Origin: an uncultured bacterium
Lineage (GTDB): Bacteria > Krumholzibacteriota > Krumholzibacteriia > LZORAL124-64-63
DNA: 64,000 bases
Direction: 5' to 3'
Assembly (NCBI GenBank): GCA_963727525.1
Contig: CAVSGO010000006.1
Location: 128,001-192,000, forward strand
In this document: positions 1-64,000 of the stretch, piece by piece
Layout of the letters: each line of letters begins with the position of its first letter
How positions within the stretch are numbered: the first letter of the stretch is position 1
Program-made: the position numbers and the translations under genes
The notes under the pieces: model-generated
What the model was told of the DNA's origin: nothing
Databases searched by the model: none
What the model saw: only the letters and a program-made list of their open reading frames with translations

Positions 1-1
1 C

Positions 2-490
2 GACTGGCAGAGTCTGACGTTCACGCCCTGGGTGACATGGGCCGGATCGAATCCTCCCGGCACGGTGGGTCTCGACGCGGTGGTGCACCTGATCAGCGAC
101 GACATCTACATCGATATCCGCTTCGATAGCTGGGGCATAGGCGGCGATGGCGGGGGCAGCTTCAGCTACGCGCGCGGCGAAAGCGCCGTGCCAGTGCCCG
201 ACGCCGTGCCGTCGCCGGAGATGACCCTCGCGGCCACGCCCAATCCGTTCAACCCGCGCGTCACGCTGTCCCTGGACCTGCCGCGTGCCGGCCGCGCCCA
301 GCTCGCGATCCTCGACGCCCAGGGGCGGGCGATTCGTTCCTTCGCCGCCACCGAACTCGGGGCCGGCGCCCACACCTGGGTCTGGGATGGCGCCGACGAC
401 GCCGGCCGTGCCATGCCCGCCGGCGTGTACTTCGCCCAGGCGACGGGCGATGCGGGTGTGGTGTCGCAGAAATTGACTCTTGTGAAGTAA
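2..490 (+). CDS. Secreted protein with C-terminal FlgD-Ig/T9SS-like sorting domain (5'-truncated by window edge)
   Basis: Frame open from base 2 to TAA at 488-490; C-terminal TPNPFNP...WDGADDAG...PAGVYF...KLTLVK pattern. Confidence 0.85.
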   Translation, partial: DWQSLTFTPWVTWAGSNPPGTVGLDAVVHLISDDIYIDIRFDSWGIGGDGGGSFSYARGESAVPVPDAVPSPEMTLAATPNPFNPRVTLSLDLPRAGRAQLAILDAQGRAIRSFAATELGAGAHTWVWDGADDAGRAMPAGVYFAQATGDAGVVSQKLTLVK

Positions 491-491
491 C

Positions 492-512
492 GTGCCACGA
501 AGAATGTTGACG
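492..512 (+). repeat. Left terminal inverted repeat of IS copy 1
   Basis: GTGCCACGAAGAATGTTGACG; reverse complement of 1694-1714 is GTGCCAAGAAGAATGTTGACG. Confidence 0.9.
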
Positions 513-540
513 GGTCCAGCGCTTGCCTGGACCCGTCCTC

Positions 541-1650
541 ATGAACATCAAAACACTCACTTCATGCCCCTCGCTTCCTCCCCACTGCCCCAACCCTAAC
601 TGCAAATACCACAAGCCTCAGCCGCAACCCTGGCCCTTCGCGCTCTTCGGCACGTTCTCCCGAAAGTCACCACCCTACACCGTCCAACGCTACCTCTGCC
701 TGGCCTGCGGCAGGACCTGCTCAGACCAGACCTTCCGCACCACATACTGGCTCAAACGCGCCGATCTCCTGCCCAAGGTCCACAAGCACGCCGTCTCAGG
801 CGCCGCCAATCGCCAGATCGCCAGGCTCCTCGACACCTCGCCGACGACCGTCGACAACCTCCTCGCCCGCCTCGGCCGACACTGCATCCTCTTCCATCGA
901 CACCTGGTGTCCCAGGCGTCACCCTTCGTGGACATCGCCATCGACGGGCTCGTCACCTTCGAGCACTCCCAGTATTTCCCCTACGAGATCGTCGCGGCCG
1001 TCGATCGCCGCTCCAGCTTCATCATCCACTTCGCCGAGGCCGAGCGGCGACGCAGCGGGGCGATGACCGACGAGCAGAAATGGAAACGGTCCCTCTTTGA
1101 ACAAAACTATGGCCGGCCGGACCCCAGGTCGTTGATGCGGGCGCTGCTCGAGGTGCTCTCGGTCTCGCTGGACGGCGCCACCGAGGCCCACATCTGGAGC
1201 GACAAGCACAAGACCTATCCCTACGCGATCGCGAAGCTACGGTATTGCAAGGTGATCCACGAGACGATCGACTCCCGTGAGCCGCGGACGAGTCGCAACC
1301 CGTTGTTCGAGGTCAACTTGCTGGACATGTTGCTGCGGCATTGTCTGAAAGACCACACGCGGGAGACGATCGCGTTCGGGAAGCGACGGCAGCATTCGAT
1401 CTACCGGCTGGCGATCTTCCTGGTGTGGCGCAACACGATCAAGTTGCGTCGGGAGAAGCGGTGCTGGAGCACGCCGGCGATGCAGATCGGGATCGCCACG
1501 AAGCCCCTGACCGAGGAGGAGGTGTTGTCGCGGCGGCTGTTCGTGTCGCATATCGAGTTGCCGCCGTTGTGGGATGACTACTACTGGCGACGGGTCGAGA
1601 CGCGGCCATTGAAGGTGAACCGGAGGCACGTGCTGACGTACGCCGCGTAG
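541..1650 (+). CDS. Transposase, IS1-like (Zn ribbon + HTH + RNase H-like domain in one ORF)
   Basis: CPNPNC...QRYLCLACGRT resembles the InsA Zn ribbon; RQIARLLDTSPTTV HTH; IAID, WSDK and LRH..RETIAF resemble the InsB catalytic region. ATG 541 chosen over TTG 523. Confidence 0.85.
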   Translation: MNIKTLTSCPSLPPHCPNPNCKYHKPQPQPWPFALFGTFSRKSPPYTVQRYLCLACGRTCSDQTFRTTYWLKRADLLPKVHKHAVSGAANRQIARLLDTSPTTVDNLLARLGRHCILFHRHLVSQASPFVDIAIDGLVTFEHSQYFPYEIVAAVDRRSSFIIHFAEAERRRSGAMTDEQKWKRSLFEQNYGRPDPRSLMRALLEVLSVSLDGATEAHIWSDKHKTYPYAIAKLRYCKVIHETIDSREPRTSRNPLFEVNLLDMLLRHCLKDHTRETIAFGKRRQHSIYRLAIFLVWRNTIKLRREKRCWSTPAMQIGIATKPLTEEEVLSRRLFVSHIELPPLWDDYYWRRVETRPLKVNRRHVLTYAA

Positions 1651-1693
1651 TGAGAAAGTCGGGCCTAGCGGGCGAGATCTCGGTGCGAAGCCT

Positions 1694-1714
1694 CGTCAAC
1701 ATTCTTCTTGGCAC
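1694..1714 (-). repeat. Right terminal inverted repeat of IS copy 1
   Basis: CGTCAACATTCTTCTTGGCAC, inverse of 492-512. Confidence 0.9.
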
Positions 1715-1738
1715 AACTGACGTTTCGTGGGTGGAATG

Positions 1739-1777
1739 ACCAGAGCCCGCCTCCCGGACGGGAAGGCGGGCTCTGGT
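1739..1777. terminator. GC-rich hairpin, probable terminator downstream of the CHRD gene
   Basis: ACCAGAGCCCGCCT ... AGGCGGGCTCTGGT 14-bp perfect stem; no strong U-tract. Confidence 0.55.
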
Positions 1778-1793
1778 TCGAGCGGTCTGGAGA

Positions 1794-2267
1794 TTACTGG
1801 AAGATTGCCTTGATCGAACCGAAGGTAAGATTCTCGACAGGGACGGCACAGAACGTCACCTGGCCGCGGATGGCGCCGCCAGGATACTCGGTGCTGTGCG
1901 CCTGGATGTAGATATTCCCATCCAGGAGGGCCTGCGCCTCGGCGGGTGTCACGTTCCACGTGCCCGTCTTGACCGGGCCCGAGGGCAGCGTGAAGACGAC
2001 CGGGCCATTGTCGCCCATGGCGGCCATGTGGAAGTGACAGGCCGTCTCGTCGGGAAGGTTCTGAATCTCGACGTAGAAGGTGACCTGCGTCTGCGCCGCG
2101 TTCAGGAACAGCGATCCGTGTCCGGTCGCCGGCGATGCCGTGGGCGGCACGACCTCAGAGCCGTCCATACCCGAGAGGAACGCCGACTCGGACGCGAATG
2201 CCGCGCCCGCCGTGGTGATCAACAAGGCAAAACTTGTGATGAGCAAAGCATTAATGATTTTTCGCAT
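1794..2267 (-). CDS. Secreted CHRD-domain protein with C-terminal 'TFGSIKAIFQ' tail
   Basis: Signal peptide; GSEVVPP..S.ATG, HFH.A..G.NGPVV and YIQAHS..YPGGAIRGQ CHRD motifs; RBS AAGGA before ATG 2267. Confidence 0.85.
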   Translation of the reverse strand: MRKIINALLITSFALLITTAGAAFASESAFLSGMDGSEVVPPTASPATGHGSLFLNAAQTQVTFYVEIQNLPDETACHFHMAAMGDNGPVVFTLPSGPVKTGTWNVTPAEAQALLDGNIYIQAHSTEYPGGAIRGQVTFCAVPVENLTFGSIKAIFQ

Positions 2268-2423
2268 GCGGTGAGTCCTTTCATTGAACACGTCGGCATG
2301 AATGCGGATTGTCGACATTGGCATGGGCGAGCCGACGTCACCGTCATGAATAAATCCAATCCGGTGGACTTGCTAGTTCATGTGCCCTGAAAATGGGGAT
2401 TCGTATGCGGTCATGTGGCATGA

Positions 2424-4400
2424 TCACGTGTCGGCGAGGAATATCTCGTCGTCGCCGCCGAGTATGCGTGAAAGTCCGAAGCCGGCGCCGCCAAACAGGA
2501 TGGTGCCCGCGGCGACCAGCACGAAGACGCCGCGCCAGGGCGTGCCGGCGAAGCGCACCGAGACGTTGCGCGCCGGGCCTCCGTCCACGGAGAGCGATGC
2601 GACACCAGCCTGGGCGGGGGTCCACGCCACCCGCCCGCCGGGGCCGACCGGTATGGTCTCGGTGCGCGCGATGCGGCTGCTGGGCCGGTAGGTGACGACG
2701 AGGGAATCGGCGCCGGGCAGTTCGAGCTTGACGGGCTGCCCCACGTGCAACGTCTCCTGGATCGGCGGCACCGGCATCTGCGCCGACGCGCGTGCGGGCG
2801 CGAGCCATGCGCATAGTCCGACCGCCGCGAGGGCCAGCACCTGCAGCGTCTTCCCGCCACCACTGCCGGATGGCGTCTTGCCGCGAGCCTGCGTGATCAG
2901 GGCTGCGACGAGCACGGTCCCGACCAGGCAGGCGATGGGGACGAACACTACGAGCCACTTCAATCCCGCGGGCGTGCTGCTGTCGCCGTACAGTTCGGGG
3001 CCGGTGAATTCGCCCACGAGGCTCCAGATCAGGATCGCGCCGAGCAGCGTGGGGGCGCCGAAGCGGATGACGTACTCGTACCAGCCACCGAGTGGGATCT
3101 TCGAGTACTGGTTGACGGCCGCACGCAGCTTGTCGGCGCCGAGCACCCAGGCCACGATCAGCGTCTCGAACAACCCGACTGTGATGAGCGCGTAGCTGAA
3201 CACCCAGTGGTCGACGAGATCGAGCAACGTGAGGCCGAGCGTGCCGTTGCCGTTCAACCCGGGATCCACGATGTGGGGCAGGACGAAGAACGCGCTGAGC
3301 GCCGCGCAAGGGATGACGATGACCGCCAGCGCCCGCTGGCGCGTGATGCCGAACTTGTCGATCACCGCGCTCACCATGCCCTCGATGAGCGAGACCGATG
3401 ACGTGAGGCCCGCCGTGGTGACAAGCAGGAAGAACAGGAACCCGAAGAAACGCACGCCCCACGGGAATGCCGCGATGCCCTGGGGCACGACGAAGAACGA
3501 AAGCGAGAGCGTGGTGCCGGCCGGATTCAGCGAGAACACGAAGAGCAGCGCGAAGATGGCGACGCCGGCGATGTACTCGAAGCCGCAATTGAGGAACGAG
3601 ATGGTGAGCGCATTGGCGACCTGGTCCGACTTTTTCGGCAGATAGGATGCGTAAGTCGTGAGCACCCCGAGTCCGAGGGAGAGCGAGAAGAACATCTGGG
3701 CGAAGGCGCCTCGCCAGACCTGCGCACTGAGGATGCCCTCGGGGGCGGGAGTGAAGAGGTAGAGCACGCCGTCCAGCCCGCCGTCGAGCGTGAGCCCGCG
3801 GACGATGAGGCCGATCATGAATATCCACATGAGGGGTACGAAGATGCGTACCATCGCCTCGATCGTGCGGGTGCCGCCACGCAGCGCATACGCATTGATC
3901 GCCCAGACCGTCGCCAGCGCGGCGAGCGGCCACCAGGTGGTGATGAGATGGAAGAAGTACGCGATCGCGCTGGGCGCGGCCGACGGCTGGCTGAAAGGCG
4001 CGAATGGAGCACTCACGCCCGGCCGGAACAGGCCGCCGAGCGAGCCGATCATCATCGCGAACGACCACCCGATGATCACCACGTAATACGCCGTGATGAT
4101 GAACTGCGCGGCCACCGTCCACCAGCCGAGAAGCTCTGCCCGCTTGCCGCCGACCTCGCGCAACGCGTTCGGGAACGACTTGCCCGTGATCGTGCCCAGG
4201 CCCAGTTCGAGAATCATCACGGGAATGCCCAGCGTGAATAGTGCCACGAAGTAGGGCAGATAGAACGCTCCGCCGCCATACTGGTAGGCGTTGGACGTGA
4301 AGAAGACGATGTTGCCGAGGCCGATCGCCGACCCGCTGGCCGCCAGGACGAACCCGATCTTCGAGTTCCAGGCGCCACGCTTGGCTTGAGTGTCGCTCAT
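2424..4400 (-). CDS. Sodium-dependent transporter, NSS/SNF family, with a fused C-terminal extension
   Basis: GSAIGLGNI, GGGAFYLPY, AFAQMFFSLSLG and AGLTSSVS motifs; about 12 TM segments; GGAG RBS before ATG 4400. Confidence 0.92.
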   Translation of the reverse strand: MSDTQAKRGAWNSKIGFVLAASGSAIGLGNIVFFTSNAYQYGGGAFYLPYFVALFTLGIPVMILELGLGTITGKSFPNALREVGGKRAELLGWWTVAAQFIITAYYVVIIGWSFAMMIGSLGGLFRPGVSAPFAPFSQPSAAPSAIAYFFHLITTWWPLAALATVWAINAYALRGGTRTIEAMVRIFVPLMWIFMIGLIVRGLTLDGGLDGVLYLFTPAPEGILSAQVWRGAFAQMFFSLSLGLGVLTTYASYLPKKSDQVANALTISFLNCGFEYIAGVAIFALLFVFSLNPAGTTLSLSFFVVPQGIAAFPWGVRFFGFLFFLLVTTAGLTSSVSLIEGMVSAVIDKFGITRQRALAVIVIPCAALSAFFVLPHIVDPGLNGNGTLGLTLLDLVDHWVFSYALITVGLFETLIVAWVLGADKLRAAVNQYSKIPLGGWYEYVIRFGAPTLLGAILIWSLVGEFTGPELYGDSSTPAGLKWLVVFVPIACLVGTVLVAALITQARGKTPSGSGGGKTLQVLALAAVGLCAWLAPARASAQMPVPPIQETLHVGQPVKLELPGADSLVVTYRPSSRIARTETIPVGPGGRVAWTPAQAGVASLSVDGGPARNVSVRFAGTPWRGVFVLVAAGTILFGGAGFGLSRILGGDDEIFLADT

Positions 4401-4726
4401 CTCTTTCTCCGGACCGTGGCGCCGACCCGCTGGCCGGCGCGCGCACATGAGCCGCAAGGGGTGGAAAGACCGAAACCGAGGGGAAAGTCGGCGGGCTGTC
4501 CCTGGCCGCGGCAACCAGTGTCTCCACTGCAAAGCGCGAAGTCTATCATAGAATTGCTCCTGTTGCCGCCCCGGCCCCGGTGTGCGAGCGCGGTCCTGCT
4601 GTCCATGTCCTGGCATCCGAGGTGGCCCTGAAGTCGGGCGACCGCAGGTCGTTACGTGTGGCCGGCTATCTTCTTAACGTGTTGTGATACAGTCATATAT
4701 AAGGATAATCCCAATATCGTGACGGG

Positions 4727-4756
4727 TTGACTCCCGAAACAAGAGCATGCTAGTCT
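4727..4756 (+). promoter_or_regulatory. Putative sigma70 promoter for the 4824 gene
   Basis: TTGACT-N18-TAGTCT with TGn extended -10, downstream of an AT-rich tract. Confidence 0.5.
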
Positions 4757-4823
4757 GATCTCTTCCCTGGCGGCGTGAATCCATGCTGCCACCCTCTGGC
4801 CCCCTCAACCCCTGAGGTGAATC

Positions 4824-7598
4824 ATGACCAACCCCCTACGCCTCCACGCGGCCCTATTCGCGAGCGCGCTGGCGCTCGCGGGGCCGTTAGACCTGGCCGA
4901 CGACGCGTCGGCCGGCGAGCCGATGCGCCAGCGCGGCCCATTGCCGGCGTCCAAGAGTCTTACCCATACCGAGGCGCGTTCGATCAACCACGTGCTCGGC
5001 GCACGCCTCGCCGAGGCCGATTGGCCGCAGAAGCTCACCGATGGCGACGACGCCACGGGTCTGGCCGCGGCGCAGATCGCCGTGCGCTATGCCGGTGCCG
5101 CCGAGTGGACGAACGAGATCGAGCTCCGCTACCGTGGGGAGGGCACGGTGGTCGTCGATCTTCTGCGTCCGCACGAGAAGTGGATCTACGATGCCACCCG
5201 CATCGCTCTGCCGGCGTCCAGCGAGTGGGCCACCACGGTGATCGCCGTCGCCCCGGATCGTTACCAGGGCGTCACGCTGCATCTCGAGAGCAACCCGAAT
5301 CGCCCCGTGCCCGAGGTGTCCGAGCTGGGCGCCTACTGGTTCGAGGAAGAACTCATGCGCGACGCGGCCGAGACCGCGGACGAGTGGTGCGAGGATTACC
5401 CTGGCTCCGGCAACGACCTCTCCACGCCGAATGAGACCGCCCAGCGTTTCAGCGACTATCTCCGCGACCACGGCTGGACCTGGAAGTTCGACTACGGCAA
5501 CGGTCTGGCCTGGGAGCAGGACTTCAAGCGCCAGGACCTCGGCGGGACCAACAACAGCTATGCCGATGCCACCGACGCCATCATCTACTGCGGGCACGGC
5601 ACGACCAATGCCACCTTCATGGCCGACACCTCGCACGACGACTCGGCCATCTCGTCGTCCGACATCGACGGCGCCTGGGGCGACCTCGACCTCGAGTGGG
5701 CCTGGTTCCACTGCTGCCTCAACCTGAGCAGCACGTCCTGGCACCATGCCCTCAACGGCGCCCACACCATCTCGGGCGCGATCAACGTCATCAATGGATC
5801 GAGCAACTGGGGCAAGACGATCGCGCAGAAGCTCATCGACAACGGGATCTTCGATTCCGCGTGGAGCATCTACTCCGCGTGGTGGCACTCGAACGACACC
5901 AATCAGCCTGCGGGCAACCAGTTCCGGCTGCTTGCCGAGGACCAGGGGCACTACAACGAGCACATCTGGGGGCAGGGCACCGTGCTGGCCGACAGCCCCG
6001 ACGCCACGCACTGGACCGTGTCTCACACCGTGAGCAAGGCCGCCGGCGGCAGTGACGTCTTCGACCCCGAAGCCGCGCAACCCACCAGCGACGCGATCGA
6101 CTGGCGCGCACCGCCAAGCCTGGGCGATCCGGCGCAGCCGGCGCTCAAGGTGCGTGTGCACCCGGAGGTGCTGCAGAAGGCGCTGCCGCAGTCGGCGTAC
6201 ATGCTCGACGTCTTGCCCTCGGGCCTGGATGACGGCGTGACGGCGCAGTTCTTCGAGCGTCTGTGCGGCAGCCTCCAGCTCGACTGTGGCGACCTCGCGG
6301 TCGGCCGCGAGGATGCGAGTGGCTACGCGGCGGCGTCGGGGCTGGCGTGCCTGTCGGGCGATATCGCGTCGGGCGGCTGGCAGTTCACGAACGAGGAGCT
6401 GCACATGGTGCCCGAGCACGAACCGGACGGCATCATTTCGCCTGACGAAGCCTCGGAACGCGCGCTCAGCTTCCTGTCCGGCCTCGACCTTCTCCCGCAG
6501 GGGAACTTCTTCGCCGGCGTGCGCACTCTCGAAGCGGCGGAGATCGGCGCCGACGACGAGATCATCCAGTCGTTCCCCTTCGCCTTCGACGTGGTGGTCG
6601 GCCACACGTTCGGTCCGCAGGGCGAGGCCTTGCCCGTGGTCGGCGCGGGCGGCCGCACGCATGTGTCGGTGGGGCCCGACGGTTCGATCCAGGCCTTCAA
6701 CCAGGTGAGCCGTCAGACTCAGCCGCGGTCGGCGGTGGACGTGATCAGCGTGGCGTCGGCCCTCGATCAACTCGCGGCCTTCGGCTACCTCTCGCTGCAG
6801 ACGGCGCCGGAATTCGCCGCCCACACCGTCGAGGTACGCGATGCCAACCTGGGTTACTTCGAGCGCTCTATCGGCGACCCGCAGCAGACGATAGGGCCCG
6901 TGTACTACCTGGACGTCGACCTCATCGGCGATGATCCACAGCGCGACGGCGCCCAGATCAGCGTGGCGGGCCGCATCTACATGGCGGCCGACACCATGCC
7001 GGTGCACTCGCATATCCTGGCGCCGGGCGATGGGCAGAGCTTCGAATACGGTCAGAACATCGCCTTCCGCGGCGACGCCAGCGACGGCACGCCGCCTTAT
7101 CAGTACCGCTGGTACTCGGATCTGCACGGGCTGCTCTCGGCGCAGCAGAACTTCAGCACCGATCAGCTCAATCCTGGCTTCCGCGAGGACGGCTCGCCGG
7201 CGCCCATCACGATCGAGCTGCGTGTGACCGATGCCAACGGCTACGAGGCGACCGACCAGATCGCCATCGTGATCACCGGTATCGTGGGCGTGGAGGACAT
7301 CCCCGCCGCATTCGCGCTCGCGCCGAACCGCCCGAACCCCTTCAACCCGCGCACGACGATCTCCTTCGCGTTGCCGCAGGCCGGCCACGCGAACCTCCGT
7401 ATCCTCGACCTGCGCGGTCGTCTGGTGCGTACCCTCGTCACGGAAGACCTGCCCGCCGGCCGCCACGCCCGCATCTGGGACGGCACCGACACGAGCGGCC
7501 GCCCCGTGGCGTCGGGCGTCTATCTCTACCGCCTCGACGTGGACGCCCAAGACGGCACCCACTTCACCGAATCCCAGCGGATGACTCTGGTGCGATAG
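4824..7598 (+). CDS. Secreted DUF6345-like protein with PKD-like and FlgD-Ig C-terminal domains
   Basis: Signal peptide; AWEQDFK, YCGHG, WGDLDLEW..FHCC; GTPPYQYRW PKD-like segment; PNPFNP...ASGVYLY C-terminus. Confidence 0.75.
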   Translation: MTNPLRLHAALFASALALAGPLDLADDASAGEPMRQRGPLPASKSLTHTEARSINHVLGARLAEADWPQKLTDGDDATGLAAAQIAVRYAGAAEWTNEIELRYRGEGTVVVDLLRPHEKWIYDATRIALPASSEWATTVIAVAPDRYQGVTLHLESNPNRPVPEVSELGAYWFEEELMRDAAETADEWCEDYPGSGNDLSTPNETAQRFSDYLRDHGWTWKFDYGNGLAWEQDFKRQDLGGTNNSYADATDAIIYCGHGTTNATFMADTSHDDSAISSSDIDGAWGDLDLEWAWFHCCLNLSSTSWHHALNGAHTISGAINVINGSSNWGKTIAQKLIDNGIFDSAWSIYSAWWHSNDTNQPAGNQFRLLAEDQGHYNEHIWGQGTVLADSPDATHWTVSHTVSKAAGGSDVFDPEAAQPTSDAIDWRAPPSLGDPAQPALKVRVHPEVLQKALPQSAYMLDVLPSGLDDGVTAQFFERLCGSLQLDCGDLAVGREDASGYAAASGLACLSGDIASGGWQFTNEELHMVPEHEPDGIISPDEASERALSFLSGLDLLPQGNFFAGVRTLEAAEIGADDEIIQSFPFAFDVVVGHTFGPQGEALPVVGAGGRTHVSVGPDGSIQAFNQVSRQTQPRSAVDVISVASALDQLAAFGYLSLQTAPEFAAHTVEVRDANLGYFERSIGDPQQTIGPVYYLDVDLIGDDPQRDGAQISVAGRIYMAADTMPVHSHILAPGDGQSFEYGQNIAFRGDASDGTPPYQYRWYSDLHGLLSAQQNFSTDQLNPGFREDGSPAPITIELRVTDANGYEATDQIAIVITGIVGVEDIPAAFALAPNRPNPFNPRTTISFALPQAGHANLRILDLRGRLVRTLVTEDLPAGRHARIWDGTDTSGRPVASGVYLYRLDVDAQDGTHFTESQRMTLVR

Positions 7599-7615
7599 CG
7601 CCGGTTCTCCGTCAC

Positions 7616-7644
7616 GGCGCCCCGGTCTTCCGGACCGGGGCGTC
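7616..7644 (+). terminator. Hairpin after 4824-7598
   Basis: CGCCCCGGTC-TTCCG-GACCGGGGCG. Confidence 0.55.
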
Positions 7645-7759
7645 CGCGTATCCGCTTTCGTGGTGCCGGCACCATGGGAACCGCCCTGGCTCTTCCGGTG
7701 TTCTTGCGCGATCATCGGCTCGTCAGTCCCGAGTTGCCGTTTCTGCGAAAGGTCCCCCG

Positions 7760-8701
7760 ATGCGCGCCGTCCGCCTGCTCTTCGTTCCGCTCTTCGTGTG
7801 TGCCGCCGCGATCGCCGCCGCCCAGCCACTGGCCAACCAGCCGCCGGCGCCGTCTGCCGGCAAGGCGGTGACGATCATCTATGCCACCGACATCCGCGGC
7901 AAGATCGACCCGTGCGACTGCAAGTATGATCCGCGGGGAGGGCTGCCGCGCATGGCGACGTTCTTCAACGGACTGTGGGACGCGGGGGTGCGGCCGCTCA
8001 CCGTGGATGCGGGCGATCTCTTCGGCGCGCCCGACGCCGCAGACCGCCAGCAGACCCAGTTCCTGTGCCACCAGATCGCGTCGTTCGGGTACGACGCCAT
8101 CGGTCTCGGCGAGAAGGATCTGAACTACGGTCTGCCGTTCCTGAAGGATGTGATCGCGAACGACCACCTGCCCTTCACGAGCGCCAATGTGCACGACGCA
8201 CACACCGGCGAACTCATCCTGCCGGAGTATCTCGTCGTGGAGAAGGAGGGCGTGAAGTTCGGCATCGTCAGCGTGCTCGACCCGCAGCATCCGATCGCTC
8301 CGCTCGGCGGTAGCGGCAGTGACTTCACGGTGGACGATCCGGTGACGGCGTTGCGCGATGTGTTGCCCGCGGTGCGCATGGTGAGCGATACGGTGGTGCT
8401 GCTCAGCCACCTCAGCGAGAACCGCACCCGCGACCTGCTGCGCCAGGTGGACGGCGTGGACATCGCCGTGGGCGGCCACACGAACGCGTCCCTCGAGTCG
8501 GCGCAGTACGTGGGCGACGTGTTGAACCTGTGCGCGGCCTTCGAGAGCCGCTACCTTGGCCGCGCCGACGTGCGCCTCGCCGGGAGCGACGGCCACGTGC
8601 TCTCGGCCGACGTGCATGTGATTCCCCTCGACAACTCGGTGGCCGACGACAAGGAGATGGCCGCCCGCGTGGCTGACTTCAAGGCCCAGCGGGGGATGTG
8701 A
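7760..8701 (+). CDS. Exported UshA/5'-nucleotidase-like metallophosphoesterase N-terminal domain with CxC motif
   Basis: Signal peptide; TDIRG, PCDC..GGLPR, DAGDLF, GEKD, LSH and GGHT motifs; lacks the C-terminal substrate-binding domain. Confidence 0.8.
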   Translation: MRAVRLLFVPLFVCAAAIAAAQPLANQPPAPSAGKAVTIIYATDIRGKIDPCDCKYDPRGGLPRMATFFNGLWDAGVRPLTVDAGDLFGAPDAADRQQTQFLCHQIASFGYDAIGLGEKDLNYGLPFLKDVIANDHLPFTSANVHDAHTGELILPEYLVVEKEGVKFGIVSVLDPQHPIAPLGGSGSDFTVDDPVTALRDVLPAVRMVSDTVVLLSHLSENRTRDLLRQVDGVDIAVGGHTNASLESAQYVGDVLNLCAAFESRYLGRADVRLAGSDGHVLSADVHVIPLDNSVADDKEMAARVADFKAQRGM

Positions 8702-10233
8702 GTCAGGTGGCCCGCGGGGGCGGCAAGCCGGCCTGGACACGGTGCCGCCGCGTGCCGGCAATCGGCGCTGCGCTCCTTGCCCTTGCCGGCATCGCCCGCG
8801 GCGCGGCCACTCCGGACCTCACGCCCTATCTCGACGCGGTCATCGCCAGCGATCTCGCGTCCGCGCGCGCGTGCTGGCGGCCGCAGGATCTCGCCGCGTC
8901 CGGCCGGCTGGATATCCACTACGTCGACCAGCCGCTGAAGATCGACGGGGATTCACCACTCTGGTCGCGTCTGGAAGACCTGCGCGCGGGGCGTGTCGTG
9001 GCGACGAGCGAGCCGCCCCGTCCCGACGGTGACGCCACCACGTGTACCCTCGTACTCGGCGATACGCGGTTCGATTACCACTTCGTACGTGCTGGCGACA
9101 CATGGTTGCTCGCCTCGCCGGTCTTGCTCGCGTGCGCACGCGCCATCCCGACGTCGGGGCGGTTCGTGACGGTGTACGCGGCGTCGACGGCGCCGCCGTA
9201 CCAGGTGGCGTTGCTCGACTCTTGCGTCACGGCGATGGCCGACCGACTCGGCATCGATGATGCGCGTCTCACCGAGCTGGAGCGCGCGAAGTTCGGCTAC
9301 CTCCTGACCACGCCGGAGGAGGTGGAACGCCTGGCCGGGGCGCCCACGGTGGGCGTGGCGAACCTGCAAACCGACGTCGTGGTGACGTCGCATCCGTGCC
9401 ACGCGCACGAGCTGGCGCATCTCGTGGTGAATGCCTGGCTGCAGCACCTGCCGCTGTACGCGTCGCCATTGCTGCAGGAAGGTGTGGCGGTGTCGCTGGG
9501 TGGACGGTGGGGACGCCACCCGCGGGTGCTTGATCGCCTGGGCCGCACGACGTTGACCCAGGGCTTCGTGACTCTCGACGAGCTGCTGCCGCGCGCGAAC
9601 TTCTTCGGCCTGGGCGCCGACCTCACGTACGCTCCCGCGGGCGTCTTCGCGAGCTTCGTGCGCGATCGCTTCGGTGCCGGTGGGCTGCGCGCCGCGTATC
9701 TGGCCGTGTCGGGACAGGCAGGTGTGCTGACCGCATGGGCGTCGGACGATGTCGCTCAACGCCTCGCCGCAGCCCTGGGCACGACCTGGGGCGCGCTCGA
9801 TCACGACTTCGCGGCCTTCGTGGCCGAGCCCGTGGACGTGGCGATCCGCCCCGGGGCGACCACGTGCGATGGCGAGATATTGCGCGGGGAACGCCTGCAG
9901 GTGACGCTCGACGCCGGCGGTTGCGTGTGTGTGCGTGCCGACGCGGGAGAGGCGCGCGGCGCGATCCTCTTCGGCGGCGCGTCCGCGTTCTCCGGTGAAA
10001 ACGCCCTGTTCGCCGAGCACTTCCCCGGTCGCCCCTATCATGGCGAGTCCCACGCGCTCGTCTTCACACCGCAGGAGGCCAAGCTCTACGACTACCGCCG
10101 GCAGATGCTCGTCGCCCTGCACGCCGAGGGATTCTGGCCGTCGGACACGTTCGCGGCGGGGAATGGACACGAGCTTCGTGTCACCGTCGATCAGGCGCTG
10201 GTGCCACCCGGCCGCCGCACCCTCGTCGAGTAG
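8698..10233 (+). CDS. Exported gluzincin/peptidase MA-like protein
   Basis: HAHELAH followed by LLQEGVA; signal peptide-like N-terminus; start uncertain (GTGA overlap with upstream stop). Confidence 0.6.
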   Translation: MSQVARGGGKPAWTRCRRVPAIGAALLALAGIARGAATPDLTPYLDAVIASDLASARACWRPQDLAASGRLDIHYVDQPLKIDGDSPLWSRLEDLRAGRVVATSEPPRPDGDATTCTLVLGDTRFDYHFVRAGDTWLLASPVLLACARAIPTSGRFVTVYAASTAPPYQVALLDSCVTAMADRLGIDDARLTELERAKFGYLLTTPEEVERLAGAPTVGVANLQTDVVVTSHPCHAHELAHLVVNAWLQHLPLYASPLLQEGVAVSLGGRWGRHPRVLDRLGRTTLTQGFVTLDELLPRANFFGLGADLTYAPAGVFASFVRDRFGAGGLRAAYLAVSGQAGVLTAWASDDVAQRLAAALGTTWGALDHDFAAFVAEPVDVAIRPGATTCDGEILRGERLQVTLDAGGCVCVRADAGEARGAILFGGASAFSGENALFAEHFPGRPYHGESHALVFTPQEAKLYDYRRQMLVALHAEGFWPSDTFAAGNGHELRVTVDQALVPPGRRTLVE

Positions 10234-10240
10234 ATCGCGG

Positions 10241-11008
10241 TCACCGTCCCAGCACCTCGAGCCGGTAAGGATGGGGTGCGTCTTCGCCCACGGGGCGGCC
10301 GAAAATGTCGCAGGTGGCCAGGCGTCGCAGGGGCGAGCGGGCAAGCACGCGCAGCCATTGCGCCTGCGTGTAGGTGCGCAGGTCGTAGACATGATCGAGG
10401 TGCTCCACGCCGCGGGGTCGGGTGATCATGAGGTGCGAGACCACACGCTCGCGGCGTCCGCGGGACGGCAGGTAGTTGACCACCTGCGTCACCCGCAACG
10501 AGCCGCGGGCGCCGACCCAGGTGTCCTCGTCATCGCCGTTCCAGCCGAAATCCTGGAAGCTCAGGCCTACCACGTACACGCCGCCGCGCACGAGCATGGA
10601 CGCGACCTGGGTGAGGTGAGCGAGCAGGGCCGCGTCGCTCGGCAGGTGGCGCAGCGTGTTCCAGGGGCAGACGGCCAGATCGCAGCGACCGAGGTCGCGC
10701 AGGGTTGCGGCCGGGGCCGCGAGGTCGGCCAGGCGCAATGGGGCATCGGGGCCGAGGCGGCGGCGGGTGTAGTCGATCATGGCCGGCTCCCGGTCGTAGC
10801 CGGCCACCATGCGTCCGCGCCGCGCGGCGCCGCGTAGCAGCCGACCCGTGCCGCAGGCCGGTTCCAGCCAGCGCGTACCCGGGCCGCAGCGCGTTGCATA
10901 CGCACGCTCGATGCGCACGTAGGCATCCAGCTCGTCGGCGGTGCCGGGCAGGGCGAGGATGTCGTAGATGGCGGGCGCGGCGTAGAGACCGCCGCCGGCA
11001 GTGTCCAC
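10241..11008 (-). CDS. Class I SAM-dependent methyltransferase
   Basis: LEPACGTGR motif I; GYD..PAM; GGVYV; GTG start overlaps upstream TAG. Confidence 0.88.
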   Translation of the reverse strand: MDTAGGGLYAAPAIYDILALPGTADELDAYVRIERAYATRCGPGTRWLEPACGTGRLLRGAARRGRMVAGYDREPAMIDYTRRRLGPDAPLRLADLAAPAATLRDLGRCDLAVCPWNTLRHLPSDAALLAHLTQVASMLVRGGVYVVGLSFQDFGWNGDDEDTWVGARGSLRVTQVVNYLPSRGRRERVVSHLMITRPRGVEHLDHVYDLRTYTQAQWLRVLARSPLRRLATCDIFGRPVGEDAPHPYRLEVLGR

Positions 11009-12225
11009 TAGAACAGGTAGCGCAGCGTGAACGAAGACACGTTCATCCTGTCCAGCTCGTCGCTACCGGCCTGGATCGCGTCGTAGCCCACCGGCGCCTT
11101 GTCGAAGAGCACCAGGTCGCCGTCGAAGGCGCCGAAGTGTAGACCCAGACCCAGCGTCACAGGTGTGGAGACCGACACGTCCCAGTGGTAGGCGACGTCG
11201 AAGGTGCCGTCGGGGTTGTCGTGACGGAAATACGACTCGTCTGTCTGGCGCACGTACCGCGCGGCCGCTCGCAACGAGAGCCACGGCAGCACGCGAGACT
11301 CGAAGCCCACCTGGGTGCGGACCTGCCAGGTGTCGCGCCAGCCATCGTCGAAGAGCGCGCGCTCGGGATGGCGACTGGTCCAGTCGCGACGGTGGTCGAG
11401 GTATTCCACCGAGATCACGGCCAGATTGTCGGGATCCAGCAGCAGGTTGGCGCCGCCGCCCACACGCACCTGCCAGCCGTCGAGGTCGGCCACGTCGGCC
11501 AGCACGTCCATACGCGTGGGCCGCCGGTCGACCATGTAGTCGATCATGGGCACGATGACGACGCGCTCGCTCGCGCGGACGAAGCCGCGGGCCCGCAAGC
11601 TGCCACCGTCGTGGCTGGACTCCTTGATAGCGATACCGCTGGCGAACTCGTCGTACTCGAACCGGGTCTGCGTGATCTCACCGGCCAGATCGACGTAGGC
11701 CGCCTCGCCGAGATCGAGGCGCAGGCCGAGCCCGTAGTCGTGGAAGTAGAGCGCATCGCCCACGAAGTTCTCGGTCTGGGCCGTGTTGGCGGCCTTGCCG
11801 TACGACGTGCCCCGGAAGAAGAGGCCGGCGTTCACGGCGCCGAAGGCCCGTGCGTAGAGGGCCGAGAAGTAGCCCCCGGGTTCGGGCTCGGGCAGGTCGC
11901 TGCCGAAGTAGACGGCACCGGTGCCCCACTCGCCCTTCTCGTCGAAGCGCAGGTGTACGCCGCCGCCCTGGTGGCTGAGTCGGTCGAGGCCTGCGGGCAG
12001 ATGCGCATCCTGCTTCCACGTGCCGAGCTCGAGCACCACCTCGTCGGCGTAGTCGACGAGGCTGCCGTACCAGCGCAGGACATTGCTGTCGTCCTCGAAG
12101 TAGTCGCCCTGGCCGCCGAGGCTACGGACGCGACTGGTGGTGGCAGCGGCGGGGGCCGCCGTGGCGACCATCAATCCCAGCGCGATGGCGAGGATCGGCA
12201 ACGAGCGCGATCGCAAAGAGGGCAT
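11008..12225 (-). CDS. Outer-membrane beta-barrel protein (FadL/PorV-like N-terminal hatch)
   Basis: Signal peptide; RVRSLGG..DDSN N-terminus; amphipathic beta strands; C-terminal FTLRYLF. Confidence 0.7.
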   Translation of the reverse strand: MPSLRSRSLPILAIALGLMVATAAPAAATTSRVRSLGGQGDYFEDDSNVLRWYGSLVDYADEVVLELGTWKQDAHLPAGLDRLSHQGGGVHLRFDEKGEWGTGAVYFGSDLPEPEPGGYFSALYARAFGAVNAGLFFRGTSYGKAANTAQTENFVGDALYFHDYGLGLRLDLGEAAYVDLAGEITQTRFEYDEFASGIAIKESSHDGGSLRARGFVRASERVVIVPMIDYMVDRRPTRMDVLADVADLDGWQVRVGGGANLLLDPDNLAVISVEYLDHRRDWTSRHPERALFDDGWRDTWQVRTQVGFESRVLPWLSLRAAARYVRQTDESYFRHDNPDGTFDVAYHWDVSVSTPVTLGLGLHFGAFDGDLVLFDKAPVGYDAIQAGSDELDRMNVSSFTLRYLF

Positions 12226-12235
12226 GAGCGGGGTC

Positions 12236-14035
12236 CTATGGTTCCGGTCGCCAGTAGATGCCCGCGGCGGTGGCGGCGTAGACGCCGCAGCCCGGGCCCG
12301 TCCAGACGGAGGACACGGCCCCGTCGAGGTGCGTGTCGGCGTGCCAGGTCGTTCCGTCGCCATGATAGAGACCAGCTTCGCCGGCCGCCCACAAGTCGTC
12401 AAGGGCTGTGCCGGAAAGGGCGTGGATGGCGCCCGGAATCGTGGCCGTCGGCGTGAGCGCCTCCAGACCTGAATCAGTGAGTTGCCAGAGCGTGTGCGAG
12501 ACGGGATCCGTGGTGGTGGTGTCGACACCCGCGACCACGATGGTGGCTCCGTCCGCAAGCACGGTCACGGCCTCGAAGGTGCGCGGCCCGGCCGCGACCT
12601 GGGTTGCCCAGAAATTCCCGTTGTAGAAGTGGATGGCTCCCGCGCGGTCGAACGCCCAGACCCGATCGCCACCCGTGCCGCAGAGGAGCACGATGTCAGC
12701 GGTGCCCAGGGTCAGCATGGGCTGCCACGCGGCACCGTCGTAGTGCAGGATCAGGCCGCCCGCACCGCCCGCGAAGACGTCGGTGGACCGCGCACCCCAC
12801 ACGGCGGCCAGGTCGGCTCCCGTGCTCGTGGTCTGCGGCTGCCAGGCGCCGACAGGCGTCCGGCGCGCGATGCGTCCCCCGGCACCCACCACGGTGACCA
12901 CGCCTCCGGGTCCGGCCCAGAGCGCCGCGATGGGCACCCCGAGCTGGGGATCCTCGGCCGACCAGGCAGTGCCGTTGTAGCGCAGGACGTGGGTGGTGTC
13001 GGTGGCTCGTCCCACCAGGTTCGTGCAGGTCAGGCCCTGCAGACTCGCGGCGGAGAAGCCCACACCGCTGGAGAACGTGGCCCAGGCGAAGTTCCGGGAG
13101 GGGTCGCGATCGAGGAGCAGGGTGCCGAAATTGCCCGCGGCTACCACCTGGTGGGGGTCCTGGCCCACCATCGCCAGAGCGCGGATCACGCGCCCGGGGC
13201 CCGACCACACGGTGAACAGGCCCGCCGGAGGTGTGCCGGTGGCGATGGAACCGGTGATGCCGAGCGTCAGGCTGTCGGCATCGGCGAGCAGCGACGCGGC
13301 CCGGACGCCGCCGGGCAGGTCGGCCACCCAGTGCCAGCCGGCGTCGTCGCGGCGATATACGGTGGCACCGTCGTCCACCAGGGCCCAGTGGCCATCGCCG
13401 TGCGAGAACGACACGCCGGCGGGTGCGATGTCGGGGACCCAGCCTGCGCCGCCATCCCGGTACACGCCGTCGGGGCCGGCGGCGTAGAGGGTGGCATCCT
13501 CGCCGTCCAGGTCTTGCCACACGGAGGTGAGGTGCACGCTCGGCGGTAGCGCCAGGGGCGACCAGGCACCGCCGACACGGCGCAGCGAGACGCCGTCGCC
13601 GACAACGATCACGACGCCGGAGTCGAGGCACAGGATATCCTCGAGGTCGCGGTCGGTCCCGGTGCTGACGGCCAGCCAGCGCCCGCCGTCGAAATGGAGC
13701 AGCGTCCCGGCGGCGCCCACGGCATAGACGTCGTCGCGGGCGAAGCCGCTGATGGCGCGCAGGTCCGTCCCCAGCGGATTGCGCCAGGTCACCAGGGCCT
13801 GGCCGTCGCTGCGCACGAGCGTGGAACCGCCCGCGGCCCAGATGTCATGGGCGTCGTCGGCCCAGACATCCTGGAAGTCGGTGGTCACTGGCCCGGGGTT
13901 GAGGAGGTTCCACGGACTGGCACCCGGCCGTGGAACCGGATCGGTAGGACTTTCGGCGCAGCTCGCGATGCCGATCGCCAGCGCTCCGAGCGCCGCCGTG
14001 GCGATGGCGAGGCGGAGCCGGCGCAGGTTGGCCAT
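12236..14035 (-). CDS. Lipoprotein with beta-propeller repeats
   Basis: Lipobox IASC; repeated L..VWG...DV(W/Y/F)A.G..G..LH(F/Y)DG..W units; GAGGAG RBS. Confidence 0.82.
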   Translation of the reverse strand: MANLRRLRLAIATAALGALAIGIASCAESPTDPVPRPGASPWNLLNPGPVTTDFQDVWADDAHDIWAAGGSTLVRSDGQALVTWRNPLGTDLRAISGFARDDVYAVGAAGTLLHFDGGRWLAVSTGTDRDLEDILCLDSGVVIVVGDGVSLRRVGGAWSPLALPPSVHLTSVWQDLDGEDATLYAAGPDGVYRDGGAGWVPDIAPAGVSFSHGDGHWALVDDGATVYRRDDAGWHWVADLPGGVRAASLLADADSLTLGITGSIATGTPPAGLFTVWSGPGRVIRALAMVGQDPHQVVAAGNFGTLLLDRDPSRNFAWATFSSGVGFSAASLQGLTCTNLVGRATDTTHVLRYNGTAWSAEDPQLGVPIAALWAGPGGVVTVVGAGGRIARRTPVGAWQPQTTSTGADLAAVWGARSTDVFAGGAGGLILHYDGAAWQPMLTLGTADIVLLCGTGGDRVWAFDRAGAIHFYNGNFWATQVAAGPRTFEAVTVLADGATIVVAGVDTTTTDPVSHTLWQLTDSGLEALTPTATIPGAIHALSGTALDDLWAAGEAGLYHGDGTTWHADTHLDGAVSSVWTGPGCGVYAATAAGIYWRPEP

Positions 14036-14269
14036 GATCTCCTCGAATCGATGAAACATCTCGCCAGCCTAGCCCAAACGGCGCCTCACCGCCATATGGC
14101 GCATGGCATGGCGGCTTCCGGCACGGATCTGGCATCGTGAAGCCGGAAGCGTCCAGGAGGACACGCAACGGCCGCCCGGGCAGCGCCCCGGGTGCCTGCC
14201 TGGCCTGAGATTGTTTCCGCGGCAGGAAAGACTTGCCGTAGCTGCCTGGTCCCACCCGAAGGAGTGGCC

Positions 14270-15484
14270 ATGTCCGGTCCCCAGCTCCCGCGCGTGCTCT
14301 GCGTCGACGACGAGGCGAACCTGCTCAAGGCCATCGAGCGCAGCCTGCGCAAGTTCTACGACATCCACACCGCCACCGACGGTTTCAGCGGCTTGAAGGC
14401 GCTGGCCGCGGAAGGTCCGTTCGAGGTGGTCGTCTCCGACATGCGCATGCCCGGCATGGACGGTGCGGAGTTCCTGCGCCAGGTGCGCGAGCAGGCGCCC
14501 GACTCGGTGCGCCTGCTACTCACCGGATTCGCCGAGCTGGAGACGGTGGTCACTGCGGTGAACGAGGGGTACATCTACCGCTTCCTCGCCAAGCCCTGCA
14601 CCGGCCGTGTGCTGTACGACGCCATCCAGGACGGTGTCACCCAGCACCGGCTGATCACGGCCGAGAAGGTCCTGCTGGAGCAGACGCTGCGGGGGTGCGT
14701 GAAGGCATTGAGCGAGGTGCTCGCCATGGCGTCGCCCGCCGCGTTCGGTCGCGGCACGCGCATCTGCCAGATGGCCATGCTCCTGGCGGGCCAGCTCCAC
14801 TACCGCGACATGTGGCAGATCGAGGTGTCGGCCATGCTCTCGCAGCTCGCGGCGATCACGCTGCCGGCCGCGACGGCCACCAAGCTCTATCTCGGCCAGC
14901 CGCTCGACGACGACGAGGAGGAGATGGTGCTGCGCATGCCCGGCATCACGCGCCAGATCCTCGGCGACATCCCGCGCCTCGAGGCCATCCTCGAGATCCT
15001 GCGCTGCTCGGTGCTCGACCACGCCCCTGCCGATCCCGAACCCGGATTACCCGTGGGCGACGAGATCCCGCTGGGCGCGCGCATCCTGCACGCGGCCGAC
15101 CTGCTGGAAGGCCTGCAGCTTCGCGGCGAGTCGCCGCGGCGTAGCCTGGAGATCCTGCGCTCGCGCTCGGGCCAGGTGGATCCCGCCGTGCTCGACGCCT
15201 ACGAGACCATCTGCGACGACGGCGCCCTCGACTTCCGGCAGCGCGCGATCAACCTCCCCGAACTGCGCACGGGCATGGTGCTGACCGAGGACCTCATGTC
15301 GACCAAGGGGCTGCTCCTGGTTTCCGGTGGGCAGGAGATCACGGTGAGCCTGATGGAGAAGATGCGCAACTACGCGCGCAGCTCGCAGGTGAAGGAGCCG
15401 ATCTGGGTGCGGGTGTCGACGACCGAGTTGCTCGACGACGCTCATCCCCGCACGATCGCCTCACCGACACTGCAGAGCGTCTAG
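14270..15484 (+). CDS. Response regulator with degenerate HD-GYP domain (RpfG-like)
   Basis: VDDE, SDMRMPGMDG and AKP receiver motifs; EIPLGARIL; HD replaced by SQ; AAGGAG RBS. Confidence 0.88.
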   Translation: MSGPQLPRVLCVDDEANLLKAIERSLRKFYDIHTATDGFSGLKALAAEGPFEVVVSDMRMPGMDGAEFLRQVREQAPDSVRLLLTGFAELETVVTAVNEGYIYRFLAKPCTGRVLYDAIQDGVTQHRLITAEKVLLEQTLRGCVKALSEVLAMASPAAFGRGTRICQMAMLLAGQLHYRDMWQIEVSAMLSQLAAITLPAATATKLYLGQPLDDDEEEMVLRMPGITRQILGDIPRLEAILEILRCSVLDHAPADPEPGLPVGDEIPLGARILHAADLLEGLQLRGESPRRSLEILRSRSGQVDPAVLDAYETICDDGALDFRQRAINLPELRTGMVLTEDLMSTKGLLLVSGGQEITVSLMEKMRNYARSSQVKEPIWVRVSTTELLDDAHPRTIASPTLQSV

Positions 15485-16713
15485 CGCGCGGCGGCAACGG
15501 TCTGGAGCACGCTGGTCAGGTCGTGCGGCTGGAACGCCGTCGGCAGGGCGCCCGCCACCTGCTCGTGGCACTGCGGGTCCGACGCCGAATGGTCCCCGAA
15601 GGTGAGCAGGGCACCCGGACACGAGGACAGCAGCGGCGACAGTCGGCCGCACTGCTCGGCAGTGATCGAATCGGTGTCGATGATGATGCCGTCGACCGTG
15701 GTGGCCACCTCGGAGCGAGCCACGAAATCCTGCATGGGAATCAGACGACAGCCGGCGCGGGCGATGAGCGCCGCGATCCAGCCGGCGTGGTCGGCGTTGC
15801 CCGTCAGTACCACGATGTTGCCGCCCGTGGCCTCGTTCGCGGCCTCCGGCTCCTGCGCGGGCGCCGGATCCATACCGGGCAGCGCGAGGAACTGGACCGC
15901 GCTCGCATACAGCTCGCGCGCGCGGGCGAAGATCATGCGCGTCTGGCGCAACGACAATCCCAACGCGTCTGCCACTTCGAACAGCCGCGCGCTCGTCACC
16001 TGGGGCTCGTGCGACCAGCCGAGACCCTGGGTGACGATGTCGGCCAGGACGATGGTGGCGATGAGGTGGCTCTCGTCGCTGCGGTAAGCGTCGGCATGGT
16101 GGTGGAAGCGCACGCACTCGCATAGCGATTCCGGCAACTTCCAGTGTCGCATGAGCTTCTGGCCGGCCTTGGTGTGGGAGATGCCCAGCGTTTCCATCTC
16201 CTTCTGGATGATGTCGCCGCCGCGCAGCCAGGCCCCGGCGAGAGCGCCCGGCGCCACCATATCGATGACCAGCGCGCCGAGGTCGTGCAGCAACCCCGCC
16301 ACGAACGCTTCCTCGGGATCCATGTGGCCGGTGATCTCGGCGATGGTGCGCGCCGACACGGCCGTGCCGATGGCGTGGCCCCAGTAGGTTTGCAGATCGA
16401 CCTCGCCGGCTTGCCCCTGCAGGACCTTTGCCACACCGAGGCCCGTGGCAAGGTTGCGGACCGCCGAGAAGCCGAGGATGACGACGGCGCGCGAGATGAG
16501 GCTCACCTTGCCCGTCATGCCATAGAAGGAGCTGTTCACGAGCTTGAGCACCTGGCTGGCCAGCGCCTGATCCGACGAGAGCACCTTGGTGACGGCGTCG
16601 GCCGAGCAGTTGTCATTTTGCATCACCGCGACCAGCTTGCGTGTGACCGTCGGCAACGGTGGCAGCGCCTTGATCCTGGCGACCACGTCCTGGGAGATGT
16701 TCGCGTCCATCAT
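15481..16713 (-). CDS. HDOD-domain protein
   Basis: LPPLP, DQALASQVLKLVNSSFYG, GLLHDLG, W.LP and FHH motifs. Confidence 0.92.
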   Translation of the reverse strand: MMDANISQDVVARIKALPPLPTVTRKLVAVMQNDNCSADAVTKVLSSDQALASQVLKLVNSSFYGMTGKVSLISRAVVILGFSAVRNLATGLGVAKVLQGQAGEVDLQTYWGHAIGTAVSARTIAEITGHMDPEEAFVAGLLHDLGALVIDMVAPGALAGAWLRGGDIIQKEMETLGISHTKAGQKLMRHWKLPESLCECVRFHHHADAYRSDESHLIATIVLADIVTQGLGWSHEPQVTSARLFEVADALGLSLRQTRMIFARARELYASAVQFLALPGMDPAPAQEPEAANEATGGNIVVLTGNADHAGWIAALIARAGCRLIPMQDFVARSEVATTVDGIIIDTDSITAEQCGRLSPLLSSCPGALLTFGDHSASDPQCHEQVAGALPTAFQPHDLTSVLQTVAAAR

Positions 16714-17507
16714 GACTCCTTATGCGTGAGCATGAGCACGCACCCTCGTTCCGCACCACCGCTGTCGAGCGGCGACACCGTGACGTCGACTCGATGACCG
16801 TCGAGTTCACAGACGAAGGTCCCGTCGTGGTTCGTATGCAGAGACTGCTCGATCGCTTCCACGATGTCCGCGGTGAAGACCTCGGCCAGCTCCGTGCCCG
16901 GGATCGTGCTGGCCAGGCTGGCGAACGACTGGCGGGCGTGCTGGTTCGTCAGCACGATCTCGCCCTCGCGGCTGATGCCCAGCACCGGGATGGGCAGGTG
17001 TTCGAGCACGTCCTGCGACAGCGCGAGCGAACGCGTACGCTCGGCGACGGCGTTCTCGAGGGCCTCGTTCATCTGGCGGAGCTGCTCGTTCTGCTTGCTC
17101 GTCTGCGCCGAGAGCAGCGCGTTCTCACGGGTCAGGTAGTAGTGGTCGAGGCACTGGCGCACTGTCGCGAGCAGCTCGTGGTCGTCCCAGGGCTTGGGCA
17201 GGAAGCGGAAGATCTCGCCCTTGTTGATCGCGTCGACGATGACGTCGGCGTTCGCGTATCCCGAGAGGATCACGCGGACGGAGTCGGGCAGGATCGCCTT
17301 GACCTTGGCGAGAAACTCCACGCCGGTCATCCCCGGCATGCGGTAGTCGGATACGATGACGGGTACGGGCTGCCGCTGCAGCAGGTCAAGTCCCTCCTCG
17401 CCACCGGCGGCGATGTGGACACGGTAGTCCTCGCGGCGGCACAGGCGGCGCAGGGAATTCAGGATGCTCGGTTCGTCATCCACGAAGAGAACTGCGCGTT
17501 CAAGCAT
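16710..17507 (-). CDS. Response regulator with coiled coil and PAS-like domain
   Basis: FVDDE, SDYRMPGMTG and KPW motifs; GAGGAG RBS before ATG 17507. Confidence 0.9.
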   Translation of the reverse strand: MLERAVLFVDDEPSILNSLRRLCRREDYRVHIAAGGEEGLDLLQRQPVPVIVSDYRMPGMTGVEFLAKVKAILPDSVRVILSGYANADVIVDAINKGEIFRFLPKPWDDHELLATVRQCLDHYYLTRENALLSAQTSKQNEQLRQMNEALENAVAERTRSLALSQDVLEHLPIPVLGISREGEIVLTNQHARQSFASLASTIPGTELAEVFTADIVEAIEQSLHTNHDGTFVCELDGHRVDVTVSPLDSGGAERGCVLMLTHKES

Positions 17508-19278
17508 GAAACAGCTCCTCGCCATCGTCGGCCAGGGGGAGATGCACCCGTATGGTCGTACCGAGCCCGAGATGGCTCTCCACCTCGATACGGCCGCCAT
17601 GGTTCTCCACGATGCCGTGACAGATGTAGAGACCCAGCCCGGTCCCCTTGCCCGCCGCCTTGGTCGTGAAGAACGGCTCGAAGAGATGCGGGATGTTCTC
17701 GGTGGGAATGCCACTGCCCGTATCCGCCACGGAGAGTATCGCCTCGTCGAGCGTGGCGCGCGTGGTGATGGTGATCACGCCTTCCGTCTCGATGGCATGC
17801 GCCGCGTTGACCAGGAGGTTCATGATGACCTGGTTGATCTGGCCGGGGTAGCCGGTCAGCGGCGGCACATCGCCGTAGTCCTTCACCACCTGGCAGCGGT
17901 ACTTCAGTTCGTTCCAGACGATCTTGAGTGTCGATTCCACGCACTCGTCGATGCCGAACGACCGCGGCTTGCTCTCGTCGGGGCGGGCGAATCCCTTGAG
18001 ATTGATCACGATGTCGCGAACCCGCTCGCAGCCCTCGAGCGACTCGGCCAGCAACCCGTCGATGTCCCCGTCGATGAATTCCAGATCCTGGTTCTCGAGC
18101 TCGGTGAGGCGCGACTGCACATCGAGCGCGAGCACGCTCGTGGGCACGCCGATCAACGCGCGGCACACGCTGAGCGCCCCGCGGATCGACGTCGTATAGT
18201 CCTGGAGCGTGGAGAGGTTGCTCATGATGAAGCCGATGGGGTTATTGATCTCGTGAGCCACGCCCGCCGCGATCTGACCGATCGACGCCATCTTCTCGCT
18301 CTGTACGAGCTGGCCCGACGTCTCCCGGAGCTGCCGCATGTACTGTTCGAGCGCGAGGTCCTTGCGCTGGTTCTGGATCACGCGCTCGAGGATGTGGCAG
18401 AAGATGTCCAGGAGAACGAGGTCGTTGACGCTGTCGGGTTTGCGCACGTCGGCATGATGCGCGCCCACGAAGCCGGCCAGCTCGCCACTGACCTCGAGCG
18501 GAATGATGAGCAGGGAGCCCGAACCGCGGCCCCCGAGCGCGCGGATGAACTGGATAGCCGGCGCCGGCAACTCGGCGATGTCGGGCACGTCGAGGGCCTC
18601 ACCATTGCGCAGCTGATCGGCCCACCACGCCTGCTCGTCGAGATGGCGGCCGATGAGCTTCTGCATCACGGGCTCGGCGTCATCCTTACCGTACTCGTAG
18701 GCCCTGTCGCAGATCTGATCGTCGCACCGGAGAATCGCGAGAAACGTGCGGTAGGCGCCGGTGAAGCGTGCGAGGTCGGCGAGGGCTTCCTGGATCGCCG
18801 CGTCCAGGTCCTCGGGGGCCACGAAGCGCGTGAGCATGCCGGCGAGGAACTTTTCCGTCGCCAGACTCGCCCGGAACGTGCGCTCGGCATGGCGCACGTT
18901 CGTGATCTCGGCGAGCGACCCGATCCAGCCGCCTTGAGGGCCAGCGAGCGGCCGGCTGAGCCGATCCATCGTGACCTGGTACACGCGGGCGACACCCTCG
19001 GCATCCGTCGCCGTGAGTTCGCGTACCCGGGTCCGCGGAGGATCGGGGCCGGGCGCAACGGCCAGGGCCGCGAGGGAGACCACGATGTCTGCGAGTGCGG
19101 CCGGCAACTCGTCCGGCTCCCGCCCGGGAAAGAGCGCCGCGAAGGCATGGTTCTCGCGGTGCATCCGGCCGTCGTCGTCAATGACGAACACGGGCACGGG
19201 AAGGTCCAAGAGGGCCGGGTCGCGAAATACCGCACCCGATTCCAGGCGTACGCCGACTTCCATGTTCGTGTCCAACAC
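17500..19278 (-). CDS. Sensor histidine kinase (PAS-GAF-HisKA-HATPase)
   Basis: [21 protein letters not shown]-box; [20 protein letters not shown] and GTGLGL; start 19278 or 19263. Confidence 0.93.
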
Positions 19279-19381
19279 GCCGATACTCCCGGACCGAGGC
19301 GTATCTGCCCGAGGTCATTCTCACCCCGAGGGACAGGACTGCTTGACGCTTCGTGGTCCACCGGAATATCGGCGAATCCCC

Positions 19382-19406
19382 GCAACCCATGAGCCGTTTC
19401 TACGTC
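19382..19406 (+). promoter_or_regulatory. Putative ECF-sigma promoter
   Basis: GCAAC-N16-CGTC upstream of the tricorn gene. Confidence 0.4.
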
Positions 19407-19502
19407 GAGCCTTTATCATGCGCGAGGCGTCCCGTTGACGGCCCTGCCGACCTGTGGTCCCATGGCAGGCCTCGACCCCACTCTTTCCTGGAGGCGATCG
19501 CC

Positions 19503-22500
19503 TTGAAGTGCAGTCTCGCGCGCCGTCTTGCCACTGGTCTGCTGGTATGCCTGGCCACCGTCGCGGCGCAGGCTGTTTCCGCGGGCCCCGCTGCCGATCA
19601 CCCGGCGCAGCTCCTGCGCTACGCCGATGTCAGCGCGGATCGTATCGTGTTCACCTACGAGGACGATCTCTGGCTCGTGCCCATCGGTGGCGGCCAGGCC
19701 CGGCGCATCACCACCGGCCATGGCGCCGAGGTGGGGGCCAAGTTCAGCCCCGACGGTCAGTGGCTCGCCTTCACCGGCAACTACGACGGCGGGTACGACG
19801 TGTACGTCATGCCCGCTCGCGGTGGCGTGCCTCGCCGGCTCACGTTCCATCCGGGCAACGATCAGGTGATCGGCTGGCACCCCGACGGCAAGCGCATCCT
19901 CTTCCGGTCCGGCCGCGAGCACCCGCTGGGCGTGTCCGAGTTCTTCCTCGTGTCCGTCGACGGCGGCCTGCCCGAGAAGGTGGCCGTGGACCGCGGTGCG
20001 CTGGGCAGCTACGCGCCCGACGGCACCAAGCTGGCCTACAACCGCATCGCCCGCGAGATGCGCACCTGGAAGCGCTACCGGGGCGGCATGGCGCAGGACG
20101 TGTGGATCGCCGACTTCAAGGCCGGTACCTACGACAGGATCACCGACTGGACCGGCACCGACAGCTTTCCCATGTGGTGGGGCGACAGCATCTTCTTCAT
20201 GAGCGACCGCGAGGACGGCACGCTCAATCTCTACGCCTACGACACGACGGCCCGTGCCACGCGACGGCTCACGCAGTACAGGACCTACGATGTCAAGTAC
20301 CCCTCACTGGGCGCGGGCAAGATCGTCTACCAGCTCGGCGGCGATCTGCACCTCTACGACATCGCCAGCGGCGCCGACGTGACGGTGGACATCGATGTCA
20401 GCAGCGACCGTGTGCCCATGCGACCCGAGCTGGTGAACGTGGACCCGAACACCGGCAGCTTCGCGCTCTCGCCGGCCGGCGAGCGTCTCTTGCTGGAGGA
20501 CCGCGGCGAGATCCTCAACGTGCCTGTGGAAGACGGCGCCTGGTTCAACGTCTCCCACACCAGTGCCAGCCGCGAGAAGAATGCGGTGTGGTCGCCCGAT
20601 GGCCGCTGGATCTGTTTCGTCAGCGACCGCACCGGCGAGGACCAGCTCTACCTCGCCGACCAGCGCGGCCGCGAAGACTGGACGCAGCTCACGCACCACG
20701 ACCAGGGCTTGATCCTGCCGGCGGTGTGGTCGCCCGACTCCAGGCACATCCTCTTCGGCGACAAGTTCATGCGCCTGAACCTGGTGGACGTGCCCGGCGG
20801 CAAGACCACCGTCGTCGACCAGGGTAAGTGGGACGACGCCTGGGAACGCTGGGGCATCCTCGACCACGTGTGGTCGCCCGACAGCAAGTGGGTGGCCTAC
20901 AGCAAGCAGACCGAGAACATGAACGAGGTGATCTGCCTCTACAGCCTGGACAGCGGCAAGGTCACCCAGCTCACCGACAACTTCACCGAGGCCTGGTCGC
21001 CCGGTTTCGCTCCCGACGGCCGCACCCTCTGGTTCCTCAGCAACCGCACCTTCAACCCCATCATGGGCCGCCAGGACCAGAACGACGTGTTCCTCGACAT
21101 GGCCCTGCCCTATGTGGTGCTGCTGCAGGCCGACGCGCGCTCGCCGTTCTTCGCGGACGAGGGGTTGGTCGAGGCGAAGGCCGAGGATTCCGCGAAGGAC
21201 AAGAAGGACAAGGAGGATAAGAAGGACGAGAAGGCCGCCGCCGCCACGCCCATCGATCTCGACGGCATCGGCGACCGCATCGTCGCCGCGGAGGGCGTGA
21301 AGCCCGGCAACTACTTCCGGCTCGAAGCCACGGACGACGGCTGCCTCATGCTGCGCCGCGACGATCTGGTCTTCAACAAGTACCAGAACGTGGACGACCG
21401 CACGAGCGATGACGACCTCACCCTCGTGTCCTACGACACGAAGGAGAAGGAGACGAAGGACCTCGCGAGCGGTCTCTCCAACTACCACCGCAGTGCTGAC
21501 GCCAAGAAGCTGGTCTACCGCGCCGGCGGCCGCTACGGCGTGGTGGACGCCGGCAAGACCTTCAAGGTGGGCGACGGCAAGGTGTCGCTGGGCGGCTTGA
21601 ACATCCTGGTGAATCGCGACGAGGAGTATCGCCAGATCTTCTGGGAAGCCTGGCGCATCGAGCGCGACTTCTTCTACGACAAGAACCTGCACGGCGTGGA
21701 CTGGAAGAAGATCGGCGACAAGTACGCCACCTTCCTGCCCTGGTGCGGCACCCGCGGCGATCTCACCTACCTCATTGGCGAGATGATCTCGGAGCTGAAC
21801 ATCGGCCATACCTATGTCTACGGCGGCGATTACCAGCGCGACGGTGCGCGTCCCGACACCGGCCTGCTGGGCTGCGACTTCGCGCTCGACGCGAAGAGTG
21901 GCCGTTATCGCATCGCCCGCATCCTGCCCGGCCGTAACTGGGATCCGCGCGCGCGCTCGCCCCTGGCCGAACCGGGCGTGGACGTGCACGAGGGCGATGT
22001 CCTGCTCGCGGTCGACGGCGTCGCCCTGAAGGCGCCGACCAATCCGTACGCGCTCCTCGCCGACAAGGTCTCCAACCCGGTGGAGCTGACGGTGGCCGCG
22101 AACGCCGACGGCAAGGACACGCGCACCGTGCTCGTGACGCCGCTGCGCAGTGAGCGCTCCCTGCGCTACCGCGCCTGGGTGGAAGCCAACCGCAAGTACG
22201 TGGACGAGAAGACGGACGGGCAGATCGGCTACCTGCACCTGCCCAACATGACGGAGCCCGGCCTCATCGAGTTCGGTGCCTACTGGTACCCGCAGTTCGC
22301 GAAGAAAGCCTTCATCATCGACGAACGCTACAACGGCGGCGGATTCGTGGGCGACATGATCATCGACCGCCTCGAACGCAAGCTGTGGGCGCTGACGAAG
22401 CCGCGCGAGGGCGGCCCCGGCCGCAACCCCGAGCGCGCCTTCCATGGCCCCATGGTCGTGCTCATCAACGAGAACACGGGCAGCAACGGCGAGTTCTTCG

Positions 22501-22850
22501 CCGAGGCCATCAAGCTCAAGCAGATCGCCCCGCTCATCGGCATGCGCACCTGGGGTGGCGCCATCGGCATCGAACCCCATGAGGACCTCGTGGACGGCGG
22601 CACCACCACCCCGCCCCAGTTCGGCCTCTACGGCCTGAACGGCCAGTGGCTCATCGAGGGCCACGGTGTCGACCCCGACATCGAGGTCCAGAATGCCCCC
22701 GCCCACGTGCTTGCCGGCCAGGACGACCAGCTCGACCGCGCCATCGCCGAGCTGCAGGGACGCCTGCAACGCGATGGGACGCAGTGGGCGTTGCCGGCGG
22801 TGCCGGCATACCCGGACAAGAGCAAGCCGGGGGAGAGCGTAAGGAAGTAG
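19503..22850 (+). CDS. Tricorn protease-like S41 peptidase
   Basis: PD40 propeller repeats (FSPDG), PDZ domain, GYLHL, DERYNGGG, GSNGE, G.RTWG and EGHGVDPD; TTG start with GGAGG RBS; signal peptide. Confidence 0.95.
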   Translation: MKCSLARRLATGLLVCLATVAAQAVSAGPAADHPAQLLRYADVSADRIVFTYEDDLWLVPIGGGQARRITTGHGAEVGAKFSPDGQWLAFTGNYDGGYDVYVMPARGGVPRRLTFHPGNDQVIGWHPDGKRILFRSGREHPLGVSEFFLVSVDGGLPEKVAVDRGALGSYAPDGTKLAYNRIAREMRTWKRYRGGMAQDVWIADFKAGTYDRITDWTGTDSFPMWWGDSIFFMSDREDGTLNLYAYDTTARATRRLTQYRTYDVKYPSLGAGKIVYQLGGDLHLYDIASGADVTVDIDVSSDRVPMRPELVNVDPNTGSFALSPAGERLLLEDRGEILNVPVEDGAWFNVSHTSASREKNAVWSPDGRWICFVSDRTGEDQLYLADQRGREDWTQLTHHDQGLILPAVWSPDSRHILFGDKFMRLNLVDVPGGKTTVVDQGKWDDAWERWGILDHVWSPDSKWVAYSKQTENMNEVICLYSLDSGKVTQLTDNFTEAWSPGFAPDGRTLWFLSNRTFNPIMGRQDQNDVFLDMALPYVVLLQADARSPFFADEGLVEAKAEDSAKDKKDKEDKKDEKAAAATPIDLDGIGDRIVAAEGVKPGNYFRLEATDDGCLMLRRDDLVFNKYQNVDDRTSDDDLTLVSYDTKEKETKDLASGLSNYHRSADAKKLVYRAGGRYGVVDAGKTFKVGDGKVSLGGLNILVNRDEEYRQIFWEAWRIERDFFYDKNLHGVDWKKIGDKYATFLPWCGTRGDLTYLIGEMISELNIGHTYVYGGDYQRDGARPDTGLLGCDFALDAKSGRYRIARILPGRNWDPRARSPLAEPGVDVHEGDVLLAVDGVALKAPTNPYALLADKVSNPVELTVAANADGKDTRTVLVTPLRSERSLRYRAWVEANRKYVDEKTDGQIGYLHLPNMTEPGLIEFGAYWYPQFAKKAFIIDERYNGGGFVGDMIIDRLERKLWALTKPREGGPGRNPERAFHGPMVVLINENTGSNGEFFAEAIKLKQIAPLIGMRTWGGAIGIEPHEDLVDGGTTTPPQFGLYGLNGQWLIEGHGVDPDIEVQNAPAHVLAGQDDQLDRAIAELQGRLQRDGTQWALPAVPAYPDKSKPGESVRK

Positions 22851-23099
22851 GATGGGCGCGGTGGCGCCGACTTGTGGGGCTTCCCGGGGCGAACGTGGAA
22901 ATCGGCGTCTTGGGAAGCCTCTTTTCGTCGGTATTGTGTTGCAACTGCAACGCTGTCGTCACAACGCAACTTTGCAAATGCAGCCATTGGGGACGGTCAT
23001 GTCTCGAACCAACGACCCAGGAACCTGAGCGTTCGTCCGTCGAGGACCGGTGACTATTTTCAGCGCCACCGGAGCAAATCGTAGTCAATAGATCCATTT

Positions 23100-23838
23100 C
23101 TCGCCGACTCATCACCATGATCTTCCCGGTGGCGTGGACATCCCCCGACTCCACGCGTACCAGGCAGATCCCGGCGACCACCGGCCTCCCGCGCCGGTCG
23201 TTGGTGTCCCAAACGAGCTGGTGCGGTCCGGCGCCGAGCGGCACATCGACGAGGGAGCGCAGGCGATGACCGGCCGCGTCGTAGATGGACACGCGTGTCG
23301 GCGCGCCGTTGGCGAGGCCGAAGTCAATCGTCGTACGGCCGGTGGTCGGATTGGGGAACGCCGAGATGATGGGCAGTCCGGTCGGATTCAGTGCCACGCC
23401 GCCGTCCTCGACTCCGACTTCCCCGCCTGTCGTGTAGAAGCGTGCCAGCGCCCGGGCCTTGAACCCGTTCCAGCTGTCATAGCCCGTTGCGATGATCTTA
23501 CCGTCGTCTCACCGCTCGGCCAGTGACAGGGGTTGGGGAAGCAGGTCGGCGGACCGCCGTGCTGCGGCAGCTGCAGCATCGCGAAGACGGTGTGCCCGGC
23601 GATCTGACGGCTGCCCGCCGCGTAGATCGAGTTGCCCGCACCCAGTGTGAGCGTGTTCAGGTAGTCGGTGCCGCCGAAATCGTAGGTGCGCATGCCGGAC
23701 CCGCCAAAGGCGCTGCCGAACGAGGGATCGAGACCCCGGGTTGGCGTGAACCTTGAGGCACCATGAGGTCCGCAACGCCACGTACGCCAGTATCACGGGG
23801 ACGTGACGGAGTTTCCGCGCATCGTGGTGTGTCTTCAT
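23100..23838 (-). pseudogene. Frameshifted delta-60-repeat (beta-propeller) protein with T9SS/FlgD-like C-terminal domain
   Basis: Three consecutive frames join as signal peptide-ANPG|LDPSFG... |DDGKIIATG..ALARF..-FPNP..WD...KIMVM; frame changes near 23734 and 23510; no stop at the expected C-terminus. Confidence 0.7.
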
Positions 23839-23969
23839 GACATACCGCTCCCATTCATCGCTGGTACCGGCGATGTCCGTGCACCTGGCGGCCCGCGCGG
23901 CGAACACGTTCGTGCGTCGGCATGCCGGATCCGGTACCATGTGCCGATCCCACACGGCGGAGGCGTCCC

Positions 23970-24581
23970 ATGACCCAGGAGGGCCGCGGGGGGGCGACTG
24001 GCGGCGGACCCACGCCACCCGCACGCACGCTCATCACGATCGAGCTTCTCGACCGCGCCAAGCAGGGCGACCTGCAGGCCCTGGCGCGGATCATGGAGCG
24101 CTACTCCCCGCGCCTGCGGCGCTGGGCGCGCGGTCGGTTGCCGGCGTACGCCCGATCGCTCTTCGACACGTCGGATCTCGTGCAGGAGACGCTGGCGCGC
24201 ACACTCCAGGGGCTGGATCGTGTCGAGGTCCGGGGGCGCGGGGGCTTCGAGGCCTACGTCCGGCAGGCCATTCTCAACGGCATCAAGGACCAGATCCGGC
24301 GCGCCCGCGTCCGGCGTGATCCGGAGGACCTTTCCACCGACCTCGTCGACGCGGCGCCGTCGCCGCTCGAGGACGCCATCGGCGCCGATCTGCTGGGACG
24401 CTTCGAGCGGGGCATGGCCGCCCTCGAGCCGGACGACCGCTGCCTCCTGCATCTGCGCCTCGAACTCGAGTTCGACTACGACGAGATCGCGGCCATCACG
24501 GACCGCCCGAGCCGCGACGCCGCCCGCATGGCGTTCCAGCGCGCGCTCGGGCGCCTTGCGAAGGTGATGGGCCATGCCTGA
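23970..24581 (+). CDS. ECF-type RNA polymerase sigma factor
   Basis: LLDRAKQGD.QAL, DLVQET and region-4 YDEIA..RMAFQRAL.RL; GGAGG RBS; coupled to the kinase gene. Confidence 0.9.
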   Translation: MTQEGRGGATGGGPTPPARTLITIELLDRAKQGDLQALARIMERYSPRLRRWARGRLPAYARSLFDTSDLVQETLARTLQGLDRVEVRGRGGFEAYVRQAILNGIKDQIRRARVRRDPEDLSTDLVDAAPSPLEDAIGADLLGRFERGMAALEPDDRCLLHLRLELEFDYDEIAAITDRPSRDAARMAFQRALGRLAKVMGHA

Positions 24582-27438
24582 CGACCGGGCGATCGAGGCA
24601 TTGATCGCCCGCATGGCGCGGGGCGAGCCCGTCGACTGGGACGACGCGCGGCAGAGCATCGCGAGCGACGAGGGTCGTGCCCATCTCGACGCCCTGCGCG
24701 GGATTTCCCGGATCGCGGCCTTCAACCACGACCAGTGGGACCACTTCGCGCTCCTGCTCGAACGCGCCCGCGGGCTGGACCCGATCCAGCGCGAAGCCTG
24801 GTTGCGCGATCTGGATGGCGCGGACGCTGCCGACGTGCGTCACGCGCTGGGCGAACACGTGGAACCGACATCGGCCATGCCAGACCCGCCGCATGGGGCC
24901 GACGCGGACCTCCTGGCCGGCCAGGTCATCGGTGCCTACACCCTCGACGCGTCGCTCGGCGAGGGGGGCATGGGCACGGTCTGGCTCGCGCACCGCAGCG
25001 ACGGGCGCTTCGAGGGGCAGGTCGCCGTCAAGCTCCTGCACTTGCCGCGTGTGAGCCGCGACGGGCTGGCGCGGTTCCAGCGCGAGGGTCAGCTGCTGGC
25101 GCGCCTGCGCCACGCCAACATCGCCCAGCTCCTGGACGCCGGCGTGACGCCGCACGGGCAGCCGTACCTCGTGCTCGAGTACGTCGACGGCGAGCCCATC
25201 GACCGATACTGCGCCGCGCACGCGCTCGACGTGCGCGCGCGGATCCGCCTGTTCCTCGCCGTCCTCGCGGCGGTGGCGCACTCGCAGGCCAACCTCGTCG
25301 TCCATCGCGATCTCAAGCCGTCGAACATCCTCGTCGACCGCGCGGGCACCGTGAAGCTGCTCGACTTCGGCGTCGGCAAGCTCCTAGCCGACGGCGACGC
25401 CGAGGCGACGGACACCGAGCTGACGCGCAGCGCCGGGCGGGCGCTCACGCCCGAGTTTGCGGCGCCGGAGCAGCTCCTCGGCGAGCCCGTGACGACGGCG
25501 ACCGACGTCTTCGCCGCCGGCGTCGTGCTCTACCTGCTGCTCACCGGCGTTCACCCCCACGGCGACGCGCAGGGGTCGCCGCTGCCGCGCCTGCGGGGTA
25601 TCCTCGAAGCGACGCCCCGGCCGGCGAGCGAGGCGGTGGACAGCGCCTCGCGCCGCCGCCATGAGCTGCAGGGCGACCTGGACAACATCCTGGCCATGGC
25701 GTTGCGCAAGGATCCTCGCGATCGCTACGCCAACGCGGCCGCCTTCGCCGCCGATCTGCGGCGCTACCTCGAGCAGGAGCCAGTGGCGGCCCGTGCCGAT
25801 ACGATCCGCTACCGGGTCGGCAAATTCGTGCGCCGCAATCGCGCGGCAGTGGCCGGCGTCAGCGCGGCGATGATCGTGCTCGCCGGCCTGACGCTGTTCT
25901 CCCTCGTGGAGCTGCGGGAGGTGCGCCGCCAGCGCGATGCGGTGCAGGCGCAGATGCAGCGCGCGGAAGGCTTCAACACCGTCGTCACCAGCTTGCTCTC
26001 GCAGGTCGGGCCGGGCGGCCGGGCGCTGTCGCCCGGGGAACTGCTCGACCGCGCCGTCGGCGAGGTGCAGGCGCGGTACGCCGACGATCCGGCCTTCCTC
26101 GTCGACATGCTGATCCGGCTCTCCGGTCGGTACTTCGATCTCGGGGACCACCGGAAGGAGTACACGACGCTCGTGCAGGCGGAGTCGGTGGCGCGGCGGG
26201 CGAACGACCCGCGCCTGATCTTCCTGGTGCAGATCAACACGGTCGAGACGGAGCTCTACCTGGGGCGACGCGAGGCCGCCACGCGGCGCATCGAGGAGGC
26301 GCGCCACCTGTTGCCCGGATTGCATCCCCGGCCGCTGCTCGACGCCTACCTGCGGGCCGAGGCCGAGGTGGCGTGGCAGAACGGCGACGCGCCGGGGGCC
26401 ATCGCCTACCTCGAGCGCGCCCGCCACGAGCTGGAAGCGGACGACGACACGCACGGCAACGCGTACGCCGGACTGCTGAGCGTGCTGCGCCTGTATCACG
26501 CGCTCGTGGGCGACCTGCGCGAGGCGCACCGGCTGGCGCAGGCGATGGTCGCGTTGCACGAGCGGCATCACCGCGAAACGTCGGCGGCTGGGACGATCTC
26601 CCGCGTCGTCCTCGCGATGAGCGACTACGACATCGGCGAGGTCACGCTCGCCCGCCGCCTGTATCGGGACACGCTTCCCGAGGTGGACGACCCGCAGGAG
26701 GCGCGATCCGGGACGTGGGTCACCTCGCACTGGATCTACGGCGAGATGCTGAGCCGGCTGGGACGCCACGACGAGGCCCTGCCCCTGATCCACGCCGCGA
26801 TCGCGGGGTTGCGGCGCGGCGGCAACCACCAGAACGAGACGCGCGCGCGCCTGGCCCTCGCGCGCGCGCAGTTCCGCGCCGCGCGGTTGCCGGAGGCGCA
26901 GGCGACGCTCGACACGACCCTCGCCGGCATCGCCGACGACGGCCCCGCCCGCCGGATCTGGCTCATCGAGGCCGACCGGCTCCAGGCCGAGGTACACCTG
27001 GCCGAGCACCATCTCGACCGCGCCGCGGACGAGGCGCAGCGGGCGCTGGCCCTGATCGGAGGTGCCGACCAGCCGAACGGCCCGCGCCTCGGCCCGACGC
27101 TGCTGACGCTCGCCGGCATCCAGCTCGCCCGGAACGATATCGCGTCGGCACGTACGTCGGCCCTCGCCGCCGCCCGGGTCTTCACCCATGCGTGCGAGGA
27201 TCCTGCGCGGAGTGCCGACCTCGGCGAAGCGATGCTCGTCGCCGCTCGCTGCGCGGCGGCGGCCGGCGACCGGGCGCAGGCGCGTCGGGACGTGGCGATC
27301 GCCGCCCCGGCCCTCGCCAGCGGTCTGGGCGAGGATCACCAGCTCACACGCGCGGCCCACGATCTCGCGGACGCCCTCGCGGCGGACGACGTGATGGGGG
27401 CGCCGGCGGCCGTCCAGCCGGCCGGACATGATCACTAG
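24574..27438 (+). CDS. Membrane Ser/Thr protein kinase with extracytoplasmic TPR region
   Basis: GEGGMG, VAVK, HRDLKPSN, DFG, APE and DVF motifs; TM segment; helical repeats. Confidence 0.95.
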   Translation: MPDDRAIEALIARMARGEPVDWDDARQSIASDEGRAHLDALRGISRIAAFNHDQWDHFALLLERARGLDPIQREAWLRDLDGADAADVRHALGEHVEPTSAMPDPPHGADADLLAGQVIGAYTLDASLGEGGMGTVWLAHRSDGRFEGQVAVKLLHLPRVSRDGLARFQREGQLLARLRHANIAQLLDAGVTPHGQPYLVLEYVDGEPIDRYCAAHALDVRARIRLFLAVLAAVAHSQANLVVHRDLKPSNILVDRAGTVKLLDFGVGKLLADGDAEATDTELTRSAGRALTPEFAAPEQLLGEPVTTATDVFAAGVVLYLLLTGVHPHGDAQGSPLPRLRGILEATPRPASEAVDSASRRRHELQGDLDNILAMALRKDPRDRYANAAAFAADLRRYLEQEPVAARADTIRYRVGKFVRRNRAAVAGVSAAMIVLAGLTLFSLVELREVRRQRDAVQAQMQRAEGFNTVVTSLLSQVGPGGRALSPGELLDRAVGEVQARYADDPAFLVDMLIRLSGRYFDLGDHRKEYTTLVQAESVARRANDPRLIFLVQINTVETELYLGRREAATRRIEEARHLLPGLHPRPLLDAYLRAEAEVAWQNGDAPGAIAYLERARHELEADDDTHGNAYAGLLSVLRLYHALVGDLREAHRLAQAMVALHERHHRETSAAGTISRVVLAMSDYDIGEVTLARRLYRDTLPEVDDPQEARSGTWVTSHWIYGEMLSRLGRHDEALPLIHAAIAGLRRGGNHQNETRARLALARAQFRAARLPEAQATLDTTLAGIADDGPARRIWLIEADRLQAEVHLAEHHLDRAADEAQRALALIGGADQPNGPRLGPTLLTLAGIQLARNDIASARTSALAAARVFTHACEDPARSADLGEAMLVAARCAAAAGDRAQARRDVAIAAPALASGLGEDHQLTRAAHDLADALAADDVMGAPAAVQPAGHDH

Positions 27439-27488
27439 CTGTGGCGTGGCGACTTGCGGCGGCGCCGTGAGCCGCCCGGGTTGTCACG

Positions 27489-27513
27489 GGAACTCCTTGC
27501 CGCTAGACTCGTT
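27489..27513 (+). promoter_or_regulatory. Putative ECF-sigma promoter
   Basis: GGAAC-N16-CGTT, 36 nt upstream of ATG 27550. Confidence 0.55.
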
Positions 27514-27549
27514 CACCACGGTCGATCCTTGCCGAAACCGGAGGCATCC

Positions 27550-28620
27550 ATGCGCCGCATTCTCGTCGCCCTGTCCCTCGCCATGCTCGCGCTGACCTCG
27601 GCAACCGCCGTCCGGGCGGCCGGACTCTGGGATCTCTACCAGCAGAAGCATTACCAGCAGTGCCTCGACCAGGCGACGTTGCGGGTGCGCGAGCATCCCG
27701 ACAGTCGCGATCTCAACCACCTGATCGGGCGCTGTCTCGTGGAGCTGGGGCGGCCGCAGGAGGCGCGACCGTACCTCGAGAAGGTGCTCGGGGCCGATGG
27801 TATGCGCGACTGGCGGACGTACTGGTCGCTCTACTACCTCGGGCTCTGCGACTGGTTCGCCGGCGATCGCGACGCGGCGAAGGCCAAGTGGCTCAAGGGG
27901 CGCGATGATCCCCAGATGACTGATATCGCCCAGCACTGCGACGGTCAGCTCAAGCTCAGCGGCATGTCGGAAGACTACGACGGCTGGCCCACCGTCGCGG
28001 GCGATCATGTGTTCTGCCGGGTGTCGCCACATCTGAAGGATTTCGACCCCGCGGCGTATGTGAAGGAGGCCGACGCCACGTGCGAGCGCCTGGCCACGTT
28101 CTTCGGGGAAGCTCCGTCACGCGTGATCGACATCATCGTGTGGCAGGATGTGCCCGAGGCCAAGGCGATCGCGGGTATCGGCGCCCTCGGCTACGCGCGC
28201 CCCGACCTCGCCGTGGTCCACACGATGGCAGGGACGTCCTGCGGCCGTCAGCTCGCGGAGGTCTTCAACGTCTGGGCGAACCGCGGCGCGCCCCAGGTGG
28301 CGTTGATCGACGTGGGCGTGGCTGCGTACTGCGATGGCGCCGGCGCCAGCCGCGACGCGGCGCGCGATGCGCTGAAGGCCGCCGACATCTCCGAATTCGA
28401 TCTGACCCTCTGGTGGCAGGACATGGTGCGCGTCCCCGCACCGGCATTCGACGCCGTGGCGGGCGCGTGGGTGGCCACCCTGATCGACCGTGGGGGCATG
28501 GACAAGTTACATCAACTCCTGCGCGAGCCCACCTACGTGAAAGCCCGCGACATCTACGGCGCCGCCCTGCTGAGCACATACGTATCCGAGTTCACGCACG
28601 CAGTGCTCAAACCATCCTGA
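27550..28620 (+). CDS. Exported TPR protein with degenerate peptidase MA-like domain
   Basis: Signal peptide; TPR-like helices; RQLAE and DVGVA where HExxH and EGxA are expected; GGAGG RBS. Confidence 0.7.
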   Translation: MRRILVALSLAMLALTSATAVRAAGLWDLYQQKHYQQCLDQATLRVREHPDSRDLNHLIGRCLVELGRPQEARPYLEKVLGADGMRDWRTYWSLYYLGLCDWFAGDRDAAKAKWLKGRDDPQMTDIAQHCDGQLKLSGMSEDYDGWPTVAGDHVFCRVSPHLKDFDPAAYVKEADATCERLATFFGEAPSRVIDIIVWQDVPEAKAIAGIGALGYARPDLAVVHTMAGTSCGRQLAEVFNVWANRGAPQVALIDVGVAAYCDGAGASRDAARDALKAADISEFDLTLWWQDMVRVPAPAFDAVAGAWVATLIDRGGMDKLHQLLREPTYVKARDIYGAALLSTYVSEFTHAVLKPS

Positions 28621-28778
28621 CCCCCAGCAATCGCGCCGCCGGTGAGGTGCGAGGGGCGCAACGGCAATACCGGCGCGACGCGGGGCAAGTTCGCGTATCC
28701 TGCCCGAAGCCGATTCGCGTATACTGTGGACAGCTTGATCGCGAACGCTCCACCCCACGGCCTGGAGGCACCGTTTCC

Positions 28779-29654
28779 ATGAGCGAACCCATTCTCGTCG
28801 TCGGTGCGCGCGGAAAGCTCGGTTCCGAGGTCATCCACCAGCTCTACGAGGCCGGGGTGCCCACCCGCTGTGCCACGCGCAATCCGGGCTGCTGCGGTCA
28901 TGATTGTATCGGCGGCAGCTGTGCCCGCTTCGACTACGATCGCCCCGAGACCTTCGCCCCTGCCGTGGACGGCGTGAGCCATGTCTTCATGATCGCGCGG
29001 CCACTCGACACGGCCGCTGGCCATGTGTTGCCGCCCTTCATCGACGTGTGCCGCGACATGGGCGTGGAGCACATCATCTTCTGCTCGGCGCTCGGCGCCG
29101 ACGCCACCGAGGCCTCGCCGCTCGCGTTCGTGGAGCGCTACCTGCAACGCAGTCAGATCGGGTGGACGATTCTGCGTCCCAATTTCTACATGGAGAACCT
29201 CTCCCAGGGCTGGATCTTGCCCCAGATCCAGAACGACGCCACGATCCGTTTGGCGGCCGGCGATGGTGCCACCAGCTTCATCTCCACCCAGGACGTGGCG
29301 GCCGTCGCCGTGCGCATGCTCACCGAGCCGGGCCACGTGGGCCACTGCTACGACCTCACGGGCGGCGAGGCCCTCGATTACCAGCAGGTGGCCGGCATCC
29401 TGAGCGAGGTCGCCGATCGGACCGTCGTCTATGAGCCGATCAGCGAGGCGCAGATGCAGGCGATGGGATCGAAGGTGGGCATGCCCGGGGGCAAGCTGGA
29501 GTACATGCTCTTCCTGTACCGCTCGGTCCGTGAGCACCGCTGCGCCACCGTCTTGCCGGCGGTCGAGACGCTGCTAGGACGGCCGCCGCGCTCGTTCCGT
29601 GAATTCGCCGCCGCCCAGGCGGCCGTGTGGCGTCAAGGCGACGAGACCCGCTAA
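28779..29654 (+). CDS. NmrA-like atypical SDR oxidoreductase
   Basis: VVGARGKLG, WTILRPNFYMEN, SFI..DVAAVA and YDLTG motifs; GGAGG RBS. Confidence 0.9.
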   Translation: MSEPILVVGARGKLGSEVIHQLYEAGVPTRCATRNPGCCGHDCIGGSCARFDYDRPETFAPAVDGVSHVFMIARPLDTAAGHVLPPFIDVCRDMGVEHIIFCSALGADATEASPLAFVERYLQRSQIGWTILRPNFYMENLSQGWILPQIQNDATIRLAAGDGATSFISTQDVAAVAVRMLTEPGHVGHCYDLTGGEALDYQQVAGILSEVADRTVVYEPISEAQMQAMGSKVGMPGGKLEYMLFLYRSVREHRCATVLPAVETLLGRPPRSFREFAAAQAAVWRQGDETR

Positions 29655-29670
29655 CAGCAAATTTTAGGTT

Positions 29671-30893
29671 GTGCCAAGAAGAATGTTGACGAGGCTTCGC
29701 ACCGAGATCTCTCCCGCTAGGCCCGACTTTCTCACTACGCGGCGTACGTCAGCTTGTGCCTCCGGTTCACCTTCAATGGCCGCGTCTCGACCCGTCGCCA
29801 GTAGTAGTCATCCCACAACGGCGGCAACTCGATATGCGACACGAACAGCCGCCGCGACAACACCTCCTCCTCGGTCAAAGGCTTCGTGGCGATCCCGATC
29901 TGCATCGCCGGCGTGCTCCAGCACCGCTTCTCCCGACGCAACTTGATCGTGTTGCGCCACACCAGGAAGATCGCCAGCCGGTAGATCGAATGCTGCCGTC
30001 GCTTCCCGAACGCGATCGTCTCCCGCGTGTGGTCTTTCAGACAATGCCGCAGCAACATGTCCAGCAAGTTGACCTCGAACAACGGGTTGCGACTCGTCCG
30101 CGGCTCACGGGAGTCGATCGTCTCGTGGATCACCTTGCAATACCGTAGCTTCGCGATCGCGTAGGGATAGGTCTTGTGCTTGTCGCTCCAGATGTGGGCC
30201 TCGGCGGCGCCGTCGAGCGAGACCGAGAGCACCTCGAGCAGCGCCCGCATCAACGACCTGGGGTCCGGCCGGCCATAGTTTTGTTCAAAGAGGGACCGTT
30301 TCCATTTCTGCTCGTCGGTCATCGCCCCGCTGCGTCGCCGCTCGGCCTCGGCGAAGTGGATGATGAAGCTGGAGGGGCGATCGACGGCCGTGACGATCTC
30401 GTAGGGGAAGTACTGGGAGTGCTCGAAGGTGACGAGGCCGTCGATGGCGATGTCCACGAAGGGTGACGCCTGGGACACCAGGTGTCGATGGAAGAGGATG
30501 CAGTGTCGGCCGAGGCGGGCGAGGAGGTTGTCGACGGTCGTCGGCGAGGTGTCGAGGAGCCTGGCGATCTGGCGGTTGGCGGCGCCAGAGACGGCGTGCT
30601 TATGGACCTTGGGCAGGAGATCGGCGCGTTTGAGCCAGTATGTGGTGCGGAAGGTCTGGTCTGAGCAGGTCCTGCCGCAGGCCAGGCAGAGGTAGCGTTG
30701 GACGGTGTAGGGTGGGGATTTTCGGGAGAAGGTGCCGAAGAGCGCGAAGGGCCAGGGTTGCGGCTGAGGCTTGTGGTATTTGCAGTTAGGGTTGGAGCAG
30801 TGGGGAGGAAGCGAGGGGCATGAAGTGAGGGTTTTGGTGTTCATGAAGACGGGCCCAGGCAAGCGCTGGACCCGTCAACATTCTTCGTGGCAC
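29671..30893 (-). mobile_element. IS1-like insertion sequence, copy 2 (1223 bp, inverted)
   Basis: Same TIRs (29671-29691 and 30873-30893) and same length as copy 1. Confidence 0.9.
29735..30844 (-). CDS. Transposase, IS1-like
   Basis: 369 aa from ATG 30844; differs from copy 1 at 6 residues. Confidence 0.85.
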   Translation of the reverse strand: MNTKTLTSCPSLPPHCSNPNCKYHKPQPQPWPFALFGTFSRKSPPYTVQRYLCLACGRTCSDQTFRTTYWLKRADLLPKVHKHAVSGAANRQIARLLDTSPTTVDNLLARLGRHCILFHRHLVSQASPFVDIAIDGLVTFEHSQYFPYEIVTAVDRPSSFIIHFAEAERRRSGAMTDEQKWKRSLFEQNYGRPDPRSLMRALLEVLSVSLDGAAEAHIWSDKHKTYPYAIAKLRYCKVIHETIDSREPRTSRNPLFEVNLLDMLLRHCLKDHTRETIAFGKRRQHSIYRLAIFLVWRNTIKLRREKRCWSTPAMQIGIATKPLTEEEVLSRRLFVSHIELPPLWDDYYWRRVETRPLKVNRRHKLTYAA

Positions 30894-30969
30894 CTTAGAA
30901 ATTTTGCCCCGAACCCGCACGAGGCGTACCTTCAGGTACCTTCGTCTTCGACGCCTGTCGGGAGCTTTC

Positions 30970-33645
30970 ATGCGGCGCGCGGCCATTCTCCTCCTCGTGG
31001 TCTCGCTGGTGCCGGGTCTCCGTGCGCTTGCGCGTACCGATCCGCTTCCTCAGGACAAGGCCCACGTGCTCGACGGGAGCACGGTCCTCACCGCCGGCCG
31101 ACTCTACGTGAACATCACGAACTGGGGCCTGATCGGCTCGCGCTACGGCGAGCTCAGCACCTTCGCCGACGCACCTTCCGGACAGTGGCCAGGGGGATCG
31201 AGCAACGAGTACCTCTTTGCCGGCGGTCTATGGGTCGGTGGCATGGAGCAAGGGGAGCCTCGCGTGTCCACGGGGCAGCCCGATGCGGAACTGCGGCCCG
31301 GCACCAACCCACAGGACACGATGTACGAGGCGCGCGAGGGGCTCGTGGTTCGCCCGATCGAACCGGGTGCCAGCGGTATTCCGTTCTTCATGCCCGGTGG
31401 CGACGACGATGGCGACGGCCGATACGATGAGGAGATCCTCGACGGTTACGATCAGGACCACGATGGGCTCATCGACGAGGATTTCCGCCAGTACGGCACG
31501 CAGATGTTCAATTGCGTGATGCGCGACAATACGCTGCTCGCGCGCCAGATCTACCCCGACCACCGGCCGCTGGACATCAAGGTCGTCCAGCGAGCGTTCT
31601 CGTGGCAGACGGTGGGGCAGCAGGACTTCGTGGTGCTCTCCTACGAGATCACCAACATCGGCGCCTCGGTGATCAACGACGTATACCTCGGCTTCTGGAC
31701 GGACTGCGACATCGGCCGGCGCGACGACCCCGACATCGCGCACAACGACATCGCCGGCGGTTTCGACGAGTACGTCCGCGTGCCGGAAGGGTATTTCCAG
31801 CCGGTACGCGGCGGGTACATGCGCGATGCCGTGTCCGAGAATCCCCTGCCGGGCTGGTTCGGCGTGCAGGTCATCAATCACACCACCGACCAGACCGAGG
31901 TGCGTGCGCCGATGACCGTGCGGATGCACGGCATGCATATCATCTCGGCTGGTGGCGCGGTCTGGGGCGGGGGCCCCCCGATCAACGATGCCGATCGCTA
32001 CCAGCTTCTCGCCACGCCGGGACTCGATCCCGACGTGAGCCCCGATCACGCCTACGACTACAGTTTCGTCGTGTCCACCGGCCCGTTCCCGACCTTTGGC
32101 CCGGGCGAGACACTCGTTTTCGAGATTGCCCTCTGCGTCGGCAATAGCCGCGAGGCGTTGCTTTCCTGCTGCGCGACGGCCCAGCAGGCTCAATTCGGAC
32201 GCTGGGTCGACTTTGACCACAACTACGCGACCGGACTCGCCGGGCACGAGACGTTAGTCTGTGCCGAGGACTACTACCCCGACTGGAACTCGCCGCTCAA
32301 TCCCATCTACGGGCGCAACTCCAACCTCTGGAACCGCGCCTGTCTCGGCGATGCGCTGGTCTTTCCCGACATCACGCCGGACGGGCTTGCCTGGTATCCC
32401 GACACTCGCAAGCACTGCATCTGGGTGAACATGGACAACTGCGAGGAGTGCGAGCGGGCGCAGGGAGTGAACTGCTACGATTTCTACGGCCCCAACGGTG
32501 GCGAGACCAAGGCGCTGGATGGTCCCGGCACGGGCAACGGCGGCCGCGAGACCCACGCGCCGTGGGAGGTGCTGGACCTGCCGCCGCCGGCCCCATCGAT
32601 GCGTGTGGATGCTGCTGATGGCATCGTGCGCGTCTTCTGGGACGATCGCAGCGAGTGGACGCCGGACGGCCTCACCGGTTTCACAGATTTCGAGTCGTAT
32701 CGGTTGTGGCGCTCGGACCAGTGGGCCCGTCCGCCGGGTTCGTCGCTGATCACGGGGCCGGCGCGCGACAGCTGGCGCCTGATGGCCGAGTACGACCTCG
32801 ATAATCAGTACCGTGTGAATCTGCCCGGCAACATCGTCCGCTGGCTCGATTTCGGCAGCAACACGGGTTTAGCCGATATCACCTACGAGCCCGCCTGTCT
32901 GAGCGATCCTCTCTATTCCGGTCTCGAGGAGGCCATGCGCGCCATCATCGAGGCTGACACTGGCGGCCATTATACCTACCGACCCGCTCTGCGCGATGCC
33001 GTCGGCACGCCCGTTCCCGGGCTGGAGACGCTCCTGCCCTGGGAGACCCACACCGACGTGCTGGACACGTTCTTCGCCGTGATCCCGCGCGAGGGGAACG
33101 ACGGCGCGGTTCCGAAGCGCGGCATCCACTACTACCAGTACACGGATACCGAGGTGCACAACGGCTACATCTATTTTTACGCCGTGACCACCACCGATCA
33201 CCAGATGCTGAACGACGGCGTCACCATCATCGGTCCGGGTATCCAGGGCGCGCCCGGCGCGAACTTCGCCCACGCCCAGCCGCGTTTCCAGGCAAACGAC
33301 CCGCATGCCGGCGCGCAGGACGAGGTCTACGTCTATCCGAATCCGGCCACGCGCGATGCGCTGGCGCAGTTCCAGCAGATGGCGTCCACCGACGGCGACC
33401 CTACCGGCGTACGCGTGGCGTTCGCCCATCTGCCGGCATGCCTGAGCACGATCCAGATCTACACGGTATCCGGCGACCAGGTGGCCACCTTCGATCACGA
33501 CGGGACCGGTGGCAATGGCCAGGCCTACTGGAACCTCATGTCCCGGAACAACCAGGAGATCACCAGCGGCATCTACCTGTTCGTGGTCACTCCGCACGAC
33601 ACGCGCTTCACGCCGTCCATCGGCAAGTTCGTGGTGGTGCGCTGA
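30970..33645 (+). CDS. Large secreted protein with FN3-like segment and T9SS-like C-terminal domain
   Basis: Signal peptide; ITNWGLIG, EYLFAGGLWVG and DxDGDG..DEE repeats; FESYRLWRS; VYVYPNP...WNL...SGIYLF...GKFVVVR. Confidence 0.8.
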   Translation: MRRAAILLLVVSLVPGLRALARTDPLPQDKAHVLDGSTVLTAGRLYVNITNWGLIGSRYGELSTFADAPSGQWPGGSSNEYLFAGGLWVGGMEQGEPRVSTGQPDAELRPGTNPQDTMYEAREGLVVRPIEPGASGIPFFMPGGDDDGDGRYDEEILDGYDQDHDGLIDEDFRQYGTQMFNCVMRDNTLLARQIYPDHRPLDIKVVQRAFSWQTVGQQDFVVLSYEITNIGASVINDVYLGFWTDCDIGRRDDPDIAHNDIAGGFDEYVRVPEGYFQPVRGGYMRDAVSENPLPGWFGVQVINHTTDQTEVRAPMTVRMHGMHIISAGGAVWGGGPPINDADRYQLLATPGLDPDVSPDHAYDYSFVVSTGPFPTFGPGETLVFEIALCVGNSREALLSCCATAQQAQFGRWVDFDHNYATGLAGHETLVCAEDYYPDWNSPLNPIYGRNSNLWNRACLGDALVFPDITPDGLAWYPDTRKHCIWVNMDNCEECERAQGVNCYDFYGPNGGETKALDGPGTGNGGRETHAPWEVLDLPPPAPSMRVDAADGIVRVFWDDRSEWTPDGLTGFTDFESYRLWRSDQWARPPGSSLITGPARDSWRLMAEYDLDNQYRVNLPGNIVRWLDFGSNTGLADITYEPACLSDPLYSGLEEAMRAIIEADTGGHYTYRPALRDAVGTPVPGLETLLPWETHTDVLDTFFAVIPREGNDGAVPKRGIHYYQYTDTEVHNGYIYFYAVTTTDHQMLNDGVTIIGPGIQGAPGANFAHAQPRFQANDPHAGAQDEVYVYPNPATRDALAQFQQMASTDGDPTGVRVAFAHLPACLSTIQIYTVSGDQVATFDHDGTGGNGQAYWNLMSRNNQEITSGIYLFVVTPHDTRFTPSIGKFVVVR

Positions 33646-33830
33646 GCCGCCCGGGAGGGCTGGCGGACGATTTCGTCCTGGACGGCGGCTCGATCGAGGC
33701 ACTGATTTCCCAGGAGATTGCTACGGTTGACCTGTAGATGGGAACTCATCGACAGGTGAACAGCTTTCCGGCTGGACCCGATGGGCCGACTCTTGTTTAT
33801 ATTGTTGCGGCTCCAACCCCGCGAGGAAAT

Positions 33831-36800
33831 GTGAAAAAGATCTTCCAGAATCGTGTTCTCGCCGCCCTTTCGTCGCTCCGACTGGCGAGCGTCCTCCTGC
33901 TGATCTTCGCCGTCTCCATCGGCTCGGCCACGTTTCTCGAGGCGCGATGGGGGAGGACCGGGGCTTACGCCCTGGTTTACGGCGCTCGCTGGTTCGAGAT
34001 CGTGCTCGGTCTCCTCACGCTGAACCTGCTCCTGTCCCTCCTACGCCACTTCCCTTACCGGGCTCGGCACACCGGGTTCTTTCTGTTGCACCTGAGCATG
34101 ATCATCATTCTCGTGTCGGCCGGCCTCACGCGGTACTTCGGCTACGAGGGCACGATGCACATCCGAGAAGGCGACAGTACCGACTTCCTCTTTTCCAGCG
34201 AGACCTATGTGAAGGCTTCGTGGCAGGGCGACACCAAGGCTTTCCGCGTGCGCCTCTACAAGCCCGGCCCGCAGCACGTGGAGCACAAGGTCGATTTCGC
34301 CGGCCGTACCTGGACGCTCGGCGTGAGCGAGTACTTCCCGCACTACGAGGAGCAGTGGGTGCCCGCGCCCGGCGGTGTGGCGGCGCTCAGTTTCGGAGTG
34401 CGCGGCGGCGAGGGGCTGCAGATGAAGACCCTGCTCGAGGGCGAGCAGCAAGAGGTGGGCACCATCCCGCTGCGCTTCGTGACCGGGCCGCTGAGCGAGC
34501 AGGCACCAACGTCCACGTACGGCGACGTCCGAGTGCACGTGGGTGGCGAGTCATGCACGTTCGCGGTGCAGCCGAAGGCGGGACCTCTCGGCACCTGCGG
34601 CGGCTACACGTTTGCCCAGGCCGAGTTCCATCCCGACTACAAGGTGGGTGTCACCGATGACGACCCCGACGGCCCCATGCTCAACCCCATGGTCCGGCTC
34701 AGCGTCACGACGCCCGACGGTACGAAGGGTGAGCGTCTGCTCTTCTCGATGCATCCCGACTTCGCCATGACCCACTCGGGTCAGGACGACCAGTTCGCCA
34801 AGCTCGACCTGCTCTACAGCGTGAACGCGTCGGTGAACGTGGCGCGCGGCGACGGCGGCCTGGTGATGCGCGCGCCCTTCCCGGTCACCATGACCGACAT
34901 GACGGGCGAGGTGGATCCGGCCGACTACCCGGCCGGCGCGATCATCCCGCTCCACGAGAGCCGCCTCTACGCGAACGACGCCAGCGGCTTCAAGTTCGTT
35001 CCCTCGGACATCGAACTCTCGGTGGTGCAGCAGCCGGCGGCCAGCGACAACCCCAACGCGCCCGCGGCGGCGCGCGTGTCCATCGCCTCGGGCAACGACC
35101 GCGCTGACGCGCTGGTCGTGAAGGACGGTCAGCCGGTGACGGTGGATGTCGGCGGCCAGTCGATCGCCCTCGACTATGGAGCTCTCATCATGCCCCTGAC
35201 CTACAGCCTCACGCTGGAGGATTTTGTCTTGAAGACCTATCCAGGCAGCGACAACCCGGCTAGCTACGAGAGCTTCCTCAAGCTGAACGACCCGGCCAAC
35301 GGCGTCGTGGATCGGCCGGTGCACATCTACATGAACCATCCGCTCAATTACGCGGGCAGCAAGCACTTCCAGTCGAGCTACGACCAGGATCGCCACGGCA
35401 CGATTCTTTCCGTGAATCACGATCCGGGCAAGTGGCCCACCTACCTCGGCTACGCCATGCTCACGCTGGGCTTCCTGCTCATCCTGTTGCGCGACACGAT
35501 CTGGGGCCGCGTGGACAGCAAGGGCCAACCCGAAGCGCCGGTGGCCCCGTCGAAGCCGCGGCGTCAGGCCATACACGTCGGCATGGCCCTGCTGATCGCG
35601 CTGCCGCTACTCGCCACCGGCGGCGTGGCCCGCGCGCAGGACGCGCAAGAGCAGGGTGGTCATGTGGTGCTGAGCGACGTGGCACGACAGGAAGCGCAGC
35701 AGCTCATCGTGCAGGACTTCCAGGGACGCATGAAGCCCCTGGACACCCTCGCACGCGAGATGGCGATGAAGGTGACCAAGAGCACCCATTTCGAGGGCCG
35801 TGACCCCATGGACATGCTGCTCAGCTTCGCCGTGCAGCCGTCGTACTGGTGGACGCGCCCGGTCATCGCCGTGCGCAACCCCGGTGTGAAGAAGATCCTG
35901 GGCGTGGATGCGGCGGTGAAATACGTGTCGGCCTCGAGCCTCTTCGACGCCAACGGCACCTATATCCTGCAGCAGCAAGTGGAGGACGCGCACCGTGCTC
36001 CGGCGCGCGAGCGCACCAAGACGCAGCAGAAGCTCATCACCTTCGACGAGCGTCTGCACATGCTCTACCTCTCGCTCCAGGGCGAGACGCTGCGTCTGTA
36101 TCCGGTGCCCGGCGACCCCAAGCACACGTGGCTCGGCATCTCCGACGTGGCCGACAAGCTCACCCCGGAACAGAAGACCCAGTACGACGACGCCTTCGCC
36201 GCGCTCTTTGGCGGCATGGAGGATGGCGACCAGGCGAAGATCGTCGAGGGCATCCGCAAAACCGCGGCCATTCAGAAGCAGTATGGCGCCGACGTGCTGC
36301 CCAGCAAGCTGGCGGTGAACTCGGAACTGCGGCTCAACAAGCTGCAGCCGTTCGTGTGGGCGACGGTGCCGTACCTGGTCGGCTTCGCGATCCTCATCAT
36401 CGTGTATTTCGTAGGTCTCATGAAGTACGGCGTGGCCCAGTGGTCGCTGAAGAACCCGTTCTACCTCATCGGTATGCTCTGCTTCATGGGCGGCCTGGCC
36501 TTGCACGCATACGGCTTCGTGCTCCGCTGGATCGCGTCGGGCCGCGCACCACTGAGCAACGGCCACGAGTCGCTGGTGTTCATCGCCCTGGCCGTGGGCA
36601 TCGCCGGCCTCATCTTCGAGCTGGTGAGCCGCTCGGCCGCCGCCAGCGCCCTGAGCTCGCTGCTCACGGCCGTGGTGCTGGGCATCTCGATGATGGGCAC
36701 CTTCGATCCGGCCATCGGCCCGCTGGTGCCGGTGCTCGCCTCGTACTGGCTGAACATCCACGTGACCATCATCACCGCGAGCTATGGCTTCCTCGGTCTC

Positions 36801-37307
36801 TCGGCCTTCCTGGGCGGCCTTACCCTGGTGCTGTTCATGGTAGAGGCCGGGGCGAAGCGTGACTTCACGATCCCCATCGCCCGCCTCGATCGCCTGAACG
36901 TGGCCGTCATGACCACCGGCCTCGGCATGCTGGCCATCGGCACCTACCTCGGCGGCGTGTGGGCCAACGAGTCGTGGGGCCGTTACTGGGGCTGGGACTC
37001 CAAGGAGACCTGGGCGCTCGTGTCGGTGCTGGTGTACGCCTTCGTCCTGCACTTCCGCTGGATCCCCTCCACGCGCAACCCCTTCGTGCAGGCCGCCGGC
37101 AGCTTCGCCGCCATCTCGAGCATCGTGATGACGTATTTCGGCGTGAACTACTTCCTGTCCGGACTGCACAGCTATGCCGCCGGCGACGCCGCCAAGGTAC
37201 CCGCCTGGGTACACATCGGCTTCGCCATCATGCTGGTGACGATCCTGGTCGGCTACTTCGCCTGGCGCGCGCGTCCGGCGGGACCGAACCGAATCGCGGG
37301 GGCGTAG
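33831..37307 (+). CDS. ccsBA: Fused cytochrome c biogenesis protein CcsBA (system II heme exporter/synthase)
   Basis: ResB-like N-half; WWD domain WANESWGRYWGWDSKETW; His in LLHLS, NIHV, LHFR and GLHSY; GTG start with GAGG RBS. Confidence 0.93.
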   Translation: MKKIFQNRVLAALSSLRLASVLLLIFAVSIGSATFLEARWGRTGAYALVYGARWFEIVLGLLTLNLLLSLLRHFPYRARHTGFFLLHLSMIIILVSAGLTRYFGYEGTMHIREGDSTDFLFSSETYVKASWQGDTKAFRVRLYKPGPQHVEHKVDFAGRTWTLGVSEYFPHYEEQWVPAPGGVAALSFGVRGGEGLQMKTLLEGEQQEVGTIPLRFVTGPLSEQAPTSTYGDVRVHVGGESCTFAVQPKAGPLGTCGGYTFAQAEFHPDYKVGVTDDDPDGPMLNPMVRLSVTTPDGTKGERLLFSMHPDFAMTHSGQDDQFAKLDLLYSVNASVNVARGDGGLVMRAPFPVTMTDMTGEVDPADYPAGAIIPLHESRLYANDASGFKFVPSDIELSVVQQPAASDNPNAPAAARVSIASGNDRADALVVKDGQPVTVDVGGQSIALDYGALIMPLTYSLTLEDFVLKTYPGSDNPASYESFLKLNDPANGVVDRPVHIYMNHPLNYAGSKHFQSSYDQDRHGTILSVNHDPGKWPTYLGYAMLTLGFLLILLRDTIWGRVDSKGQPEAPVAPSKPRRQAIHVGMALLIALPLLATGGVARAQDAQEQGGHVVLSDVARQEAQQLIVQDFQGRMKPLDTLAREMAMKVTKSTHFEGRDPMDMLLSFAVQPSYWWTRPVIAVRNPGVKKILGVDAAVKYVSASSLFDANGTYILQQQVEDAHRAPARERTKTQQKLITFDERLHMLYLSLQGETLRLYPVPGDPKHTWLGISDVADKLTPEQKTQYDDAFAALFGGMEDGDQAKIVEGIRKTAAIQKQYGADVLPSKLAVNSELRLNKLQPFVWATVPYLVGFAILIIVYFVGLMKYGVAQWSLKNPFYLIGMLCFMGGLALHAYGFVLRWIASGRAPLSNGHESLVFIALAVGIAGLIFELVSRSAAASALSSLLTAVVLGISMMGTFDPAIGPLVPVLASYWLNIHVTIITASYGFLGLSAFLGGLTLVLFMVEAGAKRDFTIPIARLDRLNVAVMTTGLGMLAIGTYLGGVWANESWGRYWGWDSKETWALVSVLVYAFVLHFRWIPSTRNPFVQAAGSFAAISSIVMTYFGVNYFLSGLHSYAAGDAAKVPAWVHIGFAIMLVTILVGYFAWRARPAGPNRIAGA

Positions 37308-37332
37308 GCGCGGTCGGGGAGACGGAACGACT

Positions 37333-37365
37333 GGGGCGGAAGCCGTGGGGCCTTCGCCCTTTCTC
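37333..37365 (+). terminator. Probable terminator after ccsBA
   Basis: GGGCGGAAGCC-GTGG-GGCCTTCGCCC followed by TTTCT. Confidence 0.5.
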
Positions 37366-37479
37366 TATCCCGCTCATACGTCTCGACTCGACGGCGAGCC
37401 ATGGCGCCGGCACCGGTGAGCCCGAGCGAGCAATCAGGGGAGGCCTGGCGGCACTCCCCTGTTGGGTTTCTTCCTCTTG

Positions 37480-39474
37480 CTACTTCTTGGGCTTGTTCAG
37501 CATGAAGATGTTGCCGCTGGGACCCTGCGCGGCGGGACGTGTGTGTCTTTCGGCGTGATCGGGGGCTCCCGCCATGGCAGGCTCGGGTTCCGCCTCGGGG
37601 ACGGGCTCGGCCTGAGCTTCGGGCGCCGATTCGGGCTCCGGGGCCGGCTCGGGCTCGGGCGCCGGTTCGTGCGTGGCCGCGGCCGGCTCGGCAGGCGGCG
37701 CGGCGGCTGCCAACTTCTTCTTCGGCTTCAGGATGAAGACGTTCTTGTTGCTGCCCGTCGCCGCCTTCGCCGCGGGCTTGCTCGCGGCCGCTTCAGGTTC
37801 AGGAGCCGTCTCGGGCATGGGCTCGGCAGCGGGCGCGGCATCTTCTTGTGGCTCGCCCGCCGCGGCCACGGCGCTGTCGGCGGCGGCAGCCAGCTCGTCG
37901 ATGAGGGAGCTGGTGGTATTCGCCAGGTCGCAGAGCGCGTCCAGGTCGGGCTCAGGCGCCGCAGTGGCGGGCGGCTGCGGCTCAGGCAGCGGCTCAGGCA
38001 GCGGCTCGGGCGCCGGCTCGGGTAACGGCTCGGGCGCCGGCTCAGGCGCTGGGGTGGCTGCTTGTGGGGTTGGCGGGTCGACCGGTGCTGGCGCCACTGG
38101 TGCCGGCGCCAATGGTGGCGGCGGTGGAGCGACGGGGGCCGGTGTGGGCGTCGCGACCGGCTGGGCGTGCTGCGGCGGGTCGAGCATCAGCTCGCCGAAG
38201 TGGGCGGCGACGCGGTGGATGGAGCCTACGTTCTTGATCACCTGGCCCACCGCCTCCTCGTACTGGCGCTGGTGGGCGAGGATGGCGGCGACGGTGGCCT
38301 CGATCTGGGCCGTCGCGGTGGCAGAGGCGTCGGCCAGTTCGCGCACCTCGCCGGCCACCACGCTGGTGAAGGCCTCACCGGTGGCGCCGGTGCGGGCCGA
38401 CTCGACCTGGATCAGGCGCGCGATCGATTCGCTGTGCTGGGCCAGGCGCTGCACCCGGGAGAGCACCTGCACCATCTCGCGGGCCGAGGCCTGCAACTCG
38501 CGCGCCGTGTCGGCGGTGTAGGTCGCCGCGTTGTTGGCCACGCGTACGATCTTGGCGCCCTCGCCCGTGTCGCTGGCCATCTCGTTGAGGCTGAACAGCA
38601 TGCCCTGCATGGCCGACGCCACGGCCTCGACGGCGGCCTGCATCTTGGCCGTGCTGTCGGCGATGGTCTGCATGTCCACGGTGACGCGATCCACCGAGGC
38701 GCTGGCCAGGTCCAGGTTCAGCGGCACGGTGAAGGCTGGGGCGGGTGTCGGGGCAACGCGGTGGCGTAGCGAGCGCACGGCGGCGGCGGCGGCGGGGGAG
38801 AGATCGTCCGCGTCGTCCGCGAGCGACACGTGCCCACTGGCCGGCTGGGGGTGGCGTCGGCGTGCGCCGGCGATCAACAGCACCGTGAGTACCACGGCAA
38901 AGGCTCCGGCGAGGGCGCGGCTCAGGCCCAGCAGATCCTCTTGCAGGCGCCCGCTGCTGACGAGAGTTTCGCGGGTCGTGCTCATGGCACGCATCAGTCG
39001 GGGCGCCGCGGTGCCGAGGCTGCTCAGCAGTTCCTGACCAGCCGCGCTGAAGATGGAGTACTCGCCGGCGGCGAGGTCGGCGAGGTCGGGACCGATCTCC
39101 TGCCACGCGGCGCGGGCCTCGCCGAGGGCTTGCCGGCTGGCGCGGCCGCGCACGGCCGCGATCTCCACCAGCGATCCGTCGGGGGCGGACCAGTTGCCGC
39201 CGCGGTCGAGGGCCGAGAGGGCCCGGTCGATGCCGACGATGGCCTGACCCAGGCGCTGGCGGGCCTCGTGCATGCTCGGCGCATCCGGAGCGGTGCCCAG
39301 GGCATCCACCTCGCGTACCAGCGCCGACACCTGCTCGATCTCCGTGGAAATCGCCTGCAGGCGCTCGGATTCGCCACCCTGGTGGCCGCCGGTGTACACC
39401 ATCATGCCCAGCGACCCGGCCAGGAGCAGAGCCGCACCCACGGTGACTACGGTCATGAGCGATCGCGCCGACAT
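37480..39474 (-). CDS. Degenerate methyl-accepting chemotaxis-like membrane protein with Pro/Ala/Glu-rich tail
   Basis: Two TMs around a helical periplasmic domain; IQVESARTGATGEAFTSVVAGEVRELA resembles the MCP hairpin tip. Confidence 0.7.
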   Translation of the reverse strand: MSARSLMTVVTVGAALLLAGSLGMMVYTGGHQGGESERLQAISTEIEQVSALVREVDALGTAPDAPSMHEARQRLGQAIVGIDRALSALDRGGNWSAPDGSLVEIAAVRGRASRQALGEARAAWQEIGPDLADLAAGEYSIFSAAGQELLSSLGTAAPRLMRAMSTTRETLVSSGRLQEDLLGLSRALAGAFAVVLTVLLIAGARRRHPQPASGHVSLADDADDLSPAAAAAVRSLRHRVAPTPAPAFTVPLNLDLASASVDRVTVDMQTIADSTAKMQAAVEAVASAMQGMLFSLNEMASDTGEGAKIVRVANNAATYTADTARELQASAREMVQVLSRVQRLAQHSESIARLIQVESARTGATGEAFTSVVAGEVRELADASATATAQIEATVAAILAHQRQYEEAVGQVIKNVGSIHRVAAHFGELMLDPPQHAQPVATPTPAPVAPPPPPLAPAPVAPAPVDPPTPQAATPAPEPAPEPLPEPAPEPLPEPLPEPQPPATAAPEPDLDALCDLANTTSSLIDELAAAADSAVAAAGEPQEDAAPAAEPMPETAPEPEAAASKPAAKAATGSNKNVFILKPKKKLAAAAPPAEPAAATHEPAPEPEPAPEPESAPEAQAEPVPEAEPEPAMAGAPDHAERHTRPAAQGPSGNIFMLNKPKK

Positions 39475-39596
39475 GAAAACTCTCTTTCTTATAGGCGGTT
39501 CGCGGTCCTCTTCCCGGTCATTTTCGCATTTCTGGGGTGCGCATTGAGGATTATCCTGCGTTCTTGGCTCGCGAACCGTCCCCAGGAGGAGTCGAT

Positions 39597-41516
39597 ATGA
39601 TCCGCAAGCTCGCGTTTATCCTCATCGTACCCGTCTTGATGCTGAGTGCGTGTTCTCAGCATCCCGCCACCAGAACCGACGCGCCGGCGCCGCCCGCGCC
39701 GACGGCGCCCGCCAAGATCAAGGTGAACTCCCTCACCGACTTGCCGGCGCACAGCTACCAGGTGCAGGGCTCGGTCTCGCAGCTCCTGCACGATGACGCC
39801 GCGTTCGCCGCCTTCGCTGCCAAGGTGCGTGCTGATCTCGAGTCGGATCTGGCGACGTACGACATCACCGACCCCAGCACCTTGCAGGGGTACTACGGCG
39901 CCCTGGCGAACCTCGATATGCTCGACGGTCGCTGGAAAGCCCTCGCCGTGGACATCGAGAAGACGCGTGAGCTGGAGAGCAAGCCCGCCGCGCGGGCCAC
40001 CAGCGGCCTCGTCGGCGATGCGCTCATCGCCGTGCACGAGCGGCTCGGCGACGACGTGGCGCTGGAGGCGCTGCGCCCGGCGTTCAAGCGTGAATTCGCC
40101 GCACGGGTGGACACGCTGTCATGGGACCTGGTGCAGGACACGGTGCAGAAGAACAACGGCCGCCTGCAGATGCTGAGTCCCAACCTGGTCAACGGCATGG
40201 TCCAGATGCAGCTCGATCCCATCGTGGCCCAGAAAGCCGAGCTGAGTGGCGATCTGGCTCGCAACGTGATCGGCCTGAAGGCGGCGCTTGCGACGGTGCT
40301 GCCGCTGCGCGATGAGATCACCGCGGTGTATACCGACTACATCGAGCAAAACCAGAAAGAGAAGGAGAACATCTGGCCGCCGCGCGAGGTGACGCTGGGC
40401 GCCGACGGCAAGTATCAGCCGGTGGTCATCGGCATCTGGGATTCCGGCGTCGACCTGTCGGTCTACAAGGATCGCCTGTGGACCAATCCGAAGGAGACGG
40501 CCGACGGCAAGGATGACGACGGCAACGGTTTCGTGGACGATGTCCACGGCATCGCCTTCGACGTGAACGCGCAGCCAAGCACCGAGTTGCTGCACCCCCT
40601 CGGCGACATGATGGGCCGCGTGGAGAAGGCCCAGGAGAACATCAAGGGTCTCATGGACCTGCAGGCCTCGGTCGAGAGTCCGGAGGCCCAGTCGCTGCGT
40701 CAGATGATGGCCGCCATGCCGCCGGAAGAGGTGGCGCCGTTCATGGAGTCGCTCAGCTTCTATGGCCTGTACGCCCACGGTTCGCACGTGGCCGGGATCG
40801 CGTCGGCCGGCAACCCGTACGCGCGGCTCCTCTGTGCGCGCATCACCTTCGACTACCACACGCTCCCGCAAGCCATGACCGCGGAGATCGCGCGCCGCTG
40901 GGCTGACGACTACGCCCGCACGGTGCGGTACTTCCAGGCCGCGCATGTGCGCGTGGTGAACATGAGCTGGGGCTGGACCTTCCGCGAGATCGAGTCGGGT
41001 CTCGAGGCCAACGGCGTGGGCGCAACGGCCGAGAAGCGCGCCGAGCTGGCGGGCAAGCTGCTCGACATCCTCGAGGCGGGCCTCAAGGGCGCCATCGAGA
41101 GCACGCCGGATATCCTCTACGTCTGCGCTGCCGGCAACGACGACAACGACGTGGCCTTCGATCGCGTGATCCCCTCGAGCTGGGACTTGCCCAACCTGCT
41201 CGTCGTGGGCGCGGTGGACCAGGCCGGCGATCCCACCGACTTCACCGCCGGCGGCAAGACCGTGCGCGTGTACGCCAACGGGTTCGAGGTGGAGAGCCAC
41301 GTGCCCGGTGGCAAGGACATGAAGATGAGCGGCACGTCGATGGCGTCGCCTCAGGTGTGCAACCTGGCGGGCAAGCTCTTCACGGTGCGCCCGGCGCTCA
41401 CACCGACGCAGGCGGTGGATCTCATCGTCAAGGGGTGTACCACCAAGCCCGACCACCCGTACATCCCCCTGATCGACCCGCGCAAGTCGCTGGACATGGC
41501 GCTGTCCATGCCATAG
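39597..41516 (+). CDS. Subtilisin-like S8 serine peptidase, lipoprotein
   Basis: Lipobox LSAC; triad IWDSG, HGSHVAG and GTSMASP; AAGND; AGGAGG RBS. Confidence 0.94.
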   Translation: MIRKLAFILIVPVLMLSACSQHPATRTDAPAPPAPTAPAKIKVNSLTDLPAHSYQVQGSVSQLLHDDAAFAAFAAKVRADLESDLATYDITDPSTLQGYYGALANLDMLDGRWKALAVDIEKTRELESKPAARATSGLVGDALIAVHERLGDDVALEALRPAFKREFAARVDTLSWDLVQDTVQKNNGRLQMLSPNLVNGMVQMQLDPIVAQKAELSGDLARNVIGLKAALATVLPLRDEITAVYTDYIEQNQKEKENIWPPREVTLGADGKYQPVVIGIWDSGVDLSVYKDRLWTNPKETADGKDDDGNGFVDDVHGIAFDVNAQPSTELLHPLGDMMGRVEKAQENIKGLMDLQASVESPEAQSLRQMMAAMPPEEVAPFMESLSFYGLYAHGSHVAGIASAGNPYARLLCARITFDYHTLPQAMTAEIARRWADDYARTVRYFQAAHVRVVNMSWGWTFREIESGLEANGVGATAEKRAELAGKLLDILEAGLKGAIESTPDILYVCAAGNDDNDVAFDRVIPSSWDLPNLLVVGAVDQAGDPTDFTAGGKTVRVYANGFEVESHVPGGKDMKMSGTSMASPQVCNLAGKLFTVRPALTPTQAVDLIVKGCTTKPDHPYIPLIDPRKSLDMALSMP

Positions 41517-41528
41517 CGGTCGTCCCCG

Positions 41529-41553
41529 GGAACTTCGCCGCGCGCAGCCGGTT
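41529..41553 (+). promoter_or_regulatory. Putative ECF-sigma promoter embedded in an inverted repeat
   Basis: GGAAC-N16-GGTT; inverted repeat at 41534-41568. Confidence 0.4.
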
Positions 41554-41578
41554 GTTGCGCGCGGCGAAAGGGGATGAC

Positions 41579-42289
41579 ATGCGAACGAGAACGCGCCTTA
41601 TCATTGTCGCACTGGCGGCCGTCACTTTGATGGCGGGCGCCCCGGTTTTACACGCCAGGCCGCTACCCGGCGAGCGTGACATCGGGCGGGATGTTCCACC
41701 CGATCTCCCACCCCAGGCGCCCCTCGGCTATCTCATGGTCGAGGACGACCTCTGGTCGCAATACAGCGGCGAACCGGCGAGTTCGTTTCATGACGCCGTC
41801 CAGAGCTTTCTGGACGACGATCTCACCGCCGCGTCCGAGTCGATCGACCGCGGATCGGCCTTCGTGAGGGTGGAGGGATCGCGCGCCGATCCCGACCATC
41901 GGGCGGCGATCCAGGGGGCGTCCGACGCGCTGACGGCGCTGGCGAACCAGGTGCGGGCGGGCCAGGTCACCGACGTGAAGGACATGAACCCCGTCTTCGC
42001 GCGCGCCGACCGCGTTCTTGCTGAACACCACCTGTTGCTGGCCGACGAGGCCGAGGGCGAAAGCGATGCGCGTCGCGTCGGCCTGCATCTCGAGGCGGCG
42101 GCGCAGTGCCTGCGCGAGCTGAACACATGGCTCGGCGACGAGTCCGATCGGGTCGCCGGCAAGATTCTCGACCGGTCGCAAAAGCTCGGCAAGCAGCTCG
42201 AACAGGGTAAGGCCACGCTCGACGCCGACGCGCGCCAAGCATTGACGGAGTGCCGGCGCCTGCTCGTGGCCGCGCGGCAGCCGCGCTAG
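41579..42289 (+). CDS. Exported all-helical hypothetical protein (YfdX-like, tentative)
   Basis: Signal peptide; amphipathic helices; AAGGGG RBS. Confidence 0.65.
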   Translation: MRTRTRLIIVALAAVTLMAGAPVLHARPLPGERDIGRDVPPDLPPQAPLGYLMVEDDLWSQYSGEPASSFHDAVQSFLDDDLTAASESIDRGSAFVRVEGSRADPDHRAAIQGASDALTALANQVRAGQVTDVKDMNPVFARADRVLAEHHLLLADEAEGESDARRVGLHLEAAAQCLRELNTWLGDESDRVAGKILDRSQKLGKQLEQGKATLDADARQALTECRRLLVAARQPR

Positions 42290-42861
42290 CGCGGCAACGT
42301 CAAGCCCAGGGCCGTACGCAGCGAGGAGTCCGCGGTCGCGTCGAAGGGGCCGAACCAGCGCTGCGTGACGTGGCCGTCGCGGTCGACGAGCAGGGCGGCG
42401 ATGGCATTGGAGCCGTCGGTGCCGATCTGGTGCCGGAACCAGTCCTTGTCGAGGTACAGCGTGATCGTACGTTCGCGCTGTTCGCGGTCGGGGATGCCTT
42501 GACGCATGCCGCCGTCGATCACGCCCCGCATCCAGGCCATGCCGCGGCTGATCGTGGGCAGTTCGTAGTACGCGAAGTGAGGCGTTTCGAGGGGAATCTT
42601 CGCGAGCGGGCCGAGCCAGGTATCGATGTCTGCCTGCTGATCGCGCTCGTAGGCGACGAGGAGCAGGTTGATGTCGCCCGCGAGATCGTCAGGTAGCCGC
42701 AGGGTCCGCCCGCGGAGGTTCTCCGCCTCGAGCACGGGGAAGCGTGCGCCGGCCTCGGCGTCGCGGCGATCGATGATCTTCGTGGCATCGGCCGCGGCGC
42801 TGCCGGCGAGCAGCAGCGAGACGAGCGCGGTGCTGGCGAGGATCGAGGGAGACATGGGCAT
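42286..42861 (-). CDS. Exported thioredoxin-like-fold protein without CxxC (ATP10-like)
   Basis: FP.L.AENL.G..L.LP, QQADIDTW, YYELP, IDGGMR.GIP and LVDRDG motifs. Confidence 0.7.
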   Translation of the reverse strand: MPMSPSILASTALVSLLLAGSAAADATKIIDRRDAEAGARFPVLEAENLRGRTLRLPDDLAGDINLLLVAYERDQQADIDTWLGPLAKIPLETPHFAYYELPTISRGMAWMRGVIDGGMRQGIPDREQRERTITLYLDKDWFRHQIGTDGSNAIAALLVDRDGHVTQRWFGPFDATADSSLRTALGLTLPR

Positions 42862-42943
42862 GGATCCCGTCGTTTCCGGTGGCGTCCGTCACCAACGGAT
42901 AACCACGGCCCCGATCGCCCGCAAGGTTCCCGGCGGGAGGCGG

Positions 42944-43639
42944 TCAATGCAACGTCGTGTCGTCGGTACCGCCAGGGATCACGCGTAGGGGCGGAGGCGG
43001 AGGTGGCTCCGGGCATGGATCCAGATCCTCCAGCAACTCCAGATCGTCGAGCCGCGTGTCGAGGCAGTCCTCGGGGTCGCTGAAGGCGATGGTCTTGCAG
43101 TCGAAGTGGTTCGGATCGAAGTCGGCGCCCAGGACGGCGCGCGCGCCGCGCCGGTGCGGGTGGTGCGGATCGGCGACGGTCGCCAGCAGATCGCGGTAGC
43201 GCGCGATGTTGCCGCAGCCTTCGGGAGGGCTCGCGCGGCGACCCCCGATGCACTGTGGATACTCCTGACCGGGATCGCTCGGCATGATGCGTTCCAGCCG
43301 GAGCGTGAACGACCATCCGTCACCGCCACCGTAGACGTAGTTGCCTCGGCGGCTGTGCACGGTGAAGAACGCCGCGATGGGCACCTCCCAGCCGGGTATG
43401 AACGGTGCCAGTTCGTGCTCCTCGTCTTCGATCGGGATGCCGAGCACGATCTCCGCGCGCACGATGGGCACGGTGGCCACGAAGGCGTGTTCGTGGCGAT
43501 CGTCCCAGCCCATAACGTCCTGGATGGCCACGTGCAGGTCCCAGAACGTGGCCGTGCACGGCATGACCAGCCGGCGCCAGATGGGGGGCCGGATGCCGTC
43601 GAGGGCGATCCTGAACTGCAGGACATGGTCGAGTTTCAT
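42944..43639 (-). CDS. pRiA4b ORF-3 family protein
   Basis: PPIWRR, TFWDLH.AIQ..MGW...H.H.F, YP.CIGG.RA.PPE.CG and FDP..FD. Confidence 0.88.
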   Translation of the reverse strand: MKLDHVLQFRIALDGIRPPIWRRLVMPCTATFWDLHVAIQDVMGWDDRHEHAFVATVPIVRAEIVLGIPIEDEEHELAPFIPGWEVPIAAFFTVHSRRGNYVYGGGDGWSFTLRLERIMPSDPGQEYPQCIGGRRASPPEGCGNIARYRDLLATVADPHHPHRRGARAVLGADFDPNHFDCKTIAFSDPEDCLDTRLDDLELLEDLDPCPEPPPPPPLRVIPGGTDDTTLH

Positions 43640-43782
43640 GATGGGCGCACCGTCAGCAGGAGCCGTGCCGCGTGGCTTTCGGGGTTACTGAAGCCATGTT
43701 GCGCGCCGCCGCGAACCTGACCCCGTCTCCGCCAGGCGACGGTGGGAGGTCCCGCGACACCCGGCGTTGACGCCGGTCGGCG

Positions 43783-44601
43783 TCACAAGGTCATGACAAG
43801 GCGCACGGCGACGATGAAGAGCAGCGCCGCGAACGTGCGGCGGAACCACACGCTCGCCACCTTGCGGTTGAGCCACGCGCCCACCTGGGCCATGGGCACG
43901 GCCGTGGCTCCGAGGCACAGCGCCGCGAGGGGGTTGACGTAGCCGAGGAAGCCATCGCCGATAGGCGGTTGCGGGCCGTGGGCCATGTAGCCGAGGGCGG
44001 CCGCGAGGGACGAGAAGCAGACGACACCGCTGGACGTACCGGCCAGGAAGCGCGACGGCACTCGCCCGATCAGCGCGAGCGCCGGCACCAGCACCACACC
44101 GCCGGCGAGGCCGCTGAACCCCGCGAAGAGTCCCACGCCGAGACCGACGAGCAACCACTGCCACCACGGCGCACGGCGGACGCGCGCCTCGCGGCCGGTG
44201 CCGGTCGCGTCCCGCCCGGCCGCCAGACGGACGGCGGAGACGACGAGGGCCACGGCCAGGAAAGCCTGTAGCCACTGCCCCCCGATGTGCGACGCCGCCC
44301 AGCTTCCGAACCAGGCGCCGGCGATGGTCGAGGGGACAATGGGCAGAGCCACGCGCCACAGCACGCGCCCGTGGCTCTGGTGCCGCGCGACCGAGGACCC
44401 CGTGTTGAATACCGCCACCGTGAGGCTCGTGGCCATGGCGGCCTGGACCACGGCGTGGTCCGGGAGCCCGAAGGCGCGGTACAGCGCGAGCAGCACCGGT
44501 ACCATGACGATGCCGCCGCCCACGCCGGCGAACCCTGCGACGAGACCAGCGAACACGCCGGCTCCAGCGAGCGACAGGATCTGGAGGAGCGAGAGTTCCA
44601 C
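43783..44601 (-). CDS. Sulfite exporter TauE/SafE family protein
   Basis: Duplicated G..GVGGG..VP / G..GLAGG..VP motifs; ATSL and GTS; about 8 TM segments. Confidence 0.9.
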   Translation of the reverse strand: MELSLLQILSLAGAGVFAGLVAGFAGVGGGIVMVPVLLALYRAFGLPDHAVVQAAMATSLTVAVFNTGSSVARHQSHGRVLWRVALPIVPSTIAGAWFGSWAASHIGGQWLQAFLAVALVVSAVRLAAGRDATGTGREARVRRAPWWQWLLVGLGVGLFAGFSGLAGGVVLVPALALIGRVPSRFLAGTSSGVVCFSSLAAALGYMAHGPQPPIGDGFLGYVNPLAALCLGATAVPMAQVGAWLNRKVASVWFRRTFAALLFIVAVRLVMTL

Positions 44602-44701
44602 GCGGCACCTCGAGTATCGACCGGGCAGGCACGGGCGAGCCCGCCCAAGATAGACGTCGAGGCGCCCCGCGCGTAGGGCGGACTCCCGCGTGCCGCAAGC
44701 A

Positions 44702-47700
44702 TCACCGCGCGAGCAGCATCTTGCCGGCCGTGATGCCGTCGTCCGTCACCAGCCGGACCAGGTACACGCCCGACGCTACGGTGCGTCCGCGGGCATCCGT
44801 TCCGTCCCAGATCACCTCGTGCGATCCCGCGTCGAGCGTGCCCGCGACCAGCCGGCGCACACGTTTGCCGTCGGGGGCGAACACGTCCAGTGTCGCCGCC
44901 ATGGCGCGTGGGAGCGAGAAGGCGATGGATGTCATCGGATTGAACGGATTCGGGTGGTTGCCGCGCAGCTTGACGGCGCCGGGTGTGTCGCCGTCGACCG
45001 CCGTGTCTTCCGCCACCTGCAGCGTCACCGGGATACGGGTCTCCCCGCCCGCGCTCGTGGTCACCCGCAGCAACGCATCCTGCGTGCCGCTGGAGACGTC
45101 CGCCGCGTGCAGCGTGACGACGATCGTGGCCTCGGCGCCTCCGGGTACCACGCCGTTCGCGAGGCCGGGCTGCACCCAGCTCACGTCGCGGCCCACAGCG
45201 AACACGCTGCTCGAGTCCGACAGGGCGGTGTCCTGCGCGTCGCTCACGCGGATGCGCGCGTATGGTCCGGGGTTGCCCGCCACGAGCCATGTCCACGCAC
45301 CGGCTGCCGCATCGACATCCGTGGCCAGGCCACTCCAGGGGCCGGCCTCGTCGCGCTGAATGGCCACGTCCACGAGACCCGACCCATTGCCCGCCGTGAA
45401 GGTGATCGGCAGCTCCTGACCGATCACCGCCACCGTGCCCGCCACGGGGGTGTGGAGATCGAGGTAGGGCTGGTCGCTCGTGAGCGTGATCGTTCCCACC
45501 ACCTGATCCGGCTGACCGTAGAGGCCGATATCCTCGAGGGAGTAGGCGAAGGTCACCTCGCCCGCGGCATCGGGTGCGAAGCTGACGTTCAGCGTGCCTG
45601 TGGCCGTGTTGCCCAGCGGGATGAAGGCGGAACCTCCGTCGGCCAACCCGTCCCAGACGGTGACCACCTCGTCGCCCGCCGGACCGAGCCAGGTGAGGGT
45701 GTCGCCGGTCGCCACCCCGAGATCGGTGGCGTCGTTGAGCGTGACGCCCGACGGACACTGCAAGGCCACGATCGTCAACAGCGGGAAGATGCCCTCGCCG
45801 TCCGCATACACGCTCATCGCGATATCGACGGTGGTGCCCGGTTCGAAGCTGGAGGTATCGAAGGTGAGGGTGGATCCGTCGAGGTTCGGAGGCGCCGGCG
45901 TGGCGGCGGCCTTGTGCGCGATCTCGGGCGGCAGCACCGCCGGATCCACCACGGCGACCGCGTAGCCGAGTTGTGATCCCGCCGCACCCGTGTTGGCCAC
46001 GTGCAACGTGCGCGTGACGTGCCCGCCGGGCGGTACCGTGACCACGATCGACGCAGGCGTGACCTCGGCCTGAGGCAGGGCGACCGCACCGATGGGTTCG
46101 AAGCGGATGGCGCGCCCCGCCTCGAGCGGCGTACCGCCGGCGGCGTACTGATTCCAGTAAGTGTAGAGCAGGCCGCCGGTGCGGTCGTGGTTCTGGATGC
46201 CGACCGTCGCGTAGCCGTCGCGCGTGTCGGTGTTGTGCACCTCGGCGTATTGCATGATGATGGCGCCGTCGCCCGTCGCCGTGGGATGCCAGGCCGGATC
46301 GAGCAGGATGACTTCGAAGTTCTCCCGCGCGCGCGAGAAGTTGTTGAGCAGGTTGTACCACTGCGCGATGAAGCGATGCTGCGCCGCGTCGTACCAGGTG
46401 TACACGTCGGCGTTGCCGATCTGGTACAGGTCGTCCCAGAAGACGGCGATCAGGCTGCCGGGACTTCCGGCCGCAGGCAGCGTGACGTTGCGATACTGCA
46501 CGAGCGGCGTCTCGCCCAGAGCGAGCCAGCCGTTGGAACAGATCGACACGCGGTCGAACGCGACACCGTAGTAGCGAAACGGGAACGGCAGGTCGATGGT
46601 CCGCGTCTGGTCCTGCTCGAAACCCTGGTCGTCGAGGTCGAGCGACACGCCGGGGCCTCCGCTCACCGGATCGAGAGCCACCCAATCGTAGACCGGCGCG
46701 TGGCCACTGGCGACGTCGGTATCGTCGAAGGCGTAGTAGCCGCCGGCCCCAGGTCCCGTGGGTGCGTCGGTGGCGGCGGTGCCCACGGTCACGGGCACAT
46801 CGCGGACCGACTGGCCGCCCGCCCCATCCGCGATCGTCAGCCGCAACACAGCGAGGTGACCGGGAAAGCAACCGGGCGCGATCGTGAGGCCGAAGGGGTC
46901 GAGCGTGTTCGCCGCCGCATCCCCGCTGCCGATCGCGCCGAAGCTCCCGGTGGTGTCGGTGATCTCGAGCCACGGGCTGTCCGTCGTCAACGTGGCGGCG
47001 GCATCGGGAGCGGCGACGCTGCCGTCGTTGGCGAGCGTGATGACGAGCGTGCCGGTCTGTCCGGGCTCGAACGTCTCGCCCTCGCTCCAGGTCGGATCGG
47101 ACACGGAGAAGGACGGGCCGTGCACCGTCGCCTGGACGACATCGGTGAAGGTAAGATCGGTGGCCGTCAGAGGCAGCGGCCACCTCACGACCGCACCATC
47201 GGGCGCGCCGGCATCCACCGCGATCGTGACCGGCGCCGCCGCCCACACCGTGTCGCCGGGCGCGATATCGCCGAAGCTCAGGACACCGGACACCACCCGA
47301 CCCCAGGGATCGCCGCCGATGAGCGTGCCGGCCACGGCGGAAGCCGTCGCGGTGCCGAGGTTGGTGATGGCCAGGGAGAGCAGCGCCGTCTCGCCGGGAT
47401 CGAGCATCCCGTCGCCGTTGCCGGCGCTGTCGTCGATGGTCATGGCGGCAACCTCGCAGGCGACAGCGACCTCGCCGACGGTGAGGTCGCCGCGATAGGG
47501 GATCATCCCCAGCGCCGTCGCCGTCACGGTGCACGTGCCGGCGGAGAGAGGCGGTGTGACGAGGGTCGTGGCACCGAATTCGCTGGTGTGGCCGACGACC
47601 TGCAGTTCACCCTCGCGGTACAGGCATACGCGCGCTCCCTGCACGGGAGCGCCGTCGGATACGACGCTGATCGTCACGCTGCCCGCGCCCACCGCGACCT

Positions 47701-49393
47701 GGGCGGGATAGTAGGCCGCGATCGCACTCGGGACGCCGAGCCAGATCGGCGTGGCCGGATCGCCCATGAGGTTGTTCCAGACGGCCCAGATCTCGGCTTT
47801 GTCGGGCTCGGCGAGGAAGTAATTGTCGTAGAGCTCCAGCTTGCCGAGGGTATGCGCCACGCCGATATGCGGGTCGCGCTCGAGTAGTCCGTTCCAGGTG
47901 CCCTGGTAGTAGCAGTTGTTGTACCGGGTATGAGTGCCGACGGTGGCCGTACCGATCGCCGCCACGGCGCCGCCGCCTGACGCCCGCAGGAATGCTTCCG
48001 AGTGGCATACATAGGAGCCGTCGAACGATCCCGTGTCGCAGGTCGGTATGATCGCCACCGGCAGGCGGCCACCATTCGTCAGCACGCCGATCAGGGCCGG
48101 AGAGATGCCGCTCATCTCCAGGTAGCCGCGGTAGCCGAAGGCGCTCTTGCCCAAGTTCAGCGACGTGAGGAACTGCGTGGAGAAGTCGCCGCCCCAGATC
48201 GTGTCGACGGCGCTGTAGCCGCTGGCGAGGAGCCGGCCCTTCAACCACTGGTTCACGGTGATCGTGGTGATGCCCGAAGAACTCGGGTCGCCGATGAGAC
48301 ACCCCTCGGTGAACCAGTTCGTGTCGTCCCGGGGAGGTGCCGTCTCGTAGTTCAGGACCTTGTTCACGATGACGCCGGCCGTCTCGAGGTCGGAGAAGCT
48401 GAGGCGCCCGATATGCACGTCGGAGAGGATGTCGTCGCCGTCGAGCAGCGTGTAATAGTGGTCGCCCTCGCCTCCGTACTGGGAGAGGCCCTCGTGCCAC
48501 GTGGGCACCCCCCAGGGCCCCCACGTGTCCCCGGCGAGCACCACGTACGTCAGTGGAGGGATGCCGGGATCGTCATACAGCGCCTGGAGCTGGGCCTTCA
48601 CGTCGGTGTTGGGACCGGGTCCATGGATGATTTCCACGTGGTAGCCCTCTTGCCGACGCCAGTCGATGAGTGGCTGGAGGGGCGTCAATGCCGTCTCGTA
48701 GCCGTACACGAGGGCCCACGTGCCCGGGCGGTCGTCCAGGGCGGCTCCGCGACGGCTCGCGGGTGCGGCCTTGCCGTCGGGCGCGTCGAACCGTAGCTCG
48801 ATCACCACGCGGCTCGCCGCCGCGATACGTCCATTCCCAGGATCATATGCCACGGGGATCACGTTCACCGCGACCACGGCCTGTCCTGCCATGATCTGCG
48901 CCGCACCCACCAGCACCTGCGCGCCGTCGACCCGCCCGGCGTGGATCACCGCGGCGGGCGCGGTCACGCGCACCCAGCCGGCACGCGCATATGCGCCGGG
49001 ATCGATCACCGGCGCCTTCGCACCGGCCGGCTGCACCGGAAGCAAGCACCCGCCTGGGAGGGCGTCCATCGTCGCATCCACCACGCGGGCGCCCACGCGG
49101 GCGCCGGCCGGAACCTCCACGAGGTGCCCCAGCACCGGCAGTCCCGGCGCGCCCGGTTCGCCGAGGAGCCCAGCGCCGTCGATCGTCAGCGCGGTATAGG
49201 TCGTGCCGTCCACGTCGACGATGGTGCGGTTCGGAGCCGGGATGGCGATCTCGATCCGCGTCGACACGGCGTCGCGCGCGATCACGCGCCAGCGGGCGCG
49301 TTCCGACGCACCGGCGGCGGGCAATGCCGCCAGGACCAGGCTCGTAGTGGTCAACATGCATGCGGCAGCGAGGCCGATACGACGATGGTGCAT
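44702..49393 (-). CDS. C25 (gingipain-family) peptidase-like protein with FlgD-Ig C-terminal domain
   Basis: Propeptide GEPGAPGLP; YVVLAGD, DHYY..LDGDD..SD..IGR, TCDTG and NLMGDP; PNPFNP...ASGVYL C-terminus. Confidence 0.9.
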   Translation of the reverse strand: MHHRRIGLAAACMLTTTSLVLAALPAAGASERARWRVIARDAVSTRIEIAIPAPNRTIVDVDGTTYTALTIDGAGLLGEPGAPGLPVLGHLVEVPAGARVGARVVDATMDALPGGCLLPVQPAGAKAPVIDPGAYARAGWVRVTAPAAVIHAGRVDGAQVLVGAAQIMAGQAVVAVNVIPVAYDPGNGRIAAASRVVIELRFDAPDGKAAPASRRGAALDDRPGTWALVYGYETALTPLQPLIDWRRQEGYHVEIIHGPGPNTDVKAQLQALYDDPGIPPLTYVVLAGDTWGPWGVPTWHEGLSQYGGEGDHYYTLLDGDDILSDVHIGRLSFSDLETAGVIVNKVLNYETAPPRDDTNWFTEGCLIGDPSSSGITTITVNQWLKGRLLASGYSAVDTIWGGDFSTQFLTSLNLGKSAFGYRGYLEMSGISPALIGVLTNGGRLPVAIIPTCDTGSFDGSYVCHSEAFLRASGGGAVAAIGTATVGTHTRYNNCYYQGTWNGLLERDPHIGVAHTLGKLELYDNYFLAEPDKAEIWAVWNNLMGDPATPIWLGVPSAIAAYYPAQVAVGAGSVTISVVSDGAPVQGARVCLYREGELQVVGHTSEFGATTLVTPPLSAGTCTVTATALGMIPYRGDLTVGEVAVACEVAAMTIDDSAGNGDGMLDPGETALLSLAITNLGTATASAVAGTLIGGDPWGRVVSGVLSFGDIAPGDTVWAAAPVTIAVDAGAPDGAVVRWPLPLTATDLTFTDVVQATVHGPSFSVSDPTWSEGETFEPGQTGTLVITLANDGSVAAPDAAATLTTDSPWLEITDTTGSFGAIGSGDAAANTLDPFGLTIAPGCFPGHLAVLRLTIADGAGGQSVRDVPVTVGTAATDAPTGPGAGGYYAFDDTDVASGHAPVYDWVALDPVSGGPGVSLDLDDQGFEQDQTRTIDLPFPFRYYGVAFDRVSICSNGWLALGETPLVQYRNVTLPAAGSPGSLIAVFWDDLYQIGNADVYTWYDAAQHRFIAQWYNLLNNFSRARENFEVILLDPAWHPTATGDGAIIMQYAEVHNTDTRDGYATVGIQNHDRTGGLLYTYWNQYAAGGTPLEAGRAIRFEPIGAVALPQAEVTPASIVVTVPPGGHVTRTLHVANTGAAGSQLGYAVAVVDPAVLPPEIAHKAAATPAPPNLDGSTLTFDTSSFEPGTTVDIAMSVYADGEGIFPLLTIVALQCPSGVTLNDATDLGVATGDTLTWLGPAGDEVVTVWDGLADGGSAFIPLGNTATGTLNVSFAPDAAGEVTFAYSLEDIGLYGQPDQVVGTITLTSDQPYLDLHTPVAGTVAVIGQELPITFTAGNGSGLVDVAIQRDEAGPWSGLATDVDAAAGAWTWLVAGNPGPYARIRVSDAQDTALSDSSSVFAVGRDVSWVQPGLANGVVPGGAEATIVVTLHAADVSSGTQDALLRVTTSAGGETRIPVTLQVAEDTAVDGDTPGAVKLRGNHPNPFNPMTSIAFSLPRAMAATLDVFAPDGKRVRRLVAGTLDAGSHEVIWDGTDARGRTVASGVYLVRLVTDDGITAGKMLLAR

Positions 49394-49470
49394 GGGAGGA
49401 TACTCCTACGACGATATGAGCCCGAGATCGGCATGACGATACGGAGGCCGCCGCTGTACGAGCAACACCG

Positions 49471-50388
49471 TCAGTGCGTGCGACGATTCAGCGCGGCCGC
49501 GCCCACGATGAGCAGTCCGCCCACGTAGCTCAGCACGTCGGGTCGCTCGCGCCAGATCAGGAGGCCGAGAGCAAGGGAGAACAGCACGTGGGCGTACGAG
49601 TAGATCGAGATGCGCGCGGCCGGTGCGTGGTGGTAGGACATGGTGAGGAAGATCTGTCCACCGGCGGCGAACACGCCCGTGCCCAGCAGCGCCAGCCACT
49701 GCCAGCCATGCGGCACGGACGTACCGCGCAGCAGGAAGGGCGCCACCATGACCGTCGAAATGAAGGAGAAGTAGAAGACGATGCGGCTCGGTGATTCCTT
49801 GCCCTTGAGCGCGCGCACGACCACGTAGGCGACCGCCGCGAACAGGCTCGACGCCAGCCCCGCCGCCGCCGGTAGCGGCGCCATGCCCAGCGTGGGCTTG
49901 AGCACCAGCGCCGCGCCCGCGAAGGCGATCATCACGCCGCCGAGCACGCGCCGCGTGATCCTCTCGCCGAGCACCATGGCCGCCAGTACCAGCACGAAGA
50001 ATGGCGAGAGCTTGTTCAGAAGGGCGGCGTCGGCGAGGAAGAGGTGGTCGACCGCGTAGAAGTACGATGCCACCCCCAGCAAGCCCGAAATCGAGCGCAG
50101 GATCAGCAGACGCAGGTGGCGCGTCGGGCCGAACGGATTCTCCCGCCGGGCCGCGAACGCGCCCGCCGTGATCGCCAGCGTCACCAGGTTGCGCGCCATC
50201 ACCTTCTCGGGCATGGGCAGGTCGCCGGAGAGCTTCACCATGGCCGCCATGAACGAGAAGCTCGCCGACGACACGAGCATGTACACCACCGCGCGGCCGA
50301 AGCGATCGGCGGCCAAGGGCTCGTGCCCCTCCGGCAGCAGGCGCTCGGGCGACCGGCGTTCCGCGAGTTGTCGTTCGGTTCGTGGCAT
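49471..50388 (-). CDS. DMT/EamA family transporter
   Basis: Two EamA repeats; SPFF...LGE and E.P.....GG motifs; about 10 TM segments. Confidence 0.9.
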   Translation of the reverse strand: MPRTERQLAERRSPERLLPEGHEPLAADRFGRAVVYMLVSSASFSFMAAMVKLSGDLPMPEKVMARNLVTLAITAGAFAARRENPFGPTRHLRLLILRSISGLLGVASYFYAVDHLFLADAALLNKLSPFFVLVLAAMVLGERITRRVLGGVMIAFAGAALVLKPTLGMAPLPAAAGLASSLFAAVAYVVVRALKGKESPSRIVFYFSFISTVMVAPFLLRGTSVPHGWQWLALLGTGVFAAGGQIFLTMSYHHAPAARISIYSYAHVLFSLALGLLIWRERPDVLSYVGGLLIVGAAALNRRTH

Positions 50389-50474
50389 GCGATGCTGATG
50401 GGGTGAGGGTGATGGGCGTGCGACCCGCAGAAGGTAGGGCTCGCGCTTCCCTGCAGCCAGGACGAGGAGCGCGC

Positions 50475-51866
50475 ATGCGCGACGGCAACGTGACCATGCA
50501 CTGGGAAGACGCCGCGCTCGGCGCCGTGGTGGCCGATGTCTGCCGCCGCGTGCGGGACGCCGGCGGCCGCGCCTGGCTGGTGGGCGGCAGCGTGCGCGAC
50601 ACCCTGCGCGGCGAGGCCGCCCACGACGCCGACGCCGAGGTCCACGGCCTGACGCCGGATGCCGTCGACGCCGCCTTGCGCGGGGGCAGCTACGTCGTCG
50701 ACGCCGTGGGCAAGGCCTTCGCCGTGTTCAAGCTGCACGACTGGCCGGTCGATGTCGCCCTGCCCCGGCGCGAGCGCAAGACGGGCCCCGGCCACCGCGG
50801 ATTCGACGTGGAGGTCGACCCGCAGCTCGGACTTCCGGCCGCCGCCGCGCGCCGCGACTTCACGCTCAACGCGATCTATCTCGACCCCCTCACGGGCGAG
50901 CTGGCCGATCCGCTCGGCGGCCGGGACGATCTCGCTGCCGGTCGTCTGCGCCACTGTTCGGAGGCGTTCGCGGAGGATCCTCTGCGCGTGCTGCGCGCGA
51001 TGCAGCTCGTGGCCCGCTTCGACCTCGAGGTCGCGCCCGAGACGGTGGCGCTGTGCCGTGGGCTGCGCGCCGAGGAGCTGCCGGTGGAGCGTGTGGCCGG
51101 CGAGTGGGAGAAGCTCCTGTTGCAGGGTGAGACCCCATCGCGCGGACTGCACTTCCTGCGCGACGCGCACTGGCTGCGATATTACCCCGAACTGGCCCGC
51201 CTCGACGGCTGCGGCCAGAACGAGCGCCACCACCCGGAGGGCGACGTCCTCGTGCACACGGGCCTGTGCCTCGACGCCTTCGCCCGCCGCCGCCTCGGCG
51301 ACCGCCTCGAGGACCTCATCGTGGGCCTCGCCGTGCTGTGCCACGATCTCGGCAAGCCCGACACCGTCGCCGTGATCGACGGCGTGATCCGCACCTACAA
51401 CCACCACGCCGCCGGCGAGGCCCCCACCCGGTCCCTCCTCGCCCGCCTGACCCGCCGCCAGGACATCGTGACCCAGGTCCTGCCCCTCGTCCGCCACCAC
51501 AACGCCCCGAATTTCTTCTTCAAGGACGGCGCCGGCCCCGCCGCCATCCGCCGCCTCGCCCGCACCGTCGGCCGCCTCGACAGATTGGTCCGCGTCGCCC
51601 GCGCCGACTGGCAAGGCCGTGGCGATCTCGACTGCCCGTGCCCCGGCTGCGACTGGCTCCTCGAGCGCGCCGCCGACCTGGGCATCAGCGACCATGCGCC
51701 CACGCCGCTGGTGCAGGGAAGGCACCTCATCGCCCTGGGTCTGGAACCGAGCCCCCGGTTCAAGAAGCTCCTCGATGCATGCTACGAAGCCCAGCTCGAC
51801 GGGATCTTCACGGACGAAGCGGGCGCTCAGGTGTATGTCGAGGAGATGGTACGCCAGTGGCGATAG
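50475..51866 (+). CDS. CCA tRNA nucleotidyltransferase / poly(A) polymerase family protein with HD domain
   Basis: LVGGSVRD, DAD, RRDFTLNA, EDPLRVLR, HPEGDV..HT and HDLGKP; GAGGAG RBS. Confidence 0.92.
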   Translation: MRDGNVTMHWEDAALGAVVADVCRRVRDAGGRAWLVGGSVRDTLRGEAAHDADAEVHGLTPDAVDAALRGGSYVVDAVGKAFAVFKLHDWPVDVALPRRERKTGPGHRGFDVEVDPQLGLPAAAARRDFTLNAIYLDPLTGELADPLGGRDDLAAGRLRHCSEAFAEDPLRVLRAMQLVARFDLEVAPETVALCRGLRAEELPVERVAGEWEKLLLQGETPSRGLHFLRDAHWLRYYPELARLDGCGQNERHHPEGDVLVHTGLCLDAFARRRLGDRLEDLIVGLAVLCHDLGKPDTVAVIDGVIRTYNHHAAGEAPTRSLLARLTRRQDIVTQVLPLVRHHNAPNFFFKDGAGPAAIRRLARTVGRLDRLVRVARADWQGRGDLDCPCPGCDWLLERAADLGISDHAPTPLVQGRHLIALGLEPSPRFKKLLDACYEAQLDGIFTDEAGAQVYVEEMVRQWR

Positions 51867-52025
51867 CGGGCCGTCTTCTAGGCCGTTGGTATTTGACGAA
51901 CCGTTTGGCCAGCCGGATCGGCCCGGTCACGTCGCTGGCAGGATCCGGCGCCGCGTCAGGACCGCCCGCTGCTCAACGTAGGCGTCGGGTACTGGAGACT
52001 CTGGAAGATTCAAAGGAGGTATTGC

Positions 52026-52406
52026 ATGAAGCGAGTCACCGGGATCGGAGGAGTATTTTTCAGGGCCAAGGACCCAGGGGCGCTGCAGATCTGGTACAAG
52101 ACACACCTCGGCATCGACGTTCAGGAATGGGGTGGCACCGCGTTTCGCTGGGTCGACGATGCTGGCACTCCAGCGAACGGCATGACCGTCTGGTCGATCG
52201 GGGATGGCTCGAACTTCGTTCCGGGTACGGCCCCCTTCATGATCAACTATCGGGTTGCGGACCTTCATGCACTGATGGAAGCACTCCGCAATGAGGGGTG
52301 CCAGGTTCTTGATAAGGTGGATGAATCAGAATTCGGGAAGTTCGGGTGGGTCGTCGATCCGGAAGGAAACAAGGTCGAGTTGTGGCAGCCGCCGGAGGGC
52401 CAGTAG
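52026..52406 (+). CDS. VOC/glyoxalase family protein
   Basis: RVTGIGGVFF, MINYRV and DPEGNKVELW; AAGGAGG RBS. Confidence 0.92.
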   Translation: MKRVTGIGGVFFRAKDPGALQIWYKTHLGIDVQEWGGTAFRWVDDAGTPANGMTVWSIGDGSNFVPGTAPFMINYRVADLHALMEALRNEGCQVLDKVDESEFGKFGWVVDPEGNKVELWQPPEGQ

Positions 52407-52481
52407 CCCCACGGCCTGCCGCGGCCCTAGAGGCAGCTTGCCGGTCGGGGCGCGCCACATTTCACCGAGGCGCGCCGGTCG

Positions 52482-53729
52482 CTAGTCCTGGCAACGCACC
52501 TCGACCCGGCGGTTCATGGCGCGGCCGCACTCGTCGTCGTTCGACGCGACCGGTCGCGCCTCGCCTGCGCCGGCGGCTGAGAGTCTGCCGGCTTCTACGC
52601 CACGTGCGACGAGGTCGGCCACGACCGCGATCGCCCGGCGCTCGGAGAGGGTCTGGTTGTAGGCCGCCTCGCCCTCACTGGACGTGTGCCCCTCGATGAG
52701 CACCGTCGCCGACGCTTCGGCCTGCAGCCCGCGCGCGAGCTCGGCCAGGACCGGCGCCGACTCGGGCCGGATGACGTCGGAATCGAAGTCGAAGGTGATG
52801 CCCTGGATCACCGAGCCGCACCCGAGCCGCGGCGGTGCCGGATCCGCACAGTCGCTCACCGGATCGGTGTCCGTGGGCGCGCCGGTGTAGAGCGCGAAAG
52901 GTGCGCCGTTGGTCGACCGCACGCCGCGAATGGTCCCGTCATCGGTGACGCCCAGGATGAACAGGCTGACCACGCCGTCGCTGCGGCCGGTGCCGGTGGC
53001 GCGTAGGATGCTCCCGGTGACGGTGCCCTCGAGACGCGACCCGTCGTCGTAGCAGCCGGCGACCAGGGCCCCTTCCTGCACCAGCCGCAGGTGCACGCCG
53101 CGATCGCGCCACATGCCCGTGAATGCGGTGGAGAGCGCGGGTGTCTCCTGCGTGCCATTGCCGATGATCTCGCTGAACTCGAGGAACATCTGATCGCGGT
53201 CCATCGCGATGCCGCCTTGCAGGCGTACGCGCACCCATTGCACCGGCATCGTCGCCTGCAGGGCGAGGTCGGTCACCTGGCCGCGCCGCGCATGCGTGGT
53301 GAGCGTGCCGCGGGCAAGCAGGGTCCACGGCCCGTCCGGGCCCGCGGCCGAACCGTGGACCTCGACCTTCCGCGTGAAGGTCTGCGACGGGCTCGGCGTC
53401 TCGAGCACCTCGGGCACGGCGAGCCGGTCGAAGGTGGTGGGCGCCGGCAACGCGAAGACGAACCCGGTCACCGTGGTCGAGTCGGCCCGGTTCACCAGCG
53501 GGAAGTCGCCGGGATAACCGTCGACGATCTGCAGAGCGTGGGTGAGATTCGTACCCTTGCCCGCTCCCGAGCTTTCCACGCGCAATGGTACGGCACCGCG
53601 GGCGAGCGTGAGGTAGTCGATCCGCGATGGCGGATCCTCGCGGTCACGGATGGTGGGGGAGTCTGCCTGGGCCAGGCCGAACGAGGTGGCAGACATGGCG
53701 AGGGCGAGGGTGACGGCGATGAGGCGCAT
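52482..53729 (-). CDS. Exported OmpA-domain protein
   Basis: Signal peptide; FDFDS, IEGHT, N..LSERRA and NRRVE; discoidin-like N-terminal region. Confidence 0.88.
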   Translation of the reverse strand: MRLIAVTLALAMSATSFGLAQADSPTIRDREDPPSRIDYLTLARGAVPLRVESSGAGKGTNLTHALQIVDGYPGDFPLVNRADSTTVTGFVFALPAPTTFDRLAVPEVLETPSPSQTFTRKVEVHGSAAGPDGPWTLLARGTLTTHARRGQVTDLALQATMPVQWVRVRLQGGIAMDRDQMFLEFSEIIGNGTQETPALSTAFTGMWRDRGVHLRLVQEGALVAGCYDDGSRLEGTVTGSILRATGTGRSDGVVSLFILGVTDDGTIRGVRSTNGAPFALYTGAPTDTDPVSDCADPAPPRLGCGSVIQGITFDFDSDVIRPESAPVLAELARGLQAEASATVLIEGHTSSEGEAAYNQTLSERRAIAVVADLVARGVEAGRLSAAGAGEARPVASNDDECGRAMNRRVEVRCQD

Positions 53730-53815
53730 CCCATCTCCGATCGAGGGGGTGGCGATACGTCGAGATGAGAGGGCAAAATATCATACCAGATTGATCGCGG
53801 AAAGCGAATCCCGTC

Positions 53816-54472
53816 CTACGTCGCCGCGGCGGCATCCTGCTCGGAGAAGTAGCTGGCGAACTGGTCGGCCAGCGCGAGGCGGGCGGCCGCCAGGGCCGTC
53901 GCGGCCGTTTCGAATTCGCTTCGACGCAGCGACTCCGCGAGGCCATGCCAGGTCTCGAGCCAGCCACCGGCGTCCCAGCCGCGATCAACGGCCGCGCTGA
54001 TGTAGCGCAAAGTGAGCCGGTTCTGGCGCAGGGCGAGGGTGCGCAGGGTGAGGTTGCGGCAGCCGTCGAGCGTGATGCGCGTGAGCAGGTAGAACGTTTC
54101 CACGAGACCATCGCGGTCGGTGCGGCCGAGGCGGGCGCGGGAGAGCAGATTCTGCAGTTCCATCACCGCGCGGCCGTCGAGCGGGTCGCGATCGCGCAGT
54201 GCGGCGGGCTCGATGACGGCGAGCACGCGGCAGAGTTCGTTGATCTCGCGCGCGGTGAGCGGCGGTACCTGGAAACCTCGGCCCATGAACGACAGCAACA
54301 CGCCCTCGGCCTGCAGGCCGAGCATGGCCTCGCGCAGGGGGGTGCGGCTGATACCCAGGTCCTGCGACACGCGCGACTCATTCAGGTGCATGCCCGCCGG
54401 CAGGCGACCGTCGACGATGCGCGCGAGGATCTCGGCGCCGACGTCCGTTCGCAGGGGTTTGCGCTCAAACAT
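53816..54472 (-). CDS. GntR family transcriptional regulator (FCD)
   Basis: LNE...LGISRTPLREA..L..EG winged HTH. Confidence 0.9.
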   Translation of the reverse strand: MFERKPLRTDVGAEILARIVDGRLPAGMHLNESRVSQDLGISRTPLREAMLGLQAEGVLLSFMGRGFQVPPLTAREINELCRVLAVIEPAALRDRDPLDGRAVMELQNLLSRARLGRTDRDGLVETFYLLTRITLDGCRNLTLRTLALRQNRLTLRYISAAVDRGWDAGGWLETWHGLAESLRRSEFETAATALAAARLALADQFASYFSEQDAAAAT

Positions 54473-54505
54473 GCCACGTCCTTGCCGGGGCGTCGGCGAC
54501 GCGCC

Positions 54506-54814
54506 TCAGACCCGCACGACCGAGTTCTCGGCACCCTCGAAGCCACTGGGGCAGTACCGATCAGCACCGTCGTCGTTCTGCCAGGTCTTGCCGTCGAGGA
54601 GGTAGCGGTACTGGTACTCGCGTCCCACCTCGAGGTCGAGCGTCACCTTGAATTCGCCGCTCTTCAGCTTCTCCAGCGGTGTGGCGCGGGGGTTCCAGTC
54701 GTTGAACTCGCCGACGAGGCTGACCTTCCCGGCCCCGAGGGCCAGATCCTTGGGCAGCCGGAACGTCACCTTGCACACCGGCTTGCTCTTGAGAGGTTTC
54801 TTGATGACGCTCAT
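54506..54814 (-). CDS. Isoamylase early-set / CBM48 domain protein
   Basis: CKVTF, LVGEFNDW, YQYRYL.DG..W.ND..AD and NSV motifs; GGAGG RBS. Confidence 0.9.
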   Translation of the reverse strand: MSVIKKPLKSKPVCKVTFRLPKDLALGAGKVSLVGEFNDWNPRATPLEKLKSGEFKVTLDLEVGREYQYRYLLDGKTWQNDDGADRYCPSGFEGAENSVVRV

Positions 54815-54901
54815 GGACGAATCCTCCGTATAAAGACCCTCGATCTCATCTTTGGGCGCAAGATAGAGCCGATCCGGTCCAGGCGTCAAATCACGTCTCC
54901 G

Positions 54902-56218
54902 TCAATTCGCCGTGCCCAGTTCCAGCATGTACCCCGCCACCGCCTTGAGCTTCTCGTCGCCGAGCTTGAAGGCGGGCATCTGCGGAAAGCCCGCCCGCTT
55001 CTTGCCGGGGCTGCTCGCCCAGGTCACGATGCCGTCGGGATTGTCGGCATAGATCTTCGCAATCTCGCGCAGCGACGGGCCCACGAGCACACGGTCGGTC
55101 GTATGGCATGCCGCGCAGGTGCCCTGGAAGATCTTCTGGCCCAGGGGCACCTTCACGAGCGTCTGGCCCGTGGCTTCGCGCCACTGCGCGGCCGCCACTT
55201 GCCAGCCCAAGTCGCGCGTGTGGGCCGCGACGAGACGACGATGCTCGTTCAGCGCGTTCTCCCGGTAGACGTGGCGGCCGTAGCCCATGGCGAAGGCCGT
55301 GAGCGTGAGGAGTGTGAAGACGAGCACGCCGCGCGGCAGGGCTCGCGCGGCAGGCCGCGTCACCTCCCGCCACATCGTCACCGTGGCCACGATGGCCAGC
55401 GTCACGCCCACGCTGATGATCCCGATGAGGTACCAGCTCACGCCCTGGGCCGGCAGCGTCAACAACAACAACGGCCCGAACACCACCTGCATTGCCGTGG
55501 CGCCCAGGGTGATGCCATAGAAGAGGCGGCGCAGCGCGCGGCGATCGAGCTCCTGGAAGCGCGTCTCCACGTGGTAGCTGTCGCGCAGGAAGAACACGAG
55601 CAGAAAGAGTCCGGCGATCGCCACGCTCGCCGTGAGGAAGTGGAAGTATCGTGGCCACACGTTGGGCAGGGCCAGCGCGGAGACGAAGCCGTGGACCTCG
55701 GACCAGCGGCCAGGGAACAGCATCAGGTTGATGTTGGCCAGGAAGATGAGCGGGATGGCCAGGAACATCGCCGCGCCGGCCATGCCTATCGCGATGTGCA
55801 GGCCCTTGGCGTCGGCGAGCCTGTCCCATGTGTACTTGTGGATGTACGTCACCAGGAAGGCCACCGTCACGAGCGGGATGATCGCGATCCACGCCGCCCC
55901 GGTGAGCGCGTTGGCCGAATAGAAGTACACCGTGTACACCAGGTTGAGGGCCAGTAGCGGCCCCACGCCCAGCACCACGGCCAGGCTCTTGTTCACGGTC
56001 ACGGTGCCGGCGATCTCCCTCGCGAGCACGTCGAAATCACGACGCCGGCGGCCGAGCAGCTCGAACACCACCGTGAGCAGCGAGCCGCCCACCATGAGGT
56101 TCACGAAGAGGATGTGCCACAGGAAGAGCAGCACGAGCAGCGTGTTGACGACCACGGAGTCCGCCGGCAGCGGCAGCGGAATGTCGCGCGGCAGGGGCCA
56201 GTTGGCGATCGAGTCCAT
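54902..56218 (-). CDS. CydA-like membrane protein with C-terminal c-type heme
   Basis: HILFVN, VVLGVGPLL and RYFHF TM motifs; CAACH..VGPSL...MP class I cytochrome c domain. Confidence 0.8.
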   Translation of the reverse strand: MDSIANWPLPRDIPLPLPADSVVVNTLLVLLFLWHILFVNLMVGGSLLTVVFELLGRRRRDFDVLAREIAGTVTVNKSLAVVLGVGPLLALNLVYTVYFYSANALTGAAWIAIIPLVTVAFLVTYIHKYTWDRLADAKGLHIAIGMAGAAMFLAIPLIFLANINLMLFPGRWSEVHGFVSALALPNVWPRYFHFLTASVAIAGLFLLVFFLRDSYHVETRFQELDRRALRRLFYGITLGATAMQVVFGPLLLLTLPAQGVSWYLIGIISVGVTLAIVATVTMWREVTRPAARALPRGVLVFTLLTLTAFAMGYGRHVYRENALNEHRRLVAAHTRDLGWQVAAAQWREATGQTLVKVPLGQKIFQGTCAACHTTDRVLVGPSLREIAKIYADNPDGIVTWASSPGKKRAGFPQMPAFKLGDEKLKAVAGYMLELGTAN

Positions 56219-56236
56219 CGTGCGGTTCTCCTGTGA

Positions 56237-57613
56237 TCAGCGTCCGAAGCCGGCCGTCTGCACCCCGTCCAGGGGAGCGGGGTCGGCACGCAGCGAGATG
56301 ATGTAGTCGGCGAGCGCGGACTTCTCCTCCGCGGTGCCCGGCACCGGCGGCATGAAGGGGCGCGCGTTCTGGATGCCATCGAGATAGGTGACCAGGGCGG
56401 CGTGGTCCCAGCCTTGCCAGCCGTACATCGCGCCGAACTTCTGCACGATACTGTTCACGCCGTGAGTGGTGTGGCAGCGGCTGCACGCGAGGCGGAACAT
56501 CTCGCGGCCGGCCATGAGTGTATTGTCGTCGGTGACGTCGTGCACCACGGCGTAGGAGGCGTGGGCCAGCAGGCCGTCTTCCGCGTAGAGCGGGTAGTCC
56601 TGGGCGCGCAGCCCGTTGCTGTACATGTAGGCCTGGACGACCTCGGGCTTGCGGATGAACTCGCGCACGCGCTCGAAGTAGCTGAGCTGCCACACCGCGA
56701 AAAGCACCGGCACGATCATCGCCACAGCAGGCAGGCGGCGTGGCGCCAGCAAACCCCACACGGCGACCAGCACGACCACGCCCACCGAGACCGCGATGAC
56801 GACGCGTAGCGGATCGTAGAGCTGCTGGAAGTTCAACGTCGTAAGGGCCACGGGGAGGTTGGCGTGCATGCGTTCGGGGATGACCTTCCAGTACGACCAC
56901 GCGCCCACCAGCCACGCCGGGCTGAAGGCCAGGGCCCAACCGCTGATCGCGCGCACGGCGCGACCGCGGAACTCACTGCCGCGCTCGGTGAAGAGCACCG
57001 TCAGGAAGAGGGCGAACATGGCGGCCGTCACCAGAGCCAGTGGTGTGCGGAAGAAGAGCTGCGGTAGGTAGACGGGGTTGAGCGCCGCGGTCCAGAAGCC
57101 TGGATTCACCGTCCACACGCCGGTGTCCATCTGGAAGCTGAGGATGGCCACGATCACGGCCATGGTCAGCCAGGAGGCGACGCTCAGCGCCACGCCCAGC
57201 CCGAGGTGCGCCTTCTTGTGCGCCTTCGCCCACATCGTCTTCCACGACAGCATGTAGATCAGGATGAGGGCCACCTCGGTCACGAAGACCGTCCACTCGA
57301 AGAACCACGCCCAGAAAAAGACGCGGATCAGGGAGCCTATGGCGTTGGGGTTCACGAGGCTGGTCGACAGCCAGATGCCCACGCCCGTGAGCGCGCCCAG
57401 GCTGGTGGTGACGATGAACGCCACGAACAGGATGCGATACGCCAGGCGGTCCCACTGCTCGTCGCGAGTGCGGATGCCCAGCCACTCCAGATACGTCACC
57501 AGCGGCGCCAGCCCCACGGCCAGCATGTGGTTGATGATCACGTGGAGGGAGGCGATCACCGCGATCAGCAGGCGGTTGCCGAAGAAGTCGAGGTGAAAGA
57601 CCGGGAAATCCAT
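56237..57613 (-). CDS. Cytochrome bd subunit I (CydA)-like protein with C-terminal c-type heme
   Basis: HVIINH, GALTGVG, WFFEW.VF.TE and REFIRKP; CSRCH...FMPP. Confidence 0.82.
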   Translation of the reverse strand: MDFPVFHLDFFGNRLLIAVIASLHVIINHMLAVGLAPLVTYLEWLGIRTRDEQWDRLAYRILFVAFIVTTSLGALTGVGIWLSTSLVNPNAIGSLIRVFFWAWFFEWTVFVTEVALILIYMLSWKTMWAKAHKKAHLGLGVALSVASWLTMAVIVAILSFQMDTGVWTVNPGFWTAALNPVYLPQLFFRTPLALVTAAMFALFLTVLFTERGSEFRGRAVRAISGWALAFSPAWLVGAWSYWKVIPERMHANLPVALTTLNFQQLYDPLRVVIAVSVGVVVLVAVWGLLAPRRLPAVAMIVPVLFAVWQLSYFERVREFIRKPEVVQAYMYSNGLRAQDYPLYAEDGLLAHASYAVVHDVTDDNTLMAGREMFRLACSRCHTTHGVNSIVQKFGAMYGWQGWDHAALVTYLDGIQNARPFMPPVPGTAEEKSALADYIISLRADPAPLDGVQTAGFGR

Positions 57614-57810
57614 GACGGGCATCCTCTTCGGTTGCATGCGCGGGCCAGGTGCGCGCGGCGGGGGCCTTCACGCCGCGTTCCTCGCATATCCGCGTGGCCC
57701 ACGCCGGAAACCCCACCGGAATCGTGTGAGTTAAGTCTTTCTCGAAGAAGAAGTTACGCGACGCGGCATGGTAATGGCAAGGCGGGACACACGCCAGCAC
57801 GCGATAGCCT

Positions 57811-57836
57811 GGAACACACCGGGGTGGCGTCCGTAA
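57811..57836 (+). promoter_or_regulatory. Putative ECF-sigma promoter
   Basis: GGAAC-N16-CGTAA upstream of ATG 57918. Confidence 0.55.
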
Positions 57837-57917
57837 GGACCGGGTTCGATCTTGGGTACGACGCGTAGCGCCGACCGTCCCGGCCGGCGCGCCTTCCCAC
57901 GATGGAGGTCGTTTTCG

Positions 57918-59105
57918 ATGCGCAAGTTCTCCCTCACGTTCCTCGTCGGCCTGGTCGCGGTCCTGGCACTCGCGGCCGGAACGGCGCACGCCCTGCCGGC
58001 GGCGCCGATCATCGCCCAGAGCTGGGACGAGGCGGTGGCGTTGTCTCAGCAGCACGGTTCGCCGATCGTCATCGACTTCTATACCGACTGGTGACCGAGC
58101 TGCAAGGTCTTCGCCCGTGAGGTGGAGGAGAATCAGCAGCTTCGCGGCTATCTGGCCGGGATCGTGCTCTTCAAGAACAACTGCGAGAAGGGTGCGGGCA
58201 TCGATGTCGCCAAGAAATACGAAGTGCACGTATACCCGACCTTCGCCATGGTCGACGCCAGCGGCGAGGTGACCGATCGCTGGGCCGGCTACCAGGGCGC
58301 CGACGGCTTCATCGCCACCGTGGACGCGGCCCAGGCCGACCCCCGGACGATCAAGGAGAAGGTGGCGGCGTTCGACGAGGAACCGACGGTGGCGCTGTCG
58401 CGCTCGCTGGGACAGTACAGCGAGGCGGTGGGTGCGAACACCGACGCCATCAAGTACTACCGCAAGGCGATGGTCCTTGACTCAACGCTCGCCAAGGAGA
58501 TGCGCAGCCAGGTCTTCATGGCCGCGTTCTATGGGTTGCGTTCGGGTGAGGTGACGGGCGATCAGCTCATGGCCGTGGGCCACGAGATCATGGATGCGCC
58601 CGGGAGCGATGCGAACGACTATCTCATGGTCGCCAGTATCGCCAAGCGCGTGGCGTCGGCCAACGACTACGTGCCGATCCTGCAGAAGGCCCTGACCGCC
58701 ACGGCGAATTCCGACGATCCGGAGATGGCGGAGTACCGGCAGGATCTCCTCGTCGACGAGGCTCTCCTGATCAAGAACGACAAGGACGAGGCCCTGCGTC
58801 TCAAGCGGGATACGCTCACCGACACGTGGCGCAACGATCCCGATGAGATCAACAGCTTCGCCTGGTGGTGCTACGAGAACGACCTCAACCTGACCGAGGC
58901 CTACGACCTCGCCATGCGCGGCGCCGATCTGGCCGCCGACGACGGCACCCGGGCCAACATCCTCGACACGGCGGCCTACATCGCCTTCAAGAAGGGCGAC
59001 CAGGCCAAGGCTATCGAGCTGGAGACACGCGCCGTGAAGTTGGCTCCCGATCGCCAGGGTCTGCAGCGCACGCTGGAGAAGTTCAAGAGCGGGGAGGCCG
59101 GCTGA
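57918..59105 (+). CDS. Exported thioredoxin-family (UxxC) TPR protein, candidate selenoprotein, 395 aa with Sec at residue 59
   Basis: GGAGG RBS; signal peptide; IDFYTDW-TGA(58092-58094)-PSCK is in frame with the downstream ORF carrying the YPT cis-Pro loop and TPR-like helices. Confidence 0.88.
58097..58142 (+). other. Candidate bacterial SECIS element
   Basis: Upper stem TCTTCGCC/GGTGGAGG with loop CGTGA; lower stem GAGCTGC/GCAGCTT; directly 3' of the UGA. Confidence 0.6.
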
Positions 59106-59130
59106 GACTTCCCGAGACGCCCGTATCGAT

Positions 59131-59172
59131 GCAAGCGGCCGTGGATCTCTGGATCCGCGGCCGCTTGCTTTT
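59131..59172 (+). terminator. Rho-independent terminator
   Basis: GCAAGCGGCCGTGGATC-TCTG-GATCCGCGGCCGCTTGC followed by TTTT. Confidence 0.85.
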
Positions 59173-59210
59173 CGTCGCGGTCTTGCGGGACGTCGCCGTT
59201 TCGTGTACCG

Positions 59211-59226
59211 TACCAACCGGTAGGTA
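59211..59226. promoter_or_regulatory. Putative TetR operator palindrome
   Basis: TACCAACCGGTAGGTA (7 of 8 pairs symmetric) abutting the TetR ATG; TTGCGG-N17-TACCGT promoter-like hexamers at 59183-59211. Confidence 0.65.
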
Positions 59227-59876
59227 TGGAAATGCAGGTACAGCGAACACAACACGAATCCAAGCGCAAGCTCCTCGACGCCGCCCTCCGCGTGATCCGT
59301 ACGAAGGGCTACGAGGCGGCGACGGTGGAGGATATCTGCCGGGAGGCGGGGCTGACGAAGGGCAGCTTCTTTCACCATTTCAAGGGGAAGGAAGACCTGG
59401 CCGTGGCGGCGGCGGAGTACTTCGCCACCATGGCCGACGGGCTCTTCGCCGACGCGCCGTACCGGCATCTCGAGGATCCGGTCGAGAGGGTGCTCGGGTA
59501 TGTCGATTTCCGCCGCGCGATCCTGCGCGGTGCGTTGCCCGAGTTCACGTGTCTGCTGGGGACGATGGTCCAGGAGACGTACGCGACCCACCCGGCCATC
59601 CGCGAGGCCTGCGACACGCACATCAGCGCGCACGCGGCCGACGTCGCCCGCGATCTCGCGGCGGCACAGGCGCGCGTGCCTTCTTCCCGGGCGAGCTGGA
59701 ACCCGGAGGATCTCGGCCTCTTCACGCAGGCCGTGATCCAGGGCGCCTTCGTGCTCGCCAAGGCCCGGGGCGGCCCCGAGGTCGCCGACGCGTGCCTCGC
59801 GCACCTGCGGCGGTATCTCGAGCTGCTCCTCGATCGCCCATTCCCAGCCGCGAAGGACGACGACCATGACGGATAG
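59226..59876 (+). CDS. TetR family regulator (NemR-like)
   Basis: KGYEAATVEDIC.EAGLTKGSFFHHFKGKE HTH; CLLG..QE; QGAFVLAK. Confidence 0.92.
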   Translation: MEMQVQRTQHESKRKLLDAALRVIRTKGYEAATVEDICREAGLTKGSFFHHFKGKEDLAVAAAEYFATMADGLFADAPYRHLEDPVERVLGYVDFRRAILRGALPEFTCLLGTMVQETYATHPAIREACDTHISAHAADVARDLAAAQARVPSSRASWNPEDLGLFTQAVIQGAFVLAKARGGPEVADACLAHLRRYLELLLDRPFPAAKDDDHDG

Positions 59877-60642
59877 ACAGCACCCCTTTTGCTGGTACGA
59901 GCTGACCACGCCGGACGCCACGGCGGCCGCGCGATTCTACGGCGACGTGTTCGGGTGGACGGCGCGCGATGCCGGCAACCCCGCGATGCCATACACCCTG
60001 CTCGCCTCCGGAGGTCGCGACATCGGCGGCATCTATCAGTTCCCGGACGATCCGAGCTGCGCCGGCATGAAGCCGGGCTGGCTCGGCTACATCGCCGGCG
60101 ATGTCGAGACCGACGTACCGCGCGTGCAAGCGGCGGGCGGCACGGTGCACAAGGCGTGCACGGACATTCCCGGCGTAGGCCGCTTCGCGATCGTCGGCGA
60201 TCCGCACGGCGCGGCGTTCGTGATCTTCACGCCTGACCCGATGCCGGGCGACATGCCCGAACCCGTGCCGGCCACCACGCCGGGCCACGTGGGCTGGCAC
60301 GAGTTGCACGCCGGCAACGGCCTCGAGGCCTGGGAGTTCTACTCGGGGCTCTTCGGCTGGACGGGACGGGACGGGCTCGATATGGGACCAGCCGGCGTCT
60401 ACCGGATCTTCGCGATCGACGGCGTGGACCGGGGCGGCGTGATGACGAAGATGCCGGAGATGCCCGCGCCGAGCTGGCTCTACTACGTCACTGTGGCGGG
60501 CATCGACGCGGCGATCGCTCGCGTGAGGGCTGCCGGCGGCACGATCATCAACGGACCGCACCAGGTTCCCGACGGCCCATGGATCGCCCAGGGTGCGGAT
60601 CCTCTGGGTGGGATGTTCGCGATGATGTCGGAAGCCCGCTGA
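59866..60642 (+). CDS. VOC family protein (two-domain glyoxalase-like)
   Basis: WYEL.T.D...A..FY..VFGW duplicated; DP.G..F. Confidence 0.92.
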   Translation: MTDRQHPFCWYELTTPDATAAARFYGDVFGWTARDAGNPAMPYTLLASGGRDIGGIYQFPDDPSCAGMKPGWLGYIAGDVETDVPRVQAAGGTVHKACTDIPGVGRFAIVGDPHGAAFVIFTPDPMPGDMPEPVPATTPGHVGWHELHAGNGLEAWEFYSGLFGWTGRDGLDMGPAGVYRIFAIDGVDRGGVMTKMPEMPAPSWLYYVTVAGIDAAIARVRAAGGTIINGPHQVPDGPWIAQGADPLGGMFAMMSEAR

Positions 60643-61639
60643 ACGCGCGGTGCCCCTCGCGGCGGGGCGCCCCCGTGGCGCCCCGCCGCCGATAAGTGCC
60701 CGGAGCGACGCCGAGGTAGCGCTTGAAGACCTTGCTGAAGCTCGCCTCGGCGCGATAGCCGACGCGGTCGGCGACCTGGGCGAGCGTGAGGTGTCCCTCG
60801 CGTAGGTGGTTCGCCGCCACCTGCATCCGCCACCGCGTGAGGTACTGCAAGGGCGACTCGCCCACGAGCCCGCGGAATCGCGATGCAAACGCCGAACGCG
60901 ACATGCCCACCCGAGCGGCGAGCGACTGCACCGTCCAGGCATCGTCGGCGTGCGCATGCATCAAGCCGAGCGCCTCGCCGATCAACGGGTCGCGCAGACC
61001 GGCCAGCCAGCTCGGGCCAGTGTACGCCAGTTCCTCGATGGTGGTCTGCAGCACCTGGATGAACAGGGCCTCGGTGAGCCGATCGAAGAGGGCGCCGCGT
61101 CCCGGACGCCCCGCGATGGTCTCCTGGGCGATGAGGTCGAGCGACGATTCCAGCCACGATCGCGCCCGGCCACCCTCGCCCCGGATCGATAGCACCGGCG
61201 GCAACACCGACAACAGGGGATGGGCGGAGCCGTGGTCGAAGCTGAAAAAACCGCAGATCAGGTCGGCCTGCGCCCCGTCGCCGCCGATGCGCAGCGGCGC
61301 ATGGACCGGGTCCCGCTCGCCCTCGGGCACATGGGCGAGCAGCTCCTGCAGAGGCACGGCCGGTGTGGCCGGTCCGTCGGCGACCACGTGGGCGTCGCCA
61401 TGGGGGAGTACCACGATGTCCCCGGCCGACAGGGCCATCGCGTCGAACCCGCCCGCCACCGACGGGCGCAACCAGCAACTCCCCGCGCGGATGACGTGGA
61501 ACTGTGCCGCGTCGCTGGCCGGCACCTCCAGGCCCCAGGGTGCGCGCAGCTCCGAGCGGAAGTACAGGCTGCCGCCCAGATGCACCGATTCGAGGATGCT
61601 GGTCAGGGCATCGTGGCTTGCCTGTGGACGATCGGACAT
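60548..61639 (-). CDS. AraC family regulator with cupin N-terminal domain
   Basis: DAL..IL, PWG, FH...G.CW, GD.VVLPHG..H, LICG; WTV..LA..VGMSRS and VGY..EASFS..FKR; start 61639 or 61660. Confidence 0.9.
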   Translation of the reverse strand: MSDRPQASHDALTSILESVHLGGSLYFRSELRAPWGLEVPASDAAQFHVIRAGSCWLRPSVAGGFDAMALSAGDIVVLPHGDAHVVADGPATPAVPLQELLAHVPEGERDPVHAPLRIGGDGAQADLICGFFSFDHGSAHPLLSVLPPVLSIRGEGGRARSWLESSLDLIAQETIAGRPGRGALFDRLTEALFIQVLQTTIEELAYTGPSWLAGLRDPLIGEALGLMHAHADDAWTVQSLAARVGMSRSAFASRFRGLVGESPLQYLTRWRMQVAANHLREGHLTLAQVADRVGYRAEASFSKVFKRYLGVAPGTYRRRGATGAPRREGHRAFSGLPTSSRTSHPEDPHPGRSMGRREPGAVR

Positions 61640-61735
61640 GAATTCTGCATGAATCGTCATAGCTGCTCCAGTTCCTGGTCCTACCATAACGGCATGATCG
61701 CTGACCAACCAGCCCACATCGGAAAAGAGGAAACC

Positions 61736-62641
61736 ATGAGCATAGTCGTCACCACCCCCACGGGGAACATCGGATCGGTTGTGACCAGCACGTTGCTGGA
61801 TCGAGGCGCCAAGCCCGTGCTGATCGCGCGCGATCCTTCCAAGCTCGAGGACGCCGCCCGCCGCGGCGCGACCGTGAAGCAGGGCAGCCACGCCGACGCC
61901 GGGTTCCTGGTGGAGGCCACGCAGGGTGCGGTCGCTCTGTTCGTCGTCACCCCGCCCGACATGCAGGTGCAGGACATCAACGGTCACTACCGGCGCTTCG
62001 CCGAGGCCGCGGCGCGGGCCGCGCACGAGAACGGGATCGGGCATGTGGTCCACCTGTCCAGCGTGGGCGCCGAGCTCGCGAGCGGCAATGGCCCGGTGGC
62101 CGGTCTGCACCTGGCCGAGACCATTCTCGACGGCGCGGGGATTCCGAACCTGACGCACCTGCGGCCGGTCTACTTCATGGAGAACACGCTTGGTCAGATT
62201 CCCGGCCTGATCCAGACGGGCAACCTGTTCACCACGTTCCCGGCCGGTATGCGATTCCCGATGATCGCCACCCGCGACATCGGTGTACGCGCCGCCTCCC
62301 TGCTGCACGACCGCGTCTGGTCCGGTCACCGGATCCAGGAGCTGCACGGCGCCGAGGAGACGGGCTACGAGGAGGTCGCCAGCATTCTGAGCGACGTGCT
62401 GGGACGCGACATCAATCATGTCACCGTGTCCGGCGAGCAGTTCGTGCAGGCGCTCACCGGCATGGGCATGAGCAAGGTCATGGCCGACGCGCTGGCCGAG
62501 CTGAGCGGGGCCCTCGCGTCCGGCAAGATCAAGCCCCAGGAGCCGCGCAATGCCGCGAACACCACGCCGACGACCTACCGCAGCTTTGCCGCCACCGTGT
62601 TCAAGCCGGCGTACGAGGCGGCGCAGGTGGCGGCGCGGTAG
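61736..62641 (+). CDS. NmrA family NAD(P)-binding protein
   Basis: TTPTGNIG, LSSVGA, LRP.YFMEN and IATRDIG; AGAGG RBS. Confidence 0.9.
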   Translation: MSIVVTTPTGNIGSVVTSTLLDRGAKPVLIARDPSKLEDAARRGATVKQGSHADAGFLVEATQGAVALFVVTPPDMQVQDINGHYRRFAEAAARAAHENGIGHVVHLSSVGAELASGNGPVAGLHLAETILDGAGIPNLTHLRPVYFMENTLGQIPGLIQTGNLFTTFPAGMRFPMIATRDIGVRAASLLHDRVWSGHRIQELHGAEETGYEEVASILSDVLGRDINHVTVSGEQFVQALTGMGMSKVMADALAELSGALASGKIKPQEPRNAANTTPTTYRSFAATVFKPAYEAAQVAAR

Positions 62642-62731
62642 CCGCGCGGTCTATCCTGATGACAATCGTCGTCTGTCTGGTATGGTCATCGCCGGGACGC
62701 GCGCCGGCGATGACCGGCCAGAAAGGACACC

Positions 62732-64000
62732 ATGCACATCACCTTCCACGGTGCCGCGGGGGGCGTCACCGGTTCGAAGCACCTGCTCGAGACCGGGGCG
62801 CACAGCCTGCTTGTCGACTGTGGTCTCTTCCAGGGCCCCAAGGACCTGCGCCAGCTCAACTGGAAACCGCCTCGCTTCGATGTGGCCGGCCTCGATGCGA
62901 TCCTCCTGACTCACGCGCACCTCGATCACACCGGCTGGTTGCCGCGCCTGCTGCAATATGGGTTGCGCGCCCCGGTGTACTGCACCGAGGCCACCGCCGA
63001 ACTGGCCGAGCTGATCTTGCTGGACAGCGCCCACCTGCAGGAGGAAGACGCGGCCTGGGCGAACAAGAAGAAGTACTCCAAGCACCAACCGGCCTTGCCG
63101 CTGTACACCACCACCGACGCCCTCGCCGCGCTCAAGCGGCTGCGTCCCGTGCGCTATGAGCAATGGCACGAGGTGGTGCCCGGCGTGCGGGTACGCTGGC
63201 ATCTGGCGGGGCACATCCTGGGTGCGTCGTTCCTGGAGCTGGCGATCAAGGAGAACGGGCGCGAGCGCACGGTCGTGTTCAGCGGTGATCTCGGGCGGTA
63301 CGACGAACCCTTGCACCACGATCCGGCGCCGCGGCCCGATTGCGACGTGCTCGTGATCGAGTCGACGTACGGTGATCGGTTGCACGACCACGAACCGGTG
63401 GAAGACCAGATCGGTCCCGCATTCAAGGAGACGATCCGCCGGCGCGGCGTGGTGCTGATCCCGGCCTTCGCGGTGGGCCGTGTGCAACTCGTCACGCTGA
63501 TCCTGCGCGAGCTGATGAAGGACGGCGACCTGCCCGAGGTGCCGATCCATATCGATTCGCCCATGGCGATCGACGCCACGGCGGCGTACTCACGCCATCT
63601 GCTCGACCACACCCTCGACGAGGACCTCACCGAGGAGGGGCGTAAACTCCTCTTCCCGCACGACGTGCTCGTGAGCCGCACGGTGCACGACTCGAAGCGG
63701 ATCAACGCGCTCGATGGCCCCATGGTCATCGTATCGAGCAGCGGCATGATGACGGGTGGGCGCATCCTGCACCACCTGACGCGGCGCGTGGGCAAGTACG
63801 AGAACCTGATCCTGCTGTCGGGTTACCAGGCAGTGGGCACGCGTGGCCGGGCGCTGCAGGACGGGGCAAAGACACTGAGGATCCATGGCGACGAGTGGCC
63901 CATCGTCTGCAAGGTGCTGACCATCCACGGCCTTTCCGCCCATGGCGACTGGCAGGAGATGATGCGCTGGGCCGGCTCGGCCTCGACCCATCCCCGGACG
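62732..64000 (+). CDS. MBL-fold beta-CASP ribonuclease (3'-truncated by window edge; absent from the ORF track)
   Basis: MHITFHGAAGGVTGS, DCGLFQG, THAHLDH, AGHILG, SGDLG, ESTYG, FAVGR, SSGM and SAHGD; AAGGA RBS. Confidence 0.95.
   Translation, partial: MHITFHGAAGGVTGSKHLLETGAHSLLVDCGLFQGPKDLRQLNWKPPRFDVAGLDAILLTHAHLDHTGWLPRLLQYGLRAPVYCTEATAELAELILLDSAHLQEEDAAWANKKKYSKHQPALPLYTTTDALAALKRLRPVRYEQWHEVVPGVRVRWHLAGHILGASFLELAIKENGRERTVVFSGDLGRYDEPLHHDPAPRPDCDVLVIESTYGDRLHDHEPVEDQIGPAFKETIRRRGVVLIPAFAVGRVQLVTLILRELMKDGDLPEVPIHIDSPMAIDATAAYSRHLLDHTLDEDLTEEGRKLLFPHDVLVSRTVHDSKRINALDGPMVIVSSSGMMTGGRILHHLTRRVGKYENLILLSGYQAVGTRGRALQDGAKTLRIHGDEWPIVCKVLTIHGLSAHGDWQEMMRWAGSASTHPRT

Follow-up and report, generated by a model that had tools for sequence, protein, structure and literature searches.

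An in-frame UGA in a Krumholzibacteriota gene predicted to encode an exported selenoprotein with thioredoxin-fold and TPR-like domains

In the stretch of Krumholzibacteriota DNA analysed here (64,000 nucleotides; hereafter the window), positions 57918-59105 of the forward strand very likely form one gene for an exported selenoprotein of 395 residues, in which an internal TGA specifies selenocysteine (Sec). The gene, which has full-length orthologues, consists of 395 codons and a TGA stop (59103-59105), and translation from the ATG at 57918 meets a single internal TGA, codon 59, at 58092-58094. The codons around it are TTC TAT ACC GAC TGG TGA CCG AGC TGC AAG (FYTDW-U-PSCK). On the same strand, a Shine-Dalgarno-like GGAGG can be read from the sequence at 57904-57908, 9 nt 5' of the start codon, and an intrinsic-terminator-like hairpin of 17 pairs, 12 of them G-C, spans 59131-59174 and is followed by TTTTCG. 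The initial annotation had described ORFs 57852-58094 and 58122-59105 as lying in one frame, parted only by this TGA, with the ribosome-binding site supplied by the upstream part, and had predicted a product of 395 residues; translation and read-through from ATG 57918 bore out each of these points. It had further held that TGA serves as a normal stop elsewhere, and this also stood: the codon is used twice in this gene, once internally and once as its terminator, and neither rpoB nor rpoC (about 8 kb together) contains a frame break or an internal stop.

Public databases represent this gene poorly. Gene callers end the frame at the UGA and resume at a later start codon, which leaves databases with only a fragment of roughly 310-340 residues labelled as a TPR or hypothetical protein. 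As the initial annotation had anticipated of standard pipelines, 58 of 60 public homologues were such fragments, listed under the names 'hypothetical' or 'TPR repeat protein', and about half of the best cluster representatives (76/150) lacked the redox motif. Since the break falls systematically on the active-site codon, the catalytic domain is invisible to function prediction.

We compared the codon at the UGA59 column across homologues of the window's protein, whose family comprises 698 representative clusters at E ≤ 1e-30. The column held TGA in every TGA-bearing orthologue that we fetched (31/31; 30-58% identity), and TGC or TGT in every stop-free homologue (10/10). These 31 sequences come from four families within the phylum (f1, f2, f5 and f6), and their conservation downstream of the codon is full-length; a TGA at the same column throughout sequences this divergent goes far beyond chance. 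Invariant columns in our alignment (A3) lie on both sides of the UGA and comprise F54, U/C59, C62, F65, G94 and P107. Orthologues carrying TGA or TGY at this codon, with conservation on both flanks, thus came to light as the initial annotation had proposed they should, and its view that Sec replaces the first, attacking Cys of the thioredoxin motif agrees with the alignment of TGA in the Sec forms to TGC/TGT in the Cys forms. Across a survey of 208 genomes of the phylum, 82 of 95 matches carried an in-frame TGA, a count made by hand that includes genome G000. Read from its codons, the family is Sec-dominated in Krumholzibacteriota. A contig scan with the pattern IDFYTDWC favours Cys forms and provides no basis for Sec counts outside the phylum. 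In a quick tree, the Sec/Cys state switched at least twice, with one Cys form (P0004) nested in a 100%-supported clade that contains the window's protein, and in one case (G034) natural Sec and Cys forms were paired within a single genome. Together with the hairpin described below, the sequence comparisons strongly support the reading of UGA codon 59 as selenocysteine.

Downstream of the UGA, a conserved SECIS-like hairpin was found with its stem at 58109-58115 and 58121-58127 and its loop, CGUGA, at 58116-58120. Its start lies 16 nt beyond the UGA, and orthologues share the loop consensus CGUGN. RNAalifold, run on the 31 sequences, independently yielded this proximal helix. Pairing was present in 94.9% of stem-column cells, compared with 38-58% in slid controls, and four of the seven stem pairs showed compensatory, both-sided change, a level that none of 500 shuffles matched. 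The same columns were paired at only 34.3% in the Cys forms (n = 10), where the hairpin is absent. Published criteria for bacterial SECIS elements specify a loop of 3-9 nt, a stem of 4-16 bp, a G within the first two loop positions, a spacing of 16-37 nt and an MFE of at most -7.5 (PMC13188914); the window's hairpin, with a 5-nt loop, a stem of 7-8 bp, a gap of 21 nt between UGA and loop and an MFE of -9.2 kcal/mol, lies within these limits, and 26 of the 31 sequences gave an MFE of -7.5 kcal/mol or lower. The hairpin became visible only through the comparison of orthologues: folded alone, the 75 nt that follow the UGA did not surpass shuffled sequences in stability (z = -0.10). Extended to 135 nt, the RNAalifold prediction contained the proximal helix and no second, distal conserved hairpin, and a search of 57000-60000 against Rfam at E ≤ 10 yielded only four chance-level matches and no SECIS family. 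We also observed that the 5' arm of the hairpin codes for a conserved peptide, F-A-R, and part of the conservation could lie at the protein level. The conserved hairpin with loop CGUGA is likely the recoding signal predicted for this gene.

The TGA divides a protein that otherwise reads continuously as a signal peptide, a thioredoxin fold and a helical tail. Residues 1-25 (57918-57992) have the make-up of a signal peptide, with MRK, a hydrophobic core and AHA before LP, and all 22 aligned homologues have a hydrophobic N-terminus that includes a small-x-small site. An AlphaFold2 model of the protein (pLDDT 93.3, pTM 0.84) shows a signal-peptide helix (residues 6-21, at low pLDDT), a thioredoxin fold and a TPR-like superhelix, consistent with the export signal that had been ascribed to the N-terminus; cleavage would probably follow AHA, after residue 25. 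The thioredoxin-fold domain extends over residues about 30-140 (58005-58337), as judged from Pfam, the model, and matches to thioredoxin and the DsbD C-terminal domain. Pfam thioredoxin models cover residues 33-135, bridging the TGA, and all pass their cut-offs (PF00085, 45.8 bits against 23.5; PF13098, 43.6 against 27; PF13899, 41.4 against 27). The TGA cuts this fold between strand 1 and helix 1, in agreement with the split that the initial annotation had described. In the model, U59, which opens the U-P-S-C redox motif, and the resolving Cys62 (TGC, 58101-58103) lie near the N-terminus of helix 60-71, and Pro107 of the Y-P-T motif (58236-58238), at the cis-proline position of the thioredoxin fold, precedes strand 108-112 and would be expected to adopt the cis conformation.

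The downstream part also supplies the TPR-like helices that had been expected there. Residues about 145-391 (58350-59090) form an all-alpha superhelical domain of 13 helices in the model, which Foldseek matched to the consensus-TPR structure 9qhc_B (E = 4e-7, TMt 0.57) and a PDB profile search to CTPR at E = 3.8e-42. All matches to Pfam TPR models fell under their cut-offs, the best being TPR_2 with 21.8 bits against 27, and the domain, as modelled, is TPR-like by fold only. Conserved motifs in this region include FAWWC(Y/F)EN and LDTAA, and Cys318 is near-invariant. The gene's neighbours encode a cytochrome-c-fused membrane protein, a TetR regulator and a glyoxalase. None of the window's neighbouring genes recurs beside the orthologues, where we found no conserved partner or redox partner; an Amidohydro_3 gene lies upstream in 5 of 19 relatives, and the remaining neighbours are diverse.

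We searched the genome for the machinery of Sec insertion, which the initial annotation had named as selA, selB, selC and selD. Three of the four were clearly found. SelA was detected at 388.8 bits; a single tRNA-Sec scored 70.4 bits, was called tRNA-SeC(tca) by ARAGORN, and is the only tRNA with a UCA anticodon among the 50 in the genome; and selD was detected at 365 bits and is itself Sec-containing, with U in a G-U-A-A-K motif. The expectation held only in part for selB, which is present but spread over three frames by two 1-nt frame breaks within about 220 nt.

This state of selB admits a reading in which the family is a true selenoprotein family, but selB is really frameshifted here and UGA59 goes undecoded, leaving a 58-residue peptide, the Sec trait having been lost only very recently. 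The unbroken frames of rpoB and rpoC lend it some weight, in that indel errors are not pervasive in this assembly, as does the finding that about 13 of 28 G/C runs of at least 8 fall within coding sequence and show no frame switch, although the GC3 frame-switch test at homopolymers behind this figure was too sparse at strict thresholds and mixed when relaxed. Apart from the two missing bases, however, selB is undecayed: one unknown base added at each break gives a frame of 637 residues that aligns end to end (1-634/637) with five intact relatives at 59-66% identity. A near-identical public contig (2 mismatches over 212 nt) covers the first break only and has an extra G behind L113:1120 that restores the first selB frame, and the second break sits in a C8 run (L113:904-911). 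Among the sequencing runs, only two contained 5-6% of the selB words, and their sequence spans the first break only. Moreover, selD and the selenoprotein gene with its hairpin keep an intact UGA context. The selB frame breaks are probably assembly errors, and we regard a genuine loss of selB as unlikely.

Three further explanations concern the UGA codon itself. It is very unlikely that a suppressor tRNA, or read-through by a near-cognate tRNA, inserts another residue such as Cys or Trp; the inserted residue is not readable from sequence alone, but tRNA-Sec is the sole tRNA with a matching UCA anticodon, TGA ends the selenoprotein gene and is absent inside rpoB and rpoC, and UGA59 falls on the catalytic Cys position of CxxC and is followed, at canonical spacing, by a SECIS-type hairpin. 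Even less credible is a dead gene in which TGA replaced TGC or TGT through nonsense mutation, pseudogene formation or sequencing error. TGA is one substitution away from either Cys codon and Cys forms do exist, but the comparative data refute this explanation, given the TGA shared by all 31 orthologues from four families, their full-length downstream conservation, and a co-conserved hairpin confined to the TGA forms. Equally hard to credit are two separate genes, one for a short secreted peptide and another for a 327-residue TPR protein from GTG 58122. Such an arrangement matches the public gene calls, with their fragments in 58 of 60 homologues, but it would sever the thioredoxin fold between strand 1 and helix 1. 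The 76 of 150 best cluster representatives without the motif show scattered starts of their alignment to the window's protein (residues 64-118), as arbitrary restart codons would give. No such break occurs in the remaining 74, and 72 of these have CxxC.

Taking 57918-59105 as one selenoprotein gene, we compared its product with known systems. UxxC thioredoxin-fold selenoproteins are the commonest predicted class of bacterial selenoproteins (2026 inventory). The window's protein likewise has Sec first in UxxC, Cys homologues and canonical SECIS spacing, but adds a signal peptide and a 250-residue TPR-like domain, features that would set it apart. Neither the TPR-fused architecture nor Krumholzibacter is mentioned in the main text of the 2026 inventory (119 families) or of the BSepDB paper. 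Among solved structures, the thioredoxin domain is most closely related to DsbD-gamma (PDB 2fwf, 1uc7, 4ip6), which Foldseek matched with TMt 0.62-0.66 at 24-28% identity, and to 2kuc; a PDB profile search gave E = 2.4e-24 for 2kuc_A and about 5e-17 for the DsbD C-terminal domain. Both relatives are extracytoplasmic thiol-disulfide oxidoreductases, 2kuc being a Bacteroidota-type 'putative disulphide-isomerase', and both use CxxC and have no TPR tail, whereas the window's protein combines UxxC with a tail. The full DsbD model (NF001419) matched with 49.4 bits (cut-off 330), over profile positions 464-572 only, with no membrane domain. Thioredoxin-like selenoproteins with a DsbD-gamma-type domain are also represented by seleno_TsoB (NF045694) and Trx7/PDZ (NF041199); the former scored 26.7 bits against a cut-off of 805, the latter had no match at E ≤ 0.01, and no NCBIfam model covers the Trx-TPR selenoprotein family.

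The order of an N-terminal thioredoxin domain followed by a TPR domain is shared with CnoX/YbbN, represented by 3qou from E. coli (Foldseek E = 1.1e-6) and 3qdn from Salmonella (E = 3.1e-6), which align over about 352 columns. TM was only 0.23-0.32 and rmsd about 21 Å, indicating a different arrangement of the domains, and the window's protein has a longer TPR part, a signal peptide and the UxxC motif. CnoX itself is a cytoplasmic holdase. A cytoplasmic location and membership in the CnoX/YbbN sequence family are contradicted by the predicted signal peptide in 22 of 22 homologues and the low TM, and by the PDB profile search, in which YbbN was not among the best 60 matches.

Hairpins of this kind are bound by SelB carrying Sec-tRNA(Sec), which would recode UGA59. 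Sec59 and Cys62 then make up the U-x-x-C redox centre where helix 1 of the thioredoxin fold begins, and the nearest relatives of this fold are the DsbD C-terminal domain and the FCB-group 'putative disulphide isomerases'. The signal peptide would take the protein across the inner membrane, outside which it may serve in thiol-disulfide oxidoreduction, with reductase or isomerase as its likeliest role; both the signal-peptide call and the direction of the redox chemistry are what we infer, and the redox role is less certain than the selenoprotein gene itself. Sec59 could serve as the attacking nucleophile and form a selenenylsulfide with Cys62, and a membrane conduit of the DsbD/CcdA type might return this bond to the reduced state; the genome has two DsbD_TM genes. 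The TPR-like superhelix may be the surface on which a substrate or a partner protein docks. A bolder and rather doubtful proposal is that the protein is an extracytoplasmic, Se-dependent counterpart of the CnoX chaperedoxins, whose TPR superhelix would hold unfolded or oxidised envelope proteins while Sec59 forms and resolves mixed selenenylsulfides.

The novelty of the finding is modest, as UxxC thioredoxin-fold selenoproteins are well known, and no principle of Sec decoding is changed. The 119 families inventoried in 2026 would nonetheless gain, with this one, an architecture of two domains that is exported. Should the chaperedoxin proposal prove true, it would point to a dedicated periplasmic protein-rescue system in Krumholzibacteriota and other FCB-group and soil phyla that is apparently listed in no selenoprotein inventory. 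With its natural Sec/Cys pairs and a compact, canonical SECIS, the family would be a handy system in which to ask what Sec adds to an extracytoplasmic thioredoxin.

The reading frame of the gene (57918-59105, + strand) runs from ATG 57918 to the stop at TGA 59103-59105 and is broken once, by TGA 58092-58094, in the context TTC TAT ACC GAC TGG TGA CCG AGC TGC AAG; these are its only in-frame TGAs. The two ORFs in the mechanical ORF list (57852-58094 and 58122-59105, +) are therefore halves of one frame split by a TGA alone, as the initial annotation described. The ribosome-binding site belongs, as it also stated, to the upstream part: a Shine-Dalgarno-like GGAGG (57904-57908, +) precedes the ATG. 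Translated from 57918 with TGA read as selenocysteine (Sec, U), the product has 395 residues, with U59 in FYTDW-U-PSCK. Three thioredoxin (Trx) Pfam models, all above their cut-offs, match residues 33-135 across the TGA, in line with the proposal of a Trx fold spanning both ORFs; at the C-terminus, tetratricopeptide (TPR) Pfam models match only below their cut-offs. A strong terminator-like hairpin (59131-59168, +) lies 3' of the stop, and the gene thus looks monocistronic.

A stop-tolerant ortholog search of 40 relatives returned matches over the full length, 32-43% identical; exactly one in-frame TGA was present in nearly all, and three had none. In 19 of 20 extracted loci the TGA starts the redox motif, as in x-W-[TGA]-x-x-C; L032, the remaining locus, has TGT instead. 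When 208 genomes of the phylum were searched at E <= 1e-30, 90 matched, and among 95 rows, counted by hand and including the window's genome, 82 held at least one in-frame TGA. The 13 rows with none comprise three partial matches short of codon 59, nine from family f6 and one paralogue at 26% identity. Matches by family were 71/90 in f1, 4/7 in f2, 5/12 in f5 and 9/10 in f6, and at this threshold there were none in f3 (0/43), f4 (0/23), f7 (0/8), f8 (0/1) and f9 (0/13). In 20 more regions, 12/12 further TGA forms, the tandem pair of G116 among them, carried the TGA at the same column and 9/9 further stop-free forms carried TGC or TGT. Over all individually inspected loci, a single column thus reads TGA in 31/31 forms with the in-frame TGA (Sec forms) and TGC or TGT in 10/10 stop-free forms (Cys forms), with conservation on both sides of the codon. 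Across 22 aligned homologues F54, U/C59, C62, F65, G94 and P107 are invariant, and all 22 have an N-terminal hydrophobic leader. In a quickly built maximum-likelihood tree, parsimony requires five changes of the Sec/Cys label and the well-supported branches at least two, and the Cys form P0004 nests within a 100%-supported clade that holds the window's protein. This pattern is the classic Sec/Cys signature, which excludes a private nonsense mutation or read error as the source of the TGA.

Locus L139 (G116:C14:58976-62032) holds two tandem gene copies, head to tail, both with the TGA at the redox column and the hairpin described below. The ortholog at L022 (G003:C441) carries an extra in-frame TGA (GYETAAE-U-VKTV); Trp occupies that column in most of the other aligned sequences, and the possible sources are an error that turned TGG into TGA, a polymorphism, or decay of this copy.

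The genome, in 8 contigs and 96.7% complete, encodes Sec machinery. SelA was found at 388.8 bits. There is a single tRNA-Sec (70.4 bits), for which ARAGORN gave tRNA-SeC with anticodon tca; no other of the 50 tRNAs has a UCA anticodon. The selD gene (365 bits; G000:C8:225636-226547, minus strand, outside the window) contains one in-frame TGA, FAKSAG-U-AAK. Its G-U-A-A-K context is the known one, and selD therefore itself encodes a selenoprotein.

Of the four genes sought, selB is also there but spread over three frames in the assembly (G000:C5:675700-677600, minus strand, outside the window; 597-2508 of the extracted locus L113). Its N-terminal part, middle segment and C-terminal winged-helix part are collinear with the intact selB of five relatives (635-643 residues): residues 1-460 lie in frame -1, 461-531 in frame -3 and 538-632 in frame -2, and each step is the effect expected of one missing base. 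Adding an unknown base at L113:1120 and another at the C8 run L113:904-911 gives a single 637-residue frame that aligns end to end at 59-66% identity. A near-identical public contig (216 nt, 2 mismatches), which spans the first break only, has an extra G behind L113:1120 that restores the frame; public reads for selB were sparse (two runs, 5-6% of the words). Indel errors are not spread throughout the assembly, since rpoB and rpoC are unbroken and about 13 of 28 long G/C runs lie within a steady coding frame. We consider it very probable that both breaks are local assembly errors, and we keep a real selB lesion as a rival explanation. Sharp switches of the GC3 frame signal also occur at three other runs of 8-9 G/C (G000:C7:1493044-1493051, C7:1873116-1873124 and C8:172422-172430), which may reflect additional single-base errors in assembly or may mark gene boundaries.

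Folded alone, the 75 nt that follow the UGA in the window are unremarkable (z -0.10), and Rfam has nothing at this region. The 31 Sec forms nevertheless align gap-free (alignment A1) around a common (N)UUCGCC-CGUGN-GG(U/C)G(A/G)(A/G)(N), and RNAalifold returned a 7-bp helix as their sole consensus structure over 72 nt and again over 135 nt. In this alignment 94.9% of cells form standard pairs and four of the seven pairs show both-sided changes, values reached by 0/500 shuffles; slid controls were 38-58% paired. Compensatory cases include C-G to U-A in L018, C-G to A-U with an Ala-to-Asp change in L029, and G-C/G-U to A-U in L135. The same columns of the 10 Cys forms are 34.3% paired, no better than shuffles, and encode F-[DQKN]-x-D, in contrast to F-A-R in the Sec forms. 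Because the 5' arm doubles as coding sequence for this conserved F-A-R, conservation of the hairpin columns may lie partly at the protein level. The hairpin has a 5-nt loop, a stem of 7-8 bp, G then U at loop position 2 and 21 nt from UGA to loop, in agreement with the four criteria that the Fig. 2 legend of PMC13188914 quotes for a bacterial SECIS. Its minimum free energy ranges from -6.0 to -13.7 kcal/mol across the 31 sequences (<= -7.5 in 26/31; -9.2 in the window). The predicted SECIS of the gene is thus a canonical, single proximal hairpin, which SelB would bind.

An AlphaFold2 model built from the 22-sequence alignment (pLDDT 93.3, pTM 0.84) agrees with the proposed order of signal peptide, Trx fold and TPR-like helices: it predicts a low-confidence leader helix (residues 6-21), a Trx fold (31-140) in which U59 directly precedes helix 60-71 and Pro107 precedes strand 108-112, and 13 C-terminal helices from 145 to 391. 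In Foldseek searches against the PDB the tail matched consensus-TPR superhelices (9qhc_B, E 4e-7, TMt 0.57), and the Trx domain resembled DsbD-gamma (TMt 0.62-0.66, 24-28% identity) and thioredoxins. Whole-chain matches were to the Trx-TPR proteins YbbN of E. coli (3qou, E 1.1e-6) and 3qdn of Salmonella, at a TM of only 0.23-0.32, which indicates a different domain arrangement in the window's protein. By sequence profile the nearest solved relative is 2kuc_A, a 'putative disulphide-isomerase' (E 2.4e-24), followed by the DsbD C-terminal domain (E about 5e-17). No curated NCBIfam model covers the family; the best-scoring ones, for the DsbD C-terminal region and selenoprotein TsoB, reached 49 bits (cut-off 330) and 26.7 bits (cut-off 805). 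Fold, motif and leader suggest that the protein is exported and acts as a reductase or isomerase, with a TPR groove that would bind a client or partner. The products of two DsbD_TM genes in the genome, neither adjacent to the gene, could supply electrons.

No conserved neighbour was found beside the gene or its relatives; in the window, the divergent upstream gene (56237-57637, minus strand) encodes a 466-residue polytopic membrane protein with a C-terminal cytochrome c domain (PF13442). Within the TPR-like domain the motifs FAWWC(Y/F)EN and LDTAA are conserved (residues 314-321 and 349-353), the former a strongly conserved aromatic motif around the near-invariant Cys318 (58869-58871). In many orthologues 'EICxxxGxC', absent from the window's protein, adds a C-x7-C pair. 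A second site for redox chemistry or binding may lie here. In P0004, the closest of the full-length Cys homologues, the leader contains a lipobox-like L-G-C, and some family members may thus be lipoproteins instead of soluble proteins of the periplasm.

Of 60 homologues in a 90%-cluster protein collection, 58 are fragments that start after the Sec codon (284-340 residues, or 489-523 with an extra C-terminal domain) and are labelled either 'TPR repeat protein' or 'hypothetical protein'. The two full-length ones are P0004 (CSSC) and P0060 (CGPC). P0022, P0028, P0041-P0043 and P0047-P0049 (489-523 aa as called) carry a chalcone-isomerase-like domain (PF16036/PF16035) beyond the TPR domain, suggesting a three-domain variant, Trx(U)-TPR-CHI-like. 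A family profile matched 698 clusters of a 50%-representative library at E <= 1e-30. Among the best 150 of these, 74 extend across the redox column, with CxxC in 72, SxxC in 1 and AxxC in 1, and alignments of the other 76 begin at residues 64-118 of the window's protein, with the motif absent, a pattern that would fit Sec forms cut short. The nearest public contigs with homologues are from Candidatus Krumholzibacteriia, and a full-length Cys form occurs in Zixibacteria.

The main texts of a 2026 inventory of selenoprotein families and of the BSepDB paper do not mention TPR, tetratricopeptide or Krumholzibacter, and in these texts the exported TPR-fused architecture is unnamed. Full-text literature searches that paired Krumholzibacteri with selenocysteine returned a single unrelated paper, and they returned nothing combining selenoprotein, tetratricopeptide, thioredoxin and UxxC. 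Judged on its sequence and that of its relatives, the gene is a real, conserved and mis-annotated selenoprotein gene, and its product is of a known kind, a UxxC Trx-fold oxidoreductase. One genome of the phylum, G034, carries both a Sec form (C1:288611-289756) and a Cys form (C1:144361-145431), a natural pair in which the two chemistries could be compared.
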